Below, piece by piece: positions 1-64,000 of a stretch of DNA of 64,000 nucleotides. The notes below the pieces were generated by a model. That model did no database searches. It saw only the letters and a program-made list of their open reading frames with translations, and had not been told where the DNA came from. Origin of the DNA: an uncultured Pseudomonadales bacterium (GTDB taxonomy: Bacteria > Pseudomonadota > Gammaproteobacteria > Pseudomonadales > UBA7239); the NCBI GenBank assembly GCA_964509075.1, contig CAZDWC010000004.1, positions 30,940 through 94,939 on the forward strand. The letters run 5' to 3'. The position numbers were made by a program, and so were the translations under genes. How positions within the stretch are numbered: position 1 is the stretch's first letter; every line of letters begins with the position of its first letter.

Positions 1-447
1 TCTGCCGAGTATTCCCGCATCAAAACAGTTTTTAATCCAGCTGGTAAGACGCTGCAACGGAGAATGGCATCTGGTATTGGCGAATGCACCAATCACCACA
101 TCATGCTCGCGCCTTTCAGCCAGCTGCGGGATATCCTCCGGAGCTTGCTGAAGATCATCATCCATTGTGACAATCCACTGCCCTTCGGCATGGCGCAAGC
201 CACACATGACGGCACCGGCCTTGCCGAAATTCCGTGCGAGCCGAATGCTACGCACATGCGTATGCTCCGACGACAAGGTTCCCAGCATTGGCCATGTGTC
301 GGGATTCGGCGAGCCATCATCCACGAAAATGACTTCGTGGGATTCCCCCATGCCAGTAAATACCGCCTGTAATCGGTTCACCAACTCTGGCAATGTTGCC
401 GTGCTGTTATAGACAGGAATGACGACGCTGTAGACAGGCTTATTCAT
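1..447 (-). CDS. Family-2 glycosyltransferase, polyprenyl-phosphate sugar transferase-like (ArnC/GtrB-like); C-terminal part lies outside the window
   Basis: Absent from the ORF track because it has no stop inside the window. Hand translation of the reverse complement from ATG at 447-445 gives [55 protein letters not shown]...IRLARNFGKAGAVMCGLRHAEGQWIVTMDDDLQQ. This shows the typical GT2 N-terminus plus DDGS and DDD motifs. The start overlaps the stop (440-442) of the upstream sulfotransferase gene. Confidence 0.8.
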   Translation of the reverse strand, partial: MNKPVYSVVIPVYNSTATLPELVNRLQAVFTGMGESHEVIFVDDGSPNPDTWPMLGTLSSEHTHVRSIRLARNFGKAGAVMCGLRHAEGQWIVTMDDDLQQAPEDIPQLAERREHDVVIGAFANTRCHSPLQRLTSWIKNCFDAGILGR

Positions 448-1567
448 GATACTTCTGTTCTCCCTGCACGGCATGGCTCAAAGTGCCCTGTACATTCTGA
501 AGCAAGAACCAGATTTCTTCTTCCGCCCTGTCGAGACTGGCATATGTGCCATCTGCAAGTTTCTGCAACCTGGCAAGCTCGGCATGAACTTCGTGCTCCG
601 ACAGCTGCGGGCACCCGGGTTGAAAAGGATCACGAAACGCATTGATGCTCCGCTCTGGATCAGCCGGCGTGGCCGCCATGTCCAGCCACGCCATTTCAGG
701 ACCACATACAGCGTCAAGGAATGCCACTGTCTGCCGATCCAGCACACCTTCATACCCTGATGCCATGTGCGTCGATTGCTCGAACGAGGAATTGCCGAAC
801 CACTTGCTGCCATCCTGTGAATACAATTCGCCCGCGATTACGGAATCCGGAAACAGATCCAGCTTCAGCGCTCTTGCCAACGGCTGCAGCACTGCGACTG
901 CATCATGCCCCAATTGCTCGTATCTCAGCAAATGAAACAGCGGGTTATCAAGATGCGCAATGGCATATGCCACCGACTTGCGCCAGCTCCGTGCAATCTG
1001 CAATACAGAAAGTGTTCTGCTTGCATACATCGATCCACTCCCTCCATGGATGGAGGCTACCACCGATCTGGGATCGCGTATGATCAGAAAGACCGGTATG
1101 CCTGCCTGCAAAAAACAGGGAATGAACTCTTCGCAAAATACTTCCTTGCTGCCGGCATACAAGGCAGTGTGTCTGCCAAGCATGTGTGGGTACTGCTGGG
1201 CGTAGTGTGAAAAAATATCGATCAGGCTACCGCCGATTGGCGGCAAGTCCAGCAATGCTGGCATCATCTGCCCACTGTAGCCTTTCATTCGCGTCATGAC
1301 TGCGTTAACTGCGCCTTCTGTCAACCGGTGCTGTCTGGCAAATGCCAAAAATTGCTCTCGGCTATACGTGTTGTCGTCGAACAAATCTCCCAGAGGGTAT
1401 TGCGGCACAGTCACGCCGATTTGATGATAGAAAGCCTCCTTGACTGCATAAAACAGAAATGGAAAAGGTTGTGAAGCAACAACAACCTGCGGATGGTTGT
1501 GCCAGAACTTTTCCAGTAGCGTCGTTCCTGACCGCAAATAGCCGGTAATGAAGAAAGGCTTTATCAC
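440..1567 (-). CDS. PAPS-dependent sulfotransferase family protein
   Basis: 375-aa ORF. It has an N-terminal 5'-phosphosulfate-binding loop (YLRSGTTLL) and a 3'-phosphate-binding motif ([12 protein letters not shown]). ATGA-type overlap with the upstream WbqC gene. Confidence 0.75.
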
Positions 1568-2265
1568 ATTCCGCCCCGATTACTTCCGCATTGCATGAAC
1601 TTTCCAGAATCGACCCCACAATTAAACAACAAGTCAAGAATGCTGACACTGTGTTCGAAATCACCCCAAAGCTGAGGGTATTCCGAATACCCTGCATAAC
1701 TGAACCACGTCACGGCCATTCCCTTCTCCGCAAACTGTGCAGACTGTAAATAATCCCTCGCTGCGGGGCCAGACACATACTCGCTTGCGCCGGCCTGCAC
1801 ACAAAGATCCACCAAGCGCTCGGTTTTTCCAGAGGGCAGCACATAGTCCCAGGAGACAGAAAGCCTTGTTCCAATATTCAGGTATCGACAAACGGCGCCG
1901 ACCAGCAGTCTATTGAATGCCGACAGGTTGTCGTGCTTTTGATCAAGATACAGCGGCGCTAGCCAGCCGGCAATTTCCTGAAAGTGAGTTGCACGTCCGT
2001 AATTGGCCTCCAGTGTCTTCCAGTGTTTCAGCTGCCAGCGGCCATCGCCCAAAGTCACATCACGAATTCGTCGGCTGATTCCCTGGCCTGTGGGAATGGT
2101 CAGCCACTGTATGCCTTGCGGTGTTTTAATCCTGTTGCGATTTCTCCAGTCATTTTTTGTGTATTGCATGTCGTCGTAAAAAATGAATTCATCAACCGCA
2201 GCAATCAGGTCGAAGTAACCTTTCCATGGGATATAGTTTGACTGCAGTATCGCAACTTTTTTCAT
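1564..2265 (-). CDS. WbqC-like family protein (polysaccharide-cluster protein of unknown biochemical function)
   Basis: 233-aa ORF. The N-terminus [48 protein letters not shown] matches the WbqC family signature as I recall it. 4-nt overlaps with both neighbouring genes. Confidence 0.8.
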
Positions 2266-3839
2266 GGCTTCATGTCTTTTGCGACGTATATGTGATATGC
2301 CGGATTTTCATTGTGCTGCACCTGATAAAAATTTTCCTGAACATACCGATTGGTCAACGGATGTGTTCTCGCAAAGCGCCTTTCCTCCTTACCATCCAGC
2401 GCAAGATCGTAAATCAACACAAAACCCGGCTCTGCCTGCTTCAGCCTGGCAATTTCTTTCTGCTCGAATGCCGGTGATTGTGGCCAAAGGGCAAAATTTT
2501 CCCACACAGGAGCGCGCACGCTCATGAGCGCATAAGCGCCAGGCCAGAATGGCGCCACTACGAAACTACGCCCTTCTTTTGCGTATTGGCTGACCAACTG
2601 GCGGATCAGCGCAATATCCTTTGCCGTTGAACGATCAACCTGAATAACGCGGCCACTGACATGTACAGGAACGCAGGCATCCGCACGTCGACACTGCCAA
2701 CCCGGGTGCACCACATGCACCACGCACAGGCTTGTGATTAGCAATAGCAGCACCGACAGCCATTTGACCGCAGGCCGTTGCACCCGTGACAACAAAACCA
2801 TTGCCGCCATCAAGACAGGAAAGATACCTTGCGCGAGATGCGCAATATCGGCACGGGAAAAAGCAACGTGGGCATACGGAAACATGAAACAGACAGACGC
2901 AACAAGCAGCGGGGGTAAATCCCGTCGCCGTACTGACAACGCCAGCCAACCCGCGCACACAGCCGCTGACAACGGTATCGCAACAAAGAACAAACCGACC
3001 AGCCACTCGCGAATTGCCTGCAGCACGGAAAGACGGGCAACATCCGCCGCCCAAGGCCACGGCACAGCAATAGCGAGATTTGTGCTGCTCCTGTTCATCT
3101 GATGCGCAAGATTTTCATGAAAAGCTTCGCGAAATCCTTCTACCCACTGCAACATTGCCATGAGCGGCGAATACCCTATGGACAACCCAAGCAGAAATGC
3201 CGCAGCAAGCCTGAAACGTCTGCCCGGCAGTTGTTGTCCGAAATGCAGCCAAACCATGGCAATGACAAAACCCAACACGAAATAGAGCCCATGGTTGCGA
3301 CCAAAGACCGCTGCGATGCCCGCCCATACTCCAGCCATCAGAAATCGTGCCGCGCAGGGACGTCTTATCAGGAATGAAAGTGCTGCAATCGAAAAGATGG
3401 AAATCACCTCATCGAATATCTTGTGCCTGGGTATCATCCAGGCCAGTAGGATGACTGCAGCAAAGGCGAGAAAGCCGAAGTCTGTTTTTTTCTGTGTCTG
3501 CGCGATCAGAATAAGCGCCACCGACAAACCGAGCGCCTGAAAAACAGCCAGTGCTGTACGCAATGCAGTGATGCCGTCATCCGCCAATAGCGACATGATT
3601 GCCGCGCACCAGTAGTAGCGGCCCGGATCATATGCCTTGAAATCCAGTTTGGGGATCTCGCCTGCCAGCGTCCGCTGGGCGCCGTACCACAAGAATCCCT
3701 CATCCCATAGGTTTAACCCTGCTTTTCCCTGCCATACATAAAGGGACAGCACGAAAAGACAGGCAATCCCGCAAATGGCGACATATGCCGTTCTGCTGTC
3801 CTTGTCACGCTGCATCATTCGGGTGTGCTCACCATCCAA
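2262..3839 (-). CDS. Polytopic inner-membrane protein, GT-C-fold (ArnT/PMT-like) glycosyltransferase candidate
   Basis: 525-aa ORF with about 10 or more hydrophobic segments. A DE-containing first loop ([11 protein letters not shown]) resembles GT-C enzymes, and the C-terminal ~150 aa look soluble. First gene of a tightly overlapping 4-gene set. Family assignment is by architecture only. Confidence 0.55.
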
Positions 3840-3900
3840 AATGGCATTTTACTGAAAAGGGCCTGCACATGTTTATGTGTTGCCATTCTTTAAGGCGACA

Positions 3901-6900
3901 TCACCCGACCAGCCTCTGCAGCAACACCTGTACTGCCTCGAAACGTAACTCTGCATCTTCCAGATCATCCTTGATCACCAGTCGCTTGCCTTCTTCGAGC
4001 TTGTAACGTGTCGGGTATTTCTGGATCAGTTTCACCAACTCGAACGGATCCACTTGCGTCTGCGAACCGAATTCCACGCGCAAGCCGCCGGCGTGGCCTT
4101 CCAGTTTCTCGATGCCGAGCTTTACCATCTGCAAGCGCAAGCTGGTCTGGCGGAACAGGTTTTTCACTGCGTCCGGCAGCAGGCCGAAGCGGTCGATCAT
4201 TTCCACCTGCAAATCGCGCAGGCTGTCGTCATCCGCGGCGCAGGCAATGCGGCGATACAACACTAGCCGCGTCGCGGCATCAGGCAAATAATCTTCAGGG
4301 ATCAGCGCCGGGATGCGCAAATTGATTTCATTGTTCTGCTGGCCGGTGATATTGGCACCAGCCACTTTGCCTTCCTTCAGGTTTTTGACTGCACGCTCCA
4401 GCATCTCCATATACAAATTGAAACCGATGCTTTCGATCTGCCCACTCTGCTGCTCGCCGAGCAATTCACCCGCGCCGCGAATTTCCAGATCGTGATTGGC
4501 GAGCAGATAACCGGCACCGAGTGTGTCGGCATGGCAGATGGCTTCCAGACGTTTTTCTGCATCCGGGGTGATATTGCGCACATCCGGGGTCAACAGATAT
4601 GCATAGGCCTGGTGATGTGAGCGCCCGACACGACCGCGCAACTGGTGCAACTGCGCCAGGCCGAATTTATCTGCACGCTCGATAATAATCGTGTTGGCAT
4701 TCGGCACATCGATGCCTGTTTCAATTATCGTGGTGCACACCAGCACATTGAAGCGCTGGTGATAGAAATCGGACATCACCTGTTCCAGATCGCGTTCGCG
4801 CATCTGGCCGTGGCCGATCACCACACGCGCTTCCGGCACCAGTTCGCTGATGCCTTGCGCACACTTCTCGATGGTCGCGACATCATTGTGCAAGAAGTAC
4901 ACCTGCCCGCCGCGCAACAGCTCGCGCAGTATTGCCTCCTTTACCGTGGCATCATCGTAAACACGCGAGAAAGTTTTGATCGCCAGGCGCTTGGCTGGCG
5001 GCGTGGCGATAATCGACAGATCGCGCATACCCGCCATCGACATGTTCAGCGTGCGCGGAATCGGCGTTGCCGTCATGGTGAGAATATCTACCTGCGCGCG
5101 CATGGCTTTCATGCGTTCTTTCTGCTTGACGCCGAAGCGGTGTTCTTCGTCGATAATCAACAGCCCGAGGTTCTTGAATTTCACATCGTCCTGCAACAGG
5201 CGATGCGTGCCGATGATGATATCGATCTGTCCGGCTGCCACTTTTTCCAGCACCGCATCCTGTTCTTTTGCCGTGCGAAAACGGGAAATGGTTTCGATGC
5301 GCACCGGCCACTGCGCAAAGCGGTCGCGGAAATTTTCGCCGTGCTGTTGTGCCAACAGCGTGGTTGGCACCAGCACGGCCACTTGCCGCTGATTGAGCGC
5401 AGCGAGAAAAGCTGCGCGCATCGCCACTTCGGTTTTGCCGAAACCGACGTCACCGCACACCAACCTGTCCATCGGTTTGCCGGCCAACATGTCGCCAATG
5501 ACGGCAGCAATAGCGGTTTGTTGATCCGGCGTTTCTTCAAACGGAAACTCTGCCGCGAACTGTTGCATTTCAATATCGGCAATGGCAAAAGCTTCACGGC
5601 TGCGCGCCGCGCGGCGCGCATGGATTTCCAGCAAATGTGCTGCCACATCCTCAATCTGCTGCGCCGCCTTGGCGCGCGCTTTTTGCCACTGCTCGGAACC
5701 AAGCCTGTGCCACGGCGCGAGATCGGCATCGGCTCCGCCGTAACGGCTGATCAGATGCAGCGAGGTGACCGGCACATACAAACTCGCATCGCCTGCGTAA
5801 CGCAGATGCAGGAATTCGCCACTGCTGCCGCCAATATCCAGCGCAATCAACCCCTGATAACGACCGACACCGTGCTCGATATGCACCACTGGTGCACCGA
5901 GTGACAATTCACTGAGATGTTTGATTGCATTGTCTGCTGCGTCCACCTGTTGCTTGCGGCGGCGCTTCTGCAACACCTGCTGCCCGAAAAGTTGGCTTTC
6001 GCTGAGCAGCAACAAGTTTTCCTGCGGCAAAAACAAACTGCGATCCAATGCCGCCTGCGTCAGGGCCAAGGCAGCCTCGCCATCGACAAACGCCTGCCAA
6101 TTTCCGACATTCGTCAATGCCAGCTGGTTTTGTGCGAACAGATTGTGCAGGGCTTCAGCGCGACCAGCAGATTCTGCACACAGCAGCAAGCGACAACCGG
6201 CATGTTCTTTCAGGAAATTTTGCAGGGCCGACAGCGGCTGCACTTCGCGTGCATGCAGTGCCAGATCCGGCACCGGCACACTGCCAAGTGCCACAGCATG
6301 TTCCGTACCGTCGGCACAGCATTCGATCACGGCCTGTTTCTTGAGTTGCGCGAACAACTCTTCGGTGGGTACAAACGCCTCGTGCGGCTTCAGCAGCGGG
6401 CGATACTGTTCCAGATGCAGGTTTTCATAGCGAGCACGGATTTCCAGCTGGTATCTTTCTGCTGCGCCGAATACATCGCCGACTTGCGCAATCAGGCAAT
6501 CGTCAGGCAGATAATCCAGCAGCTGTGCACACTGCTCGAAAAACAGCGGCAAAAAATATTCTGCTCCCGGCGCAGGAATGCCTGCAGCGATATCCTGATA
6601 CAGGGATGATTTTTTCGGGTCGCTGTGCGTAAACCGATCGTGCCAGCGATCGAGAAATGTATTGATGCCGGACTTGGTCAACAGGAATTCGCGCGCCGGC
6701 AACAGGCGTATCGAAGCAACTTTTTCGATGGTACGCTGCGTCTCGGCATCAAAACTACGCAGCGATTCGATTTCATCGTCGAACAGGTCAATACGGTACG
6801 GCACTTCACTGCCGGCGGGAAAAATATCCATCACCGCGCCGCGCAGCGCGAATTCGCCGTGCTCACTCACCGTATCCACACAGCGATAACCGCAACTCTC

Positions 6901-7341
6901 CAAACGCTTGCGCGTGGCATGCGCATCAAACCGCTCGCCGGTTTTCAGATCGAAAACTTGCCCGGCAATAAACTCGCGCGGCGGCAGGCGATTCATCAAA
7001 CTCGCCACTGGCAATACCAGCGTGCACGGCTCGCCACTCAACAATTGTGCCAGCGCGGCCAGCCGTTCGGAAACAATATCCTGGTGCGGTGAAAAATTAT
7101 CGTAAGGCAGGGTTTCCCACGCCGGGAAATTCAACACCTTCAGCTGCTCGCCGCCGAAGAACTGCATCTCGGCCTGCAACTGTCGTGCACCGGCGGCATC
7201 TTCCGTCACCACCAGCATCACACCGGTATAACGGGATTGCGCAGACGCCAGCGCCAGGCCGGTGGCAGCGCCGTGCAGGCCGCTCCAGCGTTGGCGGGAA
7301 CCTTGGGCAGAACGCAGGGGCGGAGTAAAGATAGAAGTCAT
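3901..7341 (-). CDS. mfd: Transcription-repair coupling factor Mfd
   Basis: 1146 aa. Helicase motifs GDVGFGKTEVAMRAAF and IIDEEHRFG, plus a TRG/translocase region. Length and domain order are typical of Mfd. Confidence 0.97.
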   Translation of the reverse strand: MTSIFTPPLRSAQGSRQRWSGLHGAATGLALASAQSRYTGVMLVVTEDAAGARQLQAEMQFFGGEQLKVLNFPAWETLPYDNFSPHQDIVSERLAALAQLLSGEPCTLVLPVASLMNRLPPREFIAGQVFDLKTGERFDAHATRKRLESCGYRCVDTVSEHGEFALRGAVMDIFPAGSEVPYRIDLFDDEIESLRSFDAETQRTIEKVASIRLLPAREFLLTKSGINTFLDRWHDRFTHSDPKKSSLYQDIAAGIPAPGAEYFLPLFFEQCAQLLDYLPDDCLIAQVGDVFGAAERYQLEIRARYENLHLEQYRPLLKPHEAFVPTEELFAQLKKQAVIECCADGTEHAVALGSVPVPDLALHAREVQPLSALQNFLKEHAGCRLLLCAESAGRAEALHNLFAQNQLALTNVGNWQAFVDGEAALALTQAALDRSLFLPQENLLLLSESQLFGQQVLQKRRRKQQVDAADNAIKHLSELSLGAPVVHIEHGVGRYQGLIALDIGGSSGEFLHLRYAGDASLYVPVTSLHLISRYGGADADLAPWHRLGSEQWQKARAKAAQQIEDVAAHLLEIHARRAARSREAFAIADIEMQQFAAEFPFEETPDQQTAIAAVIGDMLAGKPMDRLVCGDVGFGKTEVAMRAAFLAALNQRQVAVLVPTTLLAQQHGENFRDRFAQWPVRIETISRFRTAKEQDAVLEKVAAGQIDIIIGTHRLLQDDVKFKNLGLLIIDEEHRFGVKQKERMKAMRAQVDILTMTATPIPRTLNMSMAGMRDLSIIATPPAKRLAIKTFSRVYDDATVKEAILRELLRGGQVYFLHNDVATIEKCAQGISELVPEARVVIGHGQMRERDLEQVMSDFYHQRFNVLVCTTIIETGIDVPNANTIIIERADKFGLAQLHQLRGRVGRSHHQAYAYLLTPDVRNITPDAEKRLEAICHADTLGAGYLLANHDLEIRGAGELLGEQQSGQIESIGFNLYMEMLERAVKNLKEGKVAGANITGQQNNEINLRIPALIPEDYLPDAATRLVLYRRIACAADDDSLRDLQVEMIDRFGLLPDAVKNLFRQTSLRLQMVKLGIEKLEGHAGGLRVEFGSQTQVDPFELVKLIQKYPTRYKLEEGKRLVIKDDLEDAELRFEAVQVLLQRLVG

Positions 7342-7445
7342 TGGCAGACAATGTAATTAAGACGAATCAGGTCACAGATTCTAACAAATTGCCCTGCACT
7401 GCATTGGGCGGCAGCCATCACACCCTCACCCGGCGCTATGCGCCA

Positions 7446-7469
7446 CCCTCTCCCGCAAGCGGGAGAGGG
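7446..7469. repeat. REP-like GC-rich hairpin (CCCTCTCCCGC-AA-GCGGGAGAGGG)
   Basis: 11-bp perfect stem with a 2-nt loop in the divergent mfd/hslV intergenic region. It is not positioned as a terminator. It shares its style with hairpins at 26136-26245 and 43407-44056. Confidence 0.5.
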
Positions 7470-7483
7470 CAATACTGCGATGT

Positions 7484-7511
7484 CTTGAAATCGCCACAAT
7501 CGCCCATAGAT
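7484..7511 (+). promoter_or_regulatory. Candidate sigma32 (heat-shock) promoter of hslVU
   Basis: CTTGAAA (7484-7490) is followed after ~12 nt by CCCATAGAT (7503-7511), compared with the consensus CTTGAAA-N13-15-CCCCATnT. It lies ~35 nt upstream of the hslV start. hslVU is a classical sigma32 operon in E. coli. Confidence 0.45.
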
Positions 7512-7542
7512 TCGTGATGCTCACTGAACCTACAGGTGCCTC

Positions 7543-8085
7543 TTGGAACAATATCGCGGAACCACCATTCTCTCCGTGCGCCGTTACGGCCACGTTGTCA
7601 TCGGCGGCGACGGCCAGGTCTCGCTCGGCAATACCATCATGAAAGGCAATGCGCGCAAAGTGCGCCGCTTGTATCACGACAAGGTACTAGCCGGCTTTGC
7701 CGGTGGCACAGCCGATGCCTTCACGCTGTTTGAGCGCTTTGAAGCCAAGCTGGAAAAATACCAGGGCCATCTGGTGCGCTCGGCAGTGGAGCTCGCCAAG
7801 GACTGGCGCACTGATCGCGCGCTCCGCCGTCTGGAAGCGCTGCTGATTGTCGCCGACAAAACCAGCTCGCTGATCATCACCGGCAATGGCGATGTGATCG
7901 AGCAGGAAGACGATTTGCTCGCCATCGGCTCCGGCGGCTCCTTTGCGCAATCTGCCGCCACCGCCCTGCTGCACAACACCGAATTGTCGGCACGCGAGAT
8001 AGTCGAGAAAAGTCTCGCCATCGCTGCCGACATCTGTATCTACACCAATCACAGCCGCACGATTGAAGAACTGGAGTGCAACTGA
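7543..8085 (+). CDS. hslV: ATP-dependent protease subunit HslV
   Basis: 180 aa. TTILSVRR...GDGQVS core. Apparent TTG start gives a 6-residue extension (MEQYRG) ahead of the catalytic Thr. No in-frame ATG or GTG lies closer to it. Confidence 0.93.
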
Positions 8086-9428
8086 TGTCTTATGTCAAAG
8101 AATCATCCGGCATGACGCCGCGCGAGATCGTCAGTGAACTCGACAAACACATCATCGGCCAGCACGACGCCAAACGCGCCGTGGCTATTGCCCTGCGCAA
8201 CCGCTGGCGCCGCATGCAACTCGATGAAAGCCTGCGCACCGAAATCACGCCGAAAAACATTCTGATGATAGGCCCCACCGGCGTCGGCAAAACCGAAATC
8301 GCACGCCGCCTGGCCAAACTCGCCGATGCGCCTTTTATAAAAGTTGAAGCAACGAAATTTACCGAAGTGGGTTATGTCGGCCGCGACGTGGAATCCATCG
8401 TGCGCGATCTGATCGAAATCTCCATCAAACTGCATCGCGAACGCGCCATGGAAAAAGTGCAGCTGCGCGCGCAGGATGCCGCTGAAGACCGCGTGCTCGA
8501 TGCCCTGCTGCCGCCGGCGCGCGACATGGATGCCACAGAGAAAGAAAACAGCACGCGCCAGTTGTTTCGCAAGAAATTGCGTGAAGGTGAACTCAATGAC
8601 AAGGAAATTGAAATTGAAGTCGCCGCAGCGCACGTTGGCGTGGAGATCATGGCGCCTCCCGGCATGGAAGAAATGACCAGCCAGTTGCAGCAGATGTTTT
8701 CCAATATGTCGCATGACAAGAAACGCGTGCGCAAGATGACCGTCAAGGCCGCGATGAAACAACTGCAGGATGAAGAAGCCGCAAGACTGATCAATGACGA
8801 GGAAATCAAGACACAGGCAGTGACGGCCGCCGAACAGAACGGCATTGTCTTCATCGACGAAATCGACAAGGTCTGCCGGCGCGGCGAAACCAGTGGCGCC
8901 GATGTCTCGCGCGAAGGCGTGCAGCGCGACCTGTTGCCGCTGATCGAAGGCTGCACAGTGACCACCAAGTACGGCATGATCAAGACCGATCACATCCTGT
9001 TTATCGCCTCGGGCGCATTCCATCTCGCTAAACCGTCCGACCTGATTCCGGAATTGCAGGGCCGCCTGCCAATTCGTGTGGAACTGGAAGCACTGACGCC
9101 GGATGATTTCGAGCGCATCCTGCAGGAGCCGAGTGCGTCACTCACTGAACAGTATCAGGCGCTACTCAAAACCGAAGGCCTGACCATTTCGTTTGCCAAA
9201 GACGGCATACGCCGCCTCGCGGAAATCGCCTGGCAGGTGAATGACAAAACCGAAAATATCGGTGCGCGCCGTCTGCACACGGTGATGGAGCGTTTGCTGG
9301 AAGAAATTTCCTTTGCCGCAGGCGACATGGCTGCCGAGCAGGCGCACGTGGTGATTGATGCCGCCTATGTGGAAACACATCTCGGCGCACTGTCGCAGGA
9401 TGAAGACTTGAGCCGCTTTATTTTGTAA
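8085..9428 (+). CDS. hslU: ATP-dependent protease ATPase subunit HslU
   Basis: [17 protein letters not shown], Walker [16 protein letters not shown] and Walker B VFIDEIDK. The ATG at 8085 overlaps the hslV TGA by 1 nt; the track ORF begins 9 nt further upstream. Confidence 0.96.
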
Positions 9429-11073
9429 GCGGCTCGTCGGCGATTGCTGCGCGGCAGAAACTGACGGCACTGGCCAGATCGGCAAAATGCCGGGCGTAAC
9501 CTTGTGGCGTCAACAGTTCGGCGTGCTGCAGTTTCTGTTGCACGCGCGCGCTGGCTTCACAGAGCAGCACTTGCACATGACGTTTGTGCAGATCCGCAAT
9601 CATTTCTTCAATCGCCTGCAAGCCGGTAGCGTCCATGAATGGCACGCGCCCGAGACGGATGATCAGCATGCGCGGATCACGTTGTATTTTTGCCAGCACT
9701 TGCTCGAAGGTATCCACTGCAGCAAAAAAGAAGGGCCCGTCGATGCTGTAGACCATCACCTCGGCTGGCAGTGACTGTTGCTGCAGCTGCGTTTGCAATT
9801 CATCTGCATCGTGTAAACGCACCTCGACGCTGCCCGCCATCTTGCCGAGAAATACCAGCGTCGCCAGCATCACGCCGATATTCACCGCCACCACCAGATC
9901 GGTGAACACCGTGAGCGTGAACGTGATCAGCAGAATCGCGACATCCGCTTGCGGTGCATGTTTGACCATATGCACAAAATGTTTTGCCTCACTCATGTTC
10001 CAGGCAACCACGAACAATATAGCCGCGAGTGTGCACAACGGAATGGCGGCAGCGAGCGGCGCCAGCAACAAGATAATTAGCACTAGAGTCAGCGAATGTA
10101 TGACACCCGCCAATGGACTGGTGGCGCCGTTGCGCACATTGGTGGCGGTGCGCGCGATGGCACCCGTGGCCGCAAAACCGCCAAACAGCGGTGCCAGGAT
10201 GTTGGCGATGCCCTGGCCGATCAGTTCCTGATTGGAATCGTGTTTGGTGCCGGCCATGCCATCAGCCACCACCGCCGACAACAGCGATTCGATAGCGCCG
10301 AGCATGGCGATTGCAAAGGCCGGGCCGGTAAGCTCGATGATGCGCGCCAGACTGATTTCCGGCAGCTGAAACTGCGGCAGGCCTTGCGGGATACCGCCAA
10401 ATGCCGAGCCGATAGTCGCCACCCCCTCGAAGTGGAAGACGGCCTGCAGCAGCGTCACCACCACCAGCGCCACCAGAGGGCCGGGCACGCGCCGCAACGG
10501 TGGCAGGCGTGACGCGTACAGCACGATCAACAGACTGAGCACGGCCAGTACCGTAGTGGCGAGATGCAGCTGCGGCAAATGCACAATCAACTGCAGCAGT
10601 TTTTCATGGAAATGCTTGCCACTGGCGGTTGGCAAACCCAGAAACGCTGCCCATTGCCCCACCCAGATAATGACGCCGATACCGGCGGTGAAGCCGGTAA
10701 TTACCGGCGCAGGGATATAACGAATCACCACCCCCATGCGACTGACACCCAGCACGACGAGGATGGCACCGGCCATCAGCGTCGCCAGTTGCAGGCCGGC
10801 GATGCCGTGTTCGGCGGTTATCGCAGCAAGGATGACAACGAAGGCGCCGGTAGGACCGGCAATTTGCAGGCGGCTGCCGCCAAACAGCGAAACCGCCAAC
10901 CCGGCAATGATCGCTGTATACAACCCCTGCTCAGGCTTGGCACCGGAGGCTATGGCAAAGGCCAGCGCCAGCGGCAAGGCCACCACGCCGACAATGACAC
11001 CGGCCACCAGGTTGTGGGGCCAATGCTTGCGGCCCAGCAGACCGACCCGCCAGGCTTCCTTTACGGCGATCAT
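9418..11073 (-). CDS. SulP-family anion permease with C-terminal STAS domain
   Basis: Multi-TM core with GxxxGP-rich helices and a C-terminal STAS-like segment ([21 protein letters not shown]). Start chosen at MIAVKEAW (11073), which is preceded by GGAG. The track ORF extends to 11157. Confidence 0.88.
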
Positions 11074-11083
11074 CTCCGATACC

Positions 11084-11467
11084 TCATGGAACCTCGGTGG
11101 ACACGCCATCAGCCCGTGTGCGGAACTGCCAGAGGGCCAGCGCAAATTCACGCGCACCGGTATGGGCCAGCAGCAAGTCGCGATACTGTGCCGTGCACTG
11201 CGTATCGACAGAGCCCATCAGCACATGCAAGGCATCCAGATAACTGCCGCTTCCACGCAGGAGATCGTCGGCGATGCGGGCGTAGTCACCGCTCACATAA
11301 CGCAACAACTGGTTACGATAGTCGGACACGGCATACGACTCAATGCTGCTGCGCAATTCCGGCCGTTGCAGATGCACCGGCATTTCCGTTAACCCGCAGG
11401 CTGAAACCAGACCCGGCATAGCGCAGACCATGGCAATCCACACACGTGTAATCAATACGTTCTGCAA
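11084..11467 (-). CDS. Small exported protein or lipoprotein of unknown function
   Basis: 127 aa. N-terminal signal with a lipobox-like LVSAC. The stop lies 10 nt upstream of the SulP start, whose RBS sits inside that gap. I recognise no family. Confidence 0.5.
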   Translation of the reverse strand: MQNVLITRVWIAMVCAMPGLVSACGLTEMPVHLQRPELRSSIESYAVSDYRNQLLRYVSGDYARIADDLLRGSGSYLDALHVLMGSVDTQCTAQYRDLLLAHTGAREFALALWQFRTRADGVSTEVP

Positions 11468-11539
11468 AGGAAGTCTCCTGCATTCATGTGTGCATCATGT
11501 CAAACAAGCCAATGCCATGCAAAAGTTCATCGCAGTGTT

Positions 11540-11558
11540 GATAATGACATTCATTAAA
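11540..11558. promoter_or_regulatory. Fur-box-like sequence
   Basis: GATAATGACATTCATTAAA matches the 19-bp Fur consensus GATAATGATAATCATTATC at 15 of 19 positions. It lies in the AT-rich divergent region between 11467 (minus gene) and 11616 (plus gene). Confidence 0.3.
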
Positions 11559-11615
11559 ACAGCACGTCGTTGCATAATGCAGGCCCGACAACGAAACAAC
11601 AAACCGTGACTCACA

Positions 11616-12902
11616 ATGTCAAACGCCTTGAGCTCCTGCCGCTTAGCGCTGCAAATCCCACCTCGCTCATCTGCTGAATTCCCCTGGTTTGTCTTCTGGT
11701 TCTCTCTCGCGGGCATCGCCTGTGGCGTCTTCGTGACACGCATTTACCTGCTCAAGGACATGATCGGCATTTTTGATTTCCAGGGCTGGCTGCACTACAC
11801 AAAGATGTTTTTTGAGACAGGCATTGTCTATAACCGCGACCTCAGCTTGTATGGCCCATCCTCAGGCACGATGGGTTATCCGCCATTGCCCATCGCGCTG
11901 CTGATAGGCGCCCAGAAACTGGGGGCACCAGAAAACTTGTTGATATTCCTCTTGGCGCTCGAGCAAATATTTTGCCATCTTGGAACAGCTTTTCTGTGCA
12001 TTCTCAGTGCTCGCATCAATCCGCACTGGCGCTCTTTGCTGCCACTGATAGTTGCCTGCATGCTTTTTGTGCCTTCGCTGGAAGACAACCTCACTGCCCT
12101 GCAACTGGAGCCGACACTGCTTTTTCTTCTCGCAGTTTCATTGTTCTGTCTATCACGCAACCGAAATTTTCTCGCCGGATTTTTTACCGGATTTGCGGTC
12201 ATGCTCAAAGTGTATCCAGGAATAGCTGTAATCTACTTTTTGGTAACCCGGCGCTGGACTGCATTTGCAGGAATGATCTTTGCAGCGGCAGCAGCCAGCA
12301 TCGTTTCCATTTCAGTACTGGGCATTGACGAGCATGTCATATTCTACAAGCACATTGCACCTTTGCTTTTGAAAGAAAAACCAAGCCTTTTTTTCTACTC
12401 CAACACATCACTGATCAGCTACAGCCTTTACTTTGATCTGCTGACACCGGACAGGGCCAAACTGGTCAACAGCGCATTGCTCGCAGTGTTGTTAGTCATC
12501 GCCATGCTGCCGGCGCTGCGTGATGCCCCAGACAAAGAGCAAGACCATCTACGCATGACGCTGGACTTTTCCATTCTGGTTGCCATGCTCGTCATGTGCA
12601 TGCCAAACTCCTGGTGGAATTACCAGATACATCTGCTGCTGCCCATCATGGCAACTGCGGTCTTTCTCGTGGATCCGCAGCGTTTTTGCTGGCCGGCTGC
12701 CTTGGTCTGGCTTTCCGGGATCGGCCTGTTGTTTTTTACCATCACCCTGGGCGTCCACAAAGACATCAGTTATTTCGTAGACATGGAAAAACACCTGCGC
12801 ATGACCTATATCGTTTTGCGCGGTCTGCCCAACCTGCTTTTCTTTTCGCTGGCGCTGTGGATGCGTTGGTCAATGTGTGACATGAAAAACACCCCCCGGT
12901 GA
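11616..12902 (+). CDS. Polytopic membrane protein, DUF2029/GT87-like glycosyltransferase candidate
   Basis: 428 aa with ~10-12 hydrophobic helices and almost no soluble domain. Assignment rests on architecture and weak motif recall only. Confidence 0.5.
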   Translation: MSNALSSCRLALQIPPRSSAEFPWFVFWFSLAGIACGVFVTRIYLLKDMIGIFDFQGWLHYTKMFFETGIVYNRDLSLYGPSSGTMGYPPLPIALLIGAQKLGAPENLLIFLLALEQIFCHLGTAFLCILSARINPHWRSLLPLIVACMLFVPSLEDNLTALQLEPTLLFLLAVSLFCLSRNRNFLAGFFTGFAVMLKVYPGIAVIYFLVTRRWTAFAGMIFAAAAASIVSISVLGIDEHVIFYKHIAPLLLKEKPSLFFYSNTSLISYSLYFDLLTPDRAKLVNSALLAVLLVIAMLPALRDAPDKEQDHLRMTLDFSILVAMLVMCMPNSWWNYQIHLLLPIMATAVFLVDPQRFCWPAALVWLSGIGLLFFTITLGVHKDISYFVDMEKHLRMTYIVLRGLPNLLFFSLALWMRWSMCDMKNTPR

Positions 12903-12905
12903 ATT

Positions 12906-15194
12906 TCAATCGCTGTCTGTCTTGCTGTGCAGCAGGCGCGGATTCACGCCCAGCGCCGTCAAGGATTCCCGCACATGGTTGTTTATCGCCCGGGTGTTTT
13001 CCATGGCCATGACTTCAGCAAGCAATTTATTCGCATCTGGCATCTTCAGCTGACGAATCACCGATTTCACCTTGGGAAGGTTATTGGCGTTCATCGACAG
13101 CATGTCGTAGCCCATCGCCATCAGCAGCACGGCGGCACTCGGGTCGCCCGCCATCTCGCCACACACACTCACCGTTTTACCTTCTGCATGTACGTCTTCG
13201 ACGATGCGCGACAGCGCACGCAACACAGCGGGATGAAAACTGTGATACAGGCCGGCAACGCGCGGATTATTGCGATCCACCGCCAGCAAGTATTGCGTGA
13301 GATCGTTGGTGCCCACGGACAGAAAATCCACGCGTCTCGCCAGCTCGCGCGCTTGATAAACCGCTGCCGGCACTTCAATCATCGCACCCATTTGCGGCAG
13401 CTGGATGTTGTAGCCCTCTTCCAGCAATTCACGCCAGGCGCGCTGCACCAGCTTCAGCGCCTGTTCCAGTTCCTGCACACTGGAAATCATCGGCAGCATG
13501 ATGCGCAGATTGTTGAGATCCTCACTCGCTTTCAACATGGCGCGCACTTGCACCAGAAAAATTTCCGGATGATCCAGTGATACGCGGATGCCGCGCCAGC
13601 CAAGAAACGGATTGTCTTCGGTGATCGGAAAATACGGCAGTGACTTGTCGCCACCGATATCGAGCGTGCGCATGGTGACCGGATTGGGCGCGAAAGCCGT
13701 CAACTGTTCACGATAGGCATTGCGCTGCTCTTCTTCGCTGGGGAAACGATCCTTGAGCAAAAAGGAAATTTCCGTGCGATACAGGCCCACGCCTTCGGCA
13801 CCGCGATCCAGCGAGCGCACCACATCGGTCATCAAACCGGTGTTGACCCACAGCGGCAGGCGTTGGCCGTCCAGCGTTTCACAGGGCAGCGGCGTCAGTG
13901 CGTGGTATTCACGCGAAAACTGCTGCTCCTCGCGCCATATTTCTTCGAACTGGTGGCGCAATTCGCCGGAGGGATTGGTGTAGACACGGCCGCGGTAGGC
14001 ATCGAGCACTATCTCGCGGCGGTCGAGTTGCTGGTAGGGCAGATCCACCACGCCCATCACGGTGGGAATACCCATCGCACGCGCCAGTATCGCCACATGC
14101 GAAGATCCGGACCCACGCACGGAAATCAGGCCGACCAGCCGATCCTCCGGCACTTCGCCGAGCATGGAGGCTGTCAGTTCTTCGCCGACCAGAATGGTGC
14201 GCGGCGGATAATCGGTGCGCTTCTCGCGCTTGTGCTGCTGATCCAGCGCTGCCAGCACGCGCAAGCCGAGATCGCGCACATCGGTGGCGCGCTCGCGCAG
14301 GTAGCTGTCGTCCATCGCCTCGAAGGTGCGCACGTGTTCGAGAATGACTTGTGCCAATGCCGAGCGCGCCTGCAGCGATTCACTGACTATGCGGTTGACG
14401 ATCTCGCCACCCAGTGCGTTGTCGGTGAGCATGCCGAGATAGACATCAAACAGTGCGCGCTCCTCTTCGCGCAGGCGGTGCTGCAACTGTTCGGACAATT
14501 CCTGCAATTCACGTCGCACCCGACACAGTGCTGCGTTGAAGTAGCCCAATTCGGCCTCGACGTCATCGCTGGTGGCAATCTGTACGCCGAGAAGATCTGC
14601 CGTCGGGTAGATGACGGCGACTTCGCCAATCGCCACACCCTGTGCGCCGCAGACGCCCTGAAACGTCGCCTCCGGCGGCCGGTAACCGTGCAGGGCGACC
14701 TGGTTCAGCGAACCCGTGGCCTCGGCGTGGGCAATGACTGCCGCCAACTGCGCCGACAGCGTTACCAGAAACGCTTCTTCCGGCTCACCGAACTTGCGCT
14801 GTTCGACCTGCTGCACAACCAGCACGCCCAGCACTTTTCCCAGATGCAGGATGGGGCAACCGAGAAAAGAGCGGAAGCGCTCTTCGCCGGTTTCAGGGAA
14901 ATAGCGGTATTGCGGGTGAGATTCGGCATCCTCGAGGTTGATCGGCTCCTCGCGTTTTGCCACCAGACCGACCAGACCTTCCTCCAGACCCAGACTGACG
15001 CGACCAACCGATTCGCGATTCAAGCCCTCGGTGGCCATGAGGATGTAGCGCTGGCTGGCGGTGTCCAGCAGGTAGATGGAACACACTTCCGTGGCCATTT
15101 CCGCACGCACGCGCTGCACGATCAGCCACAGGGCCTGTTCGAGATTGGCCGCGGCATTGACCTCCTGTACTACCTTGCGCAACGCGCTGAGCAT
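12906..15194 (-). CDS. ptsP: Phosphoenolpyruvate-protein phosphotransferase PtsP (EI-Ntr, GAF-domain enzyme I)
   Basis: 762 aa. N-terminal GAF region, active-site His region GSGSSHVAILARAMGIPTV, and C-terminal FLSVGTNDLTQY. Confidence 0.95.
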   Translation of the reverse strand: MLSALRKVVQEVNAAANLEQALWLIVQRVRAEMATEVCSIYLLDTASQRYILMATEGLNRESVGRVSLGLEEGLVGLVAKREEPINLEDAESHPQYRYFPETGEERFRSFLGCPILHLGKVLGVLVVQQVEQRKFGEPEEAFLVTLSAQLAAVIAHAEATGSLNQVALHGYRPPEATFQGVCGAQGVAIGEVAVIYPTADLLGVQIATSDDVEAELGYFNAALCRVRRELQELSEQLQHRLREEERALFDVYLGMLTDNALGGEIVNRIVSESLQARSALAQVILEHVRTFEAMDDSYLRERATDVRDLGLRVLAALDQQHKREKRTDYPPRTILVGEELTASMLGEVPEDRLVGLISVRGSGSSHVAILARAMGIPTVMGVVDLPYQQLDRREIVLDAYRGRVYTNPSGELRHQFEEIWREEQQFSREYHALTPLPCETLDGQRLPLWVNTGLMTDVVRSLDRGAEGVGLYRTEISFLLKDRFPSEEEQRNAYREQLTAFAPNPVTMRTLDIGGDKSLPYFPITEDNPFLGWRGIRVSLDHPEIFLVQVRAMLKASEDLNNLRIMLPMISSVQELEQALKLVQRAWRELLEEGYNIQLPQMGAMIEVPAAVYQARELARRVDFLSVGTNDLTQYLLAVDRNNPRVAGLYHSFHPAVLRALSRIVEDVHAEGKTVSVCGEMAGDPSAAVLLMAMGYDMLSMNANNLPKVKSVIRQLKMPDANKLLAEVMAMENTRAINNHVRESLTALGVNPRLLHSKTDSD

Positions 15195-15203
15195 CGGGCT
15201 CTC

Positions 15204-15710
15204 CTAAACAGGGCTGTGCGATCTGGCGGTAAGAGCCAGATGGCAGGGAGCAAGTTCCTTGAGCGCACTGCGATATACCTCACGCTTGAACGGCACCACT
15301 CGCGTCAGAGGATACCAGTAACTGACCCAGCGCCAATGATCAAATTCCGGGGGTTCTGTGCCGTTATCGAATTGAATGCTGTCCTCGGCACCCAGCATCT
15401 GCAGCATGAACCACTTCTGCTTCTGACCGATGCACAGCGGGCTCTGGTTCTTGCGCACCAGGCGCGGCGGCAGGCGATAGCGCAGCCAGCCGCGGGTACA
15501 GCCCAGGATGCGCACGTCCGCGGGCGTCAGGCCCACCTCTTCGTGCAACTCGCGAAACAAGGCTGCTTCCGGGTCTTCCTGATGCTGGATACCGCCCTGT
15601 GGAAACTGCCAGGCATCAAGTCCGCCCACGCGGCGCGCCCACAGCAACTCACCCTGAGCATTTGCCAGCATGATGCCTACATTGGGGCGAAAACCTTCGG
15701 CGTCTACCAC
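15204..15710 (-). CDS. rppH: RNA pyrophosphohydrolase RppH (NudH)
   Basis: 168 aa. Nudix box [23 protein letters not shown]. It follows the conserved rppH-ptsP arrangement, with a 9-nt gap. Confidence 0.94.
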
Positions 15711-15776
15711 GAATCAGCTCTCCATTACGTCGTCATTGTTCCATAGTTCACCGCGTGGGCAAAGTGGCTCATCCTT

Positions 15777-15836
15777 CTGTTACCTGAGACATCCTCGCAT
15801 GCCTTTCGGTAACACAAGGCGAGTAGTTTGGTAACA
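15777..15836 (+). promoter_or_regulatory. Candidate upstream activating sequence for a sigma54 enhancer-binding protein (CbrB-like half-sites)
   Basis: CTGTTACC (15777-15784) and its reverse complement GGTAACA occur twice (15808-15814, 15830-15836). The sites are centred roughly 105-157 bp upstream of the predicted transcription start. Confidence 0.5.
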
Positions 15837-15879
15837 ACTCGACGTCCCGCACGTGATGCAGTTGGCATAACTACGCGCT

Positions 15880-15892
15880 TAACGGTTTGATT
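15880..15892 (-). promoter_or_regulatory. IHF-consensus match between UAS and -24/-12 promoter
   Basis: The minus strand reads AATCAAACCGTTA, which matches WATCAANNNNTTR. Confidence 0.4.
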
Positions 15893-15911
15893 TCACAAGC
15901 CAAACGCCAAC

Positions 15912-15926
15912 TGGCACACGCTTTGC
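15912..15926 (+). promoter_or_regulatory. sigma54 (RpoN) -24/-12 promoter
   Basis: TGGCACACGCTTTGC equals the TGGCAC-N5-TTGC consensus. GG at 15913-14 and GC at 15925-26 are separated by exactly 10 nt. Confidence 0.7.
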
Positions 15927-15937
15927 GTTATTACTCG

Positions 15938-16172
15938 TGCACAACAAGAACAACAGACGAACAATAACAACCGCCTTGAGTAGAGTGACAGCAAGAAAGT
16001 GAGTGAGAAAACACGCAACAACAGCAATAAATGCGTCAGCCCCACAAAAACAAACGGGCAATAAAACCAAGGTCTAACAAAGTGGAAGATCAGGAAGGGA
16101 CAGCGGCATAGTGCAAACACTGTGTGCGGCTGTTAAGCAAAAGGCCAGAACGGGCGACCGTTCTGGCCTTTC
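15938..16172 (+). ncRNA. Predicted sigma54-dependent A/C-rich small RNA (CrcZ-like Hfq/Crc-titrating sRNA candidate)
   Basis: No credible ORF in the region. A G-poor tract with clustered AAnAAnAA motifs (15943-15970, 16046-16053) and other A-rich runs begins ~12 nt after the -12 element. It ends at the stem-loop 16143-16168. Both ends are predicted, not mapped. Confidence 0.55.
16143..16168. terminator. Bidirectional intrinsic terminator (sRNA candidate on plus, GST gene on minus)
   Basis: GGCCAGAACGG-GCGA-CCGTTCTGGCC forms an 11-bp stem. It is followed by TTTCTG on the plus strand and TTTTGCTT on the minus strand. Confidence 0.7.
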
Positions 16173-16189
16173 TGCGTAAAGGGTATACG

Positions 16190-16834
16190 CTAGCGAACCA
16201 GACCCTGCACAAAGGCGCGCTCTTCCGGCAACACGGCAGCAAAACTCGGGCGAGCCAATACCCGCTCCAGCCAGGCATGCAGCTTCGGCCAGCGTTTGCG
16301 CTCCAGATGCTCACCGCCATGCTCCATATTGATGATCATGCAGGCAATGGCCACATCTGCCAGCGACAGGCGCTCCCCGGCAAAGAACGCCGACTCGCCC
16401 AGCTCGCGCTCCAGATACTCGAAATGCTCGATGGATGCCTGCAGCGCCTCGGCGACCTTTTCCTCACGGCAATGTCGCCCGAACAGCAGGTTGACCACAC
16501 GCTCGTGAAAAATTGCCTCCAATGCGCCTCGTAGTTCGTAGTCGGCGTATTTCTCGAACCACTCGCAGCGCGCTGCCAGCCAGGGGTCAGCTGGAACCAG
16601 CGGCGGTTCGGGAAAACAACGTTCCAGATAATGCGTGATGACACCGGAGTCCGGCAGGAAGTGACCATTGTGTTCCAGCACCGGGATGCGCTTTAGCGGA
16701 TTCAGTTCACGAAACTCATCCGGCAAGGGAAAGCTGGTGGCAACCAACTCGTAAGGCAGATGCTTTTCCAGCAGGGCAACGCGCACCTTGCGCACGAAAG
16801 GCGACAACGCTACACCGTGTATCCTGATACTCAT
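16190..16834 (-). CDS. Glutathione S-transferase family protein
   Basis: N-terminal thioredoxin-like fold (MSIRIHGVALSPFVRKVRVALLEKHLPYELV...RIPVLEH) and a helical C-terminal domain. Start chosen at 16834, preceded by AGAGGA. The track ORF extends to 16951. Confidence 0.85.
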   Translation of the reverse strand: MSIRIHGVALSPFVRKVRVALLEKHLPYELVATSFPLPDEFRELNPLKRIPVLEHNGHFLPDSGVITHYLERCFPEPPLVPADPWLAARCEWFEKYADYELRGALEAIFHERVVNLLFGRHCREEKVAEALQASIEHFEYLERELGESAFFAGERLSLADVAIACMIINMEHGGEHLERKRWPKLHAWLERVLARPSFAAVLPEERAFVQGLVR

Positions 16835-16949
16835 TGCGACATCCTCTGCCCGACAGCCATCGTTGACGACAGCCAACATTATAGATGGTGGTGGGCGACT
16901 GGGCAGCGCTTTATACTGCCGACTTTCTTCTCGCTGAAAGATATATACC

Positions 16950-17084
16950 ATGCACCGTTTGCTGACCTGCTCCCTGTTCGCCCTGCTACTGACTGCCTGC
17001 GGTCAGACCGGCCCGCTGTATCTGCCCCAGGATGCGCCAGCACCCAAACCAGCTGTCCAGAAGCCGGCCACCGAGGTTCGCTGA
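16950..17084 (+). CDS. lptM: Small lipoprotein LptM (YifL family)
   Basis: 44-aa ORF below the track threshold: MHRLLTCSLFALLLTACGQTGPLYLPQDAPAPKPAVQKPATEVR. It has a lipobox (LTAC) followed by GxxGPLYLP. Position immediately upstream of lysA is typical for this family. Confidence 0.8.
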   Translation: MHRLLTCSLFALLLTACGQTGPLYLPQDAPAPKPAVQKPATEVR

Positions 17085-17085
17085 G

Positions 17086-18348
17086 ATGAGCATGCAGTTG
17101 CAGGTGTTCACGCACCATCAGGGTGAACTGTGCGCCGAAGGCGTGAAGCTGACGGACATCGCCACGCGACACGGCACGCCAACCTACGTCTACAGTCGCG
17201 CGGCCATCACCGCCAGTTACCACGCCTACACCGAGGCACTGACAGGTTGCGACCACCGCGTGTGCTTTGCGGTCAAGGCCAATTCCAATCTCGCCGTGCT
17301 CAATGTGCTGGCGCGACTGGGCGCCGGTTTTGACATCGTTTCCGTCGGCGAGCTGGAGCGCGTGCTCGCTGCAGGCGGCAATCCTGATGGCATCGTGTTT
17401 TCCGGCGTCGGCAAACGCGAGGATGAAATTGCGCGCGCGCTGGATGTCGGCATCCACTGCTTCAATGTGGAATCGCGTGCAGAGTTGCATCGCATCCAGG
17501 CTGTCGCCGCACGCATGGATCGCAAGGCGCCGGTTTCACTGCGCGTGAATCCGGATGTGGATGCCAACACGCATCCGTACATTTCCACCGGGCTGAGAGA
17601 AAACAAATTCGGCATCGACATGATCGAAGCGCTCGATGTATACCGCGAGGCCAGCAAGCTGTCGCACATCAGCCTCAAGGGTATCGACTGTCACATCGGC
17701 TCACAACTCACCGAACTGACGCCATTTCTCGACGCACTGGAGCGCGTACTCGCTCTCATCGACAAACTCGCGGCAGAAAACATTACGCTGGAACATCTCG
17801 ATATTGGCGGCGGACTGGGTGTTGTTTACCGTCCCGGCGAACACGCACCGACACCTGGCGATTACATGAAAACCCTGCGTGCACATCTCGGCGAACGCAA
17901 GCTGAAAATTCTTGTCGAGCCCGGCCGCTCCATTGTCGCCAATGCCGGCGTGTTGCTGACGCGTGTCGATCTGCTGAAATCCACACCGTCGCACCACTTT
18001 GCCGTGGTGGATGCAGCAATGAATGACCTGATTCGCCCGGCGTTATACCAGGCCTGGCAACACATCGAACCGGTGCAACCGCACGCCGGCAAACCGCATG
18101 TATTCGATATTGTCGGACCGATCTGTGAAACCGGTGATTTTCTCGGCAAAGCGCGCGAGTTGACACTGGACGCGAATGATCTACTCGCCATTCACGGCAG
18201 CGGCGCCTACGGCTTTGTGATGAGTTCCAACTACAACAGCCGCCCGCGCGCCGCTGAAGTCATGGTGGATGGCACACAGGTTTTCACCGTGCGTGCGCGC
18301 GAAACGCTCGAAGACTTGTGGCGAGGAGAATCACTGCTGCCGCTGTAG
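17086..18348 (+). CDS. lysA: Diaminopimelate decarboxylase
   Basis: PLP-lysine region CFAVKANSNLAVLNVL, DIGGGLGV, and C-terminal CETGD. Start chosen at MSMQLQVF (17086), 1 nt after the lptM stop. Confidence 0.95.
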   Translation: MSMQLQVFTHHQGELCAEGVKLTDIATRHGTPTYVYSRAAITASYHAYTEALTGCDHRVCFAVKANSNLAVLNVLARLGAGFDIVSVGELERVLAAGGNPDGIVFSGVGKREDEIARALDVGIHCFNVESRAELHRIQAVAARMDRKAPVSLRVNPDVDANTHPYISTGLRENKFGIDMIEALDVYREASKLSHISLKGIDCHIGSQLTELTPFLDALERVLALIDKLAAENITLEHLDIGGGLGVVYRPGEHAPTPGDYMKTLRAHLGERKLKILVEPGRSIVANAGVLLTRVDLLKSTPSHHFAVVDAAMNDLIRPALYQAWQHIEPVQPHAGKPHVFDIVGPICETGDFLGKARELTLDANDLLAIHGSGAYGFVMSSNYNSRPRAAEVMVDGTQVFTVRARETLEDLWRGESLLPL

Positions 18349-18355
18349 CAGATCG

Positions 18356-18817
18356 TCAATTCGCCAGCGCGAGAATGTGCTGCCACTGTGCGACCGTCAC
18401 GGGCGTGATCGATAGGCGGCTACCGCGCGCAATCACTGCCATGCCTTCCAGCTGCGGCTGTTGCTTCAATGTCTGCAGCGAAACCGTCTTCGCGAACTGG
18501 CGCTCGAATTTCACATCGACACGAAACCAGCGCGGATTCTCCGCCGTCGCTTTCGGATCAAAGTATTTGCTCTCGGGATCCTGTGCCGTGACATCGGGAT
18601 AGCCGGCCTTGGCGATTTGCACAATGCCGACGATACCCGGCTCCGCACAATTGGAGTGGTAGAAAAACGCCTTGTCACCCACCTGCATCTCGTCACGCAT
18701 CATGTTGCGTGCCTGATAGTTGCGCACACCATCCCATGGCTCGGTCTGTTTCGGACGCTTCTGCAAATCCTCGATGCCGAAAGTATCCGGCTCGGATTTC
18801 ATCAACCAGTATTTCAC
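18356..18817 (-). CDS. EVE (PUA-like) domain protein
   Basis: 153 aa. MKYWLMKSEPDTFGIEDL...WDGVRNYQARNMMRDEM...FFYHSN is the canonical EVE-domain opening. It starts 3 nt after the phoU stop. Confidence 0.85.
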   Translation of the reverse strand: MKYWLMKSEPDTFGIEDLQKRPKQTEPWDGVRNYQARNMMRDEMQVGDKAFFYHSNCAEPGIVGIVQIAKAGYPDVTAQDPESKYFDPKATAENPRWFRVDVKFERQFAKTVSLQTLKQQPQLEGMAVIARGSRLSITPVTVAQWQHILALAN

Positions 18818-18820
18818 ATT

Positions 18821-19534
18821 TTATTCCTGAACCAGCTTTTCCATCTCCGGCAGGCTGAGATGACGTGCATCCTTGCCTTTCACCAGATAAATGACCTGCT
18901 CGGCAATATTGCGGGCGTGATCGCCAATACGTTCCAGTGAGCGCAGCGCCCACAGCACATTCAGCACGCGCGAAATAGTGCGGGGATCTTCCATCATGAA
19001 AGTGATCAGCTCACGCATTGCTGAACCGTATTCCTGATCCACTTCCTTGTCTTCCCGCGCCACCATCAGCGCCAGATCAGCATCGTAACGCGCAAACGAC
19101 GTCAGCGAATCGCGCACCATGTTGCGCACATGGCTGCCGATATGACGAATCTCGACGTAACCACGCGGCGAATCACCCTGCTCGGAAAGAATAATGGCCA
19201 TCTTGGCAATTTTTGCCGATTCGTCGCCAATGCGCTCCAGATCGCGCACGATTTTTGCCACCGCCAACACCATGCGCAAATCGCTGGCTGCAGGCTGACG
19301 ACGTGCGAGAATGCGCGTGCATTCCTCGTCGATGCTGATCTCGAAATTATTGCTCTGCACTTCTGCCGTCAAAACTTGCTGTGCCAAATCACTGTCGGCC
19401 GTTTCCAGACTCTGGATGCAGTCGAGCAGCTGTTGTTCAACCACGCCACCCATTTGTAGCAAATGCGCTTTCAGCGCCTCCAGATCCGAATTGAACTGGC
19501 GGGAGATGTGCTGATCGAAATTCAAGGTGTCCAT
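18821..19534 (-). CDS. phoU: Phosphate signalling complex protein PhoU
   Basis: 237 aa with two PhoU repeats carrying ERIGDESAKIAK and ERIGDHARNIAE. Confidence 0.95.
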   Translation of the reverse strand: MDTLNFDQHISRQFNSDLEALKAHLLQMGGVVEQQLLDCIQSLETADSDLAQQVLTAEVQSNNFEISIDEECTRILARRQPAASDLRMVLAVAKIVRDLERIGDESAKIAKMAIILSEQGDSPRGYVEIRHIGSHVRNMVRDSLTSFARYDADLALMVAREDKEVDQEYGSAMRELITFMMEDPRTISRVLNVLWALRSLERIGDHARNIAEQVIYLVKGKDARHLSLPEMEKLVQE

Positions 19535-19546
19535 GGCGATCTCCTG

Positions 19547-20422
19547 TCAGCCGAAACGGCCAGTAATGTAGGCTTCTGTCAATTTATGCTGGGGATTGGT
19601 GAATACACGTTCGGTGTCATTCACTTCAATCAGACGTCCGAGGTGAAAATAAGCCGTGCGCTGCGACACGCGCGCCGCCTGTTGCATTGAGTGCGTAACG
19701 ATGGCAATCGTGTAATTTTCGGAAAGCTCGGCAATCAGCTCCTCAATTTTTGCCGTAGCGATCGGATCCAGTGCTGAACAAGGCTCGTCCATCAGAATGA
19801 CTTCCGGATTCACTGCAATAGTGCGCGCAATGCACAAACGCTGCTGCTGACCGCCAGAGAGGCCAGTGCCCGGTTGGTCGAGGCGGTCTTTCACCTCTTC
19901 CCACAAACCGGCACGACGCAAACTGGTTTCGACAATTTCATCGAACTCGATGCGGCGGTGTGCCAGTCCGTGAATGCGCGGCCCGTAAGCCACGTTGTCG
20001 TAAATGGATTTGGGGAACGGATTGGGCTTCTGGAATACCATGCCCACGCGCGCGCGCAACGGCACCACGTCCATCTTGCCATAAATATTTTCCTGCTCGA
20101 GGCAGATGTTTCCCGTTACACGGCAACCGACAATCGTGTCATTCATGCGGTTCAGACAGCGCAGCAACGTGGATTTGCCGCAACCGGAAGGTCCGATCAT
20201 CGCCAGCACTTCATTCTTGGCAATATCCAGTTCAACGTTATAAATCGCCTGTTTCTCGCCGTAAAAAACATTGACATCGCGCAAGGTGATGTTGGGATCA
20301 TCCGTCAACGGTTTGCCGACGGCCTTTTCCGGGTAATCGCTGTTTTTCATCATCGCTGTGCTGCTCGGTTTTGATTGGGCACCCAGTGCCGTTTCGGACA
20401 GGTATTCTGCTGCAGTATTCAT
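19547..20422 (-). CDS. pstB: Phosphate ABC transporter ATP-binding protein PstB
   Basis: Walker [10 protein letters not shown], signature [13 protein letters not shown], Walker B LMDEP. Confidence 0.95.
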
Positions 20423-20423
20423 A

Positions 20424-21731
20424 TTACCACCTCCGTTCCAGACGGTTGCGCAGCCAGACAGCTGCTGCGTTCATGACGACCAGAAATGCCAGGAGCACCA
20501 TGATTGCCGCAGAAGTACGCTCGACAAATGCACGTTCGGAAGAATCAGCCCACAAATAAATCTGCACCGGCAATGCGGTGGCAGCATCGGTAAAGCCCTG
20601 TGGCACATCGACGATAAATGCAACCATGCCGATCATCAGCAGCGGTGCCGACTCGCCCAGCGCGCGCGCCATGCCAATAATGGCGCCGGTAAGCATGCCC
20701 GGCATCGCCAATGGTATGACGTGATGCGTGACCGTTTGCATGTGCGAGGCACCAATACCCAGAGCCGCTTCGCGAATGGAAGGCGGCACGGATTTTATGG
20801 CAGCTCGACTGGAGATGATGATTGTCGGCAGCGTCATGAATGTGAGTACCAGACCACCAACCAGCGGCACTGAACGCGGCATACCGAAAAGGCCAATGAA
20901 GACCGCCAAACCGAGCAAACCGAAAATAATGGACGGCACCGCAGCCAAGTTATTGATATTGACCTCGATGAAGTCCGTGAAACGATTCTTCGGCGCAAAC
21001 TCTTCCAGATATACAGCAGCCGCAACCCCGATGGGAAACGACAACAACAATGTCACCAGCAAGGTCAGCGCCGAACCTGCCAGTGCACTGCGGATACCTG
21101 CCTGTTCAGGTTCACGCGAATCGCCATTCTGGAAAAAAATATTGTTGAAACGCAATTGTACACGACCGTCTTTGATCCATGTGTTCAACCAGGCAATCTG
21201 TTTCTCATTCATGCGCTGCTCGCCCACAATGGCCTCACCATATTCGTGTTTGAAATAGGTATCAGCTTCATCATCCAGCATGATCCATACAGGCTGCTTC
21301 TGACCAAGCAGTTGCGGCTGCTCTCGCAGCAGTTGTCGCACCTGTTCCCCAGCACCAGAGCTCACCAGTTCATACAAGGCCTTCTTGTCGGCACGCGCGG
21401 TGACATCCGGAAACTGCTCCAGCAATGCCGCCTTGATCACGGCATCGACATTGGCGTGCGCCAATTCATCCGCACTGGCGGAAGCAATGCCGAGTTTTTC
21501 CGCATCCAGTGTCACATCTACATGCAACCAGGATTGTCGAAACGCGCTCACGCCCTTGCTGCCAATATCGGCAAACAATACCACCACGCAGGCAATACCA
21601 AAGATAACGGACAGCAAACCGAGAGCGCGAAAAGTTTTTTCCTTGCGATAACGGCGCTTCAGGCTTTTATACACCTGTTCGCGGGTTGTGGCATGGTAGT
21701 CGGCCACAGACGTCTTCATGGAATCATTCAT
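20424..21731 (-). CDS. pstA: Phosphate ABC transporter permease PstA (long form)
   Basis: 435 aa. A large periplasmic insert follows TM1, and the C-terminal part is an ABC permease core. Sits between pstC and pstB. Confidence 0.92.
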
Positions 21732-21737
21732 CAGCGA

Positions 21738-23123
21738 TCACTCGTATTGTTCGCGATATTTCTTGACGATGTGCAATGCGATGACATTGAACAGCAACGT
21801 CACCACAAACAGCACCAGACCGAGCGCAAATGCCGCCAGCGTTTTCGGGCTGTCAAACTCCTGATCGCCTACCAACAGCGTTGCAATCTGCACTGTCACC
21901 GTTGTCACAGCCTCCAGCGGGTTGGCAGTGAGTTTTGCCGACATGCCTGCCGCCATCACCACGATCATGGTTTCGCCGATGGCACGACTCACCGCCAGCA
22001 ACACGCCGCCGACAATGCCGGGCAATGCTGCAGGAATAATCACTTTTGTAATCGTCTCTGCCTGCGTGGCGCCCAGCGCATAGCTGCCGTCACGCATCGC
22101 CTGCGGCACGGCATTAATGACATCATCGGCCAGAGAGGAAATGAACGGGATGATCATCACGCCCATGACAATGCCTGCTGCCAGCGCACTTTCCGATGCC
22201 ACCGCCAGTCCGACGTGTTCGCCCAGTTCACGAATGAACGGCGCCACCGTCAATGCAGCAAAGAATCCGTAAACCACTGTGGGAATGCCCGCCAGCAATT
22301 CCAGCAAGGGTTTCATGACACGGCGCACGGAATGCCCGGCATATTCTGAGAGATAAATGGCAGACATCAGGCCACAAGGTACCGCAACCAACATGGCAAT
22401 CACGGCAATCAGTGCCGTGCCGGCAAACAGCGGCACAGCGCCGAATGCACCGGAAGAACCTGCCTGATCTGCGCGCATGGCAATCTGCGGACTCCACTCC
22501 AGGCCGAACAGGAATGTCCACCACGGCACGGCATGAAAAAAACGCAGCGACTCAAACAGCACAGACAACACTATGCCGATGGTGGTGAGAATGGCTATAC
22601 AGGCACTCGCCAGCAGAAATGCCCGCCCCACGCCCTCCACCTGCAAGCGTGTGCGCACGTGCGGTGCGATGCGAAGCACACTCACGATAAAACCCGCCAC
22701 GGCCAACACCAGCAGCAATGCGCTGACGAGACGCTGATGGCGGATGACAACATCATGATAGATGGCAGCGGCCTGCACTATTTCAGCAGGTTGATCCTGC
22801 GTCGACATGCCTGCCGCAATATTTCTGACAGTGTTCAGCAGCAAATCCTGCTCGCCGGCAGACAGCGCATGCCAACTGGCGGGCACTTGCGTCATCAGCA
22901 TGGCAATATTGATCTTGTCGCCGAACAGCAACCACAACCCTAGCAGGAGGACAGCAGGCAGACCACACCAGATGGCCGCCATCATGCCGTAATAGAAAGG
23001 CAGCGAATTGAGGTGATGAATACCGCCCAACGCCAACCCCATACGCAGGGCGCGCTGCTGGCCTACCACATAAGCCAGCACCACCAGCACCATCAGGCAC
23101 GCAAACAAGGTACCGATGTTCAT
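21738..23123 (-). CDS. pstC: Phosphate ABC transporter permease PstC (long form)
   Basis: 461 aa with a permease core containing the EAA-like loop (SRAIGETM). Confidence 0.92.
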   Translation of the reverse strand: MNIGTLFACLMVLVVLAYVVGQQRALRMGLALGGIHHLNSLPFYYGMMAAIWCGLPAVLLLGLWLLFGDKINIAMLMTQVPASWHALSAGEQDLLLNTVRNIAAGMSTQDQPAEIVQAAAIYHDVVIRHQRLVSALLLVLAVAGFIVSVLRIAPHVRTRLQVEGVGRAFLLASACIAILTTIGIVLSVLFESLRFFHAVPWWTFLFGLEWSPQIAMRADQAGSSGAFGAVPLFAGTALIAVIAMLVAVPCGLMSAIYLSEYAGHSVRRVMKPLLELLAGIPTVVYGFFAALTVAPFIRELGEHVGLAVASESALAAGIVMGVMIIPFISSLADDVINAVPQAMRDGSYALGATQAETITKVIIPAALPGIVGGVLLAVSRAIGETMIVVMAAGMSAKLTANPLEAVTTVTVQIATLLVGDQEFDSPKTLAAFALGLVLFVVTLLFNVIALHIVKKYREQYE

Positions 23124-23208
23124 ACGCCAAACCCTCTCTGCAAAAACATCATGCTCACTTGCTCAACTTGAAATGTTGCGTTCAAACGGTAGCTGTTACA
23201 GACAACAA

Positions 23209-23240
23209 AGCCAGCAGCAGATTTTTACCTGCCGCTGGCT
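23209..23240 (-). terminator. Stem-loop between pstS and pstC (partial terminator or processing hairpin candidate)
   Basis: AGCCAGCAGCAG ... CTGCCGCTGGCT forms a 12-bp stem with one mismatch and an 8-nt loop. It is followed on the minus strand by TTGTTG. It lies 19 nt downstream of the pstS stop. Confidence 0.45.
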
Positions 23241-23258
23241 TTGGTATAGCGCCGGAAA

Positions 23259-24308
23259 TCAGAGTTTTTCCGGCAGGACTTTCAGCACCTTGACATCAGC
23301 GGCAACCTGCTTGCGCTCATCTGTGGTCATCGGAATCATGCCCTTGCCGGCCAGATAACCTTCCTCGCCCCAAGCCGCTTCGGAGGTGAATTCAGCCAGG
23401 AACTGCTCAATGCCTGGCACGCTGCCAATATGGCCTTTCTTCACATAGAAGAACAGTGGGCGCGAAACCTTGTATTCACCGCTGGCAATGGTTTCAAAGG
23501 TCGGCAGCTTGCCGTCGACTTCAGAGCCCTGCACCTTGTCGGCATTTTCTTCAAGGAAGCTGAAGCCGAAGATACCGAAGGCATCCTTGTTGGCAACCAG
23601 TTTCTGTACTATCAGGTTGTCGTTCTCACCCGCTTCAATATAAGCGCCGTCTTCGCGCACGCTTTTGCATTTCTTCGAGTAATCATCCTTGTCGATTTTT
23701 TCCAGATTACCGAGCCATGCATACTGTTTGCAGGAGTCTTCGAGCACCAGCTCAACAAATGAATCGCGCGTGCCGGATGTCGGCGGAGGACCAATCACTT
23801 CGATCTTGGTAGCTGGCAAAGACTTGTCAATATCGCTCCACAATTTGTGCGGGTTATCGACCAGCTTCTCGTCACCATTCTTGGCCGGAATCTGTTTCGC
23901 CAGCGCCAGATAAATCTGTTCGCGCGTCAGTTTCATCACCGGCGCCTGCTTGCTGTTCGCAAAAGCGATGCCGTCGTAACCGATCTTGACCTCGACCACC
24001 TCCTTGACACCGTTCTCCATGCACTTGTCCAGCTCGGACTGCTTGATGCGACGCGAGGCATTGGTGATGTCGGGGGTGTCGATACCCGCACCGGCACAGA
24101 ACAGCTTCATGCCGCCACCGGTCCCGGTAGACTCGACCTTCGGTGTCTTGCCGGAAGCCTTGCCATAGTGCTCAGCCACCACAGTGGAAAAGGGGTAAAC
24201 GGTTGAGGAGCCAACCACGTTGATGGTATCGCGACCCGCTGCAGCGGCAGGCGCGGAGAGGCTCGCAGCCGCAAGGGCTACAGAAGCAAAGGCAAGCAGT
24301 TTTTTCAT
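23259..24308 (-). CDS. pstS: Phosphate ABC transporter substrate-binding protein (PstS family)
   Basis: Signal peptide MKKLLAFASVALAAASLSAPAAAA followed by VVGSSTVYPF. Start chosen at 24308, preceded by GGAGA. The track ORF extends to 24455. Confidence 0.9.
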   Translation of the reverse strand: MKKLLAFASVALAAASLSAPAAAAGRDTINVVGSSTVYPFSTVVAEHYGKASGKTPKVESTGTGGGMKLFCAGAGIDTPDITNASRRIKQSELDKCMENGVKEVVEVKIGYDGIAFANSKQAPVMKLTREQIYLALAKQIPAKNGDEKLVDNPHKLWSDIDKSLPATKIEVIGPPPTSGTRDSFVELVLEDSCKQYAWLGNLEKIDKDDYSKKCKSVREDGAYIEAGENDNLIVQKLVANKDAFGIFGFSFLEENADKVQGSEVDGKLPTFETIASGEYKVSRPLFFYVKKGHIGSVPGIEQFLAEFTSEAAWGEEGYLAGKGMIPMTTDERKQVAADVKVLKVLPEKL

Positions 24309-24396
24309 GGAATGTCTCCGGTAAGCACTGTTCATACAGGGTTTGATTGAAACAGAACGCAGCTTAGGCAGTGGCGGTGACAAGACTATGAACGAA

Positions 24397-24416
24397 TTAT
24401 GACAGTTATATGACAG
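24397..24416 (-). promoter_or_regulatory. Pho box (PhoB binding site) upstream of pstS
   Basis: The minus strand reads CTGTCATATAACTGTCATAA, two direct CTGTCAT repeats 11 bp apart, matching the consensus CTGTCATAWAWCTGTCAY. It lies ~90 nt upstream of the pstS ATG and is followed by CATAGT as a possible -10. Confidence 0.75.
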
Positions 24417-24472
24417 CCGCGCCGTTTCCGGATACTCTTCGCGCCTCTGACACACAGCCCGCCAGGTGACCC

Positions 24473-25111
24473 ATGTTCGGCCGATTCATGCCACGCGAAG
24501 TCAAGTTCTTTGATCTGTTCAACGCCCACACCAAAGAGATAGTACGGGGTGCCGACGCCCTGGTGGCGGTGATGGCGGCCCTCGCCCAGTCGCCGGAAGC
24601 CGCCGCCGCCCACGCCGCGACACTGGATGCCATCGAGGAGCGCGCTGACAAGATTGCCGACGAAACCCTGGCCCTGCTGCACGCTACCTTTATAACCCCG
24701 CTGGATCGCGACGAGATACATCAATTGATCAAGCATCTCGACGATGTACTGGACACCATTCAGGATGCCGGCGGCACGATCAACACCTACGATATCCGCC
24801 GCGCCACGCCGGAGGCTATCCGTTTCTCCGAAATCATCCGCGCATCGGCACAGTGCGTGGAGAAAGCCGTGGCCATGCTCAGCAACATGAAAAATGGCCC
24901 GGCCATCCTCGACATCTGCAAGCAGATCAGCACCCTGGAATCCGATGCCGACTGCGTATTGCGCGAGGCGATGTCCAAACTGTTCCGCGAGGAGCCGGAC
25001 GTGCGCGAGCTGATCAAGCTCAAGGTCATGTACGAACTGCTGGAAACGGTCACCGACTGCTGCAAGCGCGTGGCCACCATCCTGGAAGCCATCGTCCTCG
25101 AAAACTCTTGA
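24473..25111 (+). CDS. DUF47 (PhoU-like, YkaA-type) protein associated with Pit
   Basis: 212 aa. MFGRFMPREVKFFDLFNAHTKEIV is the typical DUF47/TIGR00153-type opening. It sits immediately upstream of a PiT-family transporter, as is usual for this family. Confidence 0.85.
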   Translation: MFGRFMPREVKFFDLFNAHTKEIVRGADALVAVMAALAQSPEAAAAHAATLDAIEERADKIADETLALLHATFITPLDRDEIHQLIKHLDDVLDTIQDAGGTINTYDIRRATPEAIRFSEIIRASAQCVEKAVAMLSNMKNGPAILDICKQISTLESDADCVLREAMSKLFREEPDVRELIKLKVMYELLETVTDCCKRVATILEAIVLENS

Positions 25112-25127
25112 ACGGCAGGTACTGACC

Positions 25128-26135
25128 ATGGATCACCTGACCATGTCTTTCGGCGTGCTGGCCTTTCTGGTGGCCCTGGCACTGGCCTTCGACTTCATGA
25201 ACGGCTTCCACGATGCGGCCAACGCCATCGCCACCGTGGTTTCAACCCGCGTCCTCAAGCCCTACCAGGCCGTGATGCTGGCCACCGTGTTCAACTTCGT
25301 CGCCATCTGGGTGTTCCAGCTCAAGGTGGCCGCCATGGTGGGCAAGGGCACCATCGATCCCTCCATCGTCGACCATTACGTGGTATTCGGTGCGCTGATC
25401 GGCGCCATCGTCTGGAACATCATCACCTGGTATTACGGCATCCCTTCATCCTCTTCACATGCCCTGATCGGCGGGCTGATCGGCGCGGCGCTGGCCAAAT
25501 CCGGCCCGGATGCACTGATCTCGGCAGGCATTACCAAGGCGGTCACCTTCATTTTCGTGTCGCCCCTGGTCGGCATGTTGCTGGGTGGCTTGATCATGCT
25601 GCTGATCTCGTGGGTCTGCCGCGGCACCACGCCACGCAAGGTCGATACCTGGTCACGTCGCCTGCAGCTGATTTCTGCCTCGGCCTACGCCCTGGGTCAC
25701 GGCGGCAACGACGCCCAGAAAACCATCGGCATTATCTGGATGCTGCTGATTGCAGCCGGGGTCTGCGGCAAGGATGAGCACGTGCCGTACTGGGTGGTGG
25801 TGGCCTGCTATGGCGCCATTGGTCTCGGCACCGCCTTCGGTGGCTGGCGCATCATCAAACTCATGGGACAGAAGATCACCAAACTGCGCCCGGTGGGTGG
25901 CTTCGCCGCACAGACCGCCGGTTCCATCATGCTGTTTGCCGCCACCTCCTTCGGCATTCCCGTCTCCACCACACACACCATCACCGGCGCCATTGTTGGT
26001 GTCGGTGCCAACCGCAAGCTCTCGGCCGTGCGCTGGGGCGTTGCCGGCACGATTGTCTGGGCGTGGATTTTCACCATTCCCGCCAGCGCGCTGATCTCGG
26101 CTTGCTGCTGGTGGCTGGGGCGGTTGGTGCTGTAA
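25128..26135 (+). CDS. pit: Inorganic phosphate transporter, PiT family
   Basis: 335 aa. PHO4 signatures GFHDAANAIATVVST and GHGGNDAQK. Confidence 0.92.
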   Translation: MDHLTMSFGVLAFLVALALAFDFMNGFHDAANAIATVVSTRVLKPYQAVMLATVFNFVAIWVFQLKVAAMVGKGTIDPSIVDHYVVFGALIGAIVWNIITWYYGIPSSSSHALIGGLIGAALAKSGPDALISAGITKAVTFIFVSPLVGMLLGGLIMLLISWVCRGTTPRKVDTWSRRLQLISASAYALGHGGNDAQKTIGIIWMLLIAAGVCGKDEHVPYWVVVACYGAIGLGTAFGGWRIIKLMGQKITKLRPVGGFAAQTAGSIMLFAATSFGIPVSTTHTITGAIVGVGANRKLSAVRWGVAGTIVWAWIFTIPASALISACCWWLGRLVL

Positions 26136-26245
26136 ACAGCCCTCCCCTCCGGTTCACGCCGCGAACCACCTCCCCCCCTATCAGGGGAGGAGCAAACTCT
26201 CCCCCTGACAAGGGGGAGTACGCCGAAGGCGGGAGGGGGGTCAGG
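26136..26245. repeat. Cluster of GC-rich REP-like mini-hairpins between convergent genes
   Basis: Four consecutive hairpins: GGTTC-N7-GAACC, CCTCCCC..GGGGAGG, CTCCCCCT-GACA-AGGGGGAG, and CGCC-GAA-GGCG. The segment CAAACTCTCCCCCTGACAAGGGGGAGTACGC (26193-26223) is near-identical to part of the repeats at 43407-43529 and 43935-44056. Confidence 0.6.
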
Positions 26246-27980
26246 TTTCCGCCGCTGTCTCCGCCGCCACAAAAGCAAACGTCATCGCCGGCCCGAGCGT
26301 CGAGCCGGCGCCGGCGTAAGAGCGGCCCATCACCGCTGCGGAGCAGTTGCCGCAGGCGTACAACCCTTCGATCACGGAACCATCTTCACGCAACACCTGC
26401 GCATCGGCATTGGTGAGCAGGCCGCCCTTGGTACCGATATCGCCCGCCACCACCGGCACGGCGTAGAACGGCCCGGTTTCCAGCGCGCCCAGATTGGGAT
26501 TGGGGCGACAGGAGGCATCCGAGTAGTAGCGATCCGACGCATTGCTGCCGCGCCCGAAATCCTCGTCCACCCCAGTCTGTGCAAAGCGGTTGAAGCGCAT
26601 CACGCTCTGTTGCAGGTTCTGGGCATCGACGCCGATCTGGTGCGCGAGCGCCGAAATCGTGTCGCCTTTATAAAGCAGCGTATTCCAGTAGCGCTCGGGG
26701 ATTACCGAGTCCGGCATCATGGTGGCTGGGTAAATGGCACCGGCTATCGCGGTCTTGCGGCGGTAGCTGGCATCAAAAATCATCCAGCACGGCACGGCCT
26801 GCCGTTCACCGTCGATGTGATTGGCATACATGCCGTTGACCACGTCGATATACGGCGCCGCTTCATTGGTGAAGCGCTCGCCACGGCTGTTGACGAACAG
26901 GCTGTGCGGCATGCTTTTCTCGAACACCAGGGCATGGCCGTAAGGGCTGCCCGGCACCGTGGTGCCCGGTGTCCACCAGGCATCATCCATCAACGCCAGC
27001 GCCGGGTTGAGCGCTTCGCTCATCTTCAGCGCATCACCGGTGTTGTGCTTGTTGGCAGCCGACCAGTTGGTGTGTGTGGGTTTGGGCAGATAGCGCTGGC
27101 GCAGCACAGGGTCATGCTCGAAGCCACCACTGGCCAGCAACACGCCCTTGCGGGCACGCACGGCGACGGGCCTGCCATCGCGCTCGATGAGCGCGCCGAC
27201 CACGCGGCCCTCCTCCACCAGCAGCTGCCGGGCCGGGCTATTGAGCCACAGCGGCACGCCGCGCTTTTTCAGCGCCAGACGCAAGGGCGCCACCAGCGCA
27301 TTGCCCAGCGTCACCCGCGTGCTGCGCGGGGCGATCAACCGCAAGGGCAAGCCGAGAACATACAGAAAGACGCTTTTCAGCATCGACACATACATCTGCC
27401 AGTCGCCGCGCACACCGTGGTAGGCATCGGCGGCCGTCATGTGCAGCAAGCCGAAAGTTACGCAGGCAGGATGCGGCGGGCGCAGCTGGCGCAGATCCAG
27501 GCCCAGTTTCAGGGTGAGGAAGCGTTTGGCCTCAAGTGTGCGGGCACCGGGTTTGGCACCGGGCGCATTCGGATAGTAGTCACAGTATTTGGGCAGGGCA
27601 TCGCAGACCAGATCGTTGCGCTCTTCAAGGTAGCGCAGCATCTCGGCGCCCTTGCGGATGAACATGCGCAGACGCGATTCTTCCACCTCTCCATCGGTAA
27701 TGCTCTTGAGGTAAGTAAGCGCTTCTTCTTCGCTGTCCTGAACACCGACACCGGGCATGCGGTGATTGTTGGGAATCCAGATGCTGCCACCGGACATCGC
27801 CGAAGTGCCGCCATAGTAGGCGCTCTTTTCCACCACCAGGGTGTCGAGGCCGAGGTCGTGGGCGCGGATGGCCCCGGTCAGGCCACCGGCACCGGTGCCG
27901 ACCACCAGAAAATCTACCTCGACAGTTTCGACTCGCAGGGATTCAGCTTGTGAGGACACCCGGACAACTCCCCCGTACAA
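26241..27980 (-). CDS. FAD-dependent oxidoreductase, 3-oxosteroid 1-dehydrogenase (KstD)-like / fumarate-reductase flavoprotein family
   Basis: 579 aa. N-terminal dinucleotide fold DFLVVGTGAGGLTGA...VVEKSAYYGGTSAMSGG and a C-terminal GLYACGNC motif. Confidence 0.8.
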   Translation of the reverse strand: MYGGVVRVSSQAESLRVETVEVDFLVVGTGAGGLTGAIRAHDLGLDTLVVEKSAYYGGTSAMSGGSIWIPNNHRMPGVGVQDSEEEALTYLKSITDGEVEESRLRMFIRKGAEMLRYLEERNDLVCDALPKYCDYYPNAPGAKPGARTLEAKRFLTLKLGLDLRQLRPPHPACVTFGLLHMTAADAYHGVRGDWQMYVSMLKSVFLYVLGLPLRLIAPRSTRVTLGNALVAPLRLALKKRGVPLWLNSPARQLLVEEGRVVGALIERDGRPVAVRARKGVLLASGGFEHDPVLRQRYLPKPTHTNWSAANKHNTGDALKMSEALNPALALMDDAWWTPGTTVPGSPYGHALVFEKSMPHSLFVNSRGERFTNEAAPYIDVVNGMYANHIDGERQAVPCWMIFDASYRRKTAIAGAIYPATMMPDSVIPERYWNTLLYKGDTISALAHQIGVDAQNLQQSVMRFNRFAQTGVDEDFGRGSNASDRYYSDASCRPNPNLGALETGPFYAVPVVAGDIGTKGGLLTNADAQVLREDGSVIEGLYACGNCSAAVMGRSYAGAGSTLGPAMTFAFVAAETAAET

Positions 27981-28056
27981 CAGAAGAGCAGATCATAGTC
28001 GGGCGATCTGTTTCGTCCCAGACGCAGATCAACCTAAGCGGAATGTGGTGTGAGGT

Positions 28057-28344
28057 TCAGGGTGTTGCTACCTGCACATCCCCGAATACCTTGCTCGCGA
28101 CTTTTTCATTGAAGAACATCACCGTGATCTGGTGTTTGTCGTCCTTCCACACCGCCGTGCCCGCTGAAATGCCCAGCGCACCGCCGCCCTGCGACGATTG
28201 CGGTTCACCGAGAATCTTGATCACCTCGGCCTGTGTCATGCCATTGCTGATCTTGCTGAAGTTTTCCTGCGTCAGTTTGGATCCGCAGGCTGCCAGCACA
28301 AGGCTCAGTGCAGCAATCACCAGACAGCGGGAAACAGTTTTCAT
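28057..28344 (-). CDS. Small lipoprotein (SmpA/OmlA-BamE-like fold candidate)
   Basis: 95 aa. Lipobox LAAC, then TQENFSKISNGMTQAEVIKILGEP. Confidence 0.65.
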   Translation of the reverse strand: MKTVSRCLVIAALSLVLAACGSKLTQENFSKISNGMTQAEVIKILGEPQSSQGGGALGISAGTAVWKDDKHQITVMFFNEKVASKVFGDVQVATP

Positions 28345-28365
28345 GGGCGGGCTCCGATGGGAATT

Positions 28366-29022
28366 TTACAATTTGACCGATTCGCGCAGTGCCTGCATGG
28401 CGGCGTGGCGCTGTTCGGCAGTGAGCGGCTGGCGCGGATGTTCGGGCAGGGCCGGCACGGCAGGAATCTGCAGTTCTTCACCGCGCGCCACACGTTCTGC
28501 CAGTTCGCGGTAGTGCTTTTCGTACACAGGATAGGCCTGCTTTTCCGGCGTGCTGGCGAGGAAGAACCAGTCGCTGGCCAGCCCGGCCAGATACACCGCC
28601 GGGTGCGACCATGGCTGCTCTACTTTCGGTGATGGCGCGAGACAGGCTTCGCGGTAGGCGTCACGCGCATCCGGTAATCCGAGCGCTTCGGCTTCCAGGT
28701 ATTTGAGCACGCCGCGCACGGTCGGCAGGTATTCGGATTCGCGCGTAGCCTGGCGGCCAGCCGCCAGGATCTGTTCCGGCGTGTATGCCGCCAGATGCGT
28801 GAGCCACAGACGCTTGGCGTACATCAGCTTTTCCTTGTCGGGAAACGCCTTCTGGTACTGGTTGTGATAGACCAGCGCGAATTCGGCAAACATCTGGTTT
28901 ACCGCGTCGATCACCGCTTCACGGGCCGGGCCAGCACTGGCGGCTACGCGTTGTGAATTTACGTGTTGCGAGTCAGAGGCCATCGGCCCAGCTGCGATCG
29001 GTGTGTGTGGCGATGAATCCAT
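28366..29022 (-). CDS. Replication protein P family protein (phage lambda P-like helicase-loader homologue)
   Basis: 218 aa. Segments FAEFALVYHNQYQKAFPDKEKLMYAKRLW, LGLPDARDAYREAC, WSHPAVYLAG and RVARGEEL match the conserved blocks I recall for Pfam Phage_lambda_P proteins. The start may instead be the internal Met at 28983. It overlaps the upstream gene in either case. Confidence 0.7.
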   Translation of the reverse strand: MDSSPHTPIAAGPMASDSQHVNSQRVAASAGPAREAVIDAVNQMFAEFALVYHNQYQKAFPDKEKLMYAKRLWLTHLAAYTPEQILAAGRQATRESEYLPTVRGVLKYLEAEALGLPDARDAYREACLAPSPKVEQPWSHPAVYLAGLASDWFFLASTPEKQAYPVYEKHYRELAERVARGEELQIPAVPALPEHPRQPLTAEQRHAAMQALRESVKL

Positions 29023-30031
29023 CGGTCTCCCCCTGCCAAGGCTGCTGGTGGCGTCTGGCCCAGCGGTATTTTACATGGTGCAGGAACTTGCTGTTCCAGC
29101 TCGAATGCACCTGCTTGCTGTCCAGCCAGTACAACACGAATTCGCTCAACTGCGCGCGGGCAAACGTCTCGTCGATGGCTGCCATGTGCAGGATGTCATA
29201 GACATCGCCCGACGGCTGCCAGTCAGGGGTAATCGGGCGCGGCGTCGGATCATTGGCCAGCTTGGCGGTGAAAATCGCCCACTGCCGGCGCACATGCTGC
29301 AGGAACTTGCTGTCCCAGGTACTCGACTGCTCGCCGCGCTCGCGCCAGTACAGTACAAACTCGGGCACGCTGTCATCGATGAACTCGCGGCTGACGCCGG
29401 CGCGGGCGAGAATCTCCACCGCATCCGGCCCCGGTATCCAGCCGGCCGTCATCGGAGCGTTCTGGCGCAGGCGCGCGCCGTGCTGTTCCTGTTCGCGCCA
29501 GTTGCGCAAGACCTGCTTGAGAAAACGGTTGCCCCAGGCGTGGTGCGCCTCGCCGCGCTCGCGCCAGTAGCGCACAAACTCCGGCACCTGCTGCAATACA
29601 AAGTCTTGCGCCACCCCCAGTTGCGACAGCTGTCGCAACAACTCGGCGTCCGGCTGCCAGTTGGGTGAAATCAGTGAGGCGCGACCGGTAATGGATGGCG
29701 GTGGCTGGGTTGTTGCGGAAGCCGGCGCGATAGCGGTTTCGCCATCGGCCAGGCTGAAATCCAGCACATGACTGCTCAGATACGGCGCCGAGCGCAACTG
29801 CAAGATGCCTTTGTCACACAGGCTGCCGCTGATGCGCTGCACATCCTGCGGCGGCCAGAAGGGCAGGAATTGCTGCAGGGTCTGCCGATCCACCCGCAGC
29901 CAGCCCTGTTGGGCGCGATGCAGGAACAATTCATGCAGCACGCCAAGCAACACCGCTTCTTCGAGGCCGATGGTGGCAGCCAGCGACGGTGAGATCACCA
30001 GCGGTTTTTCAGGGAGCAGGGAGGAGACCAT
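28973..30031 (-). CDS. Lambda O-like / DnaT-domain protein: N-terminal winged-helix-like region plus three tandem DnaT-type repeats
   Basis: 352 aa. The N-terminal ~90 aa resemble the phage replication-O wHTH (…RISGSLCDKGILQL). Three ~65-aa repeats follow, each containing W(Q/I)P...EFV(R/L)YW(R/L)ERGE...W..KFL.HV...W. Confidence 0.65.
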   Translation of the reverse strand: MVSSLLPEKPLVISPSLAATIGLEEAVLLGVLHELFLHRAQQGWLRVDRQTLQQFLPFWPPQDVQRISGSLCDKGILQLRSAPYLSSHVLDFSLADGETAIAPASATTQPPPSITGRASLISPNWQPDAELLRQLSQLGVAQDFVLQQVPEFVRYWRERGEAHHAWGNRFLKQVLRNWREQEQHGARLRQNAPMTAGWIPGPDAVEILARAGVSREFIDDSVPEFVLYWRERGEQSSTWDSKFLQHVRRQWAIFTAKLANDPTPRPITPDWQPSGDVYDILHMAAIDETFARAQLSEFVLYWLDSKQVHSSWNSKFLHHVKYRWARRHQQPWQGETDGFIATHTDRSWADGL

Positions 30032-30046
30032 GAGAAACAGGGACGC

Positions 30047-30241
30047 TCAGGCGTCGAGGTCGGGAATGAGTTTGCTCTCGATGCGCACAATGGCATCTTT
30101 CAGCCACAATTTTCGCTTCTTCATGCGCTGCAGCAACAGCTGGTCGCAGTAAGGCAATTCCTGCAGCGACGAGATCTCGCCATCAAGTGAACGATGCTCA
30201 TCACGCAGGCGCTGCAGGGTTGTTGTCAGTTCTTCTTCCAT
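30047..30241 (-). CDS. DUF465 (YdcH-like) small coiled-coil protein
   Basis: Only the last 64 aa of the 230-aa track ORF look real: MEEELTTTLQRLRDEHRSLDGEISSLQELPYCDQLLLQRMKKRKLWLKDAIVRIESKL. Confidence 0.75.
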   Translation of the reverse strand: MEEELTTTLQRLRDEHRSLDGEISSLQELPYCDQLLLQRMKKRKLWLKDAIVRIESKLIPDLDA

Positions 30242-30418
30242 CGGATGCGTACAGCCAGGATGTGGCGTCTTTATACACGGGCGCGCTGGCCGAGCCAAGG
30301 ATTTTTGCCCGCGCCACAGGCACGCTTGTTCCTGTGATCTGCTGGCCAGTAAACTGGATAGCCATTGGCACGCGCAAATCTGGCGGGTGCTGGCAGCCTC
30401 ACTGTTGGGAAAATAGCC

Positions 30419-31159
30419 ATGCCACTGTTCGCCCTTTCTCTTATCCTGCAGGTAGCGTTTGTCCTGCATATCGTCAAAACCGGACGCAATACCACCTGGA
30501 TCTGGATCGTGGTGATGTTGCCCTTCGCCGGCGCCGTGGCTTACCTGATTGTGGAACTGCTGCCGGAATTGCTGGGTACGCGCAGCGGGCGCAAAGCCAT
30601 CCGCAAGGTGGACAGCGTGATCAATCCGGATCGCACACTGAAACAGGCGGCCAATCAGTACGCCGTGGCCGATACTGTTGAGAACTCGCGCCGACTGGCT
30701 GAAGAATGCCTGGACAAACAGCGATTTGACGAAGCGCAATCACTGTATGAAAAATGCCTGAAAGGCCTCTATGAACACGATGCCGTTTTGCTGCACGGCC
30801 TGGCGCGTGCGCAATACGGAAGTGGCAATTTTGCCGATGTTATCCACACGCTGGACAGACTCAAACAGCACAATCCGGATTATCGCGATGCCGATGCACA
30901 CTTGTTGTATGCAAAGGCAATGGATGCACAAAACAAATATCAGGAAGCGCTGCATGAATACGAAGTGCTGGCACGTTATTACCCGGGCCCGGAGGCCAAG
31001 TGTCGCTATGCCTTGTTACTGCAAAAACAGGGCCGGGAAAAAGATGCCGCCGCATTATTTCATGAAGTAGTCACAGCGGCCAAACACAGCGGCAGGCACT
31101 ACCGGGAACTGCACAAAGAGTGGATCGACATGGCAAAGAAAAATACGTCCTCTTCCTGA
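30419..31159 (+). CDS. Membrane-anchored TPR protein with PLDc_N-type N-terminal domain
   Basis: The N-terminus LHIVKTGRNTTWIWIVVMLPFAGAVAYLIVELLPE is the cardiolipin-synthase-N-like two-helix domain. TPR-like repeats follow. Start chosen at MPLFAL. Confidence 0.65.
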   Translation: MPLFALSLILQVAFVLHIVKTGRNTTWIWIVVMLPFAGAVAYLIVELLPELLGTRSGRKAIRKVDSVINPDRTLKQAANQYAVADTVENSRRLAEECLDKQRFDEAQSLYEKCLKGLYEHDAVLLHGLARAQYGSGNFADVIHTLDRLKQHNPDYRDADAHLLYAKAMDAQNKYQEALHEYEVLARYYPGPEAKCRYALLLQKQGREKDAAALFHEVVTAAKHSGRHYRELHKEWIDMAKKNTSSS

Positions 31160-32131
31160 TTAGTCGTTCATGACCAGCACACATTTTTCTGCGCAGCCTT
31201 TTTCTACCGCACGATAGGCCTGCAAACCATCACGCAATGCATATTCAGCAAGCGCCGTTGAAACTTTCAGGCCGCTCTCGTCAAACAATATGCGCAACTT
31301 ATCCAGCATCTGCGCGCATGCCGGCAGCTCATGCAGCAGTGAATTAACACCAACCAGATTGCCGCCCTTGCGGTAAAAATCCAGCAGCGGGAATGAATCC
31401 ATACCTGTAGCAGGTGCCGCAATTACCACGACAGCGCCATGTATCGCCACGGCGGAAACCGCCAGAGACAACTGCAAGCCAGTTGTGTCGAATACAACAT
31501 CTGCTCCAGCAGGAAAATATTGCCCAACGCTGTCTGTAACGCGCTTGTTTTCTTCGATTAAAACCGTATTGATGCCTTGCTGTTGCAACGTTACCTGCTG
31601 TTGCGGTTTGCGCACAGCGGCAAGAATTCTGGCGCCGCGCAGTGCTGCTATCGCCATTGCTGCGTGACCCACAGCACCTGCAGCACCGATGACAAGAAGA
31701 TTGGTGCCGTTTTTGACGGCGCTGCGTTCCATAGCTTCCAGCGCAGTGATATAGGGCACGCCAACACTCGCTGCCTGCACAAAAGACAATGTATCCGGCT
31801 TCAATGACAAACCGGCAACGGGAAACGTGAGGTATCGGGCATGCGAGCCATCGCGCGTGAAGCCGACGCCTTTGCCGCTGCCCCACACCGATTTGCCCTT
31901 CCACATCGCCGGCCCTTCGATGACGGTACCGGCAAAATCACGGCCGGGAATGCGCGGTAAGCTTGTGTATGGAAATCGCCCCAGTATGTTTTTGACATCA
32001 CTGGGATTGATACCTGCTGCCTCAATTTTAATGAGCACTTCATCTGCAGCCGGCCGGGGAACTTCCACATGGCGCAACTGCAGCGCATCCAGTGAACCGG
32101 TGCGATCGAACTGTAATGCCTGCATGTTCAT
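31160..32131 (-). CDS. Zinc-type alcohol dehydrogenase / quinone oxidoreductase (MDR superfamily)
   Basis: 323 aa with a GroES-like N-terminus and the NAD(P) fold LVIGAAGAVGHAAMAIA. Confidence 0.85.
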   Translation of the reverse strand: MNMQALQFDRTGSLDALQLRHVEVPRPAADEVLIKIEAAGINPSDVKNILGRFPYTSLPRIPGRDFAGTVIEGPAMWKGKSVWGSGKGVGFTRDGSHARYLTFPVAGLSLKPDTLSFVQAASVGVPYITALEAMERSAVKNGTNLLVIGAAGAVGHAAMAIAALRGARILAAVRKPQQQVTLQQQGINTVLIEENKRVTDSVGQYFPAGADVVFDTTGLQLSLAVSAVAIHGAVVVIAAPATGMDSFPLLDFYRKGGNLVGVNSLLHELPACAQMLDKLRILFDESGLKVSTALAEYALRDGLQAYRAVEKGCAEKCVLVMND

Positions 32132-32149
32132 GCGGTTACCTCGAAAATC

Positions 32150-32578
32150 TCAATGTACGATTTTGGCATCGAATGCAAAACGTCCGCCACCCGAAACCAG
32201 TAGCGACAGTGATGCCACCAGCAACACGAATCCGTATTCAAAGCCGTTGTTGGCCATAAAGAAACCGTTGCCGATGTGAACAGTGAAAATGGCCACCAGC
32301 ATCGTAAAGGCTGTCAGCGCAGCTGCAGGACGCGTCAACAATCCCAGTACCAGCGCAAGGCCGCCAAAAAATTCCGCAGAGCCAGACAAAACCGCCATCA
32401 ACATACCCGGATGCAAGCCGATGGAATCCATCCACTGTCCTGTGCCTGCAAGACCATAACCACCAAACCAGCCAAATAATTTTTGCGCACCGTGCGGCAT
32501 CAATGTCAGCCCTGTACCCACACGCAAAATCAGCGGTGCTAACGCGTTGTCTGTCTTCAAAATGGCAGAAATATTCAT
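32150..32578 (-). CDS. DoxX family membrane protein
   Basis: 142 aa with four hydrophobic helices. LMPHGAQKLFGWFGGYG is typical of DoxX. Confidence 0.85.
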   Translation of the reverse strand: MNISAILKTDNALAPLILRVGTGLTLMPHGAQKLFGWFGGYGLAGTGQWMDSIGLHPGMLMAVLSGSAEFFGGLALVLGLLTRPAAALTAFTMLVAIFTVHIGNGFFMANNGFEYGFVLLVASLSLLVSGGGRFAFDAKIVH

Positions 32579-32608
32579 AATGTTTTCCTCTTCGATAAAG
32601 GGTTGGTA

Positions 32609-33457
32609 TTACTCAAATTGAGAAAAGCGACCGTTGCGGTAATCGTCGATGGCCTGACGAATTTCCTCTTCCGTGTTCATCACGAACGGACCGTGTTGCA
32701 CGATGGGCTCACCGAGTGGCGTGCCCGCAAGCAACAAAAGACGCACACCGATTTCGCTCGCCGTGAGTGTCGCCTGTTCGCCGCCGCCCAAACGCACCAG
32801 TTGGCCGCGCTGTACCGCCGGCGTGCTGGCCAGCCGGCCTTCGTATACATAAGCCAGCAAAGTATCCGCGGCGGGCAATGTCAGCGTGAGACTGCGATTG
32901 GCGGGCAGATGCAAATCCAGCGCGCGGGCATTGGCGCTCATCGCCGGGATCGGGCTGGTAATCGTTTGCCCTTCCAGGATCCAGCTGCCGCCAAACACGC
33001 GTGCAACACCGCCTTCTGCCAAAGCAAGCGCCGGGATATCGCTGCCTTCGGCCTGACGGTACTCCGGGGTTTTCATTTTTTGTGCCGCCGGCAAGTTGAT
33101 CCAGAGCTGGAATCCGTGCAGCAGGCCGTCATTCATCAACGGCATTTCAGAGTGGATGATGCCGCGCCCGGTGGACATCCACTGTGCTCCCCCATTGGCC
33201 AATGCCGCACGGTGGCCGAGGTTGTCTTCATGTACAAAGCCACCGGCCAGCATATAGGTCAAGGTTTCAATGCCGCGATGTGGATGCGGGGGAAAACCAC
33301 CGATGTAGTCAGCGCTGTTGTCGGAGCGGATTTCGTCCAGCATCAGAAAGGGATCGAGATCATGGCGATGCTGGCCCAGTGTGCGCTGGATCCGTACACC
33401 GTCGCCATCGCTGCTGGCGCGGCTGTTGAGAATTTGCAGGATCTGTCTGTCTGTCAT
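32609..33457 (-). CDS. Pirin family protein
   Basis: 282 aa. Cupin metal site FPPHPHRGIETLTYML. Bicupin length. Confidence 0.9.
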   Translation of the reverse strand: MTDRQILQILNSRASSDGDGVRIQRTLGQHRHDLDPFLMLDEIRSDNSADYIGGFPPHPHRGIETLTYMLAGGFVHEDNLGHRAALANGGAQWMSTGRGIIHSEMPLMNDGLLHGFQLWINLPAAQKMKTPEYRQAEGSDIPALALAEGGVARVFGGSWILEGQTITSPIPAMSANARALDLHLPANRSLTLTLPAADTLLAYVYEGRLASTPAVQRGQLVRLGGGEQATLTASEIGVRLLLLAGTPLGEPIVQHGPFVMNTEEEIRQAIDDYRNGRFSQFE

Positions 33458-33545
33458 GTTGAACTCCTTGCCGCAATGTCTGCTGCGATGGAGTCATCAT
33501 ATGCCCATTATTTTCTTGATAAACAGGTTGTTTCTGGACAATATG

Positions 33546-33560
33546 ATCGAAAATTTCGAT
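33546..33560. promoter_or_regulatory. LysR-type T-N11-A inverted repeat (candidate LTTR recognition site)
   Basis: ATCGAAA-A-TTTCGAT: 7-bp arms forming a T-N11-A box. It lies in the divergent region ~90-100 bp upstream of the pirin start and 12 nt upstream of the LysR ATG. Confidence 0.45.
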
Positions 33561-33571
33561 TGATTATCGCG

Positions 33572-34471
33572 ATGGATGATACCCACACCCTGGAACAGTG
33601 GCGCATGTTGGCCGCCGTGGTCGACCATGGCGGTTTCGCGGCCGGTGCCGAGGCGCTAGGCAAAAGCCAATCGGCAGTCAGTTACGGCGTGCAACGGCTG
33701 CAGGCCGCGCTCGGAATTGCCCTGCTCACCACACAAGGTCGGCGTGCGGTGCTCACGCCCGAAGGCGAAACCCTGCTGCGCCGCGCGCGTCACCTGCTGG
33801 AGGAGTCTGCTTCCCTGCAAAGGCTGGCCGGCAATCTGGGGCGCGGGCATGAGCCGTTAATCCGCCTCGCCGTGGATATTCTTTTTCCGCTGGAGTGGCT
33901 GTTTGGCGCGCTGTCACAATTTTCAACTGACTATCCCGACACACGTATCGAATTGATTGAAACGGTGTTGTCTGGTGGCAGCGAAGCCCTGTTGCGGCAT
34001 GAAGCCGATCTGGTACTGACATCACGGGTACCACCGGGATTTTTGGCCGAGCCGCTGGCGCGTTTCGAGTTTGTGACGGTGGCACATCCTGAGCACGCAC
34101 TGCATCAGCTCGGCCGGCCATTGAGCGAACGCGATCTCGCCGCGCATAGACAAATTGTCATCCGCGATTCCGGTTTGAAACAGAAAGTGGACGCGGGCTG
34201 GCTGGGCGCCGAACAGCGCTGGACCGTGAGCCACATCAGCACCTCCATCGCGGCACTTACCGCCGGCCTCGGCTTTGCCACACTGCCGCGTGCGCGCATC
34301 GAACGCGAATTGGCAGGACACACCCTCAAAGTATTGCCGCTGGAAAGTGGTGGCAGTTACACGCGTGATGTCAGTCTGTACATGGCATTTGCGGATCGCG
34401 ACGAGGCCGGACCGGCCATAAAAGCACTGGCAAATTTGTTACGGGAAAATGTAAAAGCACACAGCGGATGA
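33572..34471 (+). CDS. LysR-family transcriptional regulator
   Basis: HTH FAAGAEALGKSQSAVSYGVQRLQ followed by a LysR substrate-binding domain. The first two-thirds of track ORF 32603-34471 is the antisense shadow of the pirin gene. Confidence 0.9.
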   Translation: MDDTHTLEQWRMLAAVVDHGGFAAGAEALGKSQSAVSYGVQRLQAALGIALLTTQGRRAVLTPEGETLLRRARHLLEESASLQRLAGNLGRGHEPLIRLAVDILFPLEWLFGALSQFSTDYPDTRIELIETVLSGGSEALLRHEADLVLTSRVPPGFLAEPLARFEFVTVAHPEHALHQLGRPLSERDLAAHRQIVIRDSGLKQKVDAGWLGAEQRWTVSHISTSIAALTAGLGFATLPRARIERELAGHTLKVLPLESGGSYTRDVSLYMAFADRDEAGPAIKALANLLRENVKAHSG

Positions 34472-34498
34472 AATCTTCCACAACGCACAATATTTCTG

Positions 34499-34527
34499 TT
34501 GACAGAATTCCACAGCAGGAGTTTAGT
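34499..34527 (+). promoter_or_regulatory. Candidate sigma70 promoter for the phoH-like gene
   Basis: TTGACA (34499-34504), a 17-nt spacer, then TTTAGT (34522-34527). Confidence 0.3.
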
Positions 34528-34641
34528 AGCGCGAGGGGGGAATGCGCACAGCGCGATTATTCATCAACACCGGGAATCACATTATCGACCATCGAATCTT
34601 TGCAGGCATTTTTAACTGAAACCGTGGGGGTATCGTTATTT

Positions 34642-35430
34642 ATGGCGAAAAAGTCTCAGAACAGACGACAAGCACATTCACAAAAACTCACCGAAGACAC
34701 GCATTACCGAAAAAACTCCCGAAAGAACCGACGAAGTGCCGACGTCGTTGAAATCAACCCCAACCAGCAACACCTCGACACTGCCTACGCCGCCCAGCGC
34801 ACTCTCCTGCCATTGATGGCACGCACACCCTCCCAACAACGTTACATTTCCGCCATCCGCAATCACTGCCTCACTTTCGGTATCGGCCCCGCCGGCACCG
34901 GCAAGAGTTACTGTGCAGCTGCACTGGCGGCAGAGGCACTGGAATCCGGTCAAATCGAGCGCATCATCCTCACGCGACCTGCCGTTGAAGCCGGTGAACA
35001 GCTGGGCTTTCTGCCCGGTGCCGTCAATGAAAAGTTTGCTGTCTATATTGAAGCCTTCCGCGACATTCTCAACGAACGCCTCGGCGCCGGCACGGTCGAT
35101 TACTGCATTCGCCACGGCCGCATCGTGGCCGCACCACTCGCTTTCATGCGCGGCAAAACTTTTGCCAGCAAGAACTTTGTCATTCTCGACGAAGCACAGA
35201 ACACCTCGGTCGCGCAGATGAAAATGTTCCTGACGCGCATCGGCGAGAACTGCAAGGTGGTGGTGAACGGCGATGTGAGACAAAGCGATATTCGCGGCCC
35301 CAACGGGCTGGCCGATGCCATCGAGCGCCTTGCCGGCTTGCGCAATGTCTGTGTGCACGAGTTCGAGCGTGCCGACATCGTGCGCAGTGGCCTGGTGCGC
35401 GACATCATCGACCTGTACGAACCGGAATAA
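34642..35430 (+). CDS. PhoH-family ATPase
   Basis: Walker A GPAGTGKSY, Walker B FVILDEAQN, and a very basic N-terminal tail. Start is uncertain: 34642 is preferred because a promoter-like element lies inside the longer 34468 ORF. Confidence 0.82.
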   Translation: MAKKSQNRRQAHSQKLTEDTHYRKNSRKNRRSADVVEINPNQQHLDTAYAAQRTLLPLMARTPSQQRYISAIRNHCLTFGIGPAGTGKSYCAAALAAEALESGQIERIILTRPAVEAGEQLGFLPGAVNEKFAVYIEAFRDILNERLGAGTVDYCIRHGRIVAAPLAFMRGKTFASKNFVILDEAQNTSVAQMKMFLTRIGENCKVVVNGDVRQSDIRGPNGLADAIERLAGLRNVCVHEFERADIVRSGLVRDIIDLYEPE

Positions 35431-35544
35431 TGCACCGTCCCGCTTGATCGCGCGCCATGCGCGGTCAAGCCTTTGCGCCTATACTGTCAGTGCTATCGGC
35501 ATTGCAGCGGCACAGGGCTGCACGCAGGTCCCGATAGTCAAGGG

Positions 35545-37125
35545 ATGGTTTTTGTGTTGCGCCTTGTCGCTGTTTTACTCGTGTTGTTTTCTATCTCCCA
35601 GCGCGTATCCGCCACGCTGCCTGCAGATCTGCAAAGCACGCTCGAACATTTATCCGCATCGCCAGTGTCTGCGCCTGTGCAGACCGTATATCGCGAGCAT
35701 GGCTACCAACCACTGTGGTTGGAAAACGACAGGCTTTCCGCACGCGGCATGGCAGCTCTCGCTGTATTGCATGCGGCCGATCGCGACGGCTTGCGCGCCA
35801 GCGATTATCTGAGCCCGGCACTGGATATCCCTGCCAACGCCAACGATGTGCAACTTGCTGCCACGGATGTAGCCATCAGCAATGCCATGGCACATTACGC
35901 TCATGACATGCTATTAGGACGGATCGATCCCTCTGTACTGGATTACGGCTATGACCTGTCAGAGCAACGCAACGTGCTGCCTGATCGCATTGCAAGGTTT
36001 TTACAGGCAGACGACATGATGCAAGCAACGGCGTCACTGCAACCTGCCCTGCCGCAATATCAGCAATTGCACGAATTGCTGGCGCACTATCGTCAACTGG
36101 CTGCAGCAAATCCTGAAACGGTTTCACTGCCTGCGCTCCCCGCGAAAAAACTGGAAAGCGGACAAACCTGGACAGGCACTACCGCGCTGGCCAACTGGCT
36201 GGTCATCTTGGGTGATATGCAGTCCGGACAATGGCCGGCTGATCGAACCATTTATGACGGCACGCTCGTCGAAGGCGTCAAACATTTTCAGGCACGCCAC
36301 GGCTTGCTGGCTGACGGCGTGCTCGGCGCACAGACACTCGCCGCCTTGCAAACGCCGCTCGCGACACGCGTCGAGCAAATCGAGCTGGCCATGGAGCGCT
36401 TGCGCTGGCTGGGCATCAATACTGCAGAGCCGTATATTCTCGTCAACATTCCGCAATTCACCTTATGGGCATACGCACCGGGCAACCCAACGCTGTCGAT
36501 GGCCGTTGTCACCGGCGATGCCAGAAAAACGCAGACGCCCATTTTTTCTGCTGACATGAGCCATGTCATTTTCAGCCCGTACTGGAATGTGCCGCGCAGT
36601 ATTGCCGTAAAAGAGCTTCTTCCCAAGATCGATAAAAACGCAGGCTATCTTGTAGGTGAAGATATGGAGCTGGTGGGCCGTGATGGCAGCGTACACAACG
36701 GCGCTGTAACCCGCGACCAACGCAACGGTATTGTGCTGGGCGACTACCGCATCCGCCAGCGCCCCGGCGAAAAAAACGCTCTCGGCAGATTGAAATTCAT
36801 GTTTCCAAATAATGACGCCATCTACATGCACGACACACCGAGCAAGAAATTCTTCGCGCGCGCGCGCCGCGATTTCAGCCATGGCTGCATACGCCTGTCC
36901 AATCCGATGGGCATGGCACTCTATGCACTGGCAACTACCGGCGAGTGGGATGAAGCGCGCATCAATGCGCAAATCGATACCGGTTCCGAGAAACATCTCG
37001 CCTTGAAGCAACGCATTCCGGTGTGGATTGTCTATCTGACAGCAGCGGTGAACGACGAGGGTGATGCCATGTTCCTGCCGGATGTTTATGGCAGGGATAA
37101 AACGCTGGCGGATGCCTTGCGTTGA
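35545..37125 (+). CDS. L,D-transpeptidase (YcbB/LdtD-like) with PG-binding domain
   Basis: Signal peptide, PG_binding_1 repeat (VKHFQARHGLLADGVLGAQTLAAL), and the YkuD catalytic motif SHGCIRLSNP. Confidence 0.85.
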   Translation: MVFVLRLVAVLLVLFSISQRVSATLPADLQSTLEHLSASPVSAPVQTVYREHGYQPLWLENDRLSARGMAALAVLHAADRDGLRASDYLSPALDIPANANDVQLAATDVAISNAMAHYAHDMLLGRIDPSVLDYGYDLSEQRNVLPDRIARFLQADDMMQATASLQPALPQYQQLHELLAHYRQLAAANPETVSLPALPAKKLESGQTWTGTTALANWLVILGDMQSGQWPADRTIYDGTLVEGVKHFQARHGLLADGVLGAQTLAALQTPLATRVEQIELAMERLRWLGINTAEPYILVNIPQFTLWAYAPGNPTLSMAVVTGDARKTQTPIFSADMSHVIFSPYWNVPRSIAVKELLPKIDKNAGYLVGEDMELVGRDGSVHNGAVTRDQRNGIVLGDYRIRQRPGEKNALGRLKFMFPNNDAIYMHDTPSKKFFARARRDFSHGCIRLSNPMGMALYALATTGEWDEARINAQIDTGSEKHLALKQRIPVWIVYLTAAVNDEGDAMFLPDVYGRDKTLADALR

Positions 37126-37143
37126 AGTTTACGCACTAGAAGT

Positions 37144-37752
37144 TTACCAGCGCCTGACGCGCCCGGTATCCAGATGCACGAAATCGGAATCGCGGTAGTA
37201 GCCCACACCGCCTTTTTTCAACTCCAGCGCCGCATCGCGCACATCGGCCAGTGCCACGCCGGGCAGGCGGATGTCGATGGCCTTGCCATAAAGGTGCTGG
37301 CTGTCCTTGGCTACACCTGTGTGTGCGGAACGGCTGCGCAGCTTGTTGTTGGTGGCCGGTGAACGGTAGGCGGAAATGATTTCAAACGGCTTGCTGGTTT
37401 TCAGGTTGTGCTGTACCTGCCAGAGGGTATCCAGCAACTGCGGATCCATCGGGTGCACATCGCCACTGCGGAAATCGCGCATCAGATAGGCAATCCTGGC
37501 CATGGCTTGCGGCACATAGACATCACCGGCCTTGTACACCACGGAAAGCTGCTCGCCGGTGTGGGTATGGGCGAAAGCCAGCGCACGCTGGTTCTTGAGC
37601 GGGGCGATATTGGCGTGGCCAATGCCAGGTGCGGCCAACAGTGCGGCGCCACCGGCCATGGCTTTCAGCAGCAGGCGGCGGTCAGGGCAATGCTCCGCCA
37701 CCGCTTTCGCAGGTGCGCCACGCATGCCTGTTTGCCACCATTTTCTGAACAT
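37144..37752 (-). CDS. DUF882 / peptidase M15A family protein (YcbK/MepK-like murein endopeptidase), Tat-exported
   Basis: Twin-arginine-like signal (PDRRLLLKAMAGGAALLAAPGIGHA). Metal-ligand motifs SQHLYGKAIDI and FVHLD. Confidence 0.83.
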   Translation of the reverse strand: MFRKWWQTGMRGAPAKAVAEHCPDRRLLLKAMAGGAALLAAPGIGHANIAPLKNQRALAFAHTHTGEQLSVVYKAGDVYVPQAMARIAYLMRDFRSGDVHPMDPQLLDTLWQVQHNLKTSKPFEIISAYRSPATNNKLRSRSAHTGVAKDSQHLYGKAIDIRLPGVALADVRDAALELKKGGVGYYRDSDFVHLDTGRVRRW

Positions 37753-37832
37753 TCAGCCTTTATCTCGTGTTGCCAATTCTTCATTCCGGGCGGAGCTTAA
37801 CCCGATTGCCGGAACAGGGGCAACCCAAACGG

Positions 37833-38906
37833 TCAACTGACCTTGCCGGCAAGGAAGGTCAGGCGCGCCTCGGCTTCGGCCACGATGCGGTTGATAAGTT
37901 CTGCACAAGTCGGCAGATCATCAATCGTGCCGGCCACCTGACCGGAGGGCAGCACGCCCTCGGCGTGGCGGCCTTCCACCATGGCTTTCTGGATGATCAT
38001 CGGCGCATTCGCCGAGAACATCGCCTGCGACAGCGTCATGTCGTCTTCCTTCGCCATGGCAATCGCCGACTGGAACAATGACAGGAAGCTGGCGCCGGTC
38101 AGCGCGCGATACTTCAGCCCGTTCTGCGCGGCCAGCAGCAATTTGCGGACAGGCGTGGCTTTTTCAATGCCGGCGAGGAATTCATTGAGGATCATGCGCT
38201 GCGGCATGCCGTCGAGCGCGGTGGAGACAATAATCTCTGCCGGATTCTTGCAGGCCAGGTAGCGCTGCTTGGTGGCTTCCGGCACCGGGCTCTCCTGGGT
38301 GAGCAAGAAGCGCGTGCCCATGGCGATGCCATCAGCACCCCAGGCCATGGCTGCCACCAGACCGCGGCCGTCCTTGAAACCGCCCGCCGCCAACACCGGC
38401 ACCTTGCCGGCGACGGCATCAATAACTTGTGGCACCAGTAGAGTCGTGGGCACGGCGCCAGTGTGGCCGCCGCCTTCGCCGCCCTGGATGGTCACCGCAT
38501 CCGCACCCATCTCGATGGCTTTCGCCGCGTGCTTGGGCAGGCCGATGGTGGGCATGCAGATCACCCCCGCGTCTTTCAGCTTTTTTACCATCTCCTTGCC
38601 GGGCGAACGCGAGTAGGACACTGCGCGCACGCCGTACTTCACCACCATATCGACGATTTGCGGCGCATTCGGCTGGTACATGTGGAAGTTCACGCCAAAG
38701 GGCTTGCTGGTCAGCTCTTTGGTCTTGAGGATCGCCGCTTCCATCTGCTCGGGCGGAATGGTCGCGCCGGCCAGGAAACCGAAGCCGCCGGCATTGCAGG
38801 TGCCGGCGACCAGACGCGGATCGGCTACCCAGCCCATGGCCGTCTGGATAATCGGGTACTGGCAGCCGAGCAGGTCAGTGATGCGGGTGTTGAGCGAAAC
38901 GGTCAT
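37833..38906 (-). CDS. Nitronate monooxygenase (NMO, 2-nitropropane dioxygenase family)
   Basis: YPIIQTAMGWVA and GADAVTIQGGEGGGHTG. Start chosen at MTVSLNT. Confidence 0.85.
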   Translation of the reverse strand: MTVSLNTRITDLLGCQYPIIQTAMGWVADPRLVAGTCNAGGFGFLAGATIPPEQMEAAILKTKELTSKPFGVNFHMYQPNAPQIVDMVVKYGVRAVSYSRSPGKEMVKKLKDAGVICMPTIGLPKHAAKAIEMGADAVTIQGGEGGGHTGAVPTTLLVPQVIDAVAGKVPVLAAGGFKDGRGLVAAMAWGADGIAMGTRFLLTQESPVPEATKQRYLACKNPAEIIVSTALDGMPQRMILNEFLAGIEKATPVRKLLLAAQNGLKYRALTGASFLSLFQSAIAMAKEDDMTLSQAMFSANAPMIIQKAMVEGRHAEGVLPSGQVAGTIDDLPTCAELINRIVAEAEARLTFLAGKVS

Positions 38907-39028
38907 GGCGCGGGCTTCCGGCAGATATATAAAGAGGGGCGGCATGCTAAGAGCCGCAAGCAAAGCCTGTCAATGCACGCGCCAGCCTTGCGCAGCTTGC
39001 CCATCACAGAGTTTGCGATCCGTACCCG

Positions 39029-40705
39029 ATGGCGGAGAATGGCATATTGATCGAGATGTCACTGTCCATGATTACCGTTAACGCCTTTCGCCGTCTTTAC
39101 GCTTTGCTGCCAGCTGTGCTGTTACTGCTCCTGCTGGCAGCAGCACTCCATGCATTGTCCAGCCGCGAATTTCACCGGCAGATGACGCAGCATGCCCTGA
39201 CAGAGTTACAGCAGATTGTGAGCAACACCCGTTGGCGCTGGCTGGCAGGCAATGACACGCCTCACGGCGCCATGCATGACTTGCAAGACTTGCAGTATGA
39301 CGCTGACGAACTTGCATTTACTACGGGCACAGGCCCGTATTTCGCACTCAACCTGCATCGCGGCAATATCGCCGCGCGCTACAGTGAACTGTTGATGGAA
39401 CTCGACAGCAGTGAAGCAACGCGGATGCAGCTGTATTTTTATGCGTCGGATTCGCTGACGGAAATATACGGATCTGAAAAAGTGCCTGTGGCTGCCGGCA
39501 GGCAAACGCTGCGGTTGTCGCTGGATCAATTGCGCTGGCGTGCAATCCCGAGCGGTGCGCCGGCTCAGTGGGGCGGTGTCACCCGCGCGGTCAGTTTGTT
39601 GCGTGTGGATCCGGCAGATCGCGCAGGTATTCACATGCGCATACAACGCATCGAACTGTCTGCACGCGCGCCGCTGCAACAGCATGGCAAAGCCATCACA
39701 CTGGAAAACCTGTCGCAGGCGCAAGTTGCCGAGACGGGCGGCGTTCCATGGCCGAACCATCTGCAGCAACTGGTTGCCGGCAATACTGCCGGCGAGTTGT
39801 TGCTGGTCAATGAAAACAGTTGGTTATGGCAACAAACAGCGCGCGCACGCTATGCAGAAATCAAACGCGTGGCGCCCGATGCCATTGTATTTCCCGGCAA
39901 TGCATCGTTGTTGCGCAATGTAAATTGGCAAGACTTCAGCGCAAAGACTGGCGGAGATGCGTTGTCCGGTTTGCGCAACCCGGTTTACGCCTTGTCACTG
40001 GGTGTATCGGTTTTTCTTCTGATATTGATGAAGTTGATGCATAAACGGCGTCCGCTTCGTGGCAGCATCGTGATAACGGAATTGACCGGCGTGCTGCTGT
40101 TGCTGGCGTGCATGTGGTGGATTGCCTGTTATGACCAGTTGTGGATGTTGTTGCTCGCGCTGCCCGCCTTTGCCATCACCTGCGTGCATTTGCTGCGCCA
40201 GCAAGATGGCGACACACGCGAAATTCTCGGCTTGCATCTTCCGTCTGTACAGATGTGGCGCGAGACTTTTCTGATGTCCGTCATCATTGTCTGTCTGTGG
40301 AGCGCCTCTTTCCTGTTTGGCGCCAAGACATCGCCGATCTCCTGGCAAGCATTGTGGGGAGGATTTCTGCTCTACCCGTTTTGGGGTCTGGTTCAACAGT
40401 TTTTCATGGGGCCTATGCTTGCAGCGACGCTTGCACGCCTGATGCATGAGCAGCAGCGCCACTACCCGCTATGTGCCATTCTCACCGCCTGTGTTTTTGC
40501 CCTGCTGCATTATCCCAACCAGCAATTGATGTTGATGACATTGTTTACCGGCAGTATCTGGAGCTGGCTGTATTTGCGTCACCGCTCCATTATTCCATTG
40601 GCCATTTCGCACGGCATTCTGGGCACCTTGTATTTCCAGTTGTCTCCGGATTTCCTGCGGCCTGATGGCAATGTCGGCCCGCAGTATTTTGACTGGCTGT
40701 ATTGA
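39029..40705 (+). CDS. Large membrane protein: unknown ~300-aa periplasmic N-domain fused to a C-terminal CPBP (CAAX/Abi-type) intramembrane protease domain
   Basis: The C-terminus has the CPBP-like motifs FALLHYPN and LAISHGILG within 6-7 TM helices. The N-terminal domain follows one TM and I recognise no family for it. Start is uncertain (39029, 39056 or 39068). Confidence 0.62.
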   Translation: MAENGILIEMSLSMITVNAFRRLYALLPAVLLLLLLAAALHALSSREFHRQMTQHALTELQQIVSNTRWRWLAGNDTPHGAMHDLQDLQYDADELAFTTGTGPYFALNLHRGNIAARYSELLMELDSSEATRMQLYFYASDSLTEIYGSEKVPVAAGRQTLRLSLDQLRWRAIPSGAPAQWGGVTRAVSLLRVDPADRAGIHMRIQRIELSARAPLQQHGKAITLENLSQAQVAETGGVPWPNHLQQLVAGNTAGELLLVNENSWLWQQTARARYAEIKRVAPDAIVFPGNASLLRNVNWQDFSAKTGGDALSGLRNPVYALSLGVSVFLLILMKLMHKRRPLRGSIVITELTGVLLLLACMWWIACYDQLWMLLLALPAFAITCVHLLRQQDGDTREILGLHLPSVQMWRETFLMSVIIVCLWSASFLFGAKTSPISWQALWGGFLLYPFWGLVQQFFMGPMLAATLARLMHEQQRHYPLCAILTACVFALLHYPNQQLMLMTLFTGSIWSWLYLRHRSIIPLAISHGILGTLYFQLSPDFLRPDGNVGPQYFDWLY

Positions 40706-40709
40706 TCCC

Positions 40710-42080
40710 ATGTCCTATACCGGCAGCATCCATCTGTTCCACCGCGATCTGCGCCTGCACGATAATCGCGCCCTGCACGCGGCACTGAAACAGTCACAAC
40801 GTGTATTGCCTTGTTTTATTCTCGACAAGACACTTCTCAAACAATTGCGCGGCGATTTGCCGCGCGTGCAATACATGCTGTGCGCCTTGCGCGATCTGGA
40901 TGCCGACTTGCGAAAACACGGTTCACGTTTGCACGTGCTCTTTGATGAACCGGCAAAGGCATTAACCGCGCTGCAAAAATCATGTGGGGCACAAGCGGTC
41001 TTTTTTCATCGCGATGCGGGGCCTTATGCCATCAAGCGCGATGCGCGCCTGCAGGCGCAAGCTGCCAAGCTCGGCATGGCATGTCACGTAATCGACGACA
41101 TCAGCTTGCACGCGCCGGAACAGACCTGCAAGGCCGATGGTTCGCCCTACACGGTTTTCACGCCGTTCTTTCGCCGCGCGTTTTTATTGCCGGTAGCAAA
41201 GCCGGTAAAACCGGATGCGAAAAAACTTTTTACACTCGGCGACGAACACGGCGATTTCGACAGTGCCCTGCACGCAGCCCGTTTGCGCATTACTTCTGAA
41301 ACTTCGCCGGCAGCACAGGCGAAATCTGCACTGCGCCAGCTTGGCGTGCTACACGATTACACCGGCACACGCGATCTGCCTGCCGTGCCGGGCACAAGCC
41401 GATTGTCGTCGGCGCTGCGTTTCGGTCTCCTCTCGGTGCGAGAAGTCTGGTGGGCTATTGCGCAGACGCTGGGGCCGGAGCATGCCTTGCTGCGCCAGTT
41501 GTACTGGCGCGATTTTTTCTTCTCGATCGGCCTGTATTTTCCGCGCGTATTTCGCGGCTGCTTCCATTCGCAATACGATGCCATACACTGGCCCAATCGT
41601 GCCGAGTGGCTGGCGGCATGGCGCGAGGGCTGCACCGGCTTTCCCATCGTCGATGCCGGCATGCGCGAACTGCGCCACAGCGGTTACATGCACAACCGTG
41701 TGCGCATGATCGTCGCTTCGTTTCTGGTAAAAGACCTGCACTGCAACTGGCAGCTGGGCGAACGGCATTTTGCCGGACAACTGATCGATTACGACCCCTG
41801 CATCAACAACGGCAACTGGCAGTGGGCCGCATCCACAGGTTGCGATGCGCAACCGTACTTCCGCATTTTCAATCCGTGGACACAGCAGCAAAAATTTGAT
41901 GCCGATGCCCTGTACGTCAAACACTGGCTGCCCTCGCTGCAAGCACTGCCACCGAAAACCCTGCACAACCTGTTCAAGCTGGATGAAGCACTGCCGGGTT
42001 ATGTGCGGCCGCTTGTCGATCACGCCTTGCAGGCGCCGCAGGCAAAAGCGTGGTTTGCCGCAGCTCCTCGTTTTGTCTGA
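40710..42080 (+). CDS. phrB: Deoxyribodipyrimidine photolyase
   Basis: HLFHRDLRLHDNRAL N-terminus and FAD-binding block GFPIVDAGMRELRHSGYMHNRVRMIVASFLVKDL. It starts 4 nt after the preceding stop. Confidence 0.92.
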   Translation: MSYTGSIHLFHRDLRLHDNRALHAALKQSQRVLPCFILDKTLLKQLRGDLPRVQYMLCALRDLDADLRKHGSRLHVLFDEPAKALTALQKSCGAQAVFFHRDAGPYAIKRDARLQAQAAKLGMACHVIDDISLHAPEQTCKADGSPYTVFTPFFRRAFLLPVAKPVKPDAKKLFTLGDEHGDFDSALHAARLRITSETSPAAQAKSALRQLGVLHDYTGTRDLPAVPGTSRLSSALRFGLLSVREVWWAIAQTLGPEHALLRQLYWRDFFFSIGLYFPRVFRGCFHSQYDAIHWPNRAEWLAAWREGCTGFPIVDAGMRELRHSGYMHNRVRMIVASFLVKDLHCNWQLGERHFAGQLIDYDPCINNGNWQWAASTGCDAQPYFRIFNPWTQQQKFDADALYVKHWLPSLQALPPKTLHNLFKLDEALPGYVRPLVDHALQAPQAKAWFAAAPRFV

Positions 42081-42140
42081 ACGGTGAGTCACGCTGCGAA
42101 TGCTAGAATCGCCGCCTCAGTCACACACGCCTAACGGATC

Positions 42141-43388
42141 ATGAAGCTCAATCTGTCACAGAAATTGCGCATCGGCGGCCACATGCTGCGCTGCCTGCTC
42201 ACGCGCCCGCTGTTCAAGGACTACAATCCGCGCAGCCCGGTGTTTTTCAACAATCCCTATCCTGTCTATCGCCGCATGCGCGACGAGAAACCGATTTTCT
42301 GGTCGCCACACACACTGGGCTGGCATGTGTCCGGCAACTACGAATCAATGGTGCAGCTGCTGAAAGACGACAGATTCACGCACTCGTTCCGCGCCTGGCG
42401 TTTCGCGCCACAGAGCAAACCGCACAGCGAACTCGACGGCCTGCTTGACAGCCTGCTGATGGCGTTGCCGGCGAAGGAACACATGCGCGTACGCAAACTG
42501 GTATCACCGGCGTTTTCGCCGCGCTATGTCTTCGAAGCGCAACCGGCCATCGAGCAGCTGGTACAAACGCAACTCGACAAACTCGATCGCGGCGGCGAAC
42601 TGGATCTGGTGAAACTGTGCCGTGAAATCCCGATCAACGCCATGGCGGTCTACTTCCGCATCCCGGATGCGATGCGCGACGATTTCGGCGCGCTGGGTCA
42701 CGCGATCATTGCGTCATTCAATACCAATGTCGACATGGACATCGCCGCTGCCGAACGCGGCATTCACCAGTTGCGCGAGCTGTTCGCCGAGAAACGCAAG
42801 CATCCCGACGATTCGTTCATGTCGACACTGGTCAACCACATGGAAGACGGCGAACGCATTACCGAGAACGAAGCGCTCGGGCTGATGGGCGCGCTGCTCG
42901 CTGCCGGCGTGGATACCACTTTCGATTACATGCTCAATATTTTTTACGGTTTGACCATGAATCCACAGTGGGGACGCTGGCTGCTCGACAACGAAGACAA
43001 GGTGCAGCAACTGATCGACGAGACGTTTCGCTGGAACAATTTCGGCAATCGCGGTTTCTACCGTTTTGCCACGGAAGATTTCGAATTGCTGGGCCAGAAA
43101 ATCGAAAAAGGCGACATCGTGCAGATCATGATGGCCATGGGCAATTACGATCCGTCGGTATTTCCCGAGCCGGAAACGTTCAACCCCCTGCGTGACAATC
43201 TCGAGAAAGCACTCACATTCGGACTCGGTGCACATTATTGCCTCGGTCACGCGATTGCCAAGCTGATCGCGCAAGTCACCACTCTCGCCGTGGTGCGCCG
43301 TTATCCCGACATGAAACTGATGCGCGGGCCGGAGCGTGAATACAACCTGCTGACGCGTCGCTTGTGTACGCTGGTGCTGAGGAAGTAA
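42141..43388 (+). CDS. Cytochrome P450
   Basis: Heme-thiolate loop FGLGAHYCLGHAIA, I-helix AGVDTT, ETFRW (ExxR). Confidence 0.9.
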   Translation: MKLNLSQKLRIGGHMLRCLLTRPLFKDYNPRSPVFFNNPYPVYRRMRDEKPIFWSPHTLGWHVSGNYESMVQLLKDDRFTHSFRAWRFAPQSKPHSELDGLLDSLLMALPAKEHMRVRKLVSPAFSPRYVFEAQPAIEQLVQTQLDKLDRGGELDLVKLCREIPINAMAVYFRIPDAMRDDFGALGHAIIASFNTNVDMDIAAAERGIHQLRELFAEKRKHPDDSFMSTLVNHMEDGERITENEALGLMGALLAAGVDTTFDYMLNIFYGLTMNPQWGRWLLDNEDKVQQLIDETFRWNNFGNRGFYRFATEDFELLGQKIEKGDIVQIMMAMGNYDPSVFPEPETFNPLRDNLEKALTFGLGAHYCLGHAIAKLIAQVTTLAVVRRYPDMKLMRGPEREYNLLTRRLCTLVLRK

Positions 43389-43406
43389 ACCTCCTCGCCC
43401 AAACCA

Positions 43407-43529
43407 CCCCGCCCCAGACCACCCCACCCCTGCGGGGTACCCCTCCTTGAAAAGGAGGGGAGTTGGAGATGTGGCACGGCCAAACTCTCCCCCTGCCAAG
43501 GGGGAGTGGCGCGTAGCGCCGAGGGGGTT
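43407..43529. repeat. Left copy of ~122-bp direct repeat flanking the DUF559 gene (string of GC-rich mini-hairpins)
   Basis: Contains CCCC-TGC-GGGG, CCCCTCCTT-GAAA-AGGAGGGG, CTCCCCCT-GCCA-AGGGGGAG and GGCGC-GTA-GCGCC. It aligns end to end with 43935-44056. Confidence 0.8.
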
Positions 43530-43564
43530 ACAATCCCAACCTCGACACCCAGGGATGGCGTGCC

Positions 43565-43978
43565 ATGCAAAAAATCAACAACATTCCCGCTTTGCGTTTC
43601 TTTCGAAAATCGCTGCGCAACGGTCTCACGCCGGCAGAGGCCAAATTGTGGCTGCACCTGAAACAGTCGCAACTGCAAGGGCGAAAATTCAGACGGCAAC
43701 ACAGTGTTGGACCCTATATTCTCGATTTTTATTGTCCTGCCGAACGTCTGGCTGTTGAGCTGGATGGCGCCGCGCATGATTCCATTGACGCAAGGGAATA
43801 TGACCGTGAACGGGATTTGTTTATTGCGTGCTTCGAAATAAAAGTTTTGCGCTTTGAAAACCAGTGGGTGTTTCTGGAGACGGAGGCAGTGTTGATGGAA
43901 ATTCAGCGACATTTTGGTTGGCTGGCAGAAACAACCCCGCCCCAAACCACCCCGCCCCTGCGGGGCACCCCTCCTTGA
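43565..43978 (+). CDS. DUF559 (Vsr-like endonuclease fold) domain protein
   Basis: 137 aa. LTPAEAKLWLHLKQSQLQGRKFRRQHSVGPYILDFYCPAERLAVELDGAAHD is the typical DUF559 core. The last ~14 codons are encoded by the right repeat copy. Confidence 0.85.
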   Translation: MQKINNIPALRFFRKSLRNGLTPAEAKLWLHLKQSQLQGRKFRRQHSVGPYILDFYCPAERLAVELDGAAHDSIDAREYDRERDLFIACFEIKVLRFENQWVFLETEAVLMEIQRHFGWLAETTPPQTTPPLRGTPP

Positions 43979-44056
43979 AAAGGAGGGGAGTGAGATGCGC
44001 GGCACAAACAAACTCTCCCCTGCCAAGGGGGAGTGGCGCGTAGCGCCGAGGGGGTT
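43935..44056. repeat. Right copy of ~122-bp direct repeat flanking the DUF559 gene
   Basis: It carries the same four hairpins in the same order as 43407-43529. By eye, differences are three point substitutions, one ~15-nt variable patch and one 1-nt indel. Confidence 0.8.
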
Positions 44057-44134
44057 GGTTCTTGAGAAGTCCCACGCAACCGGGTGGAGTTGTGCTTGCG
44101 TTAGAATACCGTCGTTAATCTTTATGGAGTTGCC

Positions 44135-45343
44135 ATGAGCCGTACCCGTTTTCTCGCTTCCATCGCCGCGCATGTGCCGTGGACTGCTGCGCAGTTGCTG
44201 GCAGAATCGACCTTGATGCGCACAGTAGCCAAACGTCCGGCTCGGGCAGGCGAGCGCCCGTGGGGTCATCGTCACGAACGCATCAGCGCCGAATGGCTCA
44301 CCGATGTTTTGCGCAAACAGCAGGCACTGAACAACGATCAACACGTCACGCGTTTTTCGTTGCAGCGTTTCGGTGAAATCGGCCAGATGTCGGCGGTTTA
44401 TCGTCTGGCACTGGATTACAGCGATGCTGTTGCAGCCCCGCGCACATTGGTGCTGAAAACGACCACCACCGAAATGAAAAACCGCATCTTCAACAGCTGC
44501 TTCGGTGTGTTTGAACGCGAAATTTGTACGTATCAATTACCACATCCCGAGCGCGGTTTGTTGCGGCCGAAATGCTGGTACGCCGGCCAGCAGCCGCTGA
44601 CGCGCGCCGGCTTTCTGATTTTTGATGATCTCGCCGAGTGGCGCGGTGTACCGGCCTACACCAAGCTCGGCATGGACGATGCGCTGCGTGTTGCAGTGGC
44701 GCTCGCCGAACACCACGCGCAATGGTGGGAAACGCCGGCGCTGCTTCAATCCGGTTTCCGCACCACGCTGGAAACCGTGCAGACTACCATGGGGCCGATG
44801 TGCAGCATGGCCTGGGGCAAGGCGCGCAAGGTGATGGCGGAGCTGGTCGACGCCGACATCGTCACGTTGCTCGGACGTTATGTCGCAAACCAGCAGGCGG
44901 TATGCCACCACATCATGGCGGGCCCGCGCACGCTGGTTCATGGCGATCTCAACACCAACAATATGTTTTTCGATGATGCCCAGCAGCGCGTCTGTGCCAT
45001 CGACTGGCAATCCACCCACATCGGCAGCTGGGCGGAAGATCTCGCCTACCTCGCGCTGATGTGTCTCGCCCCCGAAGACGCCGCCGCACACGAGCAGGCA
45101 TTGATCGACCTGCATCGCAACACCCTCGCCGCCAACGGCATACGCGTGGATGCCGATGCCCACCAGCGTGCCTATCCGCTGGGTGTGCTGCAGGTGGGCG
45201 CCATGCTGATTGTGGCAGCCATGGTGATAGACAAGGACAAGGATCCTACCTTGTACGAGCAGTACCGCAGCACCATCAGCGGCTGGGCGGAGGCTGCACG
45301 CCGCCATCGCCTCGACAGCGTGCTGGCCGGGCTGGGCGCATGA
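44135..45343 (+). CDS. Phosphotransferase-family kinase (APH / choline-kinase / EcKL-like fold)
   Basis: 402 aa. Catalytic loop HGDLNTNNMFF and metal-binding CAIDWQS. Confidence 0.72.
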   Translation: MSRTRFLASIAAHVPWTAAQLLAESTLMRTVAKRPARAGERPWGHRHERISAEWLTDVLRKQQALNNDQHVTRFSLQRFGEIGQMSAVYRLALDYSDAVAAPRTLVLKTTTTEMKNRIFNSCFGVFEREICTYQLPHPERGLLRPKCWYAGQQPLTRAGFLIFDDLAEWRGVPAYTKLGMDDALRVAVALAEHHAQWWETPALLQSGFRTTLETVQTTMGPMCSMAWGKARKVMAELVDADIVTLLGRYVANQQAVCHHIMAGPRTLVHGDLNTNNMFFDDAQQRVCAIDWQSTHIGSWAEDLAYLALMCLAPEDAAAHEQALIDLHRNTLAANGIRVDADAHQRAYPLGVLQVGAMLIVAAMVIDKDKDPTLYEQYRSTISGWAEAARRHRLDSVLAGLGA

Positions 45344-46743
45344 GCGAACCCGCGCACAATCCCCATCGCGGTCTGGTGATAGCGGTGATGGTGGCGGTAT
45401 TTCTCGCCGCCGTGGACCAGACCATCGTCTCCACCGCATTGCCGCGCATAGCCAACGATCTGGGCAACACCGCGCTCTACGCCTGGGTGTTCACGGCCTA
45501 CATGGTGGCCACCACGGTGTTTGTGCCCATCTCAGGCACCATCGGCGACACCCATGGCCGCCGGCCGGTGCTGCTGTTCGGCGTCGTGGTCTTTGCCATC
45601 GGCTCGCTGTGCGCGGGCAGCGCGGCGTCCATGCCGCAGCTCATCGGCTTTCGCGCCCTGCAGGGCATCGGTGCCGGCGTGCTCACCGCCAATGCTTTCG
45701 CCCTGCTAGGGGATGTCTACTCGGCAGCCGAGATGGCGCGCGCCAGCGGCATCATGTCGGCGGTTTACGGGCTGGCCGGCGCCGTGGGGCCGGTGCTGGG
45801 CGGTGTGCTCACCGATCAATTCGGCTGGCGCTGGATTTTCTGGCTCAACGTACCGGCCTGTCTGGCGATTGCCGTCATTCTGTTTGTACGCCTGCCGCAC
45901 AAGCCGGCGGCCAGCCGCGATCCGGTCGATATCCCCGGCGCGGTATTGCTCAGCGCGGCCCTGCTGCCGGCGCTTGCCGCGCTGAGCTGGGCGGGCGAAG
46001 GCGTGGCGTTTGGCGACACGCGCATGCTGGCCGCCCTGTTGGCCGCACTGGTCTTTGGCGTGTTGTTCGTGCGCGTGGAGCGCCGCGCCGTGCGGCCCAT
46101 CATCGCCCTGCACCTGTTCCGACACGCTACCTTCACGCTGGCGCTGCTGGCCATGTTCGGCGTGGCACTGGCCATGTACGCAGCGCTCTCCTATGCGCCG
46201 CTGCTGTTCCAGAGCCGCATGGGCATGAGCGCATCGCAATCCGGCCTGGTCACCGCGCCGCTGGTGCTCACGCTGTCGGTCACGGCGGCGGTGGCGGGCA
46301 GGCTGGTCGCGCGCGGTATGAGTGTGCGCTGGGTTTCAGCGTTGGGGGTGGCGATTGCTGCTGCGGCACTCGGCTGGTTATCGTCACTGGCACCCGATGC
46401 TGGCAAGGGCACGGCCGCTGCCGGCATGGCGCTGTTCGGCGCCGGCCTCGGTTTCACCATGCCCACCTTGCTGCTGGCGGCACAGGGCGCCGTGCCGCAC
46501 GGCCATATCGGCGTGACGGCCGCTCTGGCCAAGTTTTTCCGCGCTGTGGGTGGCCTGGTAGGCGTAGTGGCCGCCGGTGCGGCGATTCGTCACTTTCAAA
46601 CAATCAATACGCAGGCGATCAGCACCCAGCCGGGCGATGCACTTTCTTCAACCATCGGCTGCGCTGCGGTGGCGATGCTGGCCACATTGTTGTTGATTCT
46701 GGTGCTGCCGAAACCCGCGAGTGAAACACCCAGCTCGCGCTGA
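45340..46743 (+). CDS. MFS transporter, DHA2 (14-TMS, EmrB/QacA-like) type
   Basis: DQTIVSTALPRIANDLG opening and motif A GTIGDTHGRRPVLLFG. The ATG overlaps the kinase stop (ATGA). The track ORF start at 45061 lies inside the kinase gene. Confidence 0.9.
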   Translation: MSEPAHNPHRGLVIAVMVAVFLAAVDQTIVSTALPRIANDLGNTALYAWVFTAYMVATTVFVPISGTIGDTHGRRPVLLFGVVVFAIGSLCAGSAASMPQLIGFRALQGIGAGVLTANAFALLGDVYSAAEMARASGIMSAVYGLAGAVGPVLGGVLTDQFGWRWIFWLNVPACLAIAVILFVRLPHKPAASRDPVDIPGAVLLSAALLPALAALSWAGEGVAFGDTRMLAALLAALVFGVLFVRVERRAVRPIIALHLFRHATFTLALLAMFGVALAMYAALSYAPLLFQSRMGMSASQSGLVTAPLVLTLSVTAAVAGRLVARGMSVRWVSALGVAIAAAALGWLSSLAPDAGKGTAAAGMALFGAGLGFTMPTLLLAAQGAVPHGHIGVTAALAKFFRAVGGLVGVVAAGAAIRHFQTINTQAISTQPGDALSSTIGCAAVAMLATLLLILVLPKPASETPSSR

Positions 46744-46762
46744 CATGCACATCCTGCGCAAC

Positions 46763-46793
46763 AAAAAAGGCCGCTCGGTGAGCGGCCTTTTTT
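46763..46793. terminator. Bidirectional intrinsic terminator
   Basis: AAAAAA-GGCCGCTC-GGT-GAGCGGCC-TTTTTT between convergent genes. Confidence 0.85.
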
Positions 46794-46817
46794 AATTTCA
46801 AACAGCAGCAATCACGT

Positions 46818-47999
46818 TTATTTTTTCAGGATTACCGATGAGCCGTGACCGAACAGTCCCTGGTTGGCAGTGATGCCGACTTTGGCATTCGGCACCTGAC
46901 GCTCGCCGGCAGCGCCGCGCAATTGCCACGTCAATTCGCACACTTGTGCGAGCGCCTGTGCCGGTACGGCTTCGCCGAAACAGGCGAGGCCACCGGACGG
47001 ATTCACCGGCAAACGGCCACCCAGTTTGGTCACGCCATCGCGCACCAGTTTTGCGCCGTCACCGCGCGCGCACAGTTGCAAATCTTCATACCAATCGAGT
47101 TCAAGTGCCGTCGACAAATCGTACACTTCGGCAACCGAAACATCTTCCGGGCCGATGCCGGCTTCGTTGTACGCTTTGACTGGCAGCGCAGCACGGAATG
47201 AATGCGCTTCCATCGCCACCGCAGAGTCCGTTGCCAGATCCGGCATTTCAATAACCGCTGAGGCAAACGTTGGCGTGACGGTAGAAATCGCCGCCACTTT
47301 CACCGCATCGGCACGACCGATTTTTTTTGCATAATCCATCGAACACACGATCAACGCAGCCGCGCCATCAGATGTGGCGCAGATATCCATCAAGCGCAGC
47401 GGGTCCGCCACCATTGCAGATGCAGCCACATCGTCTGCGGTAAACTTTTTCTTGTAACGCGCATACGGGTTGGTAAAACCGTGCTCGGCATTTTTAACTT
47501 TCACCGCAGCAAAATCTGCGAGTGTATCGCCGTAAATTTCCATGCGGCGACGCGCATACAGCGCAAAATAACTCGGGTTGGTAATGCCGAGACGGAAGCG
47601 CACCCAATCCGGATCATCCGGACGTTCGCCGGGCGCTGGCTTCAGAAAACCTTTCGGCGTGGTGTCTGAGCCAATCACCAACGCGACATCGCATTGGCCG
47701 GAAAGAATTTTCGCGCGCGCAGCAGCGAGTGCTTGCGAACCGGAAGCACAGGCGGCATACGAGGTGTTGACTTCCGCGCCCTGCCAACCGAGTGCTTGTG
47801 CAAATGTCGCGCCGGCGACATAACCGGGATAGCCGCAACGCATGGTGGCGGCACCGGAAACAAATTGCACATCGCGCCAATCAATACCGGCATCTTTCAA
47901 TGCGGCGCGTGCGGCGACAACACCGTATTCGACAAAATTCTTGCCCCATTTTCCCCATGGGTGCATGCCGACGCCGAGGATGGCAATGTCATTACTCAT
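46818..47999 (-). CDS. Thiolase-fold lipid-transfer protein (SCP-x / Ltp-type, non-classical thiolase)
   Basis: MSNDIAILGVGMHPWGKW opening, nucleophile region ACASGSQAL, and C-terminal NPSGGL. ATGA overlap with the upstream DUF35 gene. Confidence 0.85.
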   Translation of the reverse strand: MSNDIAILGVGMHPWGKWGKNFVEYGVVAARAALKDAGIDWRDVQFVSGAATMRCGYPGYVAGATFAQALGWQGAEVNTSYAACASGSQALAAARAKILSGQCDVALVIGSDTTPKGFLKPAPGERPDDPDWVRFRLGITNPSYFALYARRRMEIYGDTLADFAAVKVKNAEHGFTNPYARYKKKFTADDVAASAMVADPLRLMDICATSDGAAALIVCSMDYAKKIGRADAVKVAAISTVTPTFASAVIEMPDLATDSAVAMEAHSFRAALPVKAYNEAGIGPEDVSVAEVYDLSTALELDWYEDLQLCARGDGAKLVRDGVTKLGGRLPVNPSGGLACFGEAVPAQALAQVCELTWQLRGAAGERQVPNAKVGITANQGLFGHGSSVILKK

Positions 48000-48436
48000 G
48001 CTGCAGCTCCTGTCGGTTTCCACTTCCAGGTCAAACGCGTTGACTCGGCATCTTCAAACAATTTTTCCAGCACCAGCTCCACATCCATGCCGGCTTTCAA
48101 TTGCGATACATCCACGCCTTCGACGGCCTGGCCGAGCACGATCATTTTTTCTTTCTCAAGCTCAACGGCGATGATAGCGTAAGGCACAAACGGATCCGGC
48201 GACACAAACGGCTCCGGCGGCTGGTAACAGGCATTGGTGAACGACCATATCTTGCCGGTGCGCGACAACTGCACTTCATCAAATTCCTCGCCGTTGCACG
48301 CCGGGTTTTTGCAAAACACGGTTTGCTTGGGAAAATAATACGTGCCGCAGCTTTTGCACTGCGTGCCGAGCAGATGCGGTTTTTCCGCATCCATTGTGAA
48401 CCAGCCTTCGATGGCGGGCACTACCGGTTTGGTCAT
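47996..48436 (-). CDS. DUF35 OB-fold / zinc-ribbon protein (thiolase partner)
   Basis: Zn-ribbon CKSCGTYYFPKQTVFCKNPAC followed by an OB-fold segment. Start chosen at MTKPVVPA, preceded by GAGG. Confidence 0.85.
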   Translation of the reverse strand: MTKPVVPAIEGWFTMDAEKPHLLGTQCKSCGTYYFPKQTVFCKNPACNGEEFDEVQLSRTGKIWSFTNACYQPPEPFVSPDPFVPYAIIAVELEKEKMIVLGQAVEGVDVSQLKAGMDVELVLEKLFEDAESTRLTWKWKPTGAAA

Positions 48437-48465
48437 GGTCGTTACCTCTGTAATGCACGATTGAT

Positions 48466-48527
48466 TGTGTGGTAGGGGCAGGTCTCGTGCCTGCCCCCCG
48501 GGCGACCACAAGGGTCGCCCCTACACA
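48466..48527. repeat. Intercistronic REP-type element (two hairpins inside an outer stem)
   Basis: GGGGCAGG-TCTCGTG-CCTGCCCC and GGGCGACC-ACAAG-GGTCGCCC are flanked by GTGTGGTAGGGG...CCCCTACAC. It lies between the CoA-transferase B stop and the DUF35 start. Confidence 0.6.
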
Positions 48528-49292
48528 TCAACCCAGTGCGGTTGCGCGCACGTTGTGCGGATCCAGTTGCGCGAGCAGCGCGAGCTGTTCAGCAGTCGGT
48601 TCCGCGGTGGTCGGGATGTTCGCCGGAATGTGCAGCGGGAAACCGGTGTTTTCCACCACTTGCTCCACCGTCACGCCGGGATGCAGGGAACGAATTGCCA
48701 CCTGGTGATTCGGGCCGCTGAAATCCAGAATGCACAGGTTGGTGATAATCCAGCGGATATCCACTTCGTCCACGCTCCAGCCTTTCGGCATGCGCGCCGG
48801 GTTGTAACCGATGGAGGCGACCATGTCACACTCGCCCTCCACAAACACTTTCTTGTTGTGGTTGGGTACGAAAAAAGAATTCGCGTGGTTGATGGAGTTG
48901 CCGGGAAAACCGCGCACGCCGAGCATCTGCGCTTTCGGTTTTTTGTAATCGGCGCCGATCATGGAAATGTTCGCTTGGCCGAAACGATCCACTTGCGTCG
49001 GGCCCACCATGGCGTGGCGCTTGCCGCCCCACACATTGTCGAAAATGCGCGAGAAACCCATCCACGATTCGAATTTTGGTTTGTAATCGCCGCGCGGGCC
49101 CACTGGCACCGGTTCGGAGACAATCCACGCTTCGGAATCTGTCATCATGATGTCGGGGTTGATGCTTTTCATGCACAGCGAGGCTGCAAGACGCGGCACC
49201 ACGCCGATGCCTGTCGCCAATACTTCGCCGTCATCTTTCCACGCCTGTGCAGCAGCACAGATGATCAGGTCTACCAATGTATATTCGCTCAT
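48528..49292 (-). CDS. CoA-transferase subunit B (glutaconate-CoA-transferase-like class)
   Basis: 254 aa from the ATG at 49292, which is preceded by GGGAGA. MSEYTLVDLIICAAAQAW opening. Paired with subunit A upstream. Confidence 0.82.
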   Translation of the reverse strand: MSEYTLVDLIICAAAQAWKDDGEVLATGIGVVPRLAASLCMKSINPDIMMTDSEAWIVSEPVPVGPRGDYKPKFESWMGFSRIFDNVWGGKRHAMVGPTQVDRFGQANISMIGADYKKPKAQMLGVRGFPGNSINHANSFFVPNHNKKVFVEGECDMVASIGYNPARMPKGWSVDEVDIRWIITNLCILDFSGPNHQVAIRSLHPGVTVEQVVENTGFPLHIPANIPTTAEPTAEQLALLAQLDPHNVRATALG

Positions 49293-49306
49293 TGTTTTTC
49301 TCCCGA

Positions 49307-50185
49307 TCAAAATACTGGCAAGGGCAGTTTCTTGATTGCATCAAGACCGCCAACTTTTTCGAGATATTCTGCTTCTGTGAAAGCGATGTACTTATCAAAG
49401 TACGCCTGCCAGCCACCTTCTTCTTTCACGGAAGCGTTGTATTCCTTGAAGTGCTTGCTGTCGAAACCGTACAACGGTGCACAAGAGCTTGGATGCGCGC
49501 CGCCGGCAATGTGTACCACGCCGGTGGTTTCGCTGCGCTCCCAGAACACAAAGCGCGCTTCTTCCTGTGAATGGAAGGTGCTGGTGTCGACCAGTTCATC
49601 GCAAGTGACAAAGGTTTTGTCAGCTGCGCGCACGAACAGATCGTCCATGTAATGATCCGGGCCTTTGATCTGGCACACACCGCGGCTGTCGGCGCGATCC
49701 ACATGCACCAGCGCGGCATCGAGTTTGATCGCCGGCATCGCCACCCACTCGCGGCCATCGGCATACGGTGACTGGATCAATTTGATGTCCGGATTGTATT
49801 TCAACACGTCGGTGCCGATGCCCAAACGCGTCGGAATAAACGGCACACGCATGCCGGCCGCTTTCAGGCCGAGCAGGAACATGCCCTCGTCGATTTCCAT
49901 GGTCTCGATCGCACCTTGCTGGCGCGCCTGACGGAAGTAGGGTTCCAATGGAATGAAGTCCAGTGACACGAAGGCAAAGACGACTTTCTTCACCTTGCCG
50001 GCCGCGCACAGCATGCCGACATCAGCACCGCCGTAGGCCACCACGGTGAGGTCTTTGAGGTTGGAGCGCAGGATCTCGCGGATCAGCGCCATCGGTTTGC
50101 GGCGAGGACCCCAGCCGCCAATGCCGATGGTCATGCCATCGCGCAGCTGGCTGACAACATCAGCCGCCGTCATGACTTTGTTCAT
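49307..50185 (-). CDS. CoA-transferase subunit A (glutaconate-CoA-transferase-like class)
   Basis: 292 aa. DGMTIGIGGWGPRRKPMALIREILRS opening. Confidence 0.82.
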   Translation of the reverse strand: MNKVMTAADVVSQLRDGMTIGIGGWGPRRKPMALIREILRSNLKDLTVVAYGGADVGMLCAAGKVKKVVFAFVSLDFIPLEPYFRQARQQGAIETMEIDEGMFLLGLKAAGMRVPFIPTRLGIGTDVLKYNPDIKLIQSPYADGREWVAMPAIKLDAALVHVDRADSRGVCQIKGPDHYMDDLFVRAADKTFVTCDELVDTSTFHSQEEARFVFWERSETTGVVHIAGGAHPSSCAPLYGFDSKHFKEYNASVKEEGGWQAYFDKYIAFTEAEYLEKVGGLDAIKKLPLPVF

Positions 50186-50355
50186 CGTGTGTACCTTCGA
50201 TCAGGAAAATGGAAGAAACGGCAGAAAACCCGCCGGAAAAGCGCGGTGATGGTAGTGTCGGGGGGGCACAATGTCAACGCGGCCAACGCTGCGGATAATC
50301 TCAAAATCCTTTTAAAACAGTCGGTTAAGCTGACCTTCTGCCTATGATTGCCGTG

Positions 50356-50871
50356 TCAGTGCAGCAGGGCTTGCAGATCTCTCCAGGCCTGTACTTTCTG
50401 TTGCAGGCTCACCCGCGCATTAGCCGGGCTGGTAGACGGCAAACACAGGCGGGTGGCGGGCAGCAATTCTGCCGGTATCTGCGGCAGCGCATGGCGCTGG
50501 AACAGCTGTTGTACCGAGCGGCCGTTGAAAGCGATGGTGTGGATAGTGGGATACGCGCGCAGTAGCGCGGCGAAGTCATTGGCCTGTACCGAGCTGGCGT
50601 CGATGGCACTGTCCAGGCTGCCGGGGCGTATGCAGCTGCCGGCGACATCCCACAGGGCGATGCCGTGGTCGCGCAATTGCGCGATGCGTTGCGGATAAGG
50701 TGCTTGCGCGTCAATGCCGAACAGCGTCTGCATGATGGCCCAGAACGCGTTGCGCGGATGCGCGTAGTACTGCTGTGCATCGAGCGAGGCGATGCCGGGC
50801 ATGGAGCCCAGCACCAGCAAGCGCGCCTTGGGCGAAACCACAGGCGGAAAGGAATGCACGCGTGCAGTCAT
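50356..50871 (-). CDS. DNA-deoxyinosine (hypoxanthine) glycosylase, UDG family 6-like
   Basis: 171 aa. LVLGSMPGIASLDAQQYYAHPRNAFW. 4-nt overlap with hrpB. Confidence 0.78.
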   Translation of the reverse strand: MTARVHSFPPVVSPKARLLVLGSMPGIASLDAQQYYAHPRNAFWAIMQTLFGIDAQAPYPQRIAQLRDHGIALWDVAGSCIRPGSLDSAIDASSVQANDFAALLRAYPTIHTIAFNGRSVQQLFQRHALPQIPAELLPATRLCLPSTSPANARVSLQQKVQAWRDLQALLH

Positions 50872-53390
50872 GATTCGCGTTTGCGCGCGCGATCATCCGC
50901 CGCCTTGGTGCGACGGGTGGGTTCTGCTTCCAATGGATTTTCCGGCCAGTAATGTTTCGGATACTGGCCGCGCATGTCCTTGCGCACGTCCCTGTAGGCG
51001 TTCTGCCAGAAACTGGCGAGATCTTGTGTGACAGCCAGCGGCTGTCGCGCCGGTGATAATAAATGTACCAGCACGGGAACGCTGTTGTTGCCGATACGAG
51101 GTGTTGCCTGCACTCCGAACATTTCCTGCAAGCGCACGGCGAGTACCGGTTGTTCGCCGCTGTAATCCAGGATGATCTGCGTGCCGGTGGGTGCGGTGAT
51201 AAAAATCGGTGCCAATTGATCCAGCTGTTTTTGTTGCGCGTAATCCAGTCGCGACTGCAGTGCCTGCAGCCATTCCACTTGTGCCAGTTGGCTGCAACGA
51301 CTCACTTGCGTGAGAAACGGCGCCAGCCATTGTTGCAATGTTTGCAGTAGTGCCGATTCACCAAAGTCGGGAAAATTTTTCACCAGACCACTGCTGCACA
51401 ACCAGCGCACGCGCGCCAGCCACTGCTGCACCGCCTCAGGCAATGGCAAGGCTTGCCAACCGAGTTGGCGCAAACCGTTACACAACGCGGCAACGGCTTT
51501 GTCACCGCGGGCCGGCAAGGGCTTTTCAGCAAATATTATCGAGCCGAAGCGTTTGACTTGCCGCGCAATCACCGCTTCTTCTTGTGCAGACCACAGCGTT
51601 TCTTCTCCATCAAAAAACAGTTCCGGTAAAAATGTCTGCAAGTCGCGTGCGTCAATGGTCGCTGCAAGAAAAATTCGCGCTTCGCGACCTTCGCCATCGA
51701 GATCGGCAATCGCAATCCATTCGCTGTTGGCCAACGCGCCACCATGCGGCAGTGTCGCACCTGTGCCATTGGCTAACTGCCAACGTTCGCCGCGAGCATC
51801 GCGACGCTTGGCTACGCGCTCCGGATAACACAGTGCCAGCATCAAGCCCAGTTCGTCATCGTGCTGTGCACTGTCATCACGGATTTTCAGTGTTTGTCGC
51901 AAGCGCGATGCTTGTTGTTTGACGCGTTCGCGCGCGCCAGCATCAGCAGCGCCACCGTGTTTCAACGCGAGCCAACGCGCATGAAAATCGGCATCGCGAT
52001 CATTGCCGCGCAGCAAATCACGTTCTTCCAGCAGTGCAGCTACATCGCAGGCCAGTGCGCCGCAGTCGTGCTCACGTGCGCGCAACAGCATGTGTGCATA
52101 ACGCGGATGCACCGGCAATTCCGCCATGGCACGGCCGTGTGGAGTAATACGCAGTTCGCTATCCAGCGCACCTGATTTCTGCAAGGCCTCGCGCGCCTGT
52201 TGCAAATGCGCAGCGGGCGGTGGGTCGAGAAAGGCGAGATCACTTTCTTGCGCACCCCACACGGCAAGTTCCAGTGCCAACGGCATCAAGTCACTTTGCA
52301 GGATTTCCGGCACCGGGAACCGCGCCAGCGTTTGTTGCTGTGATTCACTCCATAAGCGGTAACACGCGCCAGCTTGTTGTCGACCGGCGCGACCGGCGCG
52401 CTGTGTCGCTGTCGCCTGCGATACATTGACGGTGACCAGACCCGACATGCCGCGACGTGGATCAAAGCGCACCGTGCGCACCAGCCCGGCATCAATCACC
52501 ACGCGCACGCCATCAATGGTCAGCGAGGTTTCGGCAATGCTGGTGGATAAAATAATCTTGCGCGCGCCGCTGCTGTCCGGTTGCAACGCAGCCTGTTGCT
52601 GTGCCGCAGAACCTTCGCCATACAGCAAATGAATTTTCGCGTCGCGCAATTCATCGCGATCCGCCAACATATTTTGTAGCCGCCGGATTTCACGTTGCCC
52701 CGGCAGAAACACCAGAAGATCGCCGCTTTGTTCTCGCCACGCACGCAACACCACCTGCGTGAGTTGATTTTCCAGTTGCGCGTTTTCCGTGCGTGAGTTG
52801 TCGCGCCCGCAGTAGAAAACCTCAACAGGAAAACTGCGGCCTTCGCTGTCTATCACCGGCGCGTTTTCGAGCAGGTTTGATACCGCCACACCGTCCAGCG
52901 TTGCCGACATCACCAACAGCTTCAAACTGTCGTTCTCAGGATCGGTGCGCCAGTTTTTTTGCACATCGCGCGCCAGCGCCAGGCCGAGATCAGCATGCAG
53001 CGATCGTTCGTGAAATTCGTCAAAAATAATCAGGCCAACGCCGGACAACTCCGGATCGCTCTGGATCATGCGCGACAGAATACCCTCGGTCACCACTTCG
53101 ATTTTTGTGCACGCACTGGTTTTGCTTTCCCCGCGTATGCGATAACCGACGCGCTCGCCAACTTTTTCACCCAGCTGCTGCGCCATGTATTGCGCCGCGC
53201 GCATCGCGGCCAGCCGTCGCGGCTCCAGCATCAGGATGCGGCCGTGGATGAATCCGGCATCGAGCAGGGCCAGCGGTACACGCGTGGTTTTACCAGCGCC
53301 GGGCGCAGCCGAGAGTACACAGCAATCGTGTTGGCGCAGGGCATCCAGCAACGCGGGCAGGGCGGCATCAATGGGCAGCGCGGCAGTCAT
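50868..53390 (-). CDS. hrpB: ATP-dependent RNA helicase HrpB
   Basis: DEAH-box motifs [12 protein letters not shown] and FDEFHERS, plus the HrpB C-terminal domain. Start chosen at MTAALPIDA. Confidence 0.92.
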
Positions 53391-53538
53391 CGAAACAGAG
53401 GGCGTCACAGCGGTCTTCACAGGTGAACGAGTTGCGCATGATAAAGCGGCCACGACAAAAGCTGGTATGGGCACGGCGAAACGGGCGATAATGTCCGGCT
53501 ATCCATCCGTCCCCGCTTTTACCGATGCACTTTCATTT

Positions 53539-55227
53539 ATGAAACAACAGCTTGCCGACCTGATCTCCTCCGCACTGGCCCAGTTGCAGGCCGAAGGCCT
53601 GCTGCCTGCGGGCGAGGCACTGCCCGCCGTGCAGATCGACAACACCAAAGACAAGGCACACGGCGATCTCGCTTGCAATATCGCCATGGTATTGGCCAAA
53701 AAAGCCGGCAAACCGCCGCGCGACCTGGCCGCTGCCATCCTCGCTGCCATTCCGGCCAATAACCTGATTGCCAAGGCGGATATCGCCGGCCCCGGTTTCA
53801 TCAACTTCTTTATAGCCAGCAGTGCACAGACTGCCGTGGTGGGCCAGATCCTGCAGCAGGGCGAAAGCTTCGGGCGCAGCCAGCACGGCCAGAACCAGAA
53901 AGTACAGGTGGAATTCGTGTCGGCCAACCCCACCGGGCCGTTGCATGTCGGCCACGGCCGCGGCGCCGCCATCGGCGATTGCCTGTGCCGCCTGCTCGCC
54001 GCCACCGGCTGGCAAGTGACGCGCGAGTTCTACTACAACGATGCCGGTGCGCAGATCGGCAACCTCGCGCGCTCGGTGCAGGCGCGCGCGCTGGGCCTCG
54101 GCCCCGACGATCATGGCTGGCCGGAAGACGGTTATCGCGGCGATTACATCAATGATGTCGCGCAATCCTATCTCGCCGGCGACAAGATCGACGCTGACGA
54201 CCAGCACGTCATCGGCGCGAAAGATCCGCACGATGTCGAAGCCATCCGCCATTTCGCCGTTGCCTATTTGCGCCGCGAACAGGATCTGGACCTGAAAGCT
54301 TTCGATGTGCATTTCGATATCTTTTATCTCGAATCGTCGCTGTACACCGAAGGCAAGGTGGAAACGGCAGTCGAGCAACTGATCGCCAACGGCCACACCT
54401 ATGAAAAAGACGGCGCGCTGTGGCTGAAGACCACCGACTTCGGTGATGACAAAGATCGCGTCATGCGCAAGACCGAAGGCGGCTACACCTATTTCGTGCC
54501 GGACGTCGCCTATCACCTGAACAAATGGCAGCGCGGCTTTACGCGCGTGATCAACGAACAGGGCGCCGATCACCACTCCACCATCACCCGTGTGCGCGCC
54601 GGCTTGCAGGCACTGAAAGCAGGCATTCCCGAAGCTTGGCCCGATTACGTGCTGCACCAGATGGTGACAGTGATGAAAGGTGGCGAGGAAGTGAAAATTT
54701 CCAAGCGCGCCGGCTCTTACGTCACGCTGCGCGATTTGATCGACTGGTGCGGCCGTGATGCCACACGTTATTTTCTCGTCTCGCGCGCCGCAACCTCGCA
54801 GCTGGTGTTCGATGTCGATCTCGCTGTAGCGAAGAACAACGACAATCCTGTGTACTACATACAATACGCGCATGCGCGGGTGTGCAGCGTGTTGCGTCAG
54901 GCACAGGAAAAAAATCTGCCTTACGATCAAGCTGCCGGTCTCGCACAACTCGATAAATTGGGTAGTGAACACGAAACGGCACAGCTCAATTTGCTCGCGC
55001 GCTACCCGGAAACCGTTGCAGCCGCTGCGCGCGATCTGGCGCCGCATCTGATTGCACAATACCTGCGTGAACTTGCAGCCGGCCTGCATACTTGGTACAA
55101 CGCCTCACAGTTTCTGGTGGAGGATGCCGATGTGCGCAATGCGCGCCTGACTCTCGCTGTGGCGACGCGACAAGTCTTGCGCAACGGCCTCGATCTGCTC
55201 GGCGTTAATGCACCGGAAACCATGTGA
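53539..55227 (+). CDS. argS: Arginine--tRNA ligase
   Basis: 562 aa. [17 protein letters not shown] (HIGH region) and a DALR anticodon-binding C-terminus. The track ORF start at 53185 is antisense to hrpB. Confidence 0.96.
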
Positions 55228-55276
55228 GCAATCACTGATGAGCAGGCACCGTCAATCCAGGGACCGCGAACCGACC

Positions 55277-56152
55277 ATGAGTCACGATTTCGCCCGCAGC
55301 CACCGCATGAAACGCGAAGCCACGCGCAAGAAGGCACCGGCGCGTAAAAGCGGCGGCGTACCCTCGTGGTTGTGGTTGCTGATCGGCACGCTGGCCGGCG
55401 GCCTCATCATGTTTCTGGTGTATCTATCGGGCGTGGCGCCGCAACTGCCTGACTTGCGCACACAACAACCATCAGCGGCAGCAGGAAAACCGGCAGCCGA
55501 CAAGCCGGGCGAAACAGCCAAAGCCGAACCAGCGGCGCCGCCGAAACGCACCAGTCCGGTATTCGAGTTCTATACCAAATTGCCGGAAGGCGGACAGAAA
55601 ATCACCGACATACCGCCGGGCGCGCAACCATCGCCAGTGCCCGCAACCGATGCAGCTACCCAAACACAACCTGCACCACCGGCAACAACACCAGACGCAC
55701 AAGTACCTGCTGCCACGGAACAGCCGGCTGCGAGCAAACCTGCGCCGGTAGCCACAACGCCCCAGACCGAAGTACTGGATCCTATCCAGCAATTGCTGGC
55801 CGAGCAGGAAAAGGAAAAACAACTGGCGGCGAAAACAGAAAAGAAAACCGAAACCAAACCGGCAACCGTCAATACCACGGGCATAAATACCACAGGCATA
55901 AATACCACGGGCATAAACACCAGCGGCAAGCTGTACCTGCAGGCCGGTGTATTCCGCAATGCCGCCGAAGCTGAAAAACTGCGCGCCAGAATTGCTGGCC
56001 TCGGCCTGAAGCCTTCCATGCAACCTATCACCAACAGCAGCGGCGAAACACTGCAGAAAGTGCTGGTAGGCCCGTTCGCCAGCAAAATCGACATGGACAA
56101 AGCCAGCATGTCGCTCACCGGCAACAAGATCAATGTTATTCCCGTGAAATAA
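55277..56152 (+). CDS. SPOR-domain cell-division protein (FtsN/DedD-like)
   Basis: Basic cytoplasmic tail, a single TM, a Pro/Ala/Thr/Gln-rich linker, and a C-terminal SPOR domain (LYLQAGVFRNAAEAEKLRARIAGLGL...VLVGPF). Confidence 0.85.
   Translation: MSHDFARSHRMKREATRKKAPARKSGGVPSWLWLLIGTLAGGLIMFLVYLSGVAPQLPDLRTQQPSAAAGKPAADKPGETAKAEPAAPPKRTSPVFEFYTKLPEGGQKITDIPPGAQPSPVPATDAATQTQPAPPATTPDAQVPAATEQPAASKPAPVATTPQTEVLDPIQQLLAEQEKEKQLAAKTEKKTETKPATVNTTGINTTGINTTGINTSGKLYLQAGVFRNAAEAEKLRARIAGLGLKPSMQPITNSSGETLQKVLVGPFASKIDMDKASMSLTGNKINVIPVK
55871..55930 (+). repeat. 15-bp in-frame tandem repeat (about 3 good units plus 1 degenerate) inside the SPOR-protein linker
   Basis: AATACCACGGGCATA / AATACCACAGGCATA / AATACCACGGGCATA / AACACCAGCGGCAAG, encoding (N)TTGI repeats. 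Confidence 0.85.
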
Positions 56153-56184
56153 AGCCTGCAGGTTACTGCCGGCAGGAGCACGCC

Positions 56185-57369
56185 GTGAACAGCAATTCTT
56201 TTACTGCTTTCATCAAAAACATGCTGTTCGCATTCATTCTGTTTGCCATTGTCGCAGCGTCGCTCGAATTGGCAGCGACGCTGATACTCAAACGCTATCC
56301 GGATATTCAATCCACACGCGCATATCTATCAGGCGAACAACAATCGCAGCTGGACATGAACAGCGTTTCACAAGCGTATCTACTCTACGTCCCTGCGCCG
56401 AATTACGTCACACCGTGGGATGGTGTCAAACAGAATAATGCCGATGGCTATCGGGGTGATGCCGTCCCTCTGCAACGCACAGCAAACAGTTTACGTGTGT
56501 TGTTTCTGGGCGGCTCCACCACCTACGGCGAAGGCGTAAGTCATCCCGAGGAAGCTTTTCCTGCCCAAGTTGGCAAGCTTCTGCGCGAAGACCCTCGCTT
56601 TGCTGGCCAGCAAGTCGAAATCATCAATGCCGGTTTGCGCTTTGGCACTACCGCAGAAATTCTTACCCACTACCTGCTGAAGTTTCGTTACTACAAGCCA
56701 GACATGGTGGTAATCAATCCGGGTGGCAATGATCCTGTGTCCTATATCGTCCATGAATATGAGCCGGATTACAGCAACTGGCGCAAAACTGCTCCCGGGT
56801 TGCAGCCCCTCAAAAACCATGCGCGCTGGCTGCTGAAATCTCGCGCTGCCAGTATTGCTGTGGTGCTGCTGTTTTTTCCCGACTACGCAACAGGCCAAGC
56901 CTTCAGCCACATGGGCGAGGCTACGCCCGCGCAGTGGTTTCAGCCGCGCGAAAAAGATCATCTGCACATTGACGAGCTGGCGTTTCACAACAATCTTGTC
57001 AGTGTCATCCGCGAAATCAAAAACGACGGTGCCGATGTGTTTCTGATCTCGTATCAAGGCAATCCCTTTGATAAGGATGATCAGAAAACATTTCGCCGTC
57101 TTTACGACCACGAAGAAAACGTACTGCGCATCATTGGCGAGGAGTTGTCAGTGCCTTATGCACCCTTCCCGCTCGACAAGTTGCCCGAAAATCTCTGGGT
57201 GGATGCCTCGCACATCAATGCCGAAGGTGAGCGCATCAAGGCGCGCTATGTTTTTGGCCATATTGCCGACACGTTGGCCGCCCGTCAGCCACCCAAACCG
57301 GTAGCCACCCCCGCAGACGCTGTACTCGAACTGCCGCCCTGGAATGAGCGCCTGCATCCGGCGAAATGA
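56185..57369 (+). CDS. Membrane-anchored SGNH/GDSL-like hydrolase
   Basis: N-terminal TM, block I-like LRVLFLGGSTTYGEG, and a C-terminal D..H-like segment (WVDASHIN). Confidence 0.6.
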   Translation: MNSNSFTAFIKNMLFAFILFAIVAASLELAATLILKRYPDIQSTRAYLSGEQQSQLDMNSVSQAYLLYVPAPNYVTPWDGVKQNNADGYRGDAVPLQRTANSLRVLFLGGSTTYGEGVSHPEEAFPAQVGKLLREDPRFAGQQVEIINAGLRFGTTAEILTHYLLKFRYYKPDMVVINPGGNDPVSYIVHEYEPDYSNWRKTAPGLQPLKNHARWLLKSRAASIAVVLLFFPDYATGQAFSHMGEATPAQWFQPREKDHLHIDELAFHNNLVSVIREIKNDGADVFLISYQGNPFDKDDQKTFRRLYDHEENVLRIIGEELSVPYAPFPLDKLPENLWVDASHINAEGERIKARYVFGHIADTLAARQPPKPVATPADAVLELPPWNERLHPAK

Positions 57370-57497
57370 GCTCATCTGTTTTGTCAGTCAATCTGGCGCT
57401 TTTGGTTATTGCCTCTTCCATTCCGGCCGCTATCCTTTGACGCTGCAGATTTCCGTTACTTCCATCAACTGTTCCAACTCACCAGAAGGTAAGCACT

Positions 57498-58700
57498 ATG
57501 GCGCAAGCATTTATTTTTGACGCTATCCGCACGCCGCGCGGCAGAGGCAAGGCCGGTGGCGGGCTTTACGAAGTGAAGCCCGTCGATATGGTCAAGAACC
57601 TGCTCGACGCCATGCAGACTCGCAACAAGCTCGATCCCGCTGCCGTGGAAGACATGATCCTCGCCACCGGTGAGCCGGTAAACGAGCAGGGCCAGAACAT
57701 CGCCAAGACCGCGCTGGTGTATGCCGGCTGGGACAATGTCACCACGGGTGCACAGCTGCACCGCTACTGTGCTGGCGGTCTGGATGCTTGCAACAATGCC
57801 GCTGCCAAGGTGCGCGCCGGCTTTGAAGACCTGGTACTGGCCGGCGGCGTGGAATCCATGTCGCGTCTCGGCATCGGCGCTTCCGGTGCTGCAGCTGGCG
57901 ATCCGTGGGTGGCCATGCACAGCTACGGCGTGTCGCAAGGCATTGGCGCCGACCTGGTGGCCACGCAGGACGGCTTCACCCGTGCAGATATCGACAAGTA
58001 CGCACTGATGTCACAACAGCGCGCCAGCAAGGCATGGGAAAAAGGCTACTTCAAGAAATCCATCGTGCCGGTGAAAGACATCAACGGCGTCACCATCCTT
58101 GCGCACGACGAACTGGTGCGCAAAGACACCACGCTGGAAGGTCTCGCCAAACTGAAACCCTCGTTCCAGATGTTCGGCGATTTCGGCCACACCGATTTCC
58201 TGAAATTCAAATACCCCGATATCCAGGGTATTGATCACGTACACACCGCCGGCAACTCCTCCGGTGTGGTCGATGGCGCGTCACTGGTCTTGATCGGCAA
58301 CGAGAAAGCCGCCAAGGCACACAACCTGAAGCCGCGCGCGCGCATCGTCGCCTGTGCACTGACCGGCACCGAGCCTTCGATCATGTTGACGGGCCCTGCG
58401 CCCGCAACCTTGAAAGCCTTGAAGCAGGCAAAACTGAAAGTGTCCGACATCGATTTGTTCGAACTGAACGAAGCGTTTGCATCCGTGGTGTTGCGCTTCC
58501 AGAAAGTGCTGGGCATTCCCGACAGCAAGATCAATGTCAACGGCGGCGCGATTGCCATGGGTCACCCGATCGGTGCCACCGGCGGCATGATTCTCGGTGC
58601 GCTGGTCGACGAACTGGAGCGCCGCAAACTGAAGCGCGGCGTGGCAACACTGTGCGCAGGTGGTGGTATCGGTATCGCCACTGTTGTTGAACTGGTTTGA
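57498..58700 (+). CDS. fadA: Acetyl-CoA C-acyltransferase (3-ketoacyl-CoA thiolase)
   Basis: 400 aa. NVNGGAIAMGHPIGATG and LCAGGGIG. Confidence 0.92.
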   Translation: MAQAFIFDAIRTPRGRGKAGGGLYEVKPVDMVKNLLDAMQTRNKLDPAAVEDMILATGEPVNEQGQNIAKTALVYAGWDNVTTGAQLHRYCAGGLDACNNAAAKVRAGFEDLVLAGGVESMSRLGIGASGAAAGDPWVAMHSYGVSQGIGADLVATQDGFTRADIDKYALMSQQRASKAWEKGYFKKSIVPVKDINGVTILAHDELVRKDTTLEGLAKLKPSFQMFGDFGHTDFLKFKYPDIQGIDHVHTAGNSSGVVDGASLVLIGNEKAAKAHNLKPRARIVACALTGTEPSIMLTGPAPATLKALKQAKLKVSDIDLFELNEAFASVVLRFQKVLGIPDSKINVNGGAIAMGHPIGATGGMILGALVDELERRKLKRGVATLCAGGGIGIATVVELV

Positions 58701-58711
58701 GGTTGAGAGAC

Positions 58712-60874
58712 ATGAGTTACATCAAACTGAAAAAAGACGCTGACGGCATTGTTGAACTGATTTTTGATCAGCCGGGCGAAAAAGTGAACAAGATGGGCGA
58801 TGAATACATCACCGCCATGAGCAAAGCCGTTGACGATCTGGTCAAGATGAAAGACAAGATCAAGGGCGTGTATGTGCGTTCAGGCAAGGATACTTTCTTC
58901 GGCGGCGGCGATTTGAACGCACTGCTGGAAATGCCGACCAAAATGGACGAGAAAGAAGCCACGCAAAAATTTGAAGGCATTCTCAACGCCAAAAAACCAC
59001 TGCGCATTCTCGAAACACTGGGCGTGCCCGTGGTGGTCGGCATCAACGGTGCCGCACTCGGCGGTGGTTATGAAATCGCACTGGCCTGTCACCACCGCAT
59101 CGCCATTGATCGCGCTGATGTGAAAATGGGCTTGCCAGAGGCGCAACTCGGTTTGATGCCGGGAGCCGGCGGCGTGGTGCGCATGGTGCGCAAGCACGGT
59201 TGCCAGAACGCCATCCAGTTCATCAGCCAAGGCTCACAGTTTGCAGGCAGTAAAGCCCTGGAAAAAGGTTTTGTCGATGAACTCGCCAGCGACGAGAAAG
59301 ACATGCACGCCAAGGCGAAAGCGTGGATTCTCGCCAACCCGGCAGCGAAACAACCGTGGGATCAACCGGGCTTCAAGATTCCCGGCGGTTCACCGGCAGA
59401 CAAGGATCCGGATCAAGGCCTGGTTGGTCTGTTCTACTTTGGCCCTGTAAATGTGATGAATTCCACCAAGGGCAACTTCCCGGCACCGAAAGCGATTTTC
59501 GCTTGCGTGCATGATGTGGCTCGTGTGGACTTCGACACCGCAGAAAAAATCGAAGCACGTTACTTCCTGCATCTGATGACCTCGCAAGTGGCGAAAAACA
59601 TGATTCGCACCTTCTTCTTCCAGCTGCAGGCACTGGAAAAAGGCGCGAGCCGTCCGCAAGGCGTGAAGCCGACTGCCGTGAAAAAACTCGGCATTCTCGG
59701 CGCCGGTCAGATGGGCGCGGGTCTGGCGTATCTCGCCGCACAGAAAGGCATTGAAGTGGTGTTGAAAGACGTCAACATGGAAAATGCCGAGAAGGGCAAA
59801 AGCTACAGCGAGAAAGTCGGTGGCAAGGACAAGAAGATGACGCCGGAAAAACTGGCGAAAATCCTGTCGTTAATCAAACCAACCGACAAAGTTGAAGACC
59901 TCAAAGGCTGCGACTTCGTCATCGAAGCTGTGTTTGAAAATCGCGCAGTAAAAGCAGCGGTAACCAAAGAAGCCGAAGCGGTATTGGGCAAGGATGCGAT
60001 TTTTGCATCCAACACTTCAGCACTGCCGATTACCGAACTCGCCGAAGCTTCTGCGCGCCCGGCCAATTTCATCGGCATGCATTTCTTCTCGCCGGCAGAA
60101 AAAATGCCGTTGGTGGAAATTATTTGCGGCAAGAAAACTTCCAAAGAGGCATTGGCGAAAGCGTTTGACCTCGGCATCCTGCTCGGCAAGAAACCGATCG
60201 TCGTCAATGACGCACCAGGCTTCTTCACCACCCGCGTCATCGGCGCCACCATCACTGAAGGTGCGCAAATGGTGATTGAAGGTGTGAACCCGGTGTTGAT
60301 CGAAAGCGCAGCGGCATTCAACGGCTCACCGGTTGGCCCGCTGGCAGCGCTGGATGAAATCAGCCTGGAAACCGCCTACAAGAACGGCAAGCAGGCGCAG
60401 GACGATGAGAAGGCACTCGGCCGCAAGCCGGTCAATAACGCCACTTTCGATCTCGTGGAAAAAATGGTCACCAAACTGGATCGCAAAGGCAAGATCTACG
60501 GCGGCGGTTTCTATGACTATCCGGAAGGCGGCAAGAAAATCATCTGGCCGGGCCTGAAAGCGCAGTACGCGAAAAAAGGTTACGCCGACGTGCCGTTTGA
60601 AGACATCAAGGATCGCTTGGTGTTTTCACAAGTCATTGAAGCCGTGAAGGCGATGGAAGAAGGCGTGATCACCTCCGTGGCTGACGGCAACATCGGCTCC
60701 ATCATGGGCATCGGTTTCCCGCCGCATGTGGGCGGCGTGTACCAGTGCATCAACCACTGGGGCGTGAAAAACTTTGTTGCGCGTGCGAACGAACTGGCCA
60801 AAAAATACGGCAAGCGTTTCGAGCCGCCGAAGTTGTTGAAAGACAAGGCGAAGAAAAACGAGTTGTTTGTTTGA
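58712..60874 (+). CDS. fadB: Multifunctional enoyl-CoA hydratase / 3-hydroxyacyl-CoA dehydrogenase (FadB/FadN-like)
   Basis: Crotonase fold GINGAALGGGYEIALACH and NAD fold ILGAGQMGAGLAY. Start chosen at MSYIKLKK. Confidence 0.92.
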   Translation: MSYIKLKKDADGIVELIFDQPGEKVNKMGDEYITAMSKAVDDLVKMKDKIKGVYVRSGKDTFFGGGDLNALLEMPTKMDEKEATQKFEGILNAKKPLRILETLGVPVVVGINGAALGGGYEIALACHHRIAIDRADVKMGLPEAQLGLMPGAGGVVRMVRKHGCQNAIQFISQGSQFAGSKALEKGFVDELASDEKDMHAKAKAWILANPAAKQPWDQPGFKIPGGSPADKDPDQGLVGLFYFGPVNVMNSTKGNFPAPKAIFACVHDVARVDFDTAEKIEARYFLHLMTSQVAKNMIRTFFFQLQALEKGASRPQGVKPTAVKKLGILGAGQMGAGLAYLAAQKGIEVVLKDVNMENAEKGKSYSEKVGGKDKKMTPEKLAKILSLIKPTDKVEDLKGCDFVIEAVFENRAVKAAVTKEAEAVLGKDAIFASNTSALPITELAEASARPANFIGMHFFSPAEKMPLVEIICGKKTSKEALAKAFDLGILLGKKPIVVNDAPGFFTTRVIGATITEGAQMVIEGVNPVLIESAAAFNGSPVGPLAALDEISLETAYKNGKQAQDDEKALGRKPVNNATFDLVEKMVTKLDRKGKIYGGGFYDYPEGGKKIIWPGLKAQYAKKGYADVPFEDIKDRLVFSQVIEAVKAMEEGVITSVADGNIGSIMGIGFPPHVGGVYQCINHWGVKNFVARANELAKKYGKRFEPPKLLKDKAKKNELFV

Positions 60875-60888
60875 TAGTGCAGTGAAAT

Positions 60889-60918
60889 AAAAAGGGCGAC
60901 GCGAGTCGCCCTTTTTTG
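60889..60918. terminator. Bidirectional intrinsic terminator
   Basis: AAAAA-GGGCGAC-GCGA-GTCGCCC-TTTTTT. Confidence 0.85.
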
Positions 60919-60922
60919 TGGG

Positions 60923-60958
60923 CGTTCCACTGCGCAACTGATATTGCGCAGTGGAACG
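60923..60958. repeat. 15-bp perfect inverted repeat
   Basis: CGTTCCACTGCGCAA-CTGATA-TTGCGCAGTGGAACG. No U-tract follows on either strand. Confidence 0.6.
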
Positions 60959-60964
60959 GACGGA

Positions 60965-61444
60965 TTAGCCGCGCACGATGCCGATGTTTTCCGGTTTGCC
61001 TTCGGTGGCGTGCACATACTCGGCACGCACGCGTGTCGGCTTCACAGTGAAGGTGATGCGCACGTCACCGGGCTGGTCGAACGGATACACATCCTGTTTC
61101 ATGTATTTCTGCGCGATGCTGTTGATGAAGCGGCGATCCGTGTCTTCCTCGATTTCTACCTTGCCGCGAATCTCGAGATAACGCCACGGATTCGCCGGAT
61201 CGACAATGCACAAGGCCACACGCTGATCACCCGCGAGATTCTTGTACTTCTGGCGGGCTTTCAGCGTACTGAAGCGCACGTATTCACCATCCCACACGAA
61301 CGCCACCACGTTGTTGGCCAGTGAGCCGTCGGGCATCACCATCGCCACCTGCGCGTAGTTGTTACCGCGCAAGATGTCGTAGTGACTTTCCGGGATCACG
61401 TTTTTCGCGTCTTTATTTTTTTCAGCATCAACCGGCTTCTGCAT
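60965..61444 (-). CDS. Pyridoxamine 5'-phosphate oxidase (PPOX)-fold family protein
   Basis: 159 aa from MQKPVDAE. The split-barrel-like core is AQVAMVMPDGSLANNVVAFVWDGEYVRFSTLKARQKYKNL. It overlaps the upstream gene's stop by 17 nt. Confidence 0.7.
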   Translation of the reverse strand: MQKPVDAEKNKDAKNVIPESHYDILRGNNYAQVAMVMPDGSLANNVVAFVWDGEYVRFSTLKARQKYKNLAGDQRVALCIVDPANPWRYLEIRGKVEIEEDTDRRFINSIAQKYMKQDVYPFDQPGDVRITFTVKPTRVRAEYVHATEGKPENIGIVRG

Positions 61445-64000
61445 ACTGGACTCCTGTGCCTTGCGGCCTGGACGGGTTGCGGAACTCGGCGAGCAATTGC
61501 GCCTCTTTCGCTTTCGCGCGTTCGATATGCGCATCTTTCACCACATCGTAGCCGCGTATTTCTTCAGGAATTTTCGCAAGCTTGACAGCCGTGGCGTAAT
61601 TGTCGGCATTCAGTGCCGGCAGAATCACGTTGATCAGCAGGTTTTCGTACTGCGTAATCAGTGTGCGCTCCAGTTTACGGTGCGGAAAGTAACCGAAAAT
61701 ATCGAAAGCTGTGCCGCGCAGAAACTTGAGTTTGGCCAACCACTCGAACGCGGTGAACATGCCGGAACCGAACACGGTTTTCTTGTAGCGGCCGGTCAGC
61801 GGATCGCGGCGTGACAACAGCGGCGGCGCCAGATGCACTTCGAGCTCGAAGTCGCCTTCAAACTGCTTCTCCAGATTCTTCCTGAACTCACCGGACGTAT
61901 ACAGACGCGCCACTTCGTATTCGTCTTTGTACGACAACAGTTTCGAATAGTAGGTAGCCACCGCTTTCGCCAGCTCATCGCCACCGAATTTTTGCTGTTC
62001 GGCAGTCGCCACTTTTTCCACCAGCGCCTTGTACTTCGCGGCGAGCTCTGCATTCTGGTAACCGGTGAGATGCTCGACGCGATGCGCGATGATCTCGGCC
62101 AGTGTTTTCGGCTTCACTTCCAGTTCGCCCAGCATTTGCGGACGCGCAGCTTCCAGCACTTTTTCCATGTTGTGCGCCGCCATGCGGCCCCACTGGAAAG
62201 TGCGCTTGTTCATTTCCACCGACACACCGTTCATCTCGATCGCCTTCATGATCGATTCGAGTGACAACGGAATAAAACCTTTCTGCCAGGCATAGCCGAC
62301 CTGGAACAGGTTGGAGGCAATCGCGTCACCAAACAGCGCTGTAGCCAGTTGTGCAGCGGGGATCACGAAGGTGTGCTCCGCACCCGCAGTGTTCTGCAGC
62401 GCCTTTTCCATCGTCGAACTGGAGAGATCCAGGTTCGGGTTAGCTGCAAATTCGCTGGTCGGCGCCACGAAACTGTTTACCACGAGATTGGTGCGGCCCT
62501 GCTGAATTTTCGACACCGCTTCCATGCCGGCGGTGACCACGATGTCACAGCCGAGGATCAGATCTGCGCGCTGGGTGGCAATGCGCACAGAGTGCAAATC
62601 TTCCGGCGTTTTGCCGATGCGGATGTGACTGGTCACCGGGCCGTTTTTCTGTGACAGACCGACAACGTCGAGGCAGGAAACGCCCTTGCCTTCCAGATGC
62701 GACGCCATGCCGAGCAAGGCGCCGATGGTGACAACACCCGTACCGCCGATGCCGGTGACCAATACGTTCACCGGTTGCGACAAATCCGGCAGTGTCGGCT
62801 GCGGCATGCTGGCAAACAATTCTGCTTCCAGATTCGCTGTCGCCGCGCCTTTTTTCATTTTGCGCGGCTGGCCGTGATGCACAGTGACGAAACTCGGACA
62901 CATGCCTTTCGGGCAGGAGAAATCCTTGTTGCACGCCGACTGGTTGATGCGGCGCTTGCGACCGAAATCGGTTTCGATCGGTTCAATGGCGATACAGTTG
63001 GATTGCACCGAGCAATCACCACAACCTTCGCACACCAGTTCGTTGATGAAGATGCGCTTGTCCGGGTCAGGAAACTTGCCGCGCTTGCGCAAGCGGCGTT
63101 TCTCGGTGGCACAAGTCTGGTCGTAAATAATGACGGTGGTGCCTGCCATTTCACGCAATTCACGCTGCACGGCATCCAGTTCGTCGCGATGACGGAATTC
63201 GGTATGCGGCGGGAACTTGCTCTTGTCGTGTTTGGCAAGATCGTCGGACACCAGCACCACTTTTTTCGCGCCTTCCGATGTCACCTGATGCGCCACTTCC
63301 GGCGCGGTGATTTCGCCTTCGAGGTGCGAGCCTTCAATCGGCTGGCCACCCGTCATCGCAATCGCCCCGTTCAACAAAATCTTGAACGTGATATTTACTT
63401 TCGCCGCAACGGTGGCGCGAATCGCCAGCAAGCCGGAATGGAAGTAAGTGCCGTCACCGAGATTCTGGAAAATGTGTTCCATGTTGGTGAACGGTGCCTG
63501 ACCGATCCACGGCGCACCTTCACCGCCCATCTGGAACAGCGCCTTGGTGCGGCGCTCCGGCAACCACACCGCCATACCGTGGCAACCGATACCACCCATG
63601 GCGATAGAACCTTCTGGCACATTGGTAGACGTGTTGTGCGGACAACCGGAACAGAAACTCGGCAGACGCACCAGATTGGTGGCGCTGCTCGCAGCAATCA
63701 CGCCACAGGCATTCGGTTTCAGATAGGTTTCTATCTGTTCATCCTGCACACGTTTCAGCAAACGCGCACCGAGAACTCTTGCCACCGTCGCGGCATCCAG
63801 TTCGCCTTCCGACGGTACCAACGGCGCTCCGGTCTCGTCATTTTTCCCAACCAGCAGCGGGCGTTTTTCTGCCGGCAGGTTGAACAGAATCTTGGCGATC
63901 TGGTCTTCCATGAAGGAACGCTTTTCTTCAATGACCAGCAACTCGTCGCAACCGTCGGCAAATTCGCGCAGGCCTTGCGGCTCCAGCGGCCAGGTCATCG
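61428..64000 (-). CDS. Indolepyruvate:ferredoxin oxidoreductase family protein (fused alpha/beta), N-terminus outside the window
   Basis: 856 aa are visible. TPP region GDGTYFHSG, ferredoxin-like CEGCGDCSVQSNC, and the beta-subunit-like GIGGTGVVTIG. Confidence 0.88.
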   Translation of the reverse strand, partial: MTWPLEPQGLREFADGCDELLVIEEKRSFMEDQIAKILFNLPAEKRPLLVGKNDETGAPLVPSEGELDAATVARVLGARLLKRVQDEQIETYLKPNACGVIAASSATNLVRLPSFCSGCPHNTSTNVPEGSIAMGGIGCHGMAVWLPERRTKALFQMGGEGAPWIGQAPFTNMEHIFQNLGDGTYFHSGLLAIRATVAAKVNITFKILLNGAIAMTGGQPIEGSHLEGEITAPEVAHQVTSEGAKKVVLVSDDLAKHDKSKFPPHTEFRHRDELDAVQRELREMAGTTVIIYDQTCATEKRRLRKRGKFPDPDKRIFINELVCEGCGDCSVQSNCIAIEPIETDFGRKRRINQSACNKDFSCPKGMCPSFVTVHHGQPRKMKKGAATANLEAELFASMPQPTLPDLSQPVNVLVTGIGGTGVVTIGALLGMASHLEGKGVSCLDVVGLSQKNGPVTSHIRIGKTPEDLHSVRIATQRADLILGCDIVVTAGMEAVSKIQQGRTNLVVNSFVAPTSEFAANPNLDLSSSTMEKALQNTAGAEHTFVIPAAQLATALFGDAIASNLFQVGYAWQKGFIPLSLESIMKAIEMNGVSVEMNKRTFQWGRMAAHNMEKVLEAARPQMLGELEVKPKTLAEIIAHRVEHLTGYQNAELAAKYKALVEKVATAEQQKFGGDELAKAVATYYSKLLSYKDEYEVARLYTSGEFRKNLEKQFEGDFELEVHLAPPLLSRRDPLTGRYKKTVFGSGMFTAFEWLAKLKFLRGTAFDIFGYFPHRKLERTLITQYENLLINVILPALNADNYATAVKLAKIPEEIRGYDVVKDAHIERAKAKEAQLLAEFRNPSRPQGTGVQYAEAG

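Follow-up and report, generated by a model that had tools for sequence, protein, structure and literature searches.

A putative short CrcZ-type small RNA gene beside rppH in an uncultured marine-type bacterium outside the Pseudomonadaceae

The gap of about 480 bp between the rppH gene and a GST gene on contig CAZDWC010000004.1 probably harbors a gene for a small RNA of the CrcZ/CrcY/CrcX kind, shorter than these RNAs, which would be driven by CbrB and sigma-54 and act by titrating Hfq. The host is an uncultured marine-type bacterium that lies outside the Pseudomonadaceae. CrcZ (RF01675), known from Pseudomonas and Azotobacter, depends on CbrB, RpoN and IHF for its expression and titrates Hfq, together with Crc. 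In the 64-kb stretch of DNA that was analysed, here called the window, the candidate occupies positions 15778-16174 of the plus strand and is flanked by two genes on the minus strand: rppH (15204-15710), which is followed by ptsP, and the GST gene (16190-16834, 214 amino acids). A preliminary description of this DNA had already pointed out that the neighbors are ptsP-rppH instead of cbrB, which is correct, and that the gap lacks a credible open reading frame; there are indeed stops in all frames, and no reading frame is kept among the homologs. In the order of the plus strand, the region consists of a TGTTAC box, a GTAACA-N16-GTAACA pair, a site for IHF, a TGGCAC-N5-TTGC element, a predicted A-rich transcript of ca. 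235 nt devoid of reading frames, and a terminator. Each coordinate of the earlier observation was rechecked on the sequence, by which it was confirmed in every detail.

The first activator box (F1, TGTTAC, 15778-15783) can be read directly from the plus strand, where it lies in forward orientation as part of CTGTTACC (15777-15784), at ca. -133 relative to the TGG of the -24 element. Two copies of GGTAACA follow at 15808-15814 and 15830-15836, so that the three 7-mer copies reported earlier are all present. The second box (R1, GTAACA, 15809-15814) is at -103 from the TGG and the third (R2, 15830-15836) at -81. The GTAAC-N17-GTAAC pair formed by R1 and R2 is found a single time in the window, where 0.02 occurrences would be expected. 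Between these enhancer boxes and the promoter is a predicted IHF-type bending site (AATCAAACCGTTA, 15880-15892, minus strand), the previously noted match, which is exact to the consensus WATCAANNNNTTR; such exact matches number two in the window with 1.35 expected. The sigma-54 promoter TGGCACACGCTTTGC (15912-15926, plus strand) is an exact TGGCAC-N5-TTGC element, as described before, and the only exact one in the 64 kb.

The predicted RNA measures ca. 234-238 nt (15937-16174, plus strand), with a 5' end that would lie at 15937-15941 (GCACAACAA) and a 3' end just past the tail of the terminator. Its composition is skewed, with 39% A and 13% T and an AT skew of up to +0.64. Six runs of at least three A-R-N triplets, abbreviated (ARN)n, are found in these 238 nt, whereas tiles of this length average 0.39 across the window, and the A-rich tracts listed in the preliminary description are in place, including five overlapping AAnAAnAA matches out of 24 on the entire plus strand of the window. 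The first two (ARN)n modules, AACAAGAACAACAGA and AACAATAACAAC (15943-15971), are predicted to be single-stranded and are candidate sites for the distal face of Hfq. Across the six runs the mean unpaired probability is 0.79, versus 0.40 elsewhere in the RNA. In the minimum-free-energy fold two further runs are presented in hairpin loops: AACAACAGCAATAAA in hairpin H1 (ACGC/GCGT stem, 16013-16036) and CACAAAAACAAAC in hairpin H2 (GCCC/GGGC stem, 16039-16059). The 3' half contains the boxes GTGGAAG ... GGAAGG (16082-16098), a hairpin H4 with an extended ACAGC...GCTGT stem (16100-16134), and a predicted intrinsic terminator (16143-16174) with a GCGA loop and a TTTCTG tail. The 11-bp stem of this terminator at 16143-16168 agrees with the stem-loop reported earlier, although its T tail is weak.

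The strongest evidence that these elements did not arise by chance is that all of them are kept in register in 11-12 related loci. Eleven distinct homologs and one locus with only the promoter were collected, all divergent from rppH-ptsP and originating from uncultured Cellvibrionales/"Pseudomonadales" metagenome-assembled genomes and metagenome contigs. The comparison among relatives that the preliminary description had proposed reveals conservation of the -24/-12 element, the boxes and the A-rich motifs. R1 (GTAAC) is found at -101 to -103 and R2 at -79 to -81 in all 12 promoters, and F1 (GTTAC) at -131 to -136 in eight. An IHF-like site is located around -25 from the TGG in all 12; in five of the first six relatives it reads TAAnnnnTTGATT at -32 (TTGAT at -25), the same position as in the window. 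The sigma-54 element does not vary among the first six sequences and is nearly invariant across the 12. In the 10 loci besides the window the RNA homologs are 111-238 nt long. The nine long members possess 4-7 (ARN)≥3 runs each and three shorter ones 1-3, and these runs are mostly unpaired in predicted folds (probabilities of 0.6-0.99 versus 0.36-0.50 elsewhere). In most long homologs runs lie at about 5 and 27 nt. The H1-like design of a GC stem with an A-rich loop also appears in the predicted folds of L001, L002, L004 and L005, and the H2 stem recurs as GCCC..GGGC in L001, L002 and L100, as CCCCC..GGGGG in L004 and as CGGC..GCCG in L003. Searches with the nhmmer family profile found a second copy of the RNA neither in the window nor in the flanks that were fetched. 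Among 101 fetched loci, GTAAC-N17-GTAAC occurs only in the rppH-linked promoters and in two unrelated matches, L084 and L085, both of which had been selected by a metagenome pattern scan because they contain this pair. That scan for the promoter architecture gave nine matches, and as seven of these belong to the rppH-linked family it revealed no paralog or regulon.

For comparison with known systems we used two real Pseudomonas cbrB-crcZ loci. In both crcZ promoters GTTAC is found at -123 and GTAAC at -104 and -82, with TTGAT in one and TTGTT in the other at -25. Boxes, IHF site and -24/-12 element are thereby in register with the rppH-linked promoters within 1-2 bp, with F1 one helical turn farther out in the latter. 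This grammar conforms to the published CbrB site, TGTTAC-N12-14-GTAACA-N15-19-GTAACA (PMC8871633; PMC6296734), in the two Pseudomonas promoters. The R1-N16-R2 arrangement fits the published N15-19 spacing in 12 of 12 promoters, and the distance to the -24 element is as in real crcZ. The altered half-site spacing noted in the preliminary description is restricted to F1, which is separated from R1 by N24-25 (N25 in the window) instead of N12-14 and is absent from 4 of the 12. A promoter profile was built from the 12 rppH-linked promoters alone and used to search 513 kb of control DNA. It retrieved the two Pseudomonas crcZ promoters with E-values of 1.1e-11 and 7.7e-11, as well as cbrB-linked promoters of Thalassolituus (4e-6) and of the metagenomic locus L106 (9e-4). 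The profile had no match in 75 control loci, and none outside cbrB loci in the 513 kb. Judged by this sequence comparison, the promoter beside rppH is homologous to real crcZ promoters.

The Thalassolituus and L106 matches belong to a group of cbrB-linked loci that, like the rppH-linked family, lie outside the Pseudomonadaceae. Thalassolituus (L104/L105) and the metagenomic locus L107 display the synteny cbrX-cbrA-cbrB-[CrcZ-like RNAs]-pcnB, and L106 has a cbrX-cbrB-[CrcZ-like RNAs]-pcnB arrangement without cbrA. The DNA-binding helix of CbrB (LSLEDYF...GISRK.LWERRQRLGIPR) is conserved in the proteins encoded by the cbr loci of Thalassolituus, L106 and L107. The grammar of sigma-54 element, IHF site and boxes is common to these loci and the rppH-linked family: six of seven cbrB-linked promoters, both Pseudomonas promoters among them, have TTG(A/T)T between -25 and -27 and the seventh has it at -36, and two Thalassolituus promoters have a box at -131/-132, where F1 also lies in the rppH-linked family. 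The RNAs of L106 and L107 are ca. 90-125 nt long and, as in the rppH-linked family, have ARN runs in predicted hairpin loops and a terminator. Unlike the gene described here, the RNAs of L104-L107 reside in the canonical cbrB-pcnB gap, and their sequence similarity to the rppH-linked family is marginal (nhmmer E ≥ 0.04). In the literature that we searched, there was nothing relevant on CbrB or on RNAs like CrcZ from bacteria other than Pseudomonas and Azotobacter.

The RNA itself resembles CrcZ in design. CrcZ is 407 nt long and has six A-rich stretches that bind the distal face of Hfq (PMC4063720), and the script applied to the window also returned six (ARN)≥3 runs for real CrcZ. Both RNAs begin with GCACAACAA, in CrcZ at 13-15 nt past the GC of the -12 element, and both possess multiple unpaired (ARN)n runs, the first of which are positioned at 3, 31 and 58 nt in CrcZ and at ca. 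5, 27 and 53 nt in the rppH-linked family. The differences concern length (ca. 400 nt in CrcZ, 111-238 nt in the rppH-linked family), in agreement with the shorter RNA proposed earlier; the 3' end, where the rppH-linked RNA has a classical terminator followed by a U tail and the CrcZ sequences examined do not; the conserved GGAT/GGAAGG boxes and GNRA hairpin, of which the boxes are absent from the CrcZ model; the location, as crcZ directly follows cbrB and precedes pcnB whereas the gene described here is divergent from rppH-ptsP; and the host lineage. The Rfam covariance model of CrcZ, which the preliminary description had suggested as a check, did not match the RNA body. A scan of the whole window at gathering score (95 bits for CrcZ) found neither CrcZ nor another credible family, and at E ≤ 10 the window, L095 and L003 again gave no match to the CrcZ model and only terminator-driven noise from other families. 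As positive control the CrcZ model scored 322 bits on L102, one of the two Pseudomonas cbrB-crcZ loci; in Thalassolituus it reached only 17-32 bits. In the other direction, the family nhmmer profile matched real CrcZ with E = 0.006 and a bias exceeding the score, a match that arises through composition only.

Other regulatory RNAs share parts of this organization. CrcY of P. putida and CrcX of P. syringae, which are CbrB-dependent paralogs of CrcZ, are likewise unlinked to cbrB and carry the A-rich motif design seen in the rppH-linked RNA. Compared by description, they also have the promoter logic of F1/R1/R2 subsites and IHF in common with the gene beside rppH (PMC6296734). They differ from it in taxon and synteny. 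GlmY and GlmZ of Enterobacteria are expressed from promoters that use sigma-54, GlrR and IHF, and GlmY is a protein decoy. The likeness is that an enhancer-dependent, IHF-assisted promoter drives a small RNA which sequesters a protein, as proposed here, but the activator sites are TGTC-N10-GACA, ARN repeats are lacking, the partner is RapZ, and neither family has an Rfam match in this DNA. The NtrC/RpoN-dependent NrsZ of P. aeruginosa is likewise a sigma-54-dependent small RNA, from a related taxonomic order; it differs in its NtrC-type sites, as opposed to the GTAACA-type boxes found here, in its modular repeat structure and in the lack of an Rfam match.

Taken together, the conserved promoter, the crcZ geometry, the profile match and the unpaired ARN runs support the earlier suggestion of a possibly divergent RNA of the CrcZ/CrcY class, and from these features we infer that the gene is transcribed, which activator drives it, that its RNA binds Hfq and to which physiological signal it responds. 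A CbrB-type enhancer-binding protein would bind TGTTAC at 15778 and GTAACA at 15809 and 15831, IHF would bend the DNA at 15880-15892, and the activator would then open the sigma-54 promoter at 15912-15926, giving transcription from 15937-15941 up to the hairpin at 16143-16168. The resulting RNA of ca. 235 nt is expected to expose about five or six A-R-N triplet runs, some in hairpin loops and others in single-stranded linkers, and each run could fill the distal face of one Hfq hexamer. Induced presumably on poor carbon sources, the RNA would draw Hfq, alone or together with Crc, off the A-rich ribosome-binding sites of catabolic mRNAs, by which their repression would be relieved. In the window, AAnAAnAA is found at a ribosome-binding site in a single case (11595-11602, before a GT87 gene), too few to test.

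The 3' half of the RNA bears on another function. The boxes (A/T/G)GGAT and GGAAGG occur in this order in 9 of 11 homologs, and their conservation hints that the RNA may have a further activity or another one altogether. The transcript could be a sigma-54-driven, Hfq-dependent base-pairing RNA of the class II type, instead of or besides a sponge; the ARN runs and the terminator tail would then only anchor it on Hfq, and the GGAU/GGAAGG boxes would be the seed for pairing to mRNA. The persistence of both boxes despite drift around them fits such a role, as does the canonical terminator with its U tail, which is typical of Hfq-binding small RNAs. The shortest members, L097 (121 nt) and L100 (111 nt), possess one (ARN)≥3 run each in a strict count, which is few for a sponge. 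However, these same two members lack the boxes, no target complementarity was identified, and the number, length and regular spacing of the ARN runs in the nine long members go far beyond the need for anchoring and mirror CrcZ. Since the promoter is moreover homologous to that of a known sponge, we regard base pairing as unlikely, though it deserves serious consideration. A CsrA/RsmA sponge was also considered and rejected, since GGA triplets are not enriched: 8 of 11 members contain no more of them than expected, and the others exceed expectation only slightly.

The activator of a Hfq-titrating RNA could also be an enhancer-binding protein other than CbrB that recognizes GTAAC-like hexamers and responds to another input, such as nitrogen status or the nitrogen phosphotransferase system (PTS-Ntr). 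Such inputs are suggested by the tight linkage to ptsP, as the gene always adjoins rppH-ptsP. The window encodes no enhancer-binding protein, RpoN, Crc or Hfq: searches for the GAFTGA motif and the RpoN box, phmmer searches with Crc, Hfq and the sigma-54 AAA+ core, and Pfam analysis of the ten largest reading frames returned housekeeping genes only. The flanks scanned (L001-L005, L081-L092) are likewise without a canonical GAFTGA enhancer-binding protein. Metagenomes do contain Crc-like proteins with 58-70% identity as well as CbrB-like proteins, none of which is tied to the lineage of the window by sample or synteny, so no cbrB can be assigned to this genome. With 6 bp each, the CbrB subsites are described as short and relaxed (PMC6296734), and L084, on a high-GC contig, has a similar layout of boxes and promoter before a porin gene and beside a different sensor kinase. 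Against this stands the agreement with cbrB-linked crcZ promoters from five independent loci in box sequence, 22-bp phasing of R1 and R2, distance of ca. 80 bp to the -24 element and position of the IHF site. Furthermore, the promoter profile retrieves cbrB-linked crcZ promoters only, and the recognition helix of CbrB occurs widely in proteins of related marine Gammaproteobacteria. An activator of another type is therefore improbable in our view.

That there is no independent gene, the conserved blocks being regulatory DNA of rppH-ptsP, the A-rich tract drift and the hairpin the terminator of the convergent gene, is very improbable. The boxes do lie ca. 70-125 bp from the start of rppH, just past conserved promoter-like blocks of that gene, and the terminator might work both ways and could serve the convergent GST gene as well. 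Yet the sigma-54 promoter faces away from rppH, and the rppH loci of 75 more distant genomes have neither the promoter boxes nor the A-rich modules and hairpins. The structure of the RNA also argues against it. Whole-RNA alignments made with MAFFT are unreliable in the 3' half, and covariation was therefore counted on gap-free alignments of the hairpins only. In seven sequences 96% of the terminator cells are paired and 4 of the 11 pairs show compensatory changes, a covariation score reached by none of 500 shuffles. The counterpart of H4 in six relatives, a 5-bp stem with a GNRA tetraloop, is 100% paired with compensatory changes in two of five pairs (CG/AU/UA), a score reached by 6 of 500 shuffles. 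Both hairpins include G-U pairs that are mismatches on the opposite strand, and in the relatives a tail of T5-8 follows the terminator hairpin on the plus strand. Together with the lack of a conserved reading frame, these features argue for an RNA on the plus strand. The A-rich modules are kept along with the terminator and the GNRA hairpin even though the gene downstream is not the same among relatives. A coding function of the tract, for a small protein or a leader peptide, is scarcely credible and was rejected, as the few short ATG frames (26 amino acids in the window, MD(Q/R)GRK... in L002 and L004) are not conserved, 5 of 11 members have no ATG frame of at least 5 amino acids, 9 of 11 including the window have stops in all three frames, indels are not multiples of three, and neither a start codon nor a Shine-Dalgarno sequence is kept.

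If the gene beside rppH is indeed a short relative of CrcZ, the seemingly empty gap of 480 bp should be annotated as a gene. CbrAB and CrcZ-type RNAs are stated to be unique to the Pseudomonadaceae in reviews (PMC8871633, PMC6296734); the present comparison suggests that this carbon-source control circuit reaches beyond that family. The rppH-linked locus, Thalassolituus and the two metagenomic lineages argue that the sigma-54/CbrB design of an Hfq sponge is older and broader, and the Rfam scores illustrate that RNA family models miss CrcZ-like relatives. A more speculative and rather doubtful scenario is that the CbrB-CrcZ circuit is widespread and miniaturized in marine Gammaproteobacteria, and that in this lineage the sponge gene moved beside rppH-ptsP, with which it shares a divergent control region, and its RNA gained a 3' module (GGAU, GGAAGG and the GNRA hairpin) that maybe confers a second activity. 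If so, binding of the activator could co-regulate RppH, an RNA 5'-pyrophosphohydrolase, and EI-Ntr, the product of ptsP, and the 3' module might add base pairing or the binding of another protein to the titration of Hfq. The predicted RNAs of ca. 90-240 nt would be natural minimal sponges for determining the number of ARN modules that Hfq titration requires, and the circuit would offer a testable handle on the carbon-source hierarchy of uncultured marine heterotrophs.

On one side of the intergenic gap at 15711-16189 is rppH (15204-15710, minus strand), with ptsP (12906-15194) after it; on the other is a gene for a glutathione S-transferase (GST) of 214 amino acids (16190-16834, minus strand). 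The gap carries the elements of an enhancer-dependent promoter. The plus strand holds a sigma-54 promoter, TGGCACACGCTTTGC (15912-15926), the sole exact TGGCAC-N5-TTGC within the 64-kb window. Upstream are the box pair GTAAC-N17-GTAAC (15809-15835, plus strand; one occurrence in the window vs 0.02 expected) and an exact match to the IHF consensus, AATCAAACCGTTA (15880-15892, minus strand). When read on the sequence, every motif listed in the preliminary description was found in its place.

The proposed resemblance to CrcZ promoters could be measured against two Pseudomonas cbrA-cbrB-crcZ-pcnB loci, which served as positive controls. The published CbrB site is TGTTAC-N12-14-GTAACA-N15-19-GTAACA, with IHF assisting (PMC8871633, PMC6296734). 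Counted from the TGG of the -24 element, both Pseudomonas loci have GTTAC at -123, GTAAC at -104 and -82 and an IHF-like site at -25 (TTGAT in L102, TTGTT in L103), and the window promoter has GTTAC at -133, GTAAC at -103 and -81 and the IHF-like TTGAT at -25. CrcZ and the predicted window RNA open with the same GCACAACAA, which comes 13-15 nt downstream of the -12 GC. In CrcZ the first ARN runs (at least three consecutive A-R-N triplets, candidate Hfq distal-face sites) lie 3, 31 and 58 nt into the RNA, and in the window RNA about 5, 27 and 53 nt. The twelve rppH-linked promoters (-110 to +40), and no other sequences, went into a profile that was run against 513 kb, comprising 75 rppH loci without the element and five cbrB loci. 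Its hits were both Pseudomonas crcZ promoters (E = 1.1e-11 and 7.7e-11), all three of the promoters that Thalassolituus has between cbrB and pcnB (E = 4e-6, 3e-3 and 1.6) and one promoter of the metagenomic cbrB locus L106 (E = 9e-4); that search space gave no other match. Since the profile retrieves real crcZ promoters, the promoter and 5' end of the element are homologous to crcZ. An Rfam scan returned no family, neither at the gathering score nor at E<=10; the CrcZ model scored 322 bits on one of the two control loci. The RNA body has diverged, or been rebuilt, too far for the Rfam model to recognise it. Like the window element, CrcY and CrcX are not linked to cbrB.

Relatives were collected by a scan with RppH, one genome per species, which gave five close ones (RppH 84-93% identical), all uncultured "Pseudomonadales"/Cellvibrionales MAGs whose rppH upstream regions align with the window. 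Further members came from a metagenome scan for the promoter architecture, from contigs encoding more RppH relatives and from three sequencing runs of the window's own organism. The family comprises 11 distinct RNA loci (111-238 nt) and one locus with the promoter and a different downstream sequence, all divergent from rppH-ptsP, with RppH identities of 73-93% among the hosts. The gene on the far side varies (GST, FHA-domain protein, cobT or membrane protein) and rppH-ptsP is constant, which indicates that the element moves together with rppH. The rppH upstream regions of a 77% relative, of a 70% relative and of 75 genomes further away lack it. When the 12 promoters are stacked on the -24 element, all have TGGCA(C/T)-N5-TTGC and GTAAC at -101 to -103 and -79 to -81, 22 bp from start to start; most have an IHF-like TAAnnnnTTGATT at about -32, and GTTAC occurs at -131 to -136 in 8/12. 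Between box R2 and the IHF site, a block GTGATGC(A/G)GTT(G/T)G (15848-15866, plus strand) is common to the window, L001 and L091, partial in L003 and missing from all others, and may be a further binding site specific to a lineage. The locus with a different downstream sequence (L092, WBZP01155530.1, minus strand downstream of position 523) has the boxes, IHF site and sigma-54 promoter of the family, followed by an A-rich start and then AT-rich sequence lacking both the 3' modules and the terminator; it may represent an RNA body that was replaced or has degenerated, or an assembly error.

Downstream of the window promoter the AT skew climbs to +0.64, and the 238-nt stretch 15937-16174 contains 39% A and 13% T. 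The A-rich tract was said to hold at least five AAnAAnAA matches; five were counted, out of 24 on the whole plus strand of the window, and six ARN runs are present vs a mean of 0.39 per equal-size tile window-wide. Folding prediction leaves the family's ARN runs mostly unpaired (0.6-0.99 vs 0.36-0.50 elsewhere), often inside the loops of hairpins with a short GC stem, GCCC...GGGC for example. The 11-bp GC-rich hairpin expected at the RNA end is present (16143-16168, plus strand) and forms the terminator: it is 96% paired across seven sequences, with compensatory double changes in 4/11 pairs and a covariation score reached by 0/500 shuffles, and in the relatives T5-T8 tails follow it on the plus strand. 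In six sequences the small hairpin that comes after a conserved GGAAGG box is fully paired (100%), with one position occurring as C-G, A-U and U-A and a GNRA tetraloop in five of the six; the window has a longer stem (16100-16134) in its place. Translation of the tract is a poor alternative, as had been supposed for the gap: the 11 RNA members share no conserved ORF, five have no ATG ORF of at least 5 amino acids, and in nine, including the window, every frame is interrupted by stops. The terminator and the small hairpin each include G-U pairs that would become A-C mismatches if read on the other strand. The element is taken to be an RNA on the plus strand.

No gene for an enhancer-binding protein, RpoN, Crc or Hfq turned up in the 64-kb window. 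A search of the full protein library with real CbrB as query gave many 50%-identity clusters, with named members from Thalassolituus/Saccharospirillaceae, Maribrevibacterium and assorted gammaproteobacterial MAGs, which keep the C-terminal helix-turn-helix almost unchanged (LSLEDYF..FVLE.Q..MTETELA.KLGISRK.LWERRQRLGIPR). Seven CbrB-like proteins (P0376, P0381, P0383, P0384, P0401, P0407, P0414) retain the receiver domain and this helix-turn-helix and have a degenerate or deleted GAFTGA loop; since sigma-54 is contacted through this loop, they may have lost the ability to activate sigma-54 promoters. In Thalassolituus sp. HI0120 / Saccharospirillaceae, and so outside Pseudomonadaceae, the order is dksA-gluQ-cbrX-cbrA-cbrB-pcnB-folK-panBC, with a 1.7-kb gene-free gap between cbrB and pcnB (L104 6408-8110, same in L105) where three sigma-54 promoters with GTTAC/GTAAC boxes stand in tandem, an ARN-rich RNA downstream of each; the Rfam CrcZ model gives just 32 and 17 bits there, under the gathering score of 95. 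Two metagenomic lineages have the same synteny, and between cbrB and pcnB each has a mini CrcZ-like RNA bearing 2-3 ARN runs plus a terminator: about 91 nt in L106 (8414-8764; cbrB present, cbrA missing from its usual site between gluQ and cbrB) and about 121 nt in L107 (8333-8709; cbrX-cbrA-cbrB). The cbrB-linked promoters follow the grammar of the rppH-linked family: the full box set (near -131/-122, -101 to -104 and -78 to -82) occurs in 5/7 and some boxes only in 2/7, with an IHF-like site at -25 to -27 in six and at -36 in the seventh. The -131 position, which had looked aberrant vs the Pseudomonas consensus, recurs among them. Separately, a similar array on the high-GC metagenome contig L084 (3079-3196, plus strand) has several GTAAC/GTTAC boxes some 80 bp ahead of a TGGCAC-N5-TTGC and is followed by a porin gene; it lies divergent from genes for a sensor kinase and a PhnD-like binding protein. 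The porin gene could be a coding target under a CbrB-like or another regulator. In P. putida, oprD is a reported CbrB target.

The window element is best read as a CrcZ-class gene. We consider it highly probable that a sigma-54-dependent small RNA is made here. Activation would involve IHF and sigma-54 together with an enhancer-binding protein that is likely a CbrB orthologue. The ARN modules would titrate Hfq, and sequestration of Hfq is somewhat favoured as the main action; the shortest family members have few ARN runs. CrcZ itself is a 407-nt RNA with six A-rich stretches bound by the Hfq distal face (PMC4063720). The conserved 3' boxes of the rppH-linked RNAs (GGAU, GGAAGG) have no known counterpart in CrcZ and may act as a seed for base-pairing or bind a second protein; a CsrA-type GGA array is ruled out by the GGA count across members. 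Elsewhere in the window, AACAACAA (11595-11602, plus strand) is the sole AAnAAnAA found at most 40 nt ahead of a predicted start codon; it lies 14 nt before a GT87-family glycosyltransferase gene (11616-12902) that adjoins ptsP, a placement that would be expected of an Hfq distal-face target.

On the other side of the promoter, the activator boxes lie within about 70-125 bp of the rppH start, which, given the constant rppH-ptsP linkage, would allow, without establishing, co-regulation of rppH-ptsP through these boxes. Six relatives keep two blocks unchanged, CATTGTTCCA (15734-15743) and GCAAAG (15759-15764), located 25-55 nt before the rppH start; on the rppH strand they read TTTGCC ... ATGGAACAATGA. 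They look like a sigma-70 promoter or a leader of rppH itself, or like a mini-ORF of three codons (M-E-Q-stop), and the F1 box is only about 15 nt past them.

In the literature searched we found no description of CrcZ-like RNAs outside Pseudomonas and Azotobacter, and according to two papers by the same group the system is confined to Pseudomonadaceae (PMC8871633, PMC6296734). The Hfq-sponge mechanism itself is already known; the interest of the element lies in a wider distribution of the CbrB-CrcZ circuit and in naturally minimal sponges.

Follow-up and report, generated by a model that had tools for sequence, protein, structure and literature searches.

Analysis of a 64-kb stretch of DNA (the window) identified an adjacent gene pair that, judged from sequence, is orthologous to dopC/dopE, the pair described by Brezellec et al. 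in 2017 (PMC5509034); this identification, already put forward in the preliminary description of the locus, proved largely right and makes the locus a further instance of a proposal already known and experimentally unvalidated. We consider it probable that the pair is a resident module, in which a phage initiator/loader pair became a vertically inherited chromosomal operon, with DopE loading the DnaB helicase and DopC acting as adaptor. The dopC/dopE pair has been proposed for Cellvibrionales and some Oceanospirillales, a clade of marine and soil bacteria reported to be without dciA and dnaC (PMC5509034; PMC11087808). The 2017 study had been presented accurately in the preliminary description, and the remark that the proposal had not been validated experimentally still holds in the literature searched, where no experiments on DopC or DopE were found and later papers merely cite DopE as a proposed loader. 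As expected for a dopC/dopE locus, the window pair resembles the published pairs in gene order and domain content (a PF06992 protein encoded directly downstream of a helix-turn-helix plus DnaT-type protein), non-prophage chromosomal setting, host clade, conservation of the pair across genera and a dopC that carries neither iterons nor DnaA boxes, and it is orthologous to the pair of Microbulbifer thermotolerans. Unlike those pairs, its context, with a FAD-binding oxidoreductase downstream, is common only to the closest relatives.

Four minus-strand ORFs at 28057–30241, encoding a DUF465 protein, DopC, DopE and a small lipoprotein, were all present exactly where they had been placed previously (Table 1). 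The overlap of dopC and dopE is real: the MDSS... start of dopE is kept in close homologs, a Shine-Dalgarno-like GGGGGAG inside dopC precedes it, and overlaps of comparable size occur in the closest relatives. The overlap and its internal Shine-Dalgarno-like sequence suggest translational coupling. A downstream dopE start at Met14 was considered (most homologs are ∼202 aa long) and rejected, since the MDSS N-terminus is itself conserved, the additional residues coming from an insertion within the disordered N-terminal region. The DUF465 gene lies 15 nt upstream of dopC, with which it is probably co-transcribed in the window; the lipoprotein gene begins 21 nt downstream of dopE, with GGAG before its ATG, and the terminator-like hairpin that follows likely marks the end of the transcription unit.

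Table 1. Features of the dopC/dopE locus, in window coordinates.
Feature	Coordinates	Strand	Description
DUF465 gene	30047..30241	-	PF04325, E 1.9e-15
dopC	28973..30031	-	ORF; 352 aa; winged helix, disordered linker, three DnaT-CTD-type repeats, C-terminal tail
dopC N-terminal domain, aa 1-95	29747..30031	-	Predicted winged helix-turn-helix; AF2 helices and strands 15-94, pLDDT >90
DnaT-type repeat 1, aa 120-192	29456..29674	-	Aligns to E. coli DnaT 4ou7/4ou6; 219-nt periodicity; Foldseek to 4ou6, prob 0.99
DnaT-type repeat 2, aa 193-265	29237..29455	-	Pfam and PHROG stretches; modelled three-helix bundle
DnaT-type repeat 3, aa 266-338	29018..29236	-	Best Pfam stretch 266-330; modelled three-helix bundle
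dopC C-terminal tail	28976..29017	-	Conserved motif TDRSWADGL; proposed DopE docking peptide
dopC/dopE overlap, 50 nt	28973..29022	-	dopC 3' end and dopE 5' end; ORFs; GGGGGAG
dopE	28366..29022	-	ORF; 218 aa; lambda-P-family; presumed DnaB helicase loader
dopE C-terminal segment, aa 180-218	28369..28485	-	Model: coil 180-201, helix 202-215; aligns with lambda P 190-228
Small lipoprotein gene	28057..28344	-	95 aa; weak BamE/BLIP-type matches (BamE/BLIP-like fold family)
Terminator-like hairpin	27989..28010	-	Followed by T-rich tail, after lipoprotein gene

The absence of phage genes over tens of kb, noted in the preliminary description, extended to the whole 64-kb window, where Pfam searches of essentially every long ORF returned ordinary chromosomal functions only (integrase, repressor, structural and lysis genes being all absent) and where no tRNA was found. 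Searches for iterons and tandem repeats recovered none, the sole DNA repeats being the 219-nt periodicity of the protein repeats in dopC. DnaA-box matches in the window stayed at chance level and formed no cluster, with zero matches within the locus. Neither a DciA (PF05258) nor a DnaC/IstB-type protein was present among the ORFs scanned within the window.

Conservation was assessed in 15 related genome loci, among them Microbulbifer thermotolerans, a species of the original dopC/dopE data set. In all 15, dopC and dopE were adjacent and co-oriented, with 37–88% identity and varying flanks. Compared with related locus L001, dN/dS was 0.08 for dopC, 0.09 for dopE and 0.13 for a neighbouring gene, at similar dS values for the three (0.89–1.0); estimates for more distant pairs were saturated (dS > 1.5) and were excluded from inference. 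Both genes of the pair are thus under strong purifying selection, like the housekeeping neighbour. The identity ranking of the dopC/dopE relatives paralleled those of the neighbouring gene and ArgS. Named DopC/DopE relatives belonged to Marinimicrobium, Gilvimarinus, Microbulbifer, Pseudomaricurvus, Spongiibacter, Cellvibrio and Porticoccus, and the nearest named ArgS relatives to Spongiibacteraceae (72–75%), which places the host, of an uncultured lineage, with the Cellvibrionales-type gammaproteobacteria. These data bear directly on the possibility that the pair is a decaying lambdoid prophage replication remnant without cellular function. Both proteins do have phage homologs and the four-gene neighbourhood is not conserved, as such a remnant might predict; however, both frames are intact and constrained, the pair has been kept together over genus- and family-level divergence, its GC content resembles that of the adjacent housekeeping genes, the window holds none of the phage genes, tRNAs or iterons sought, and the best phage relatives are just 27–48% identical. 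We regard this explanation as largely refuted and hardly credible.

Conservation did not extend to the two outer genes. The DUF465 gene adjoined the pair only in the window and L001, and the lipoprotein gene only in the window and L003; both were rejected as conserved partners and are considered lineage-specific neighbours. Synteny was retained by the dopC-dopE pair and not by the four-gene block of the preliminary description, and the conserved unit is two genes rather than four. The same comparison touches on a different role for the locus, as an anti-phage or stress module in which the resident P-like protein would block phage replication, either by sequestering DnaB or by competing with the loaders of incoming phages, with the DUF465 protein and lipoprotein as accessories. 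The 2017 paper does speculate that phage replication could be endangered by a viral loader once it is domesticated (PMC5509034), and the pair is co-oriented with both outer genes in the window genome. Yet neither outer gene is a conserved neighbour, the pair is spread across the clade in synteny and not patchily, and the PADLOC-DB 2.0 defence models gave zero matches to the six proteins tested from the locus and its flanks, leaving a defensive role highly improbable in our estimation.

The assignment of DopE to the lambda P family, made in the preliminary description, was borne out by profile searches: DopE matched PF06992 (Phage_lambda_P) at E 2.8e-12 and 47.2 bits (cut-off 26) over 160 of the 162 profile positions, and PHROG 109 ('P-like helicase loader') at E 7e-24. 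An AF2 model of the protein (mean pLDDT 86) found its best PDB fold matches in the lambda P chains of the DnaB-P complex 9oa1 (E 4e-5, prob 1.0), with low TM-scores (0.35–0.45) that compare a free monomer in the model with a lambda P that is extended in the complex. Alignment of the DopE family profile with lambda P by hhalign covered 175 columns, running from domain II through the C-terminal lasso (domains II–IV), at an E-value of just 7e-4 for what is a comparison of a profile with a single sequence. The function of the lambda P lasso in DnaB binding has been described (PMC12661323), and the corresponding C-terminal segment of DopE may act likewise. A phmmer search of DopE against PDB sequences returned a chance JetA match alone and missed lambda P; recognition of the relationship thus needed the Pfam and PHROG profiles, the structure model and hhalign.

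DopC contains three DnaT-type repeats, as had also been anticipated, matching PF17948 (DnaT) in three stretches at E 3.3e-70. The protein was modelled with a mean pLDDT of 83 and matched the DnaT chains 4ou6, 4ou7, 2ru8 and 9zbu, and its repeats matched the structure of DnaT84-153 with ssDNA. A Tyr-Trp pair (Y155/W156, Y228/W229 and Y301/W302) and a basic residue equivalent to Lys143 are present in each of the three repeats; in DnaT the pair and Lys143 are critical for ssDNA binding (PMC4132743). Other ssDNA-binding residues of DnaT are only partly kept, the K133 equivalent being acidic and the R146 equivalent basic in repeat 1 only. The number of repeats varies among DopC proteins, with three in the window and four in Microbulbifer; the 2017 paper speaks of 'a domain' (PMC5509034).

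A cellular parallel to this arrangement is E. coli dnaTC, of the PriA-dependent primosome, in which the gene for a DnaT-CTD-type protein likewise lies just ahead of that for a DnaB loader of phage origin; the protein shares with each DopC repeat the key aromatic pair plus one basic residue that contacts ssDNA. In DnaT, the CTDs form a multi-copy filament on ssDNA, and this filamentation hands over ssDNA for DnaB/DnaC recruitment, with dnaT and dnaC in one operon (PMC13377028). The parallel raises the possibility that dopCE is mainly a replication-restart module, analogous to dnaT-dnaC, in which DopC on lagging-strand ssDNA at abandoned forks would recruit DopE-DnaB while loading at oriC would be left to something else or to nothing. 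The identical gene order of a DnaT-like protein followed by a loader favours such a role, as does the fact that the only strongly recognisable domains of DopC are of the DnaT CTD type, and fork reactivation was also raised as a possibility by the 2017 authors (PMC5509034). The resemblance has limits, however. The loader is P-type and not an AAA+ DnaC. DopC strings together three CTD-type domains, where DnaT has a single one, and its N-terminal domain is a different one, the oligomerisation domain of DnaT being absent; it scored 24.7 bits against the DnaT equivalog (NCBIfam PRK02854), far under the cut-off of 201, in a match confined to the CTD region. Furthermore, the clade is reported to be without another loader, so that loading at oriC would still call for DopE, and one role does not preclude the other. 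We therefore think it rather unlikely that restart is the main function of the pair.

The N-terminal domain of DopC had been called O-like and winged-helix in the preliminary description. The winged helix was upheld by prediction, and Foldseek matched the domain to wHTH regulators and phage replication proteins. The likeness to O was not: Phage_rep_O and HTH_36 of Pfam gave no DopC match at E <= 0.1, and in hhalign the DopC family profile aligned neither with lambda O nor with an HTH_36-type O-like protein. The label 'lambda-O homolog' was dropped for this domain. Instead, DopC matched the initiator of phage StM171 (hhalign prob 99.2%, E 1e-19), and its N-terminal domain is homologous to another phage initiator family, of the StM171 type, that already carries a DnaT domain. 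Homology to the Stenotrophomonas/Xanthomonas phage initiators (StM171, HXX_Dennis, Suso) spans both the N-terminal and the DnaT-type domain.

Comparison with phages was extended to viral contigs. A viral protein in IMG/VR (L021) has two DnaT domains that are 52% identical to DopC repeats 2–3 and ends, like DopC, in a tail with LTDRSWA. Both this protein and the StM171 group have one or two repeats, in contrast to the three of DopC; the StM171 initiator further differs from DopC in having no adjoining P-like gene and no Trp tail. Neither the 49 IMG/VR contigs that carry a P-like gene nor the GenBank phages examined had a DopC-type gene adjoining a P-type one, and a direct phage ancestor of the dopC-dopE pair was not found among the phages and viral contigs examined. 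DnaT-type domains and the Trp tail are both already possessed by phage initiators. The pair does share with lambda O/P an initiator-type gene immediately upstream of, and overlapping, a P-family loader gene, and the resemblance includes the alignment of DopE with the DnaB-binding lasso and the likeness of the DopC Trp tail to the C-terminus of lambda O. Unlike lambda O/P, dopC has no ori iterons, no Phage_rep_O domain and no Phg_2220_C-type C-terminal domain, and the pair has no phage neighbours, whereas lambdoid O/P modules sit amid repressor, nin-region, lysis and structural genes (cf. PAJU2, lambda); except for the tail, DopC has no detectable homology to lambda O.

New in this analysis is the C-terminal Trp tail shared by DopC, lambda O and other initiators adjoining P-type loaders. 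Among 40 DopC homologs, W348 was invariant and T344, D345 and S347 were at least 90% conserved. Akin tails were found in lambda O (TNTDWIYGVDL), PAJU2 gp63 and further initiators encoded ahead of a P-like gene, and the tail was enriched among initiators adjoining P-like genes (11/29 vs 25/191, Fisher p 0.002), a modest enrichment of a short motif defined post hoc after inspection of the data. One viral protein that carries the DopC-type tail is a counterexample, as the 4 kb around it contain no P-like gene. The DopC tail may be the docking site for DopE.

Returning to the favoured reading of a resident loader module, DopE would bind the DnaB hexamer of the cell, and its globular domains together with the C-terminal 'lasso' helix would open the ring for loading onto ssDNA, filling the role held elsewhere by DciA or DnaC. 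DopC would be the adaptor, its three linked DnaT-CTD-type three-helix bundles acting as a single-chain version of the ssDNA-wrapping DnaT filament and its winged-helix domain supplying contacts to DNA or to a partner. The C-terminal Trp tail would then dock DopE-DnaB, such that the helicase would be delivered to ssDNA at DnaA-opened oriC and/or at abandoned forks. A broader version of this scheme, which we offer only tentatively and consider possible though doubtful, is that DopC mimics the DnaT filament in a single chain and through its lambda-O-type tail hands DopE-DnaB to ssDNA as initiation adaptor as well as in restart, that dopCE and enterobacterial dnaT-dnaC arose in parallel by domestication of phage 'organizer + loader' cassettes, and that DnaT itself came from a phage initiator.

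To our knowledge, a factor that places the DnaB helicase on DNA is needed by every bacterium studied. The main free-living group in which both known loader families are reported to be lacking is that of the Cellvibrionales-type bacteria, with dopCE as the sole candidate, and the window supplies one more ortholog, that of an uncultured lineage. The analysis also sharpens the hypothesis into parts: a lambda-P-like lasso through which DopE would bind DnaB, a set of three ssDNA modules of the DnaT type in DopC, and the Trp tail as the likely contact between the two proteins. Lastly, the phage comparisons suggest that the DnaT-type domains of DopC came with its phage ancestor and were not grafted on later, an origin that would bear on how frequently phage components are reused when cells rebuild the machinery by which they initiate and restart replication.

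The four minus-strand ORFs of the preliminary description were recovered at exactly the positions it assigned, with intergenic gaps of 15 nt between the DUF465 gene and dopC and 21 nt between dopE and the lipoprotein gene. The dopC/dopE overlap it reported is genuine and spans 50 nt: the MDSS... N-terminus of DopE is kept in close homologs, and a Shine-Dalgarno-like GGGGGAG lies ahead of the dopE ATG, within dopC. The four genes probably form a single transcript in this genome. Locus GC content (0.60-0.63) was the same as that of the adjoining housekeeping genes.

Features of the dopCE locus and its surroundings (window positions)
Feature	Position	Strand	Description
DUF465 gene	30047-30241	-	PF04325, E 1.9e-15
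dopC, 352 aa	28973-30031	-	three PF17948 (DnaT DNA-binding domain) stretches, E 3.3e-70
DopC tail	28976-29017	-	aa 339-352
dopE, 218 aa	28366-29022	-	PF06992 (Replication protein P), E 2.8e-12; PHROG 109 'P-like helicase loader', E 7e-24
Lipoprotein gene, 95 aa	28057-28344	-	weak BamE/BLIP-type matches
Terminator-like hairpin	28010-27989		3' of lipoprotein gene
Perfect DnaA-box consensus	30840-30848		inside TPR-protein gene
phoU-pstBACS operon	18821-24455	-	phosphate uptake
PhoU_div/PHO4 (PitA-type) pair	24473-26135	+	phosphate uptake
EVE-domain gene	18356-18817		PF01878, E 4e-59
525-aa ORF	2262-3839		between WbqC-like gene and mfd
Two ORFs, 411 and 300 aa	43301-45439	-	0 Pfam matches
Kinase-type ORF	44135-45343	+	matches EcKL/APH-type kinases

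A pair of exactly this kind has been described (Brezellec et al. 2017; PMC5509034), as the preliminary description correctly stated. In that study dopC always precedes dopE, DopC combines an HTH N-terminal domain with a C-terminal DnaT motif, and the contexts are non-prophage, without iterons or DnaA boxes, replication starting near gidA-dnaA. Later papers merely cite DopE as a proposed loader, and report lambda-P-like loader genes in many Cellvibrionaceae (PMC11087808, PMC12661323, PMC12214026); in line with the preliminary description, no experimental test of dopCE was found in the literature searched. The testable features of a dopCE pair were found here, lambda O/HTH_36 affinity of the N-terminal domain set apart. 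The locus is a genuine dopCE module and a new ortholog, its uncultured lineage belonging to the clade in which dopCE was defined; the assignment is correct and its kind is already known, not new.

The nearest relatives of DopC were from MAGs labelled 'Pseudomonadales bacterium' and 'uncultured Cellvibrionales' (72-88%), followed by Marinimicrobium (51-53%), Pseudomaricurvus (45-47%) and Microbulbifer (37-39%), with further named matches in Gilvimarinus, Cellvibrio, Porticoccus, Thalassocella and Exilibacterium. Since ArgS from the window was closest, among named records, to Spongiibacteraceae (72-75%), the two proteins together point to an uncultured Cellvibrionales-type gammaproteobacterium as host. 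dopC was followed by dopE, adjacent and on the same strand, in all 15 genome loci retrieved, including that of Microbulbifer thermotolerans, a species from the original study. Synteny of the supposed four-gene block thus held for the pair and failed for its neighbours: the DUF465 and lipoprotein genes were each adjacent in one other locus (L001, the closest genome, and L003, a related one, respectively), so the conserved unit is two genes, not four. The downstream FAD-binding gene was retained in the closest clade only. Compared with L001 (more distant pairs were saturated and left out), dN/dS was 0.09 for dopE, 0.08 for dopC and 0.13 for the neighbouring oxidoreductase, with dS of 0.89-1.0 for all three. 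This means that dopC and dopE are under strong purifying selection and share their depth of divergence with a neighbour, as vertically inherited resident genes do.

A Pfam scan of essentially every long ORF in the 64-kb window bore out the reported absence of integrase, repressor, terminase, structural and lysis genes. One flank carries Mfd, HslVU, a SulP permease, PtsP, a NUDIX hydrolase, GST, a LysA-type decarboxylase, an EVE-domain protein, PhoU-PstBACS, the PhoU_div/PHO4 pair and an FAD-binding oxidoreductase; the other carries TPR, ADH, DoxX, pirin, LysR, PhoH, YkuD, M15 peptidase, NMO, photolyase, P450, MFS, thiolases, UDG, HrpB, ArgS, SPOR and FadB-like proteins. Neither tRNA genes nor, among the ORFs scanned, a DciA or DnaC-type protein occurred within the window. 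No iterons or tandem repeats were found, the sole DNA repeats having a 219-nt period that reflects the three protein repeats of DopC. DnaA boxes were at chance level window-wide and absent from the locus; a lone perfect consensus (TTATCCACA) lies ~600 nt upstream of the dop operon. That the pair is a prophage remnant is disfavoured by its conservation, the purifying selection and the non-phage context. The same observations, with zero PADLOC matches among six proteins of the locus and flanks, also speak against an anti-phage defence module.

Other features of the window were recorded. Two phosphate-uptake systems stand back to back beside the locus (18821-26135), and the stand-alone EVE-domain gene adjoins phoU. 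The 525-aa ORF matched no Pfam family, even with the cut-off at E 0.01. The kinase-type ORF overlaps both the 411- and 300-aa minus-strand ORFs; it is probably the real gene there, so these would be spurious at least in part.

The AlphaFold2 model of DopE (40 homologs, mean pLDDT 85.9) shows a disordered N-terminus (1-30) and two helical blocks (31-113, 119-179), followed by an extended stretch (180-201) and a terminal helix (202-215). In the fold search, the N-domain of the SPP1 loader G39P (prob 0.98) ranked after lambda P matches. TM-scores to lambda P were low (0.35-0.45), as expected when lambda P is wrapped around DnaB and DopE is modelled as a free monomer. The family profile aligned with lambda P over 175 columns (hhalign, E 7e-4), starting in domain II and reaching the C-terminal segment GE.L..P...LP....PL...helix...GL. 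From this likeness in fold and profile we infer that DopE would bind and open DnaB in lambda P fashion. The window DopE also has a ~16-aa insertion at aa ~15-33 relative to its closest homologs (201-205 aa), in the disordered, poorly conserved N-terminal region; in lambda P the N-terminal region is a second 'lasso' touching DnaB.

In the DopC model (mean pLDDT 83.2), a winged helix (aa 15-94) is joined by a disordered linker of variable length (97-115) to three three-helix bundles repeating every 73 aa, and a short tail closes the chain. Marinimicrobium DopC likewise has three DnaT-type repeats and Microbulbifer thermotolerans four (L013:10001-11308); a subset of homologs (438-478 aa) is close to the latter in length. 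For the bundles, the structural match is DnaT84-153 in complex with ssDNA (4ou6, prob 0.99). Judged by alignment, the residues critical for ssDNA binding in E. coli DnaT (Y127, W128, K133, F135, K143, R146; PMC4132743) are partially conserved: a Tyr-Trp pair occurs in all three repeats (Y155/W156, Y228/W229, Y301/W302), its tryptophans invariant across the family, as does a K143 equivalent (R169, K242, K315); conservation does not extend to the K133 position, and the residue equivalent to R146 is basic in repeat 1 only. In 2026 preprimosome structures, several DnaT CTDs assemble into a filament that encircles the lagging-strand ssDNA, each CTD-CTD interface holding two nucleotides (PMC13377028). 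By analogy, the three tandem CTD-type domains of DopC could build a stretch of such a filament within one chain. A role centred on replication restart, like that of dnaT-dnaC, is a serious alternative and a non-exclusive one.

The 'O-like' N-terminus of the preliminary description stood as a predicted winged helix, with its affinity to lambda O not demonstrable: searches with PF06992 and PF17948 were positive for DopE and DopC, respectively, while DopC gave no Pfam match to Phage_rep_O or HTH_36, and its profile did not align with lambda O or an HTH_36-type O-like protein (hhalign). A clear hhalign match (prob 99.2%, E 1e-19) was the 'replication initiation protein' of Stenotrophomonas phage StM171, aligned from residue 4 across the N-domain and one DnaT-type domain; the StM171 relatives HXX_Dennis, Suso and QH16 matched DopC by tblastn. 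A 265-aa protein on viral contig IMGVR_UViG_3300037424_000596 (L021:2862-3659) shares the tail (LTDRSWAE), carries two DnaT domains with 52% identity to DopC repeats 2-3, and has a different N-domain; it is flanked by phage-type genes (DNA methyltransferases, an SNF2-type helicase and DUF1367), with no P-like gene within 4 kb. Matches to the repeats also came from PHROGs 1408 and 1032 ('replication initiation protein'). These similarities indicate that DnaT-type domains are already present in phage initiators, so DopC need not have gained them after domestication from a cellular primosomal gene, as tentatively suggested in 2017 (PMC5509034). No DopC-type gene stood beside the P-like gene in 49 viral contigs (identity <=48%), the StM171 initiator has no P-like neighbour, and no direct ancestor of dopC-dopE was found among the viral contigs and phages examined.

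The tail ...TDRSWA(xGL) ends all 40 aligned DopC proteins, with W348 invariant. The C-terminus of lambda O (L071:187-1086), TNTDWIYGVDL, resembles it, and the O-like protein gp63 of Pseudomonas phage PAJU2 (L020:2614-3423), encoded directly upstream of a P-like gene, ends NDTSWAVGLEQDLF and aligns with the DopC profile by its tail alone; the StM171 initiator has neither a P-like partner gene nor a Trp tail. In a test defined post hoc, the last 12 residues included a Trp, mostly following an acidic/Ser/Thr run, in 11 of the 29 non-redundant ORFs that directly precede viral P-like genes, versus 25 of 191 control ORFs on these contigs (Fisher p = 0.002). It is established from lambda genetics that O contacts P through its C-terminal portion. 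Given that contact and the shared tail, the DopC tail may be a conserved loader-docking peptide for DopE; the motif is short, and we regard this as a lead, not a result. What these observations add is a more sharply defined and testable mechanism for the proposed third type of helicase loader.

Follow-up and report, generated by a model that had tools for sequence, protein, structure and literature searches.

By sequence comparison, the DUF559 gene in the window (the whole 64,000-nucleotide stretch of an uncultured Pseudomonadales genome analyzed here) and the repeats on either side of it behave as a single unit, a nuclease gene inside its own structured repeats that begins at 43403 or 43418 and ends at 44056. 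On balance, we lean toward the view that the region is one horizontally acquired nuclease-plus-repeat cassette, involving nuclease action on the repeats and template copying. That the nuclease acts on these repeats we regard as probable.

The gene (43565 to 43978, plus strand) encodes a predicted Vsr-fold PD-(D/E)XK nuclease of 137 amino acids, with the conserved domain at residues ~6 to 118. It matched the PF04480 profile at 101.8 bits (cutoff, 20.6; E = 2.4e-29), and its match to NCBIfam PRK09767 fell under the equivalog cutoff. PDB entry 3HRL (NGO0050) was the top match by both sequence (E = 3.6e-19) and fold. Identity was 42% to NGO0050 and likewise 42% to Escherichia coli YcjD; both belong to the same DUF559 family as the window protein, and we know of no function for either. 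The AlphaFold2 model (pLDDT 87.6) predicts a Vsr-like fold, with Foldseek target TM-scores of 0.88 for 3HRL, 0.73 for 3R3P, and 0.51 for 1VSR. By the same search, the closest characterized structural relative was the homing endonuclease I-Bth0305I (3R3P; E = 2.8e-4, 19% identity), with Vsr at E = 0.19. Residues D54, E65, D67, and H71 are invariant among 54 homologs and all present here, and the predicted catalytic residues are intact.

Direct repeats at 43394 to 43529 and 43922 to 44056, ~89% identical, enclose the intact gene. The earlier note had reported ~122-bp direct repeats in these positions, and they are real: gapped BLAST aligned the left and right copies at 89% over 129 nt, MAFFT agreed, and a repeat search returned an ungapped match of 81% between 43394 to 43503 and 43922 to 44031 together with an exact 40-mer common to 43490 to 43529 and 44017 to 44056. 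The differences it had counted between the copies (three substitutions, a variable patch, and a 1-nt indel) were recovered and could be assigned more closely. Two of the three substitutions form a compensatory pair in the first hairpin (ACCCC..GGGGT on the left versus GCCCC..GGGGC on the right), the variable patch is a ~25-nt spacer separating the two halves of each copy, and the 1-nt indel is a deletion in the right copy, where hairpin 3 has a shorter pyrimidine arm. All four hairpins proposed for each copy were predicted by DNA folding, with z-scores of −3.1 (left), −3.8 (right), and −5.7 for a solo copy on contig C7. The open reading frame was likewise placed correctly, opening just past the left copy and ending in the right one: the ATG lies 35 nt past the left repeat, the final 14 codons and the stop codon belong to the right repeat, and the TGA (43976 to 43978) begins in the last bases of the Y arm of hairpin 2 and runs into its loop.

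Both 122-nt repeats have a doublet structure, with a module A and a module B in inverted orientation on either side of the spacer. Within a module, a large pyrimidine/purine hairpin is followed by a small GC hairpin and then by a G/T tail, the mirror image of the purine arm. Read outward from the large hairpin, module A is CCCCTCCTT/AAGGAGGGG...GGGGTGGT on the minus strand and module B is CTCCCCCT/AGGGGGAG...GAGGGGGT on the plus strand. The doublet structure and the mirroring tails had been overlooked in the earlier note. In the left doublet, module A (43418 to 43460, minus strand; C4:74399) points its tail away from the gene and comprises the tail ACCACCCC (43418 to 43425), the small hairpin ACCCC-TGC-GGGGT (43426 to 43438), and the large hairpin CCCCTCCTT-GAA-AAGGAGGGG (43440 to 43460, from DNA folding). 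The spacer (43461 to 43486, unstranded) is conserved across copies in length and not in sequence. Module B (43487 to 43529, plus strand; C4:74426) points its tail toward the gene, with the large hairpin CTCCCCCT-GCCA-AGGGGGAG at 43487 to 43506, the small hairpin GGCGC-GTA-GCGCC at 43508 to 43520, and the mirror tail GAGGGGGTT at 43521 to 43529. In the right doublet, module A (43931 to 43988, minus strand; C4:74927) faces the gene with its tail and consists of a degenerate extra tail (43931 to 43945), the tail ACCACCCC (43946 to 43953), the small hairpin GCCCC-TGC-GGGGC (43954 to 43966), and the large hairpin (43968 to 43988). An unstranded spacer (43989 to 44014) leads to module B (44015 to 44056, plus strand), the outer right end of the unit, whose pyrimidine arm CTCCCCT is one C short and whose small hairpin and tail GAGGGGGTT lie at 44035 to 44047 and 44048 to 44056. 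The gene is thus bracketed directly by inverted modules with their tails toward it, and the outer ends of the unit are outward-pointing tails. An extra tandem module A tail, ACCACCCC + GCCCCAG, precedes the left doublet (43403 to 43417, plus strand, from reading the sequence). The extra ACCACCCC unit at 43403 to 43410, which the earlier note had reported before the left copy, is not peculiar to that copy, because a degenerate one is present at 43931 to 43938; the same tail unit is expanded to six copies at a Competibacteraceae homolog (locus L095). A long REPIN-style hairpin across the doublet was considered and rejected for the two flanking copies, in which the small hairpins differ; by DNA folding, an outer stem spanning the doublet is possible in the solo C7 copy.

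As far as its sequence can tell, the module belongs with the BoxC/PIT/TMECO intrastrand-triplex motif (Holder et al. 2015, PMC4666352; Bergler 1992 and Hoyne and Maher 2000, cited therein) as a variant with a long loop, and it is not a generic REP. In both, a pyrimidine block and the purine block complementary to it are accompanied by a G/T block that would mirror the purine block in G*G:C and T*A:T triplets; both are intergenic and multicopy, occur in lineage-specific bursts, and are linked to variable loci. The published consensus, CCCTCNCCC N3-6 GGGNGAGGG N3 GGGNGAGGG, has a short second loop of ~3 nt, whereas that of the window modules is 12 to 16 nt long and carries its own covarying GC hairpin; the stems also differ, and the modules here form inverted doublets. 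The modules around a second DUF559 gene of this genome, on contig C8, nearly match the consensus. In E. coli, a BoxC element lies ~170 nt downstream of the stop of the DUF559 gene ycjD, and YcjD ends in a degenerate hairpin. The ycjD-downstream and C8 modules are short-looped and the window modules long-looped; the gene-nearest tails point inward in the window and outward on C8. Holder et al. report no associated mobility or nuclease gene, make no mention of DUF559 or ycjD, and found no stable triplex in vivo (PMC4666352), the last of which counts against the cassette reading. Our literature searches found no paper pairing DUF559 with triplex-type repeats.

A genome-wide scan for triplex-type motifs returned 67 matches, compared to 4 in a reversed-sequence control, and 62 modules were left once poly-C artifacts on contig C65 were dropped. 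A small GC hairpin with mutually covarying arms was present in 48 of the 67 matches, and where the stems vary the tails change with them, in mirror order and with T in place of A. The modules are multicopy and intergenic, 43 of 62 lying outside a crude open reading frame map that spans 90% of the DNA. Both DUF559 genes of the genome are bracketed on both sides by modules, where ~0.03 would be expected by chance. The stem type of the gene-flanking doublet and its module A has only four copies in the genome, two of which flank the window gene; the C8 gene has its own stem type, whose only two copies both flank it and are the only modules with a 2-nt second loop. Elsewhere in the window, a solo doublet of the same superfamily (26190 to 26239, unstranded; C4:57129-57178), with stems CCTCCCC and CTCCCCCT, lies between convergent genes and contains the related fragment that had been noticed near 26193 (26193 to 26219, 96% identity). 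A solo module at 7423 to 7469 (minus strand; C4:38362-38408) belongs to an abundant second stem family (CCCTCTCCC / GGGAGAGGG / GGGTGAGGG). Against the cassette reading, the most abundant stem family of the genome (at least 26 exact copies and ~40 altogether) has no adjoining DUF559 gene and brackets pilin and acyl-CoA (fatty-acid) genes in a doublet-gene-doublet arrangement. Because another repeat family thus brackets ordinary genes, direct-repeat framing alone is weak evidence in this genome. The right flanking copy is also closer to the solo C7 copy (92%) than to the left copy (89%), which counts against a mobile cassette and indicates that the bracket is not a fresh duplication.

The cassette is located at a synteny break, and its DNA homology to foreign cassettes is limited to 43403 to 44063, with the right border at 44056 to 44063. 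In 12 genus relatives, the locus is without a DUF559 gene. The P450 gene is kept in these relatives, but the genes downstream of it differ and the kinase is missing; the kinase-MFS pair downstream of the cassette is specific to this genome. The nearest relatives share only ~75% DNA identity and have other neighbors at the locus, and the search among genus relatives yielded no informative allele and no empty site with a single repeat copy, which the earlier note had proposed to look for. No filled/empty allele pairs emerged from an all-against-all comparison of metagenome and genome loci (49 metagenome loci). The suggestion of a mobile cassette stands insofar as the gene and repeats form one unit whose homology ends at the doublet ends; neither an empty site nor a target-site duplication was found. 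A transposon or MITE was rejected, since the cassette holds no transposase, solo copies showed no target-site duplication, and the doublet ends AACCACCCC and GAGGGGGTT are inverted at only seven of nine positions. An Rfam scan of the cassette gave only subthreshold chance matches, and defense-system libraries gave only a weak local match to DpdF. The search for phage or plasmid carriage returned only six distant viral matches, and matches to plasmid records were mostly to chromids or large replicons.

The closest homologs (68 to 78% amino acid identity) were found in Vitreoscilla, a Competibacteraceae bacterium, and other metagenome bacteria. Their contexts differ, with acnB-CMD in Vitreoscilla and hsdR-hsdS in the Competibacteraceae bacterium and in another metagenome-assembled genome (MAG), and all of these carry the same A-spacer-B doublet. 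Between foreign cassettes and the window, the doublets are 77 to 93% identical and the genes 68 to 73%. Across the complete Vitreoscilla genome, all three doublet copies adjoin the gene and there are no dispersed copies; no module lies upstream of that gene, which counts against the cassette reading. Many homologs share a C-terminal tail, TTPPLRGTPP..., three codons past FGW, and in these homologs module A lies at a constant distance from the gene end. Two cassettes that are ~90% identical occupy different contexts within one MAG, and in two Saccharibacteria cassettes the shared homology stops exactly at the repeat tails.

Across 80 DUF559 loci from more than 10 phyla, hairpin motifs within 300 nt of the gene were ~34-fold enriched relative to flanks beyond 500 nt, and 70 of the 80 loci had at least one module. 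The nearest module was mostly on the plus strand upstream and mostly on the minus strand downstream. In metagenomes, 16 of 33 assessable exact module A copies lay within 400 nt of a close DUF559 homolog, 14 of these 16 on the strand of the gene. This is the enrichment that the earlier note had asked about; the outcome it had named as a refutation, ubiquitous REPs that are not enriched beside DUF559 genes, was not seen. The same direct-repeat bracket recurred at loci L129, L131, and L133 with a spacing of 533 to 584 nt, which adds about two independent contexts, since L129 and L095 are one and the same sequence and L131 is a relative of it at 96% identity. Repeat architecture follows the gene tree, on which there are 11 changes of loop-2 class, compared to a mean of 29 (minimum, 21) in 300 shuffles. 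Repeats also persist without a DUF559 match, with at least six doublets in genome G003 and seven exact modules in G010, against the cassette reading.

Under the cassette reading, the nuclease would recognize the folded or extruded repeat and nick or cut there. Recombinational repair could then use the gene-bearing locus as the template and the doublets as homology arms, so that the gene would be copied into solo doublets to give doublet-gene-doublet. Solo doublets of the kind present at C7:153159 and C2:330711 would in turn result when the flanking direct repeats recombine with each other. Repeats and nuclease genes are reportedly paired in REP/REPIN-RAYT systems (REPtrons), work said to go back to Nunvar in 2010 and to Bertels and Rainey in 2011. 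As in those systems, a single-copy nuclease gene here is flanked by its own short structured repeats, which are also dispersed as intergenic inverted doublets. The enzyme here, however, has a PD-(D/E)XK Vsr fold and is not an HUH/Y1 transposase, the repeats carry a triplex-type mirror tail, and the flanks are direct copies of the doublet; the best match to the RAYT profile PF01797 in this genome was 18.4 bits, below the Pfam cutoff. EDxHD/Vsr-like homing endonucleases such as I-Bth0305I resemble the window protein in predicted fold, small selfish-looking gene, and patchy horizontal distribution, whereas the gene here is seated in intergenic repeats and has neither an intron or intein nor a defined target in a host gene. 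Vsr and Caulobacter VsrA (PMC12907096) share the PD-(D/E)XK Vsr-like fold, and VsrA, which includes a DUF559 domain, causes DNA damage if its partner methylase is missing (PMC12907096). No cytosine methyltransferase gene adjoins the window gene, however, Vsr is only a weak structural match, and repeat association is not described for either protein.

Three other explanations are less likely. A resident repeat-maintenance enzyme of RAYT/REPIN type, encoded by a nonmobile, single-copy host gene that lies among its substrates and spreads or homogenizes doublets in trans, would account for the one copy of each gene type sitting between repeats of its own type, further solo copies of which occur in the rest of the genome, for genome G042, where 3 of 13 doublet matches adjoin the DUF559 gene, and for Bacteroides species, in which the gene has a conserved site downstream of ruvB. 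We consider this explanation unlikely given the patchy distribution of the gene in the genus, close homologs in differing gene contexts, two diverged cassettes in different contexts of one MAG, and the lack of dispersed doublets in Vitreoscilla. Copy number was also not seen to follow gene presence: exact stem-pattern counts in 41 relatives showed no clear correlation, although stems are particular to each genome and make such patterns too narrow. The missing correlation within the genus counts against the cassette reading as well. We give equally little credence to a passive association, in which ordinary intergenic repeats mark recombination-prone gaps and DUF559 is an unrelated repair or defense nuclease acting, for example, in Vsr-like T:G repair. 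Many intergenic gaps are occupied and ordinary genes bracketed, repeats occur without the gene, triplex-motif loci are rearrangement prone in E. coli (PMC4666352), the Caulobacter DUF559 protein has been proposed to act in very-short-patch repair (PMC12907096), and two close homologs lie within type I restriction-modification operons. Yet the doublet type of the gene is rare in this host and identical to that next to homologs in other bacterial classes, its module A lies at a fixed distance from the gene end in many homologs, and about half of the assessable metagenome module A copies adjoin a gene. The genome does encode two cytosine-5 methyltransferases (contigs C2 and C3), but no DUF559 gene lies close to either of them.

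Less probable still is control in cis, whereby the modules are terminators, insulators, or translation blocks that silence or insulate a potentially toxic nuclease gene and so travel with it, solo copies being remnants of lost genes. The stop codon inside a hairpin, the absence of a sigma-70 promoter from a scan of the cassette, and the avoidance of divergent promoter gaps (3 of 61 modules) fit this idea. Earlier work cited in PMC4666352, however, found neither promoter nor terminator activity for PIT/BoxC. The cassette modules also lack a T-tract on the sense strand, a simple terminator does not explain why the mirror tail varies together with the stem, and ~40 copies without a gene sit within operons.

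Hundreds of bacterial genomes contain BoxC/PIT/triplex repeats, a class recognized since the 1990s and tied to genome instability; to our knowledge, no function, origin, or protein partner has been assigned to them. DUF559 is, as far as we know, a very large family with few members of assigned role. We tentatively raise the possibility, in which we place limited confidence, that DUF559 nucleases are dedicated partners of BoxC/PIT-type repeats. On that view, the cassettes would represent the autonomous form of an as yet undescribed class of mobile element, with structured, triplex-capable repeat ends and a Vsr-fold nuclease as the only protein, and solo doublets would be nonautonomous derivatives or recombination scars. 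An annotation artifact is also accounted for, in that the N- and C-terminal tails of many database DUF559 proteins are translated repeats. If the pairing is functional, it would account for both the triplex repeats and DUF559, and it would constitute a second nuclease-repeat partnership beside RAYT/REPIN, mechanistically unrelated to it.

The 137-codon ORF at window 43565-43978, which matches Pfam DUF559 (E 2.4e-29), lies between two direct repeats (window 43394-43529 and 43922-44056) spaced 528 nt apart, with an overall identity of 89% according to repeat search, BLAST, and alignment. The 3′ ends of the two copies share an exact 40-mer, and the right copy contributes the last 14 codons and the TGA stop of the ORF. 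Four hairpins were predicted in the repeats by single-strand DNA folding (z-scores −3.1 and −3.8). Annotation of the window places a P450 gene upstream of this cassette and an EcKL/APH-type kinase gene downstream. These results bear out an earlier note made from sequence alone, which had described long direct repeats around a DUF559 ORF whose end is encoded by the right repeat, four mini-hairpins per copy, and flanking P450 and kinase genes.

Each 122-nt repeat (here called a doublet) contains two modules, A and B, which share one design and are inverted relative to each other around a variable spacer. A module consists, in order, of an 8-9-bp hairpin, one base, a 5-bp GC hairpin, and a G/T-rich tail. 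The 5′ arm of the large hairpin is all pyrimidine and the 3′ arm all purine, and the tail is the purine arm in mirror image, with T in place of A (module B, + strand, AGGGGGAG with mirror tail GAGGGGGT; module A, − strand, AAGGAGGGG with mirror tail GGGGTGGT). Because both tails point outward within each doublet, B and A directly flank the gene with their tails toward it, and outward tails form both ends of the unit. A layout of these three blocks is what characterizes the intrastrand triplex motif, variously called BoxC, PIT element, or TMECO (Holder et al. 2015, PMC4666352). The window modules share the layout but differ in the second loop, which is 3 nt in the published motif (PMC4666352) and a 12-16-nt hairpin here. 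The repeat class is already known; doublets with a long loop are a variant form. A 12-nt unit, CGAACCACCCCG, combines the module-A tail with half the small hairpin; one extra unit is present on either side in the window, and up to six tandem copies occur elsewhere (L095:1950-2000; proteins P0002 and P0004), the expansion being translated as a TTPR repeat in called proteins. In a solo doublet (one without an adjoining DUF559 gene) on host contig C7 (L010:1495-1620), the two small hairpins complement each other, so that it is able to fold into a cloverleaf-like form with an outer stem (z-score −5.7); this fold is impossible for the two gene-flanking doublets.

Gene and doublet recur as one unit in unrelated gene contexts. 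The closest homologues of the window protein (68-78% amino acid identity) are flanked by acnB and a CMD gene in Vitreoscilla filiformis and by hsdR and hsdS in a Competibacteraceae bacterium and another metagenome-assembled genome (MAG). All three have the same A-spacer-B doublet as the window, and the Competibacteraceae locus (L095) is a complete doublet-gene-doublet in which the ACCACCCC tail unit is expanded sixfold. In BLAST comparisons of the window cassette with these and other cassettes, alignments never passed window 43403-44063, and identity between cassettes was higher in the doublets (77-93%) than in the coding region (68-73%). The doublet occurs three times in the Vitreoscilla genome searched, in tandem directly after the gene and nowhere else, and gives 13 matches in the other MAG, three of which adjoin the gene. 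The direct-repeat bracket was found again at L129, L131, and L133 (spacing 533-584 nt, versus 528 nt in the window); since L129 has the same sequence as L095 and L131 matches that locus at 96% identity, these loci add about two independent contexts. A single deltaproteobacterial MAG holds cassettes that are ~90% identical in different contexts (L075 and L086), and the homology shared by two Saccharibacteria MAG cassettes (L055 and L070) stops exactly at the outward tails. At a locus from another MAG (L098, regions 1400-1500 and 2085-2200), the cassette sits at the hsdS 5′ end, with a truncated hsdS start (MPKLRVPEF...) upstream and an intact one (VPKLRFPEF...) downstream, so that about 50 nt are duplicated, in diverged form, around the insertion.

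We surveyed the host genome (3.23 Mb, 67 contigs) with a module finder requiring a hairpin of at least 7 bp and a mirror tail with no more than one mismatch, which returned 67 matches versus 4 in the same genome read backwards as a control. Removal of poly-C artefacts on contig C65 left 62 modules, which are intergenic: 43 of them fall outside the predicted ORFs of a crude map that takes up 90% of the DNA. Gaps between divergent genes seldom contain a module (3 of 61). No RAYT gene in the host genome scored above the Pfam cutoff. The second loop contained a small hairpin in 48 of the 67 matches, and its arms covary (GCCCC/GGGGC, 12 times; GGCGC/GCGCC, 10; CCCGC/GCGGG, 3; plus others). The tail also covaries with the stem across families (GGGAGAGGG/GGGTGAGGG, GGGAGAAGG/GGATGAGGG, AGGGGGAG/GAGGGGGT, and AAGGAGGGG/GGGGTGGT). 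Of the module-A stem CCCCTCCTT the genome contains four copies: two flank the window gene, and the other two are part of solo doublets (C7:153159-153271 and C2:330711-330825). The commonest stem family (CCCTCTCCC/CCTTCTCCC; 26 exact copies, about 40 in total) occupies consecutive intercistronic gaps of an acyl-CoA dehydrogenase/thiolase/SDR (fatty-acid) operon and a pseudopilin operon (C4:127805-132699 and C1:292274-293760, both outside the window), indicating that doublets bracket ordinary genes too.

The host genome encodes exactly two DUF559 genes, each with modules on both sides. The second (C8:14420-14764; 39% identical to the window gene; with modules, C8:14282-14839) is enclosed by a pair of inverted BoxC-like modules whose tails face outward (CCCCTCCCCC N6 GGGGGAGGGG TT GGGGAGGGGG), a type with a 2-nt second loop that has no other copies in this genome. 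Six modules occur no more than 200 nt from one of these genes, versus about 0.03 expected (62 modules in 3.23 Mb). Thousands of relatives of the window protein exist, and across 80 loci from more than ten phyla, two hairpin motifs were almost confined to within 300 nt of the gene. A strict triplex-type finder placed one or more modules within 350 nt of the gene at 70 of the 80 loci, with a density near the gene roughly 34 times that beyond 500 nt. The nearest module was mostly on the + strand upstream and the − strand downstream, and −+ doublets were common on either side. Every stand-alone DUF559 gene examined in genus relatives had a module within about 100 nt. In metagenomes, the exact 31-nt module-A pattern yielded 60 copies at 49 loci: 16 had a close DUF559 homologue no more than 400 nt away (14 of them sharing its strand), 17 had no gene nearby and a flank of 800 nt or more on either side, and 27 were excluded from judgment because a contig end was too near. 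In a tree built from 95 DUF559 domains, second-loop class changed 11 times (300 shuffles: mean, 29; minimum, 21) and stem type 39 times (shuffle mean, 58); because host phylum also clusters on this tree, the result shows co-inheritance rather than recognition.

The closest structure by sequence is the structural-genomics protein NGO0050 (PDB 3HRL, E 3.6e-19). An AlphaFold2 model of the window protein (pLDDT 87.6) matched, in order, 3HRL, the homing endonuclease I-Bth0305I (E 2.8e-4, target TM-score 0.73), and then PvuRts1I and Vsr. The active site is intact, with D54, E65, D67, and H71 invariant among 54 homologues, which makes an active nuclease likely. Searches of defense-system libraries assigned it to no known defense system.

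The distribution of the cassette is patchy: the window gene type is absent from twelve same-genus genomes. Several genus relatives keep the P450 gene, followed by different genes. No kinase orthologue was found in 20 relatives (best match, 27% identical, in one genome), so the kinase-MFS pair (window 44135-46743) looks like a strain-specific insertion beside the cassette. The cassette thus lies at a synteny break beside strain-specific genes, which fits the instability of triplex-motif loci reported in E. coli (PMC4666352). In E. coli K-12 (L110, sapF-ycjD-fabI), a degenerate pyrimidine/purine hairpin lies at the ycjD end and a canonical BoxC about 170 nt downstream of ycjD. At the sapF-fabI site, ycjD and the eefRABCD operon are alternative alleles (2026 paper, PMC12817139). 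The ycjD form is present in 3,343 of 5,426 E. coli genomes and absent from 2,083; among those listed without it, homology picks up again about 40 nt past the BoxC.

We suggest that the nuclease recognizes the repeat in its folded form and introduces a nick or a cut in it. A gene-bearing locus could then act as repair template, with the doublets as homology arms, so that the gene would be copied into a solo doublet, yielding the direct-repeat bracket; recombination between flanking repeats would leave solo doublets. Alternatively, a resident RAYT-like enzyme could maintain the repeats, or the modules might be cis-regulatory structures.

Gene and repeats could also be passively co-located in recombination-prone gaps. 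Several observations argue against a functional partnership: one relative (G003) has doublets of the window design and no DUF559 match, another (G010) carries seven exact modules in the absence of a DUF559 gene, the commonest host stem family brackets ordinary genes with no DUF559 alongside, and the right flanking copy is nearer to the C7 solo copy than to the left copy. A related species (G012) has a DUF559 gene flanked by that abundant family, making gene loss one possible reading. No target duplication was found at the window cassette or solo copies, and no empty site among genus relatives or the 49 metagenome loci.

Our literature search found no paper on DUF559 paired with these repeats. 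Holder et al. reported that mobility functions were never found near triplex motifs and do not mention DUF559 (PMC4666352), and Milman et al. (2023) name DUF559 proteins, with no further comment, in a list of those enriched among predicted inversion targets (PMC9881135). The family is already known, with a role assigned for few members; Caulobacter VsrA, with a proposed mismatch-repair role, is an exception (PMC12907096). Many called DUF559 proteins (P0002-P0110) carry N-terminal tails like NSPPAKGEYAEGGRG and C-terminal tails like TTPPLRGTPPLQGGEL, which are translated module B and module A, respectively; in many, module A starts three codons past a conserved FGW. Many database DUF559 proteins are thus 20-80 residues overlong, gene callers having extended the reading frame into the flanking repeats; this annotation artefact deserves notice.
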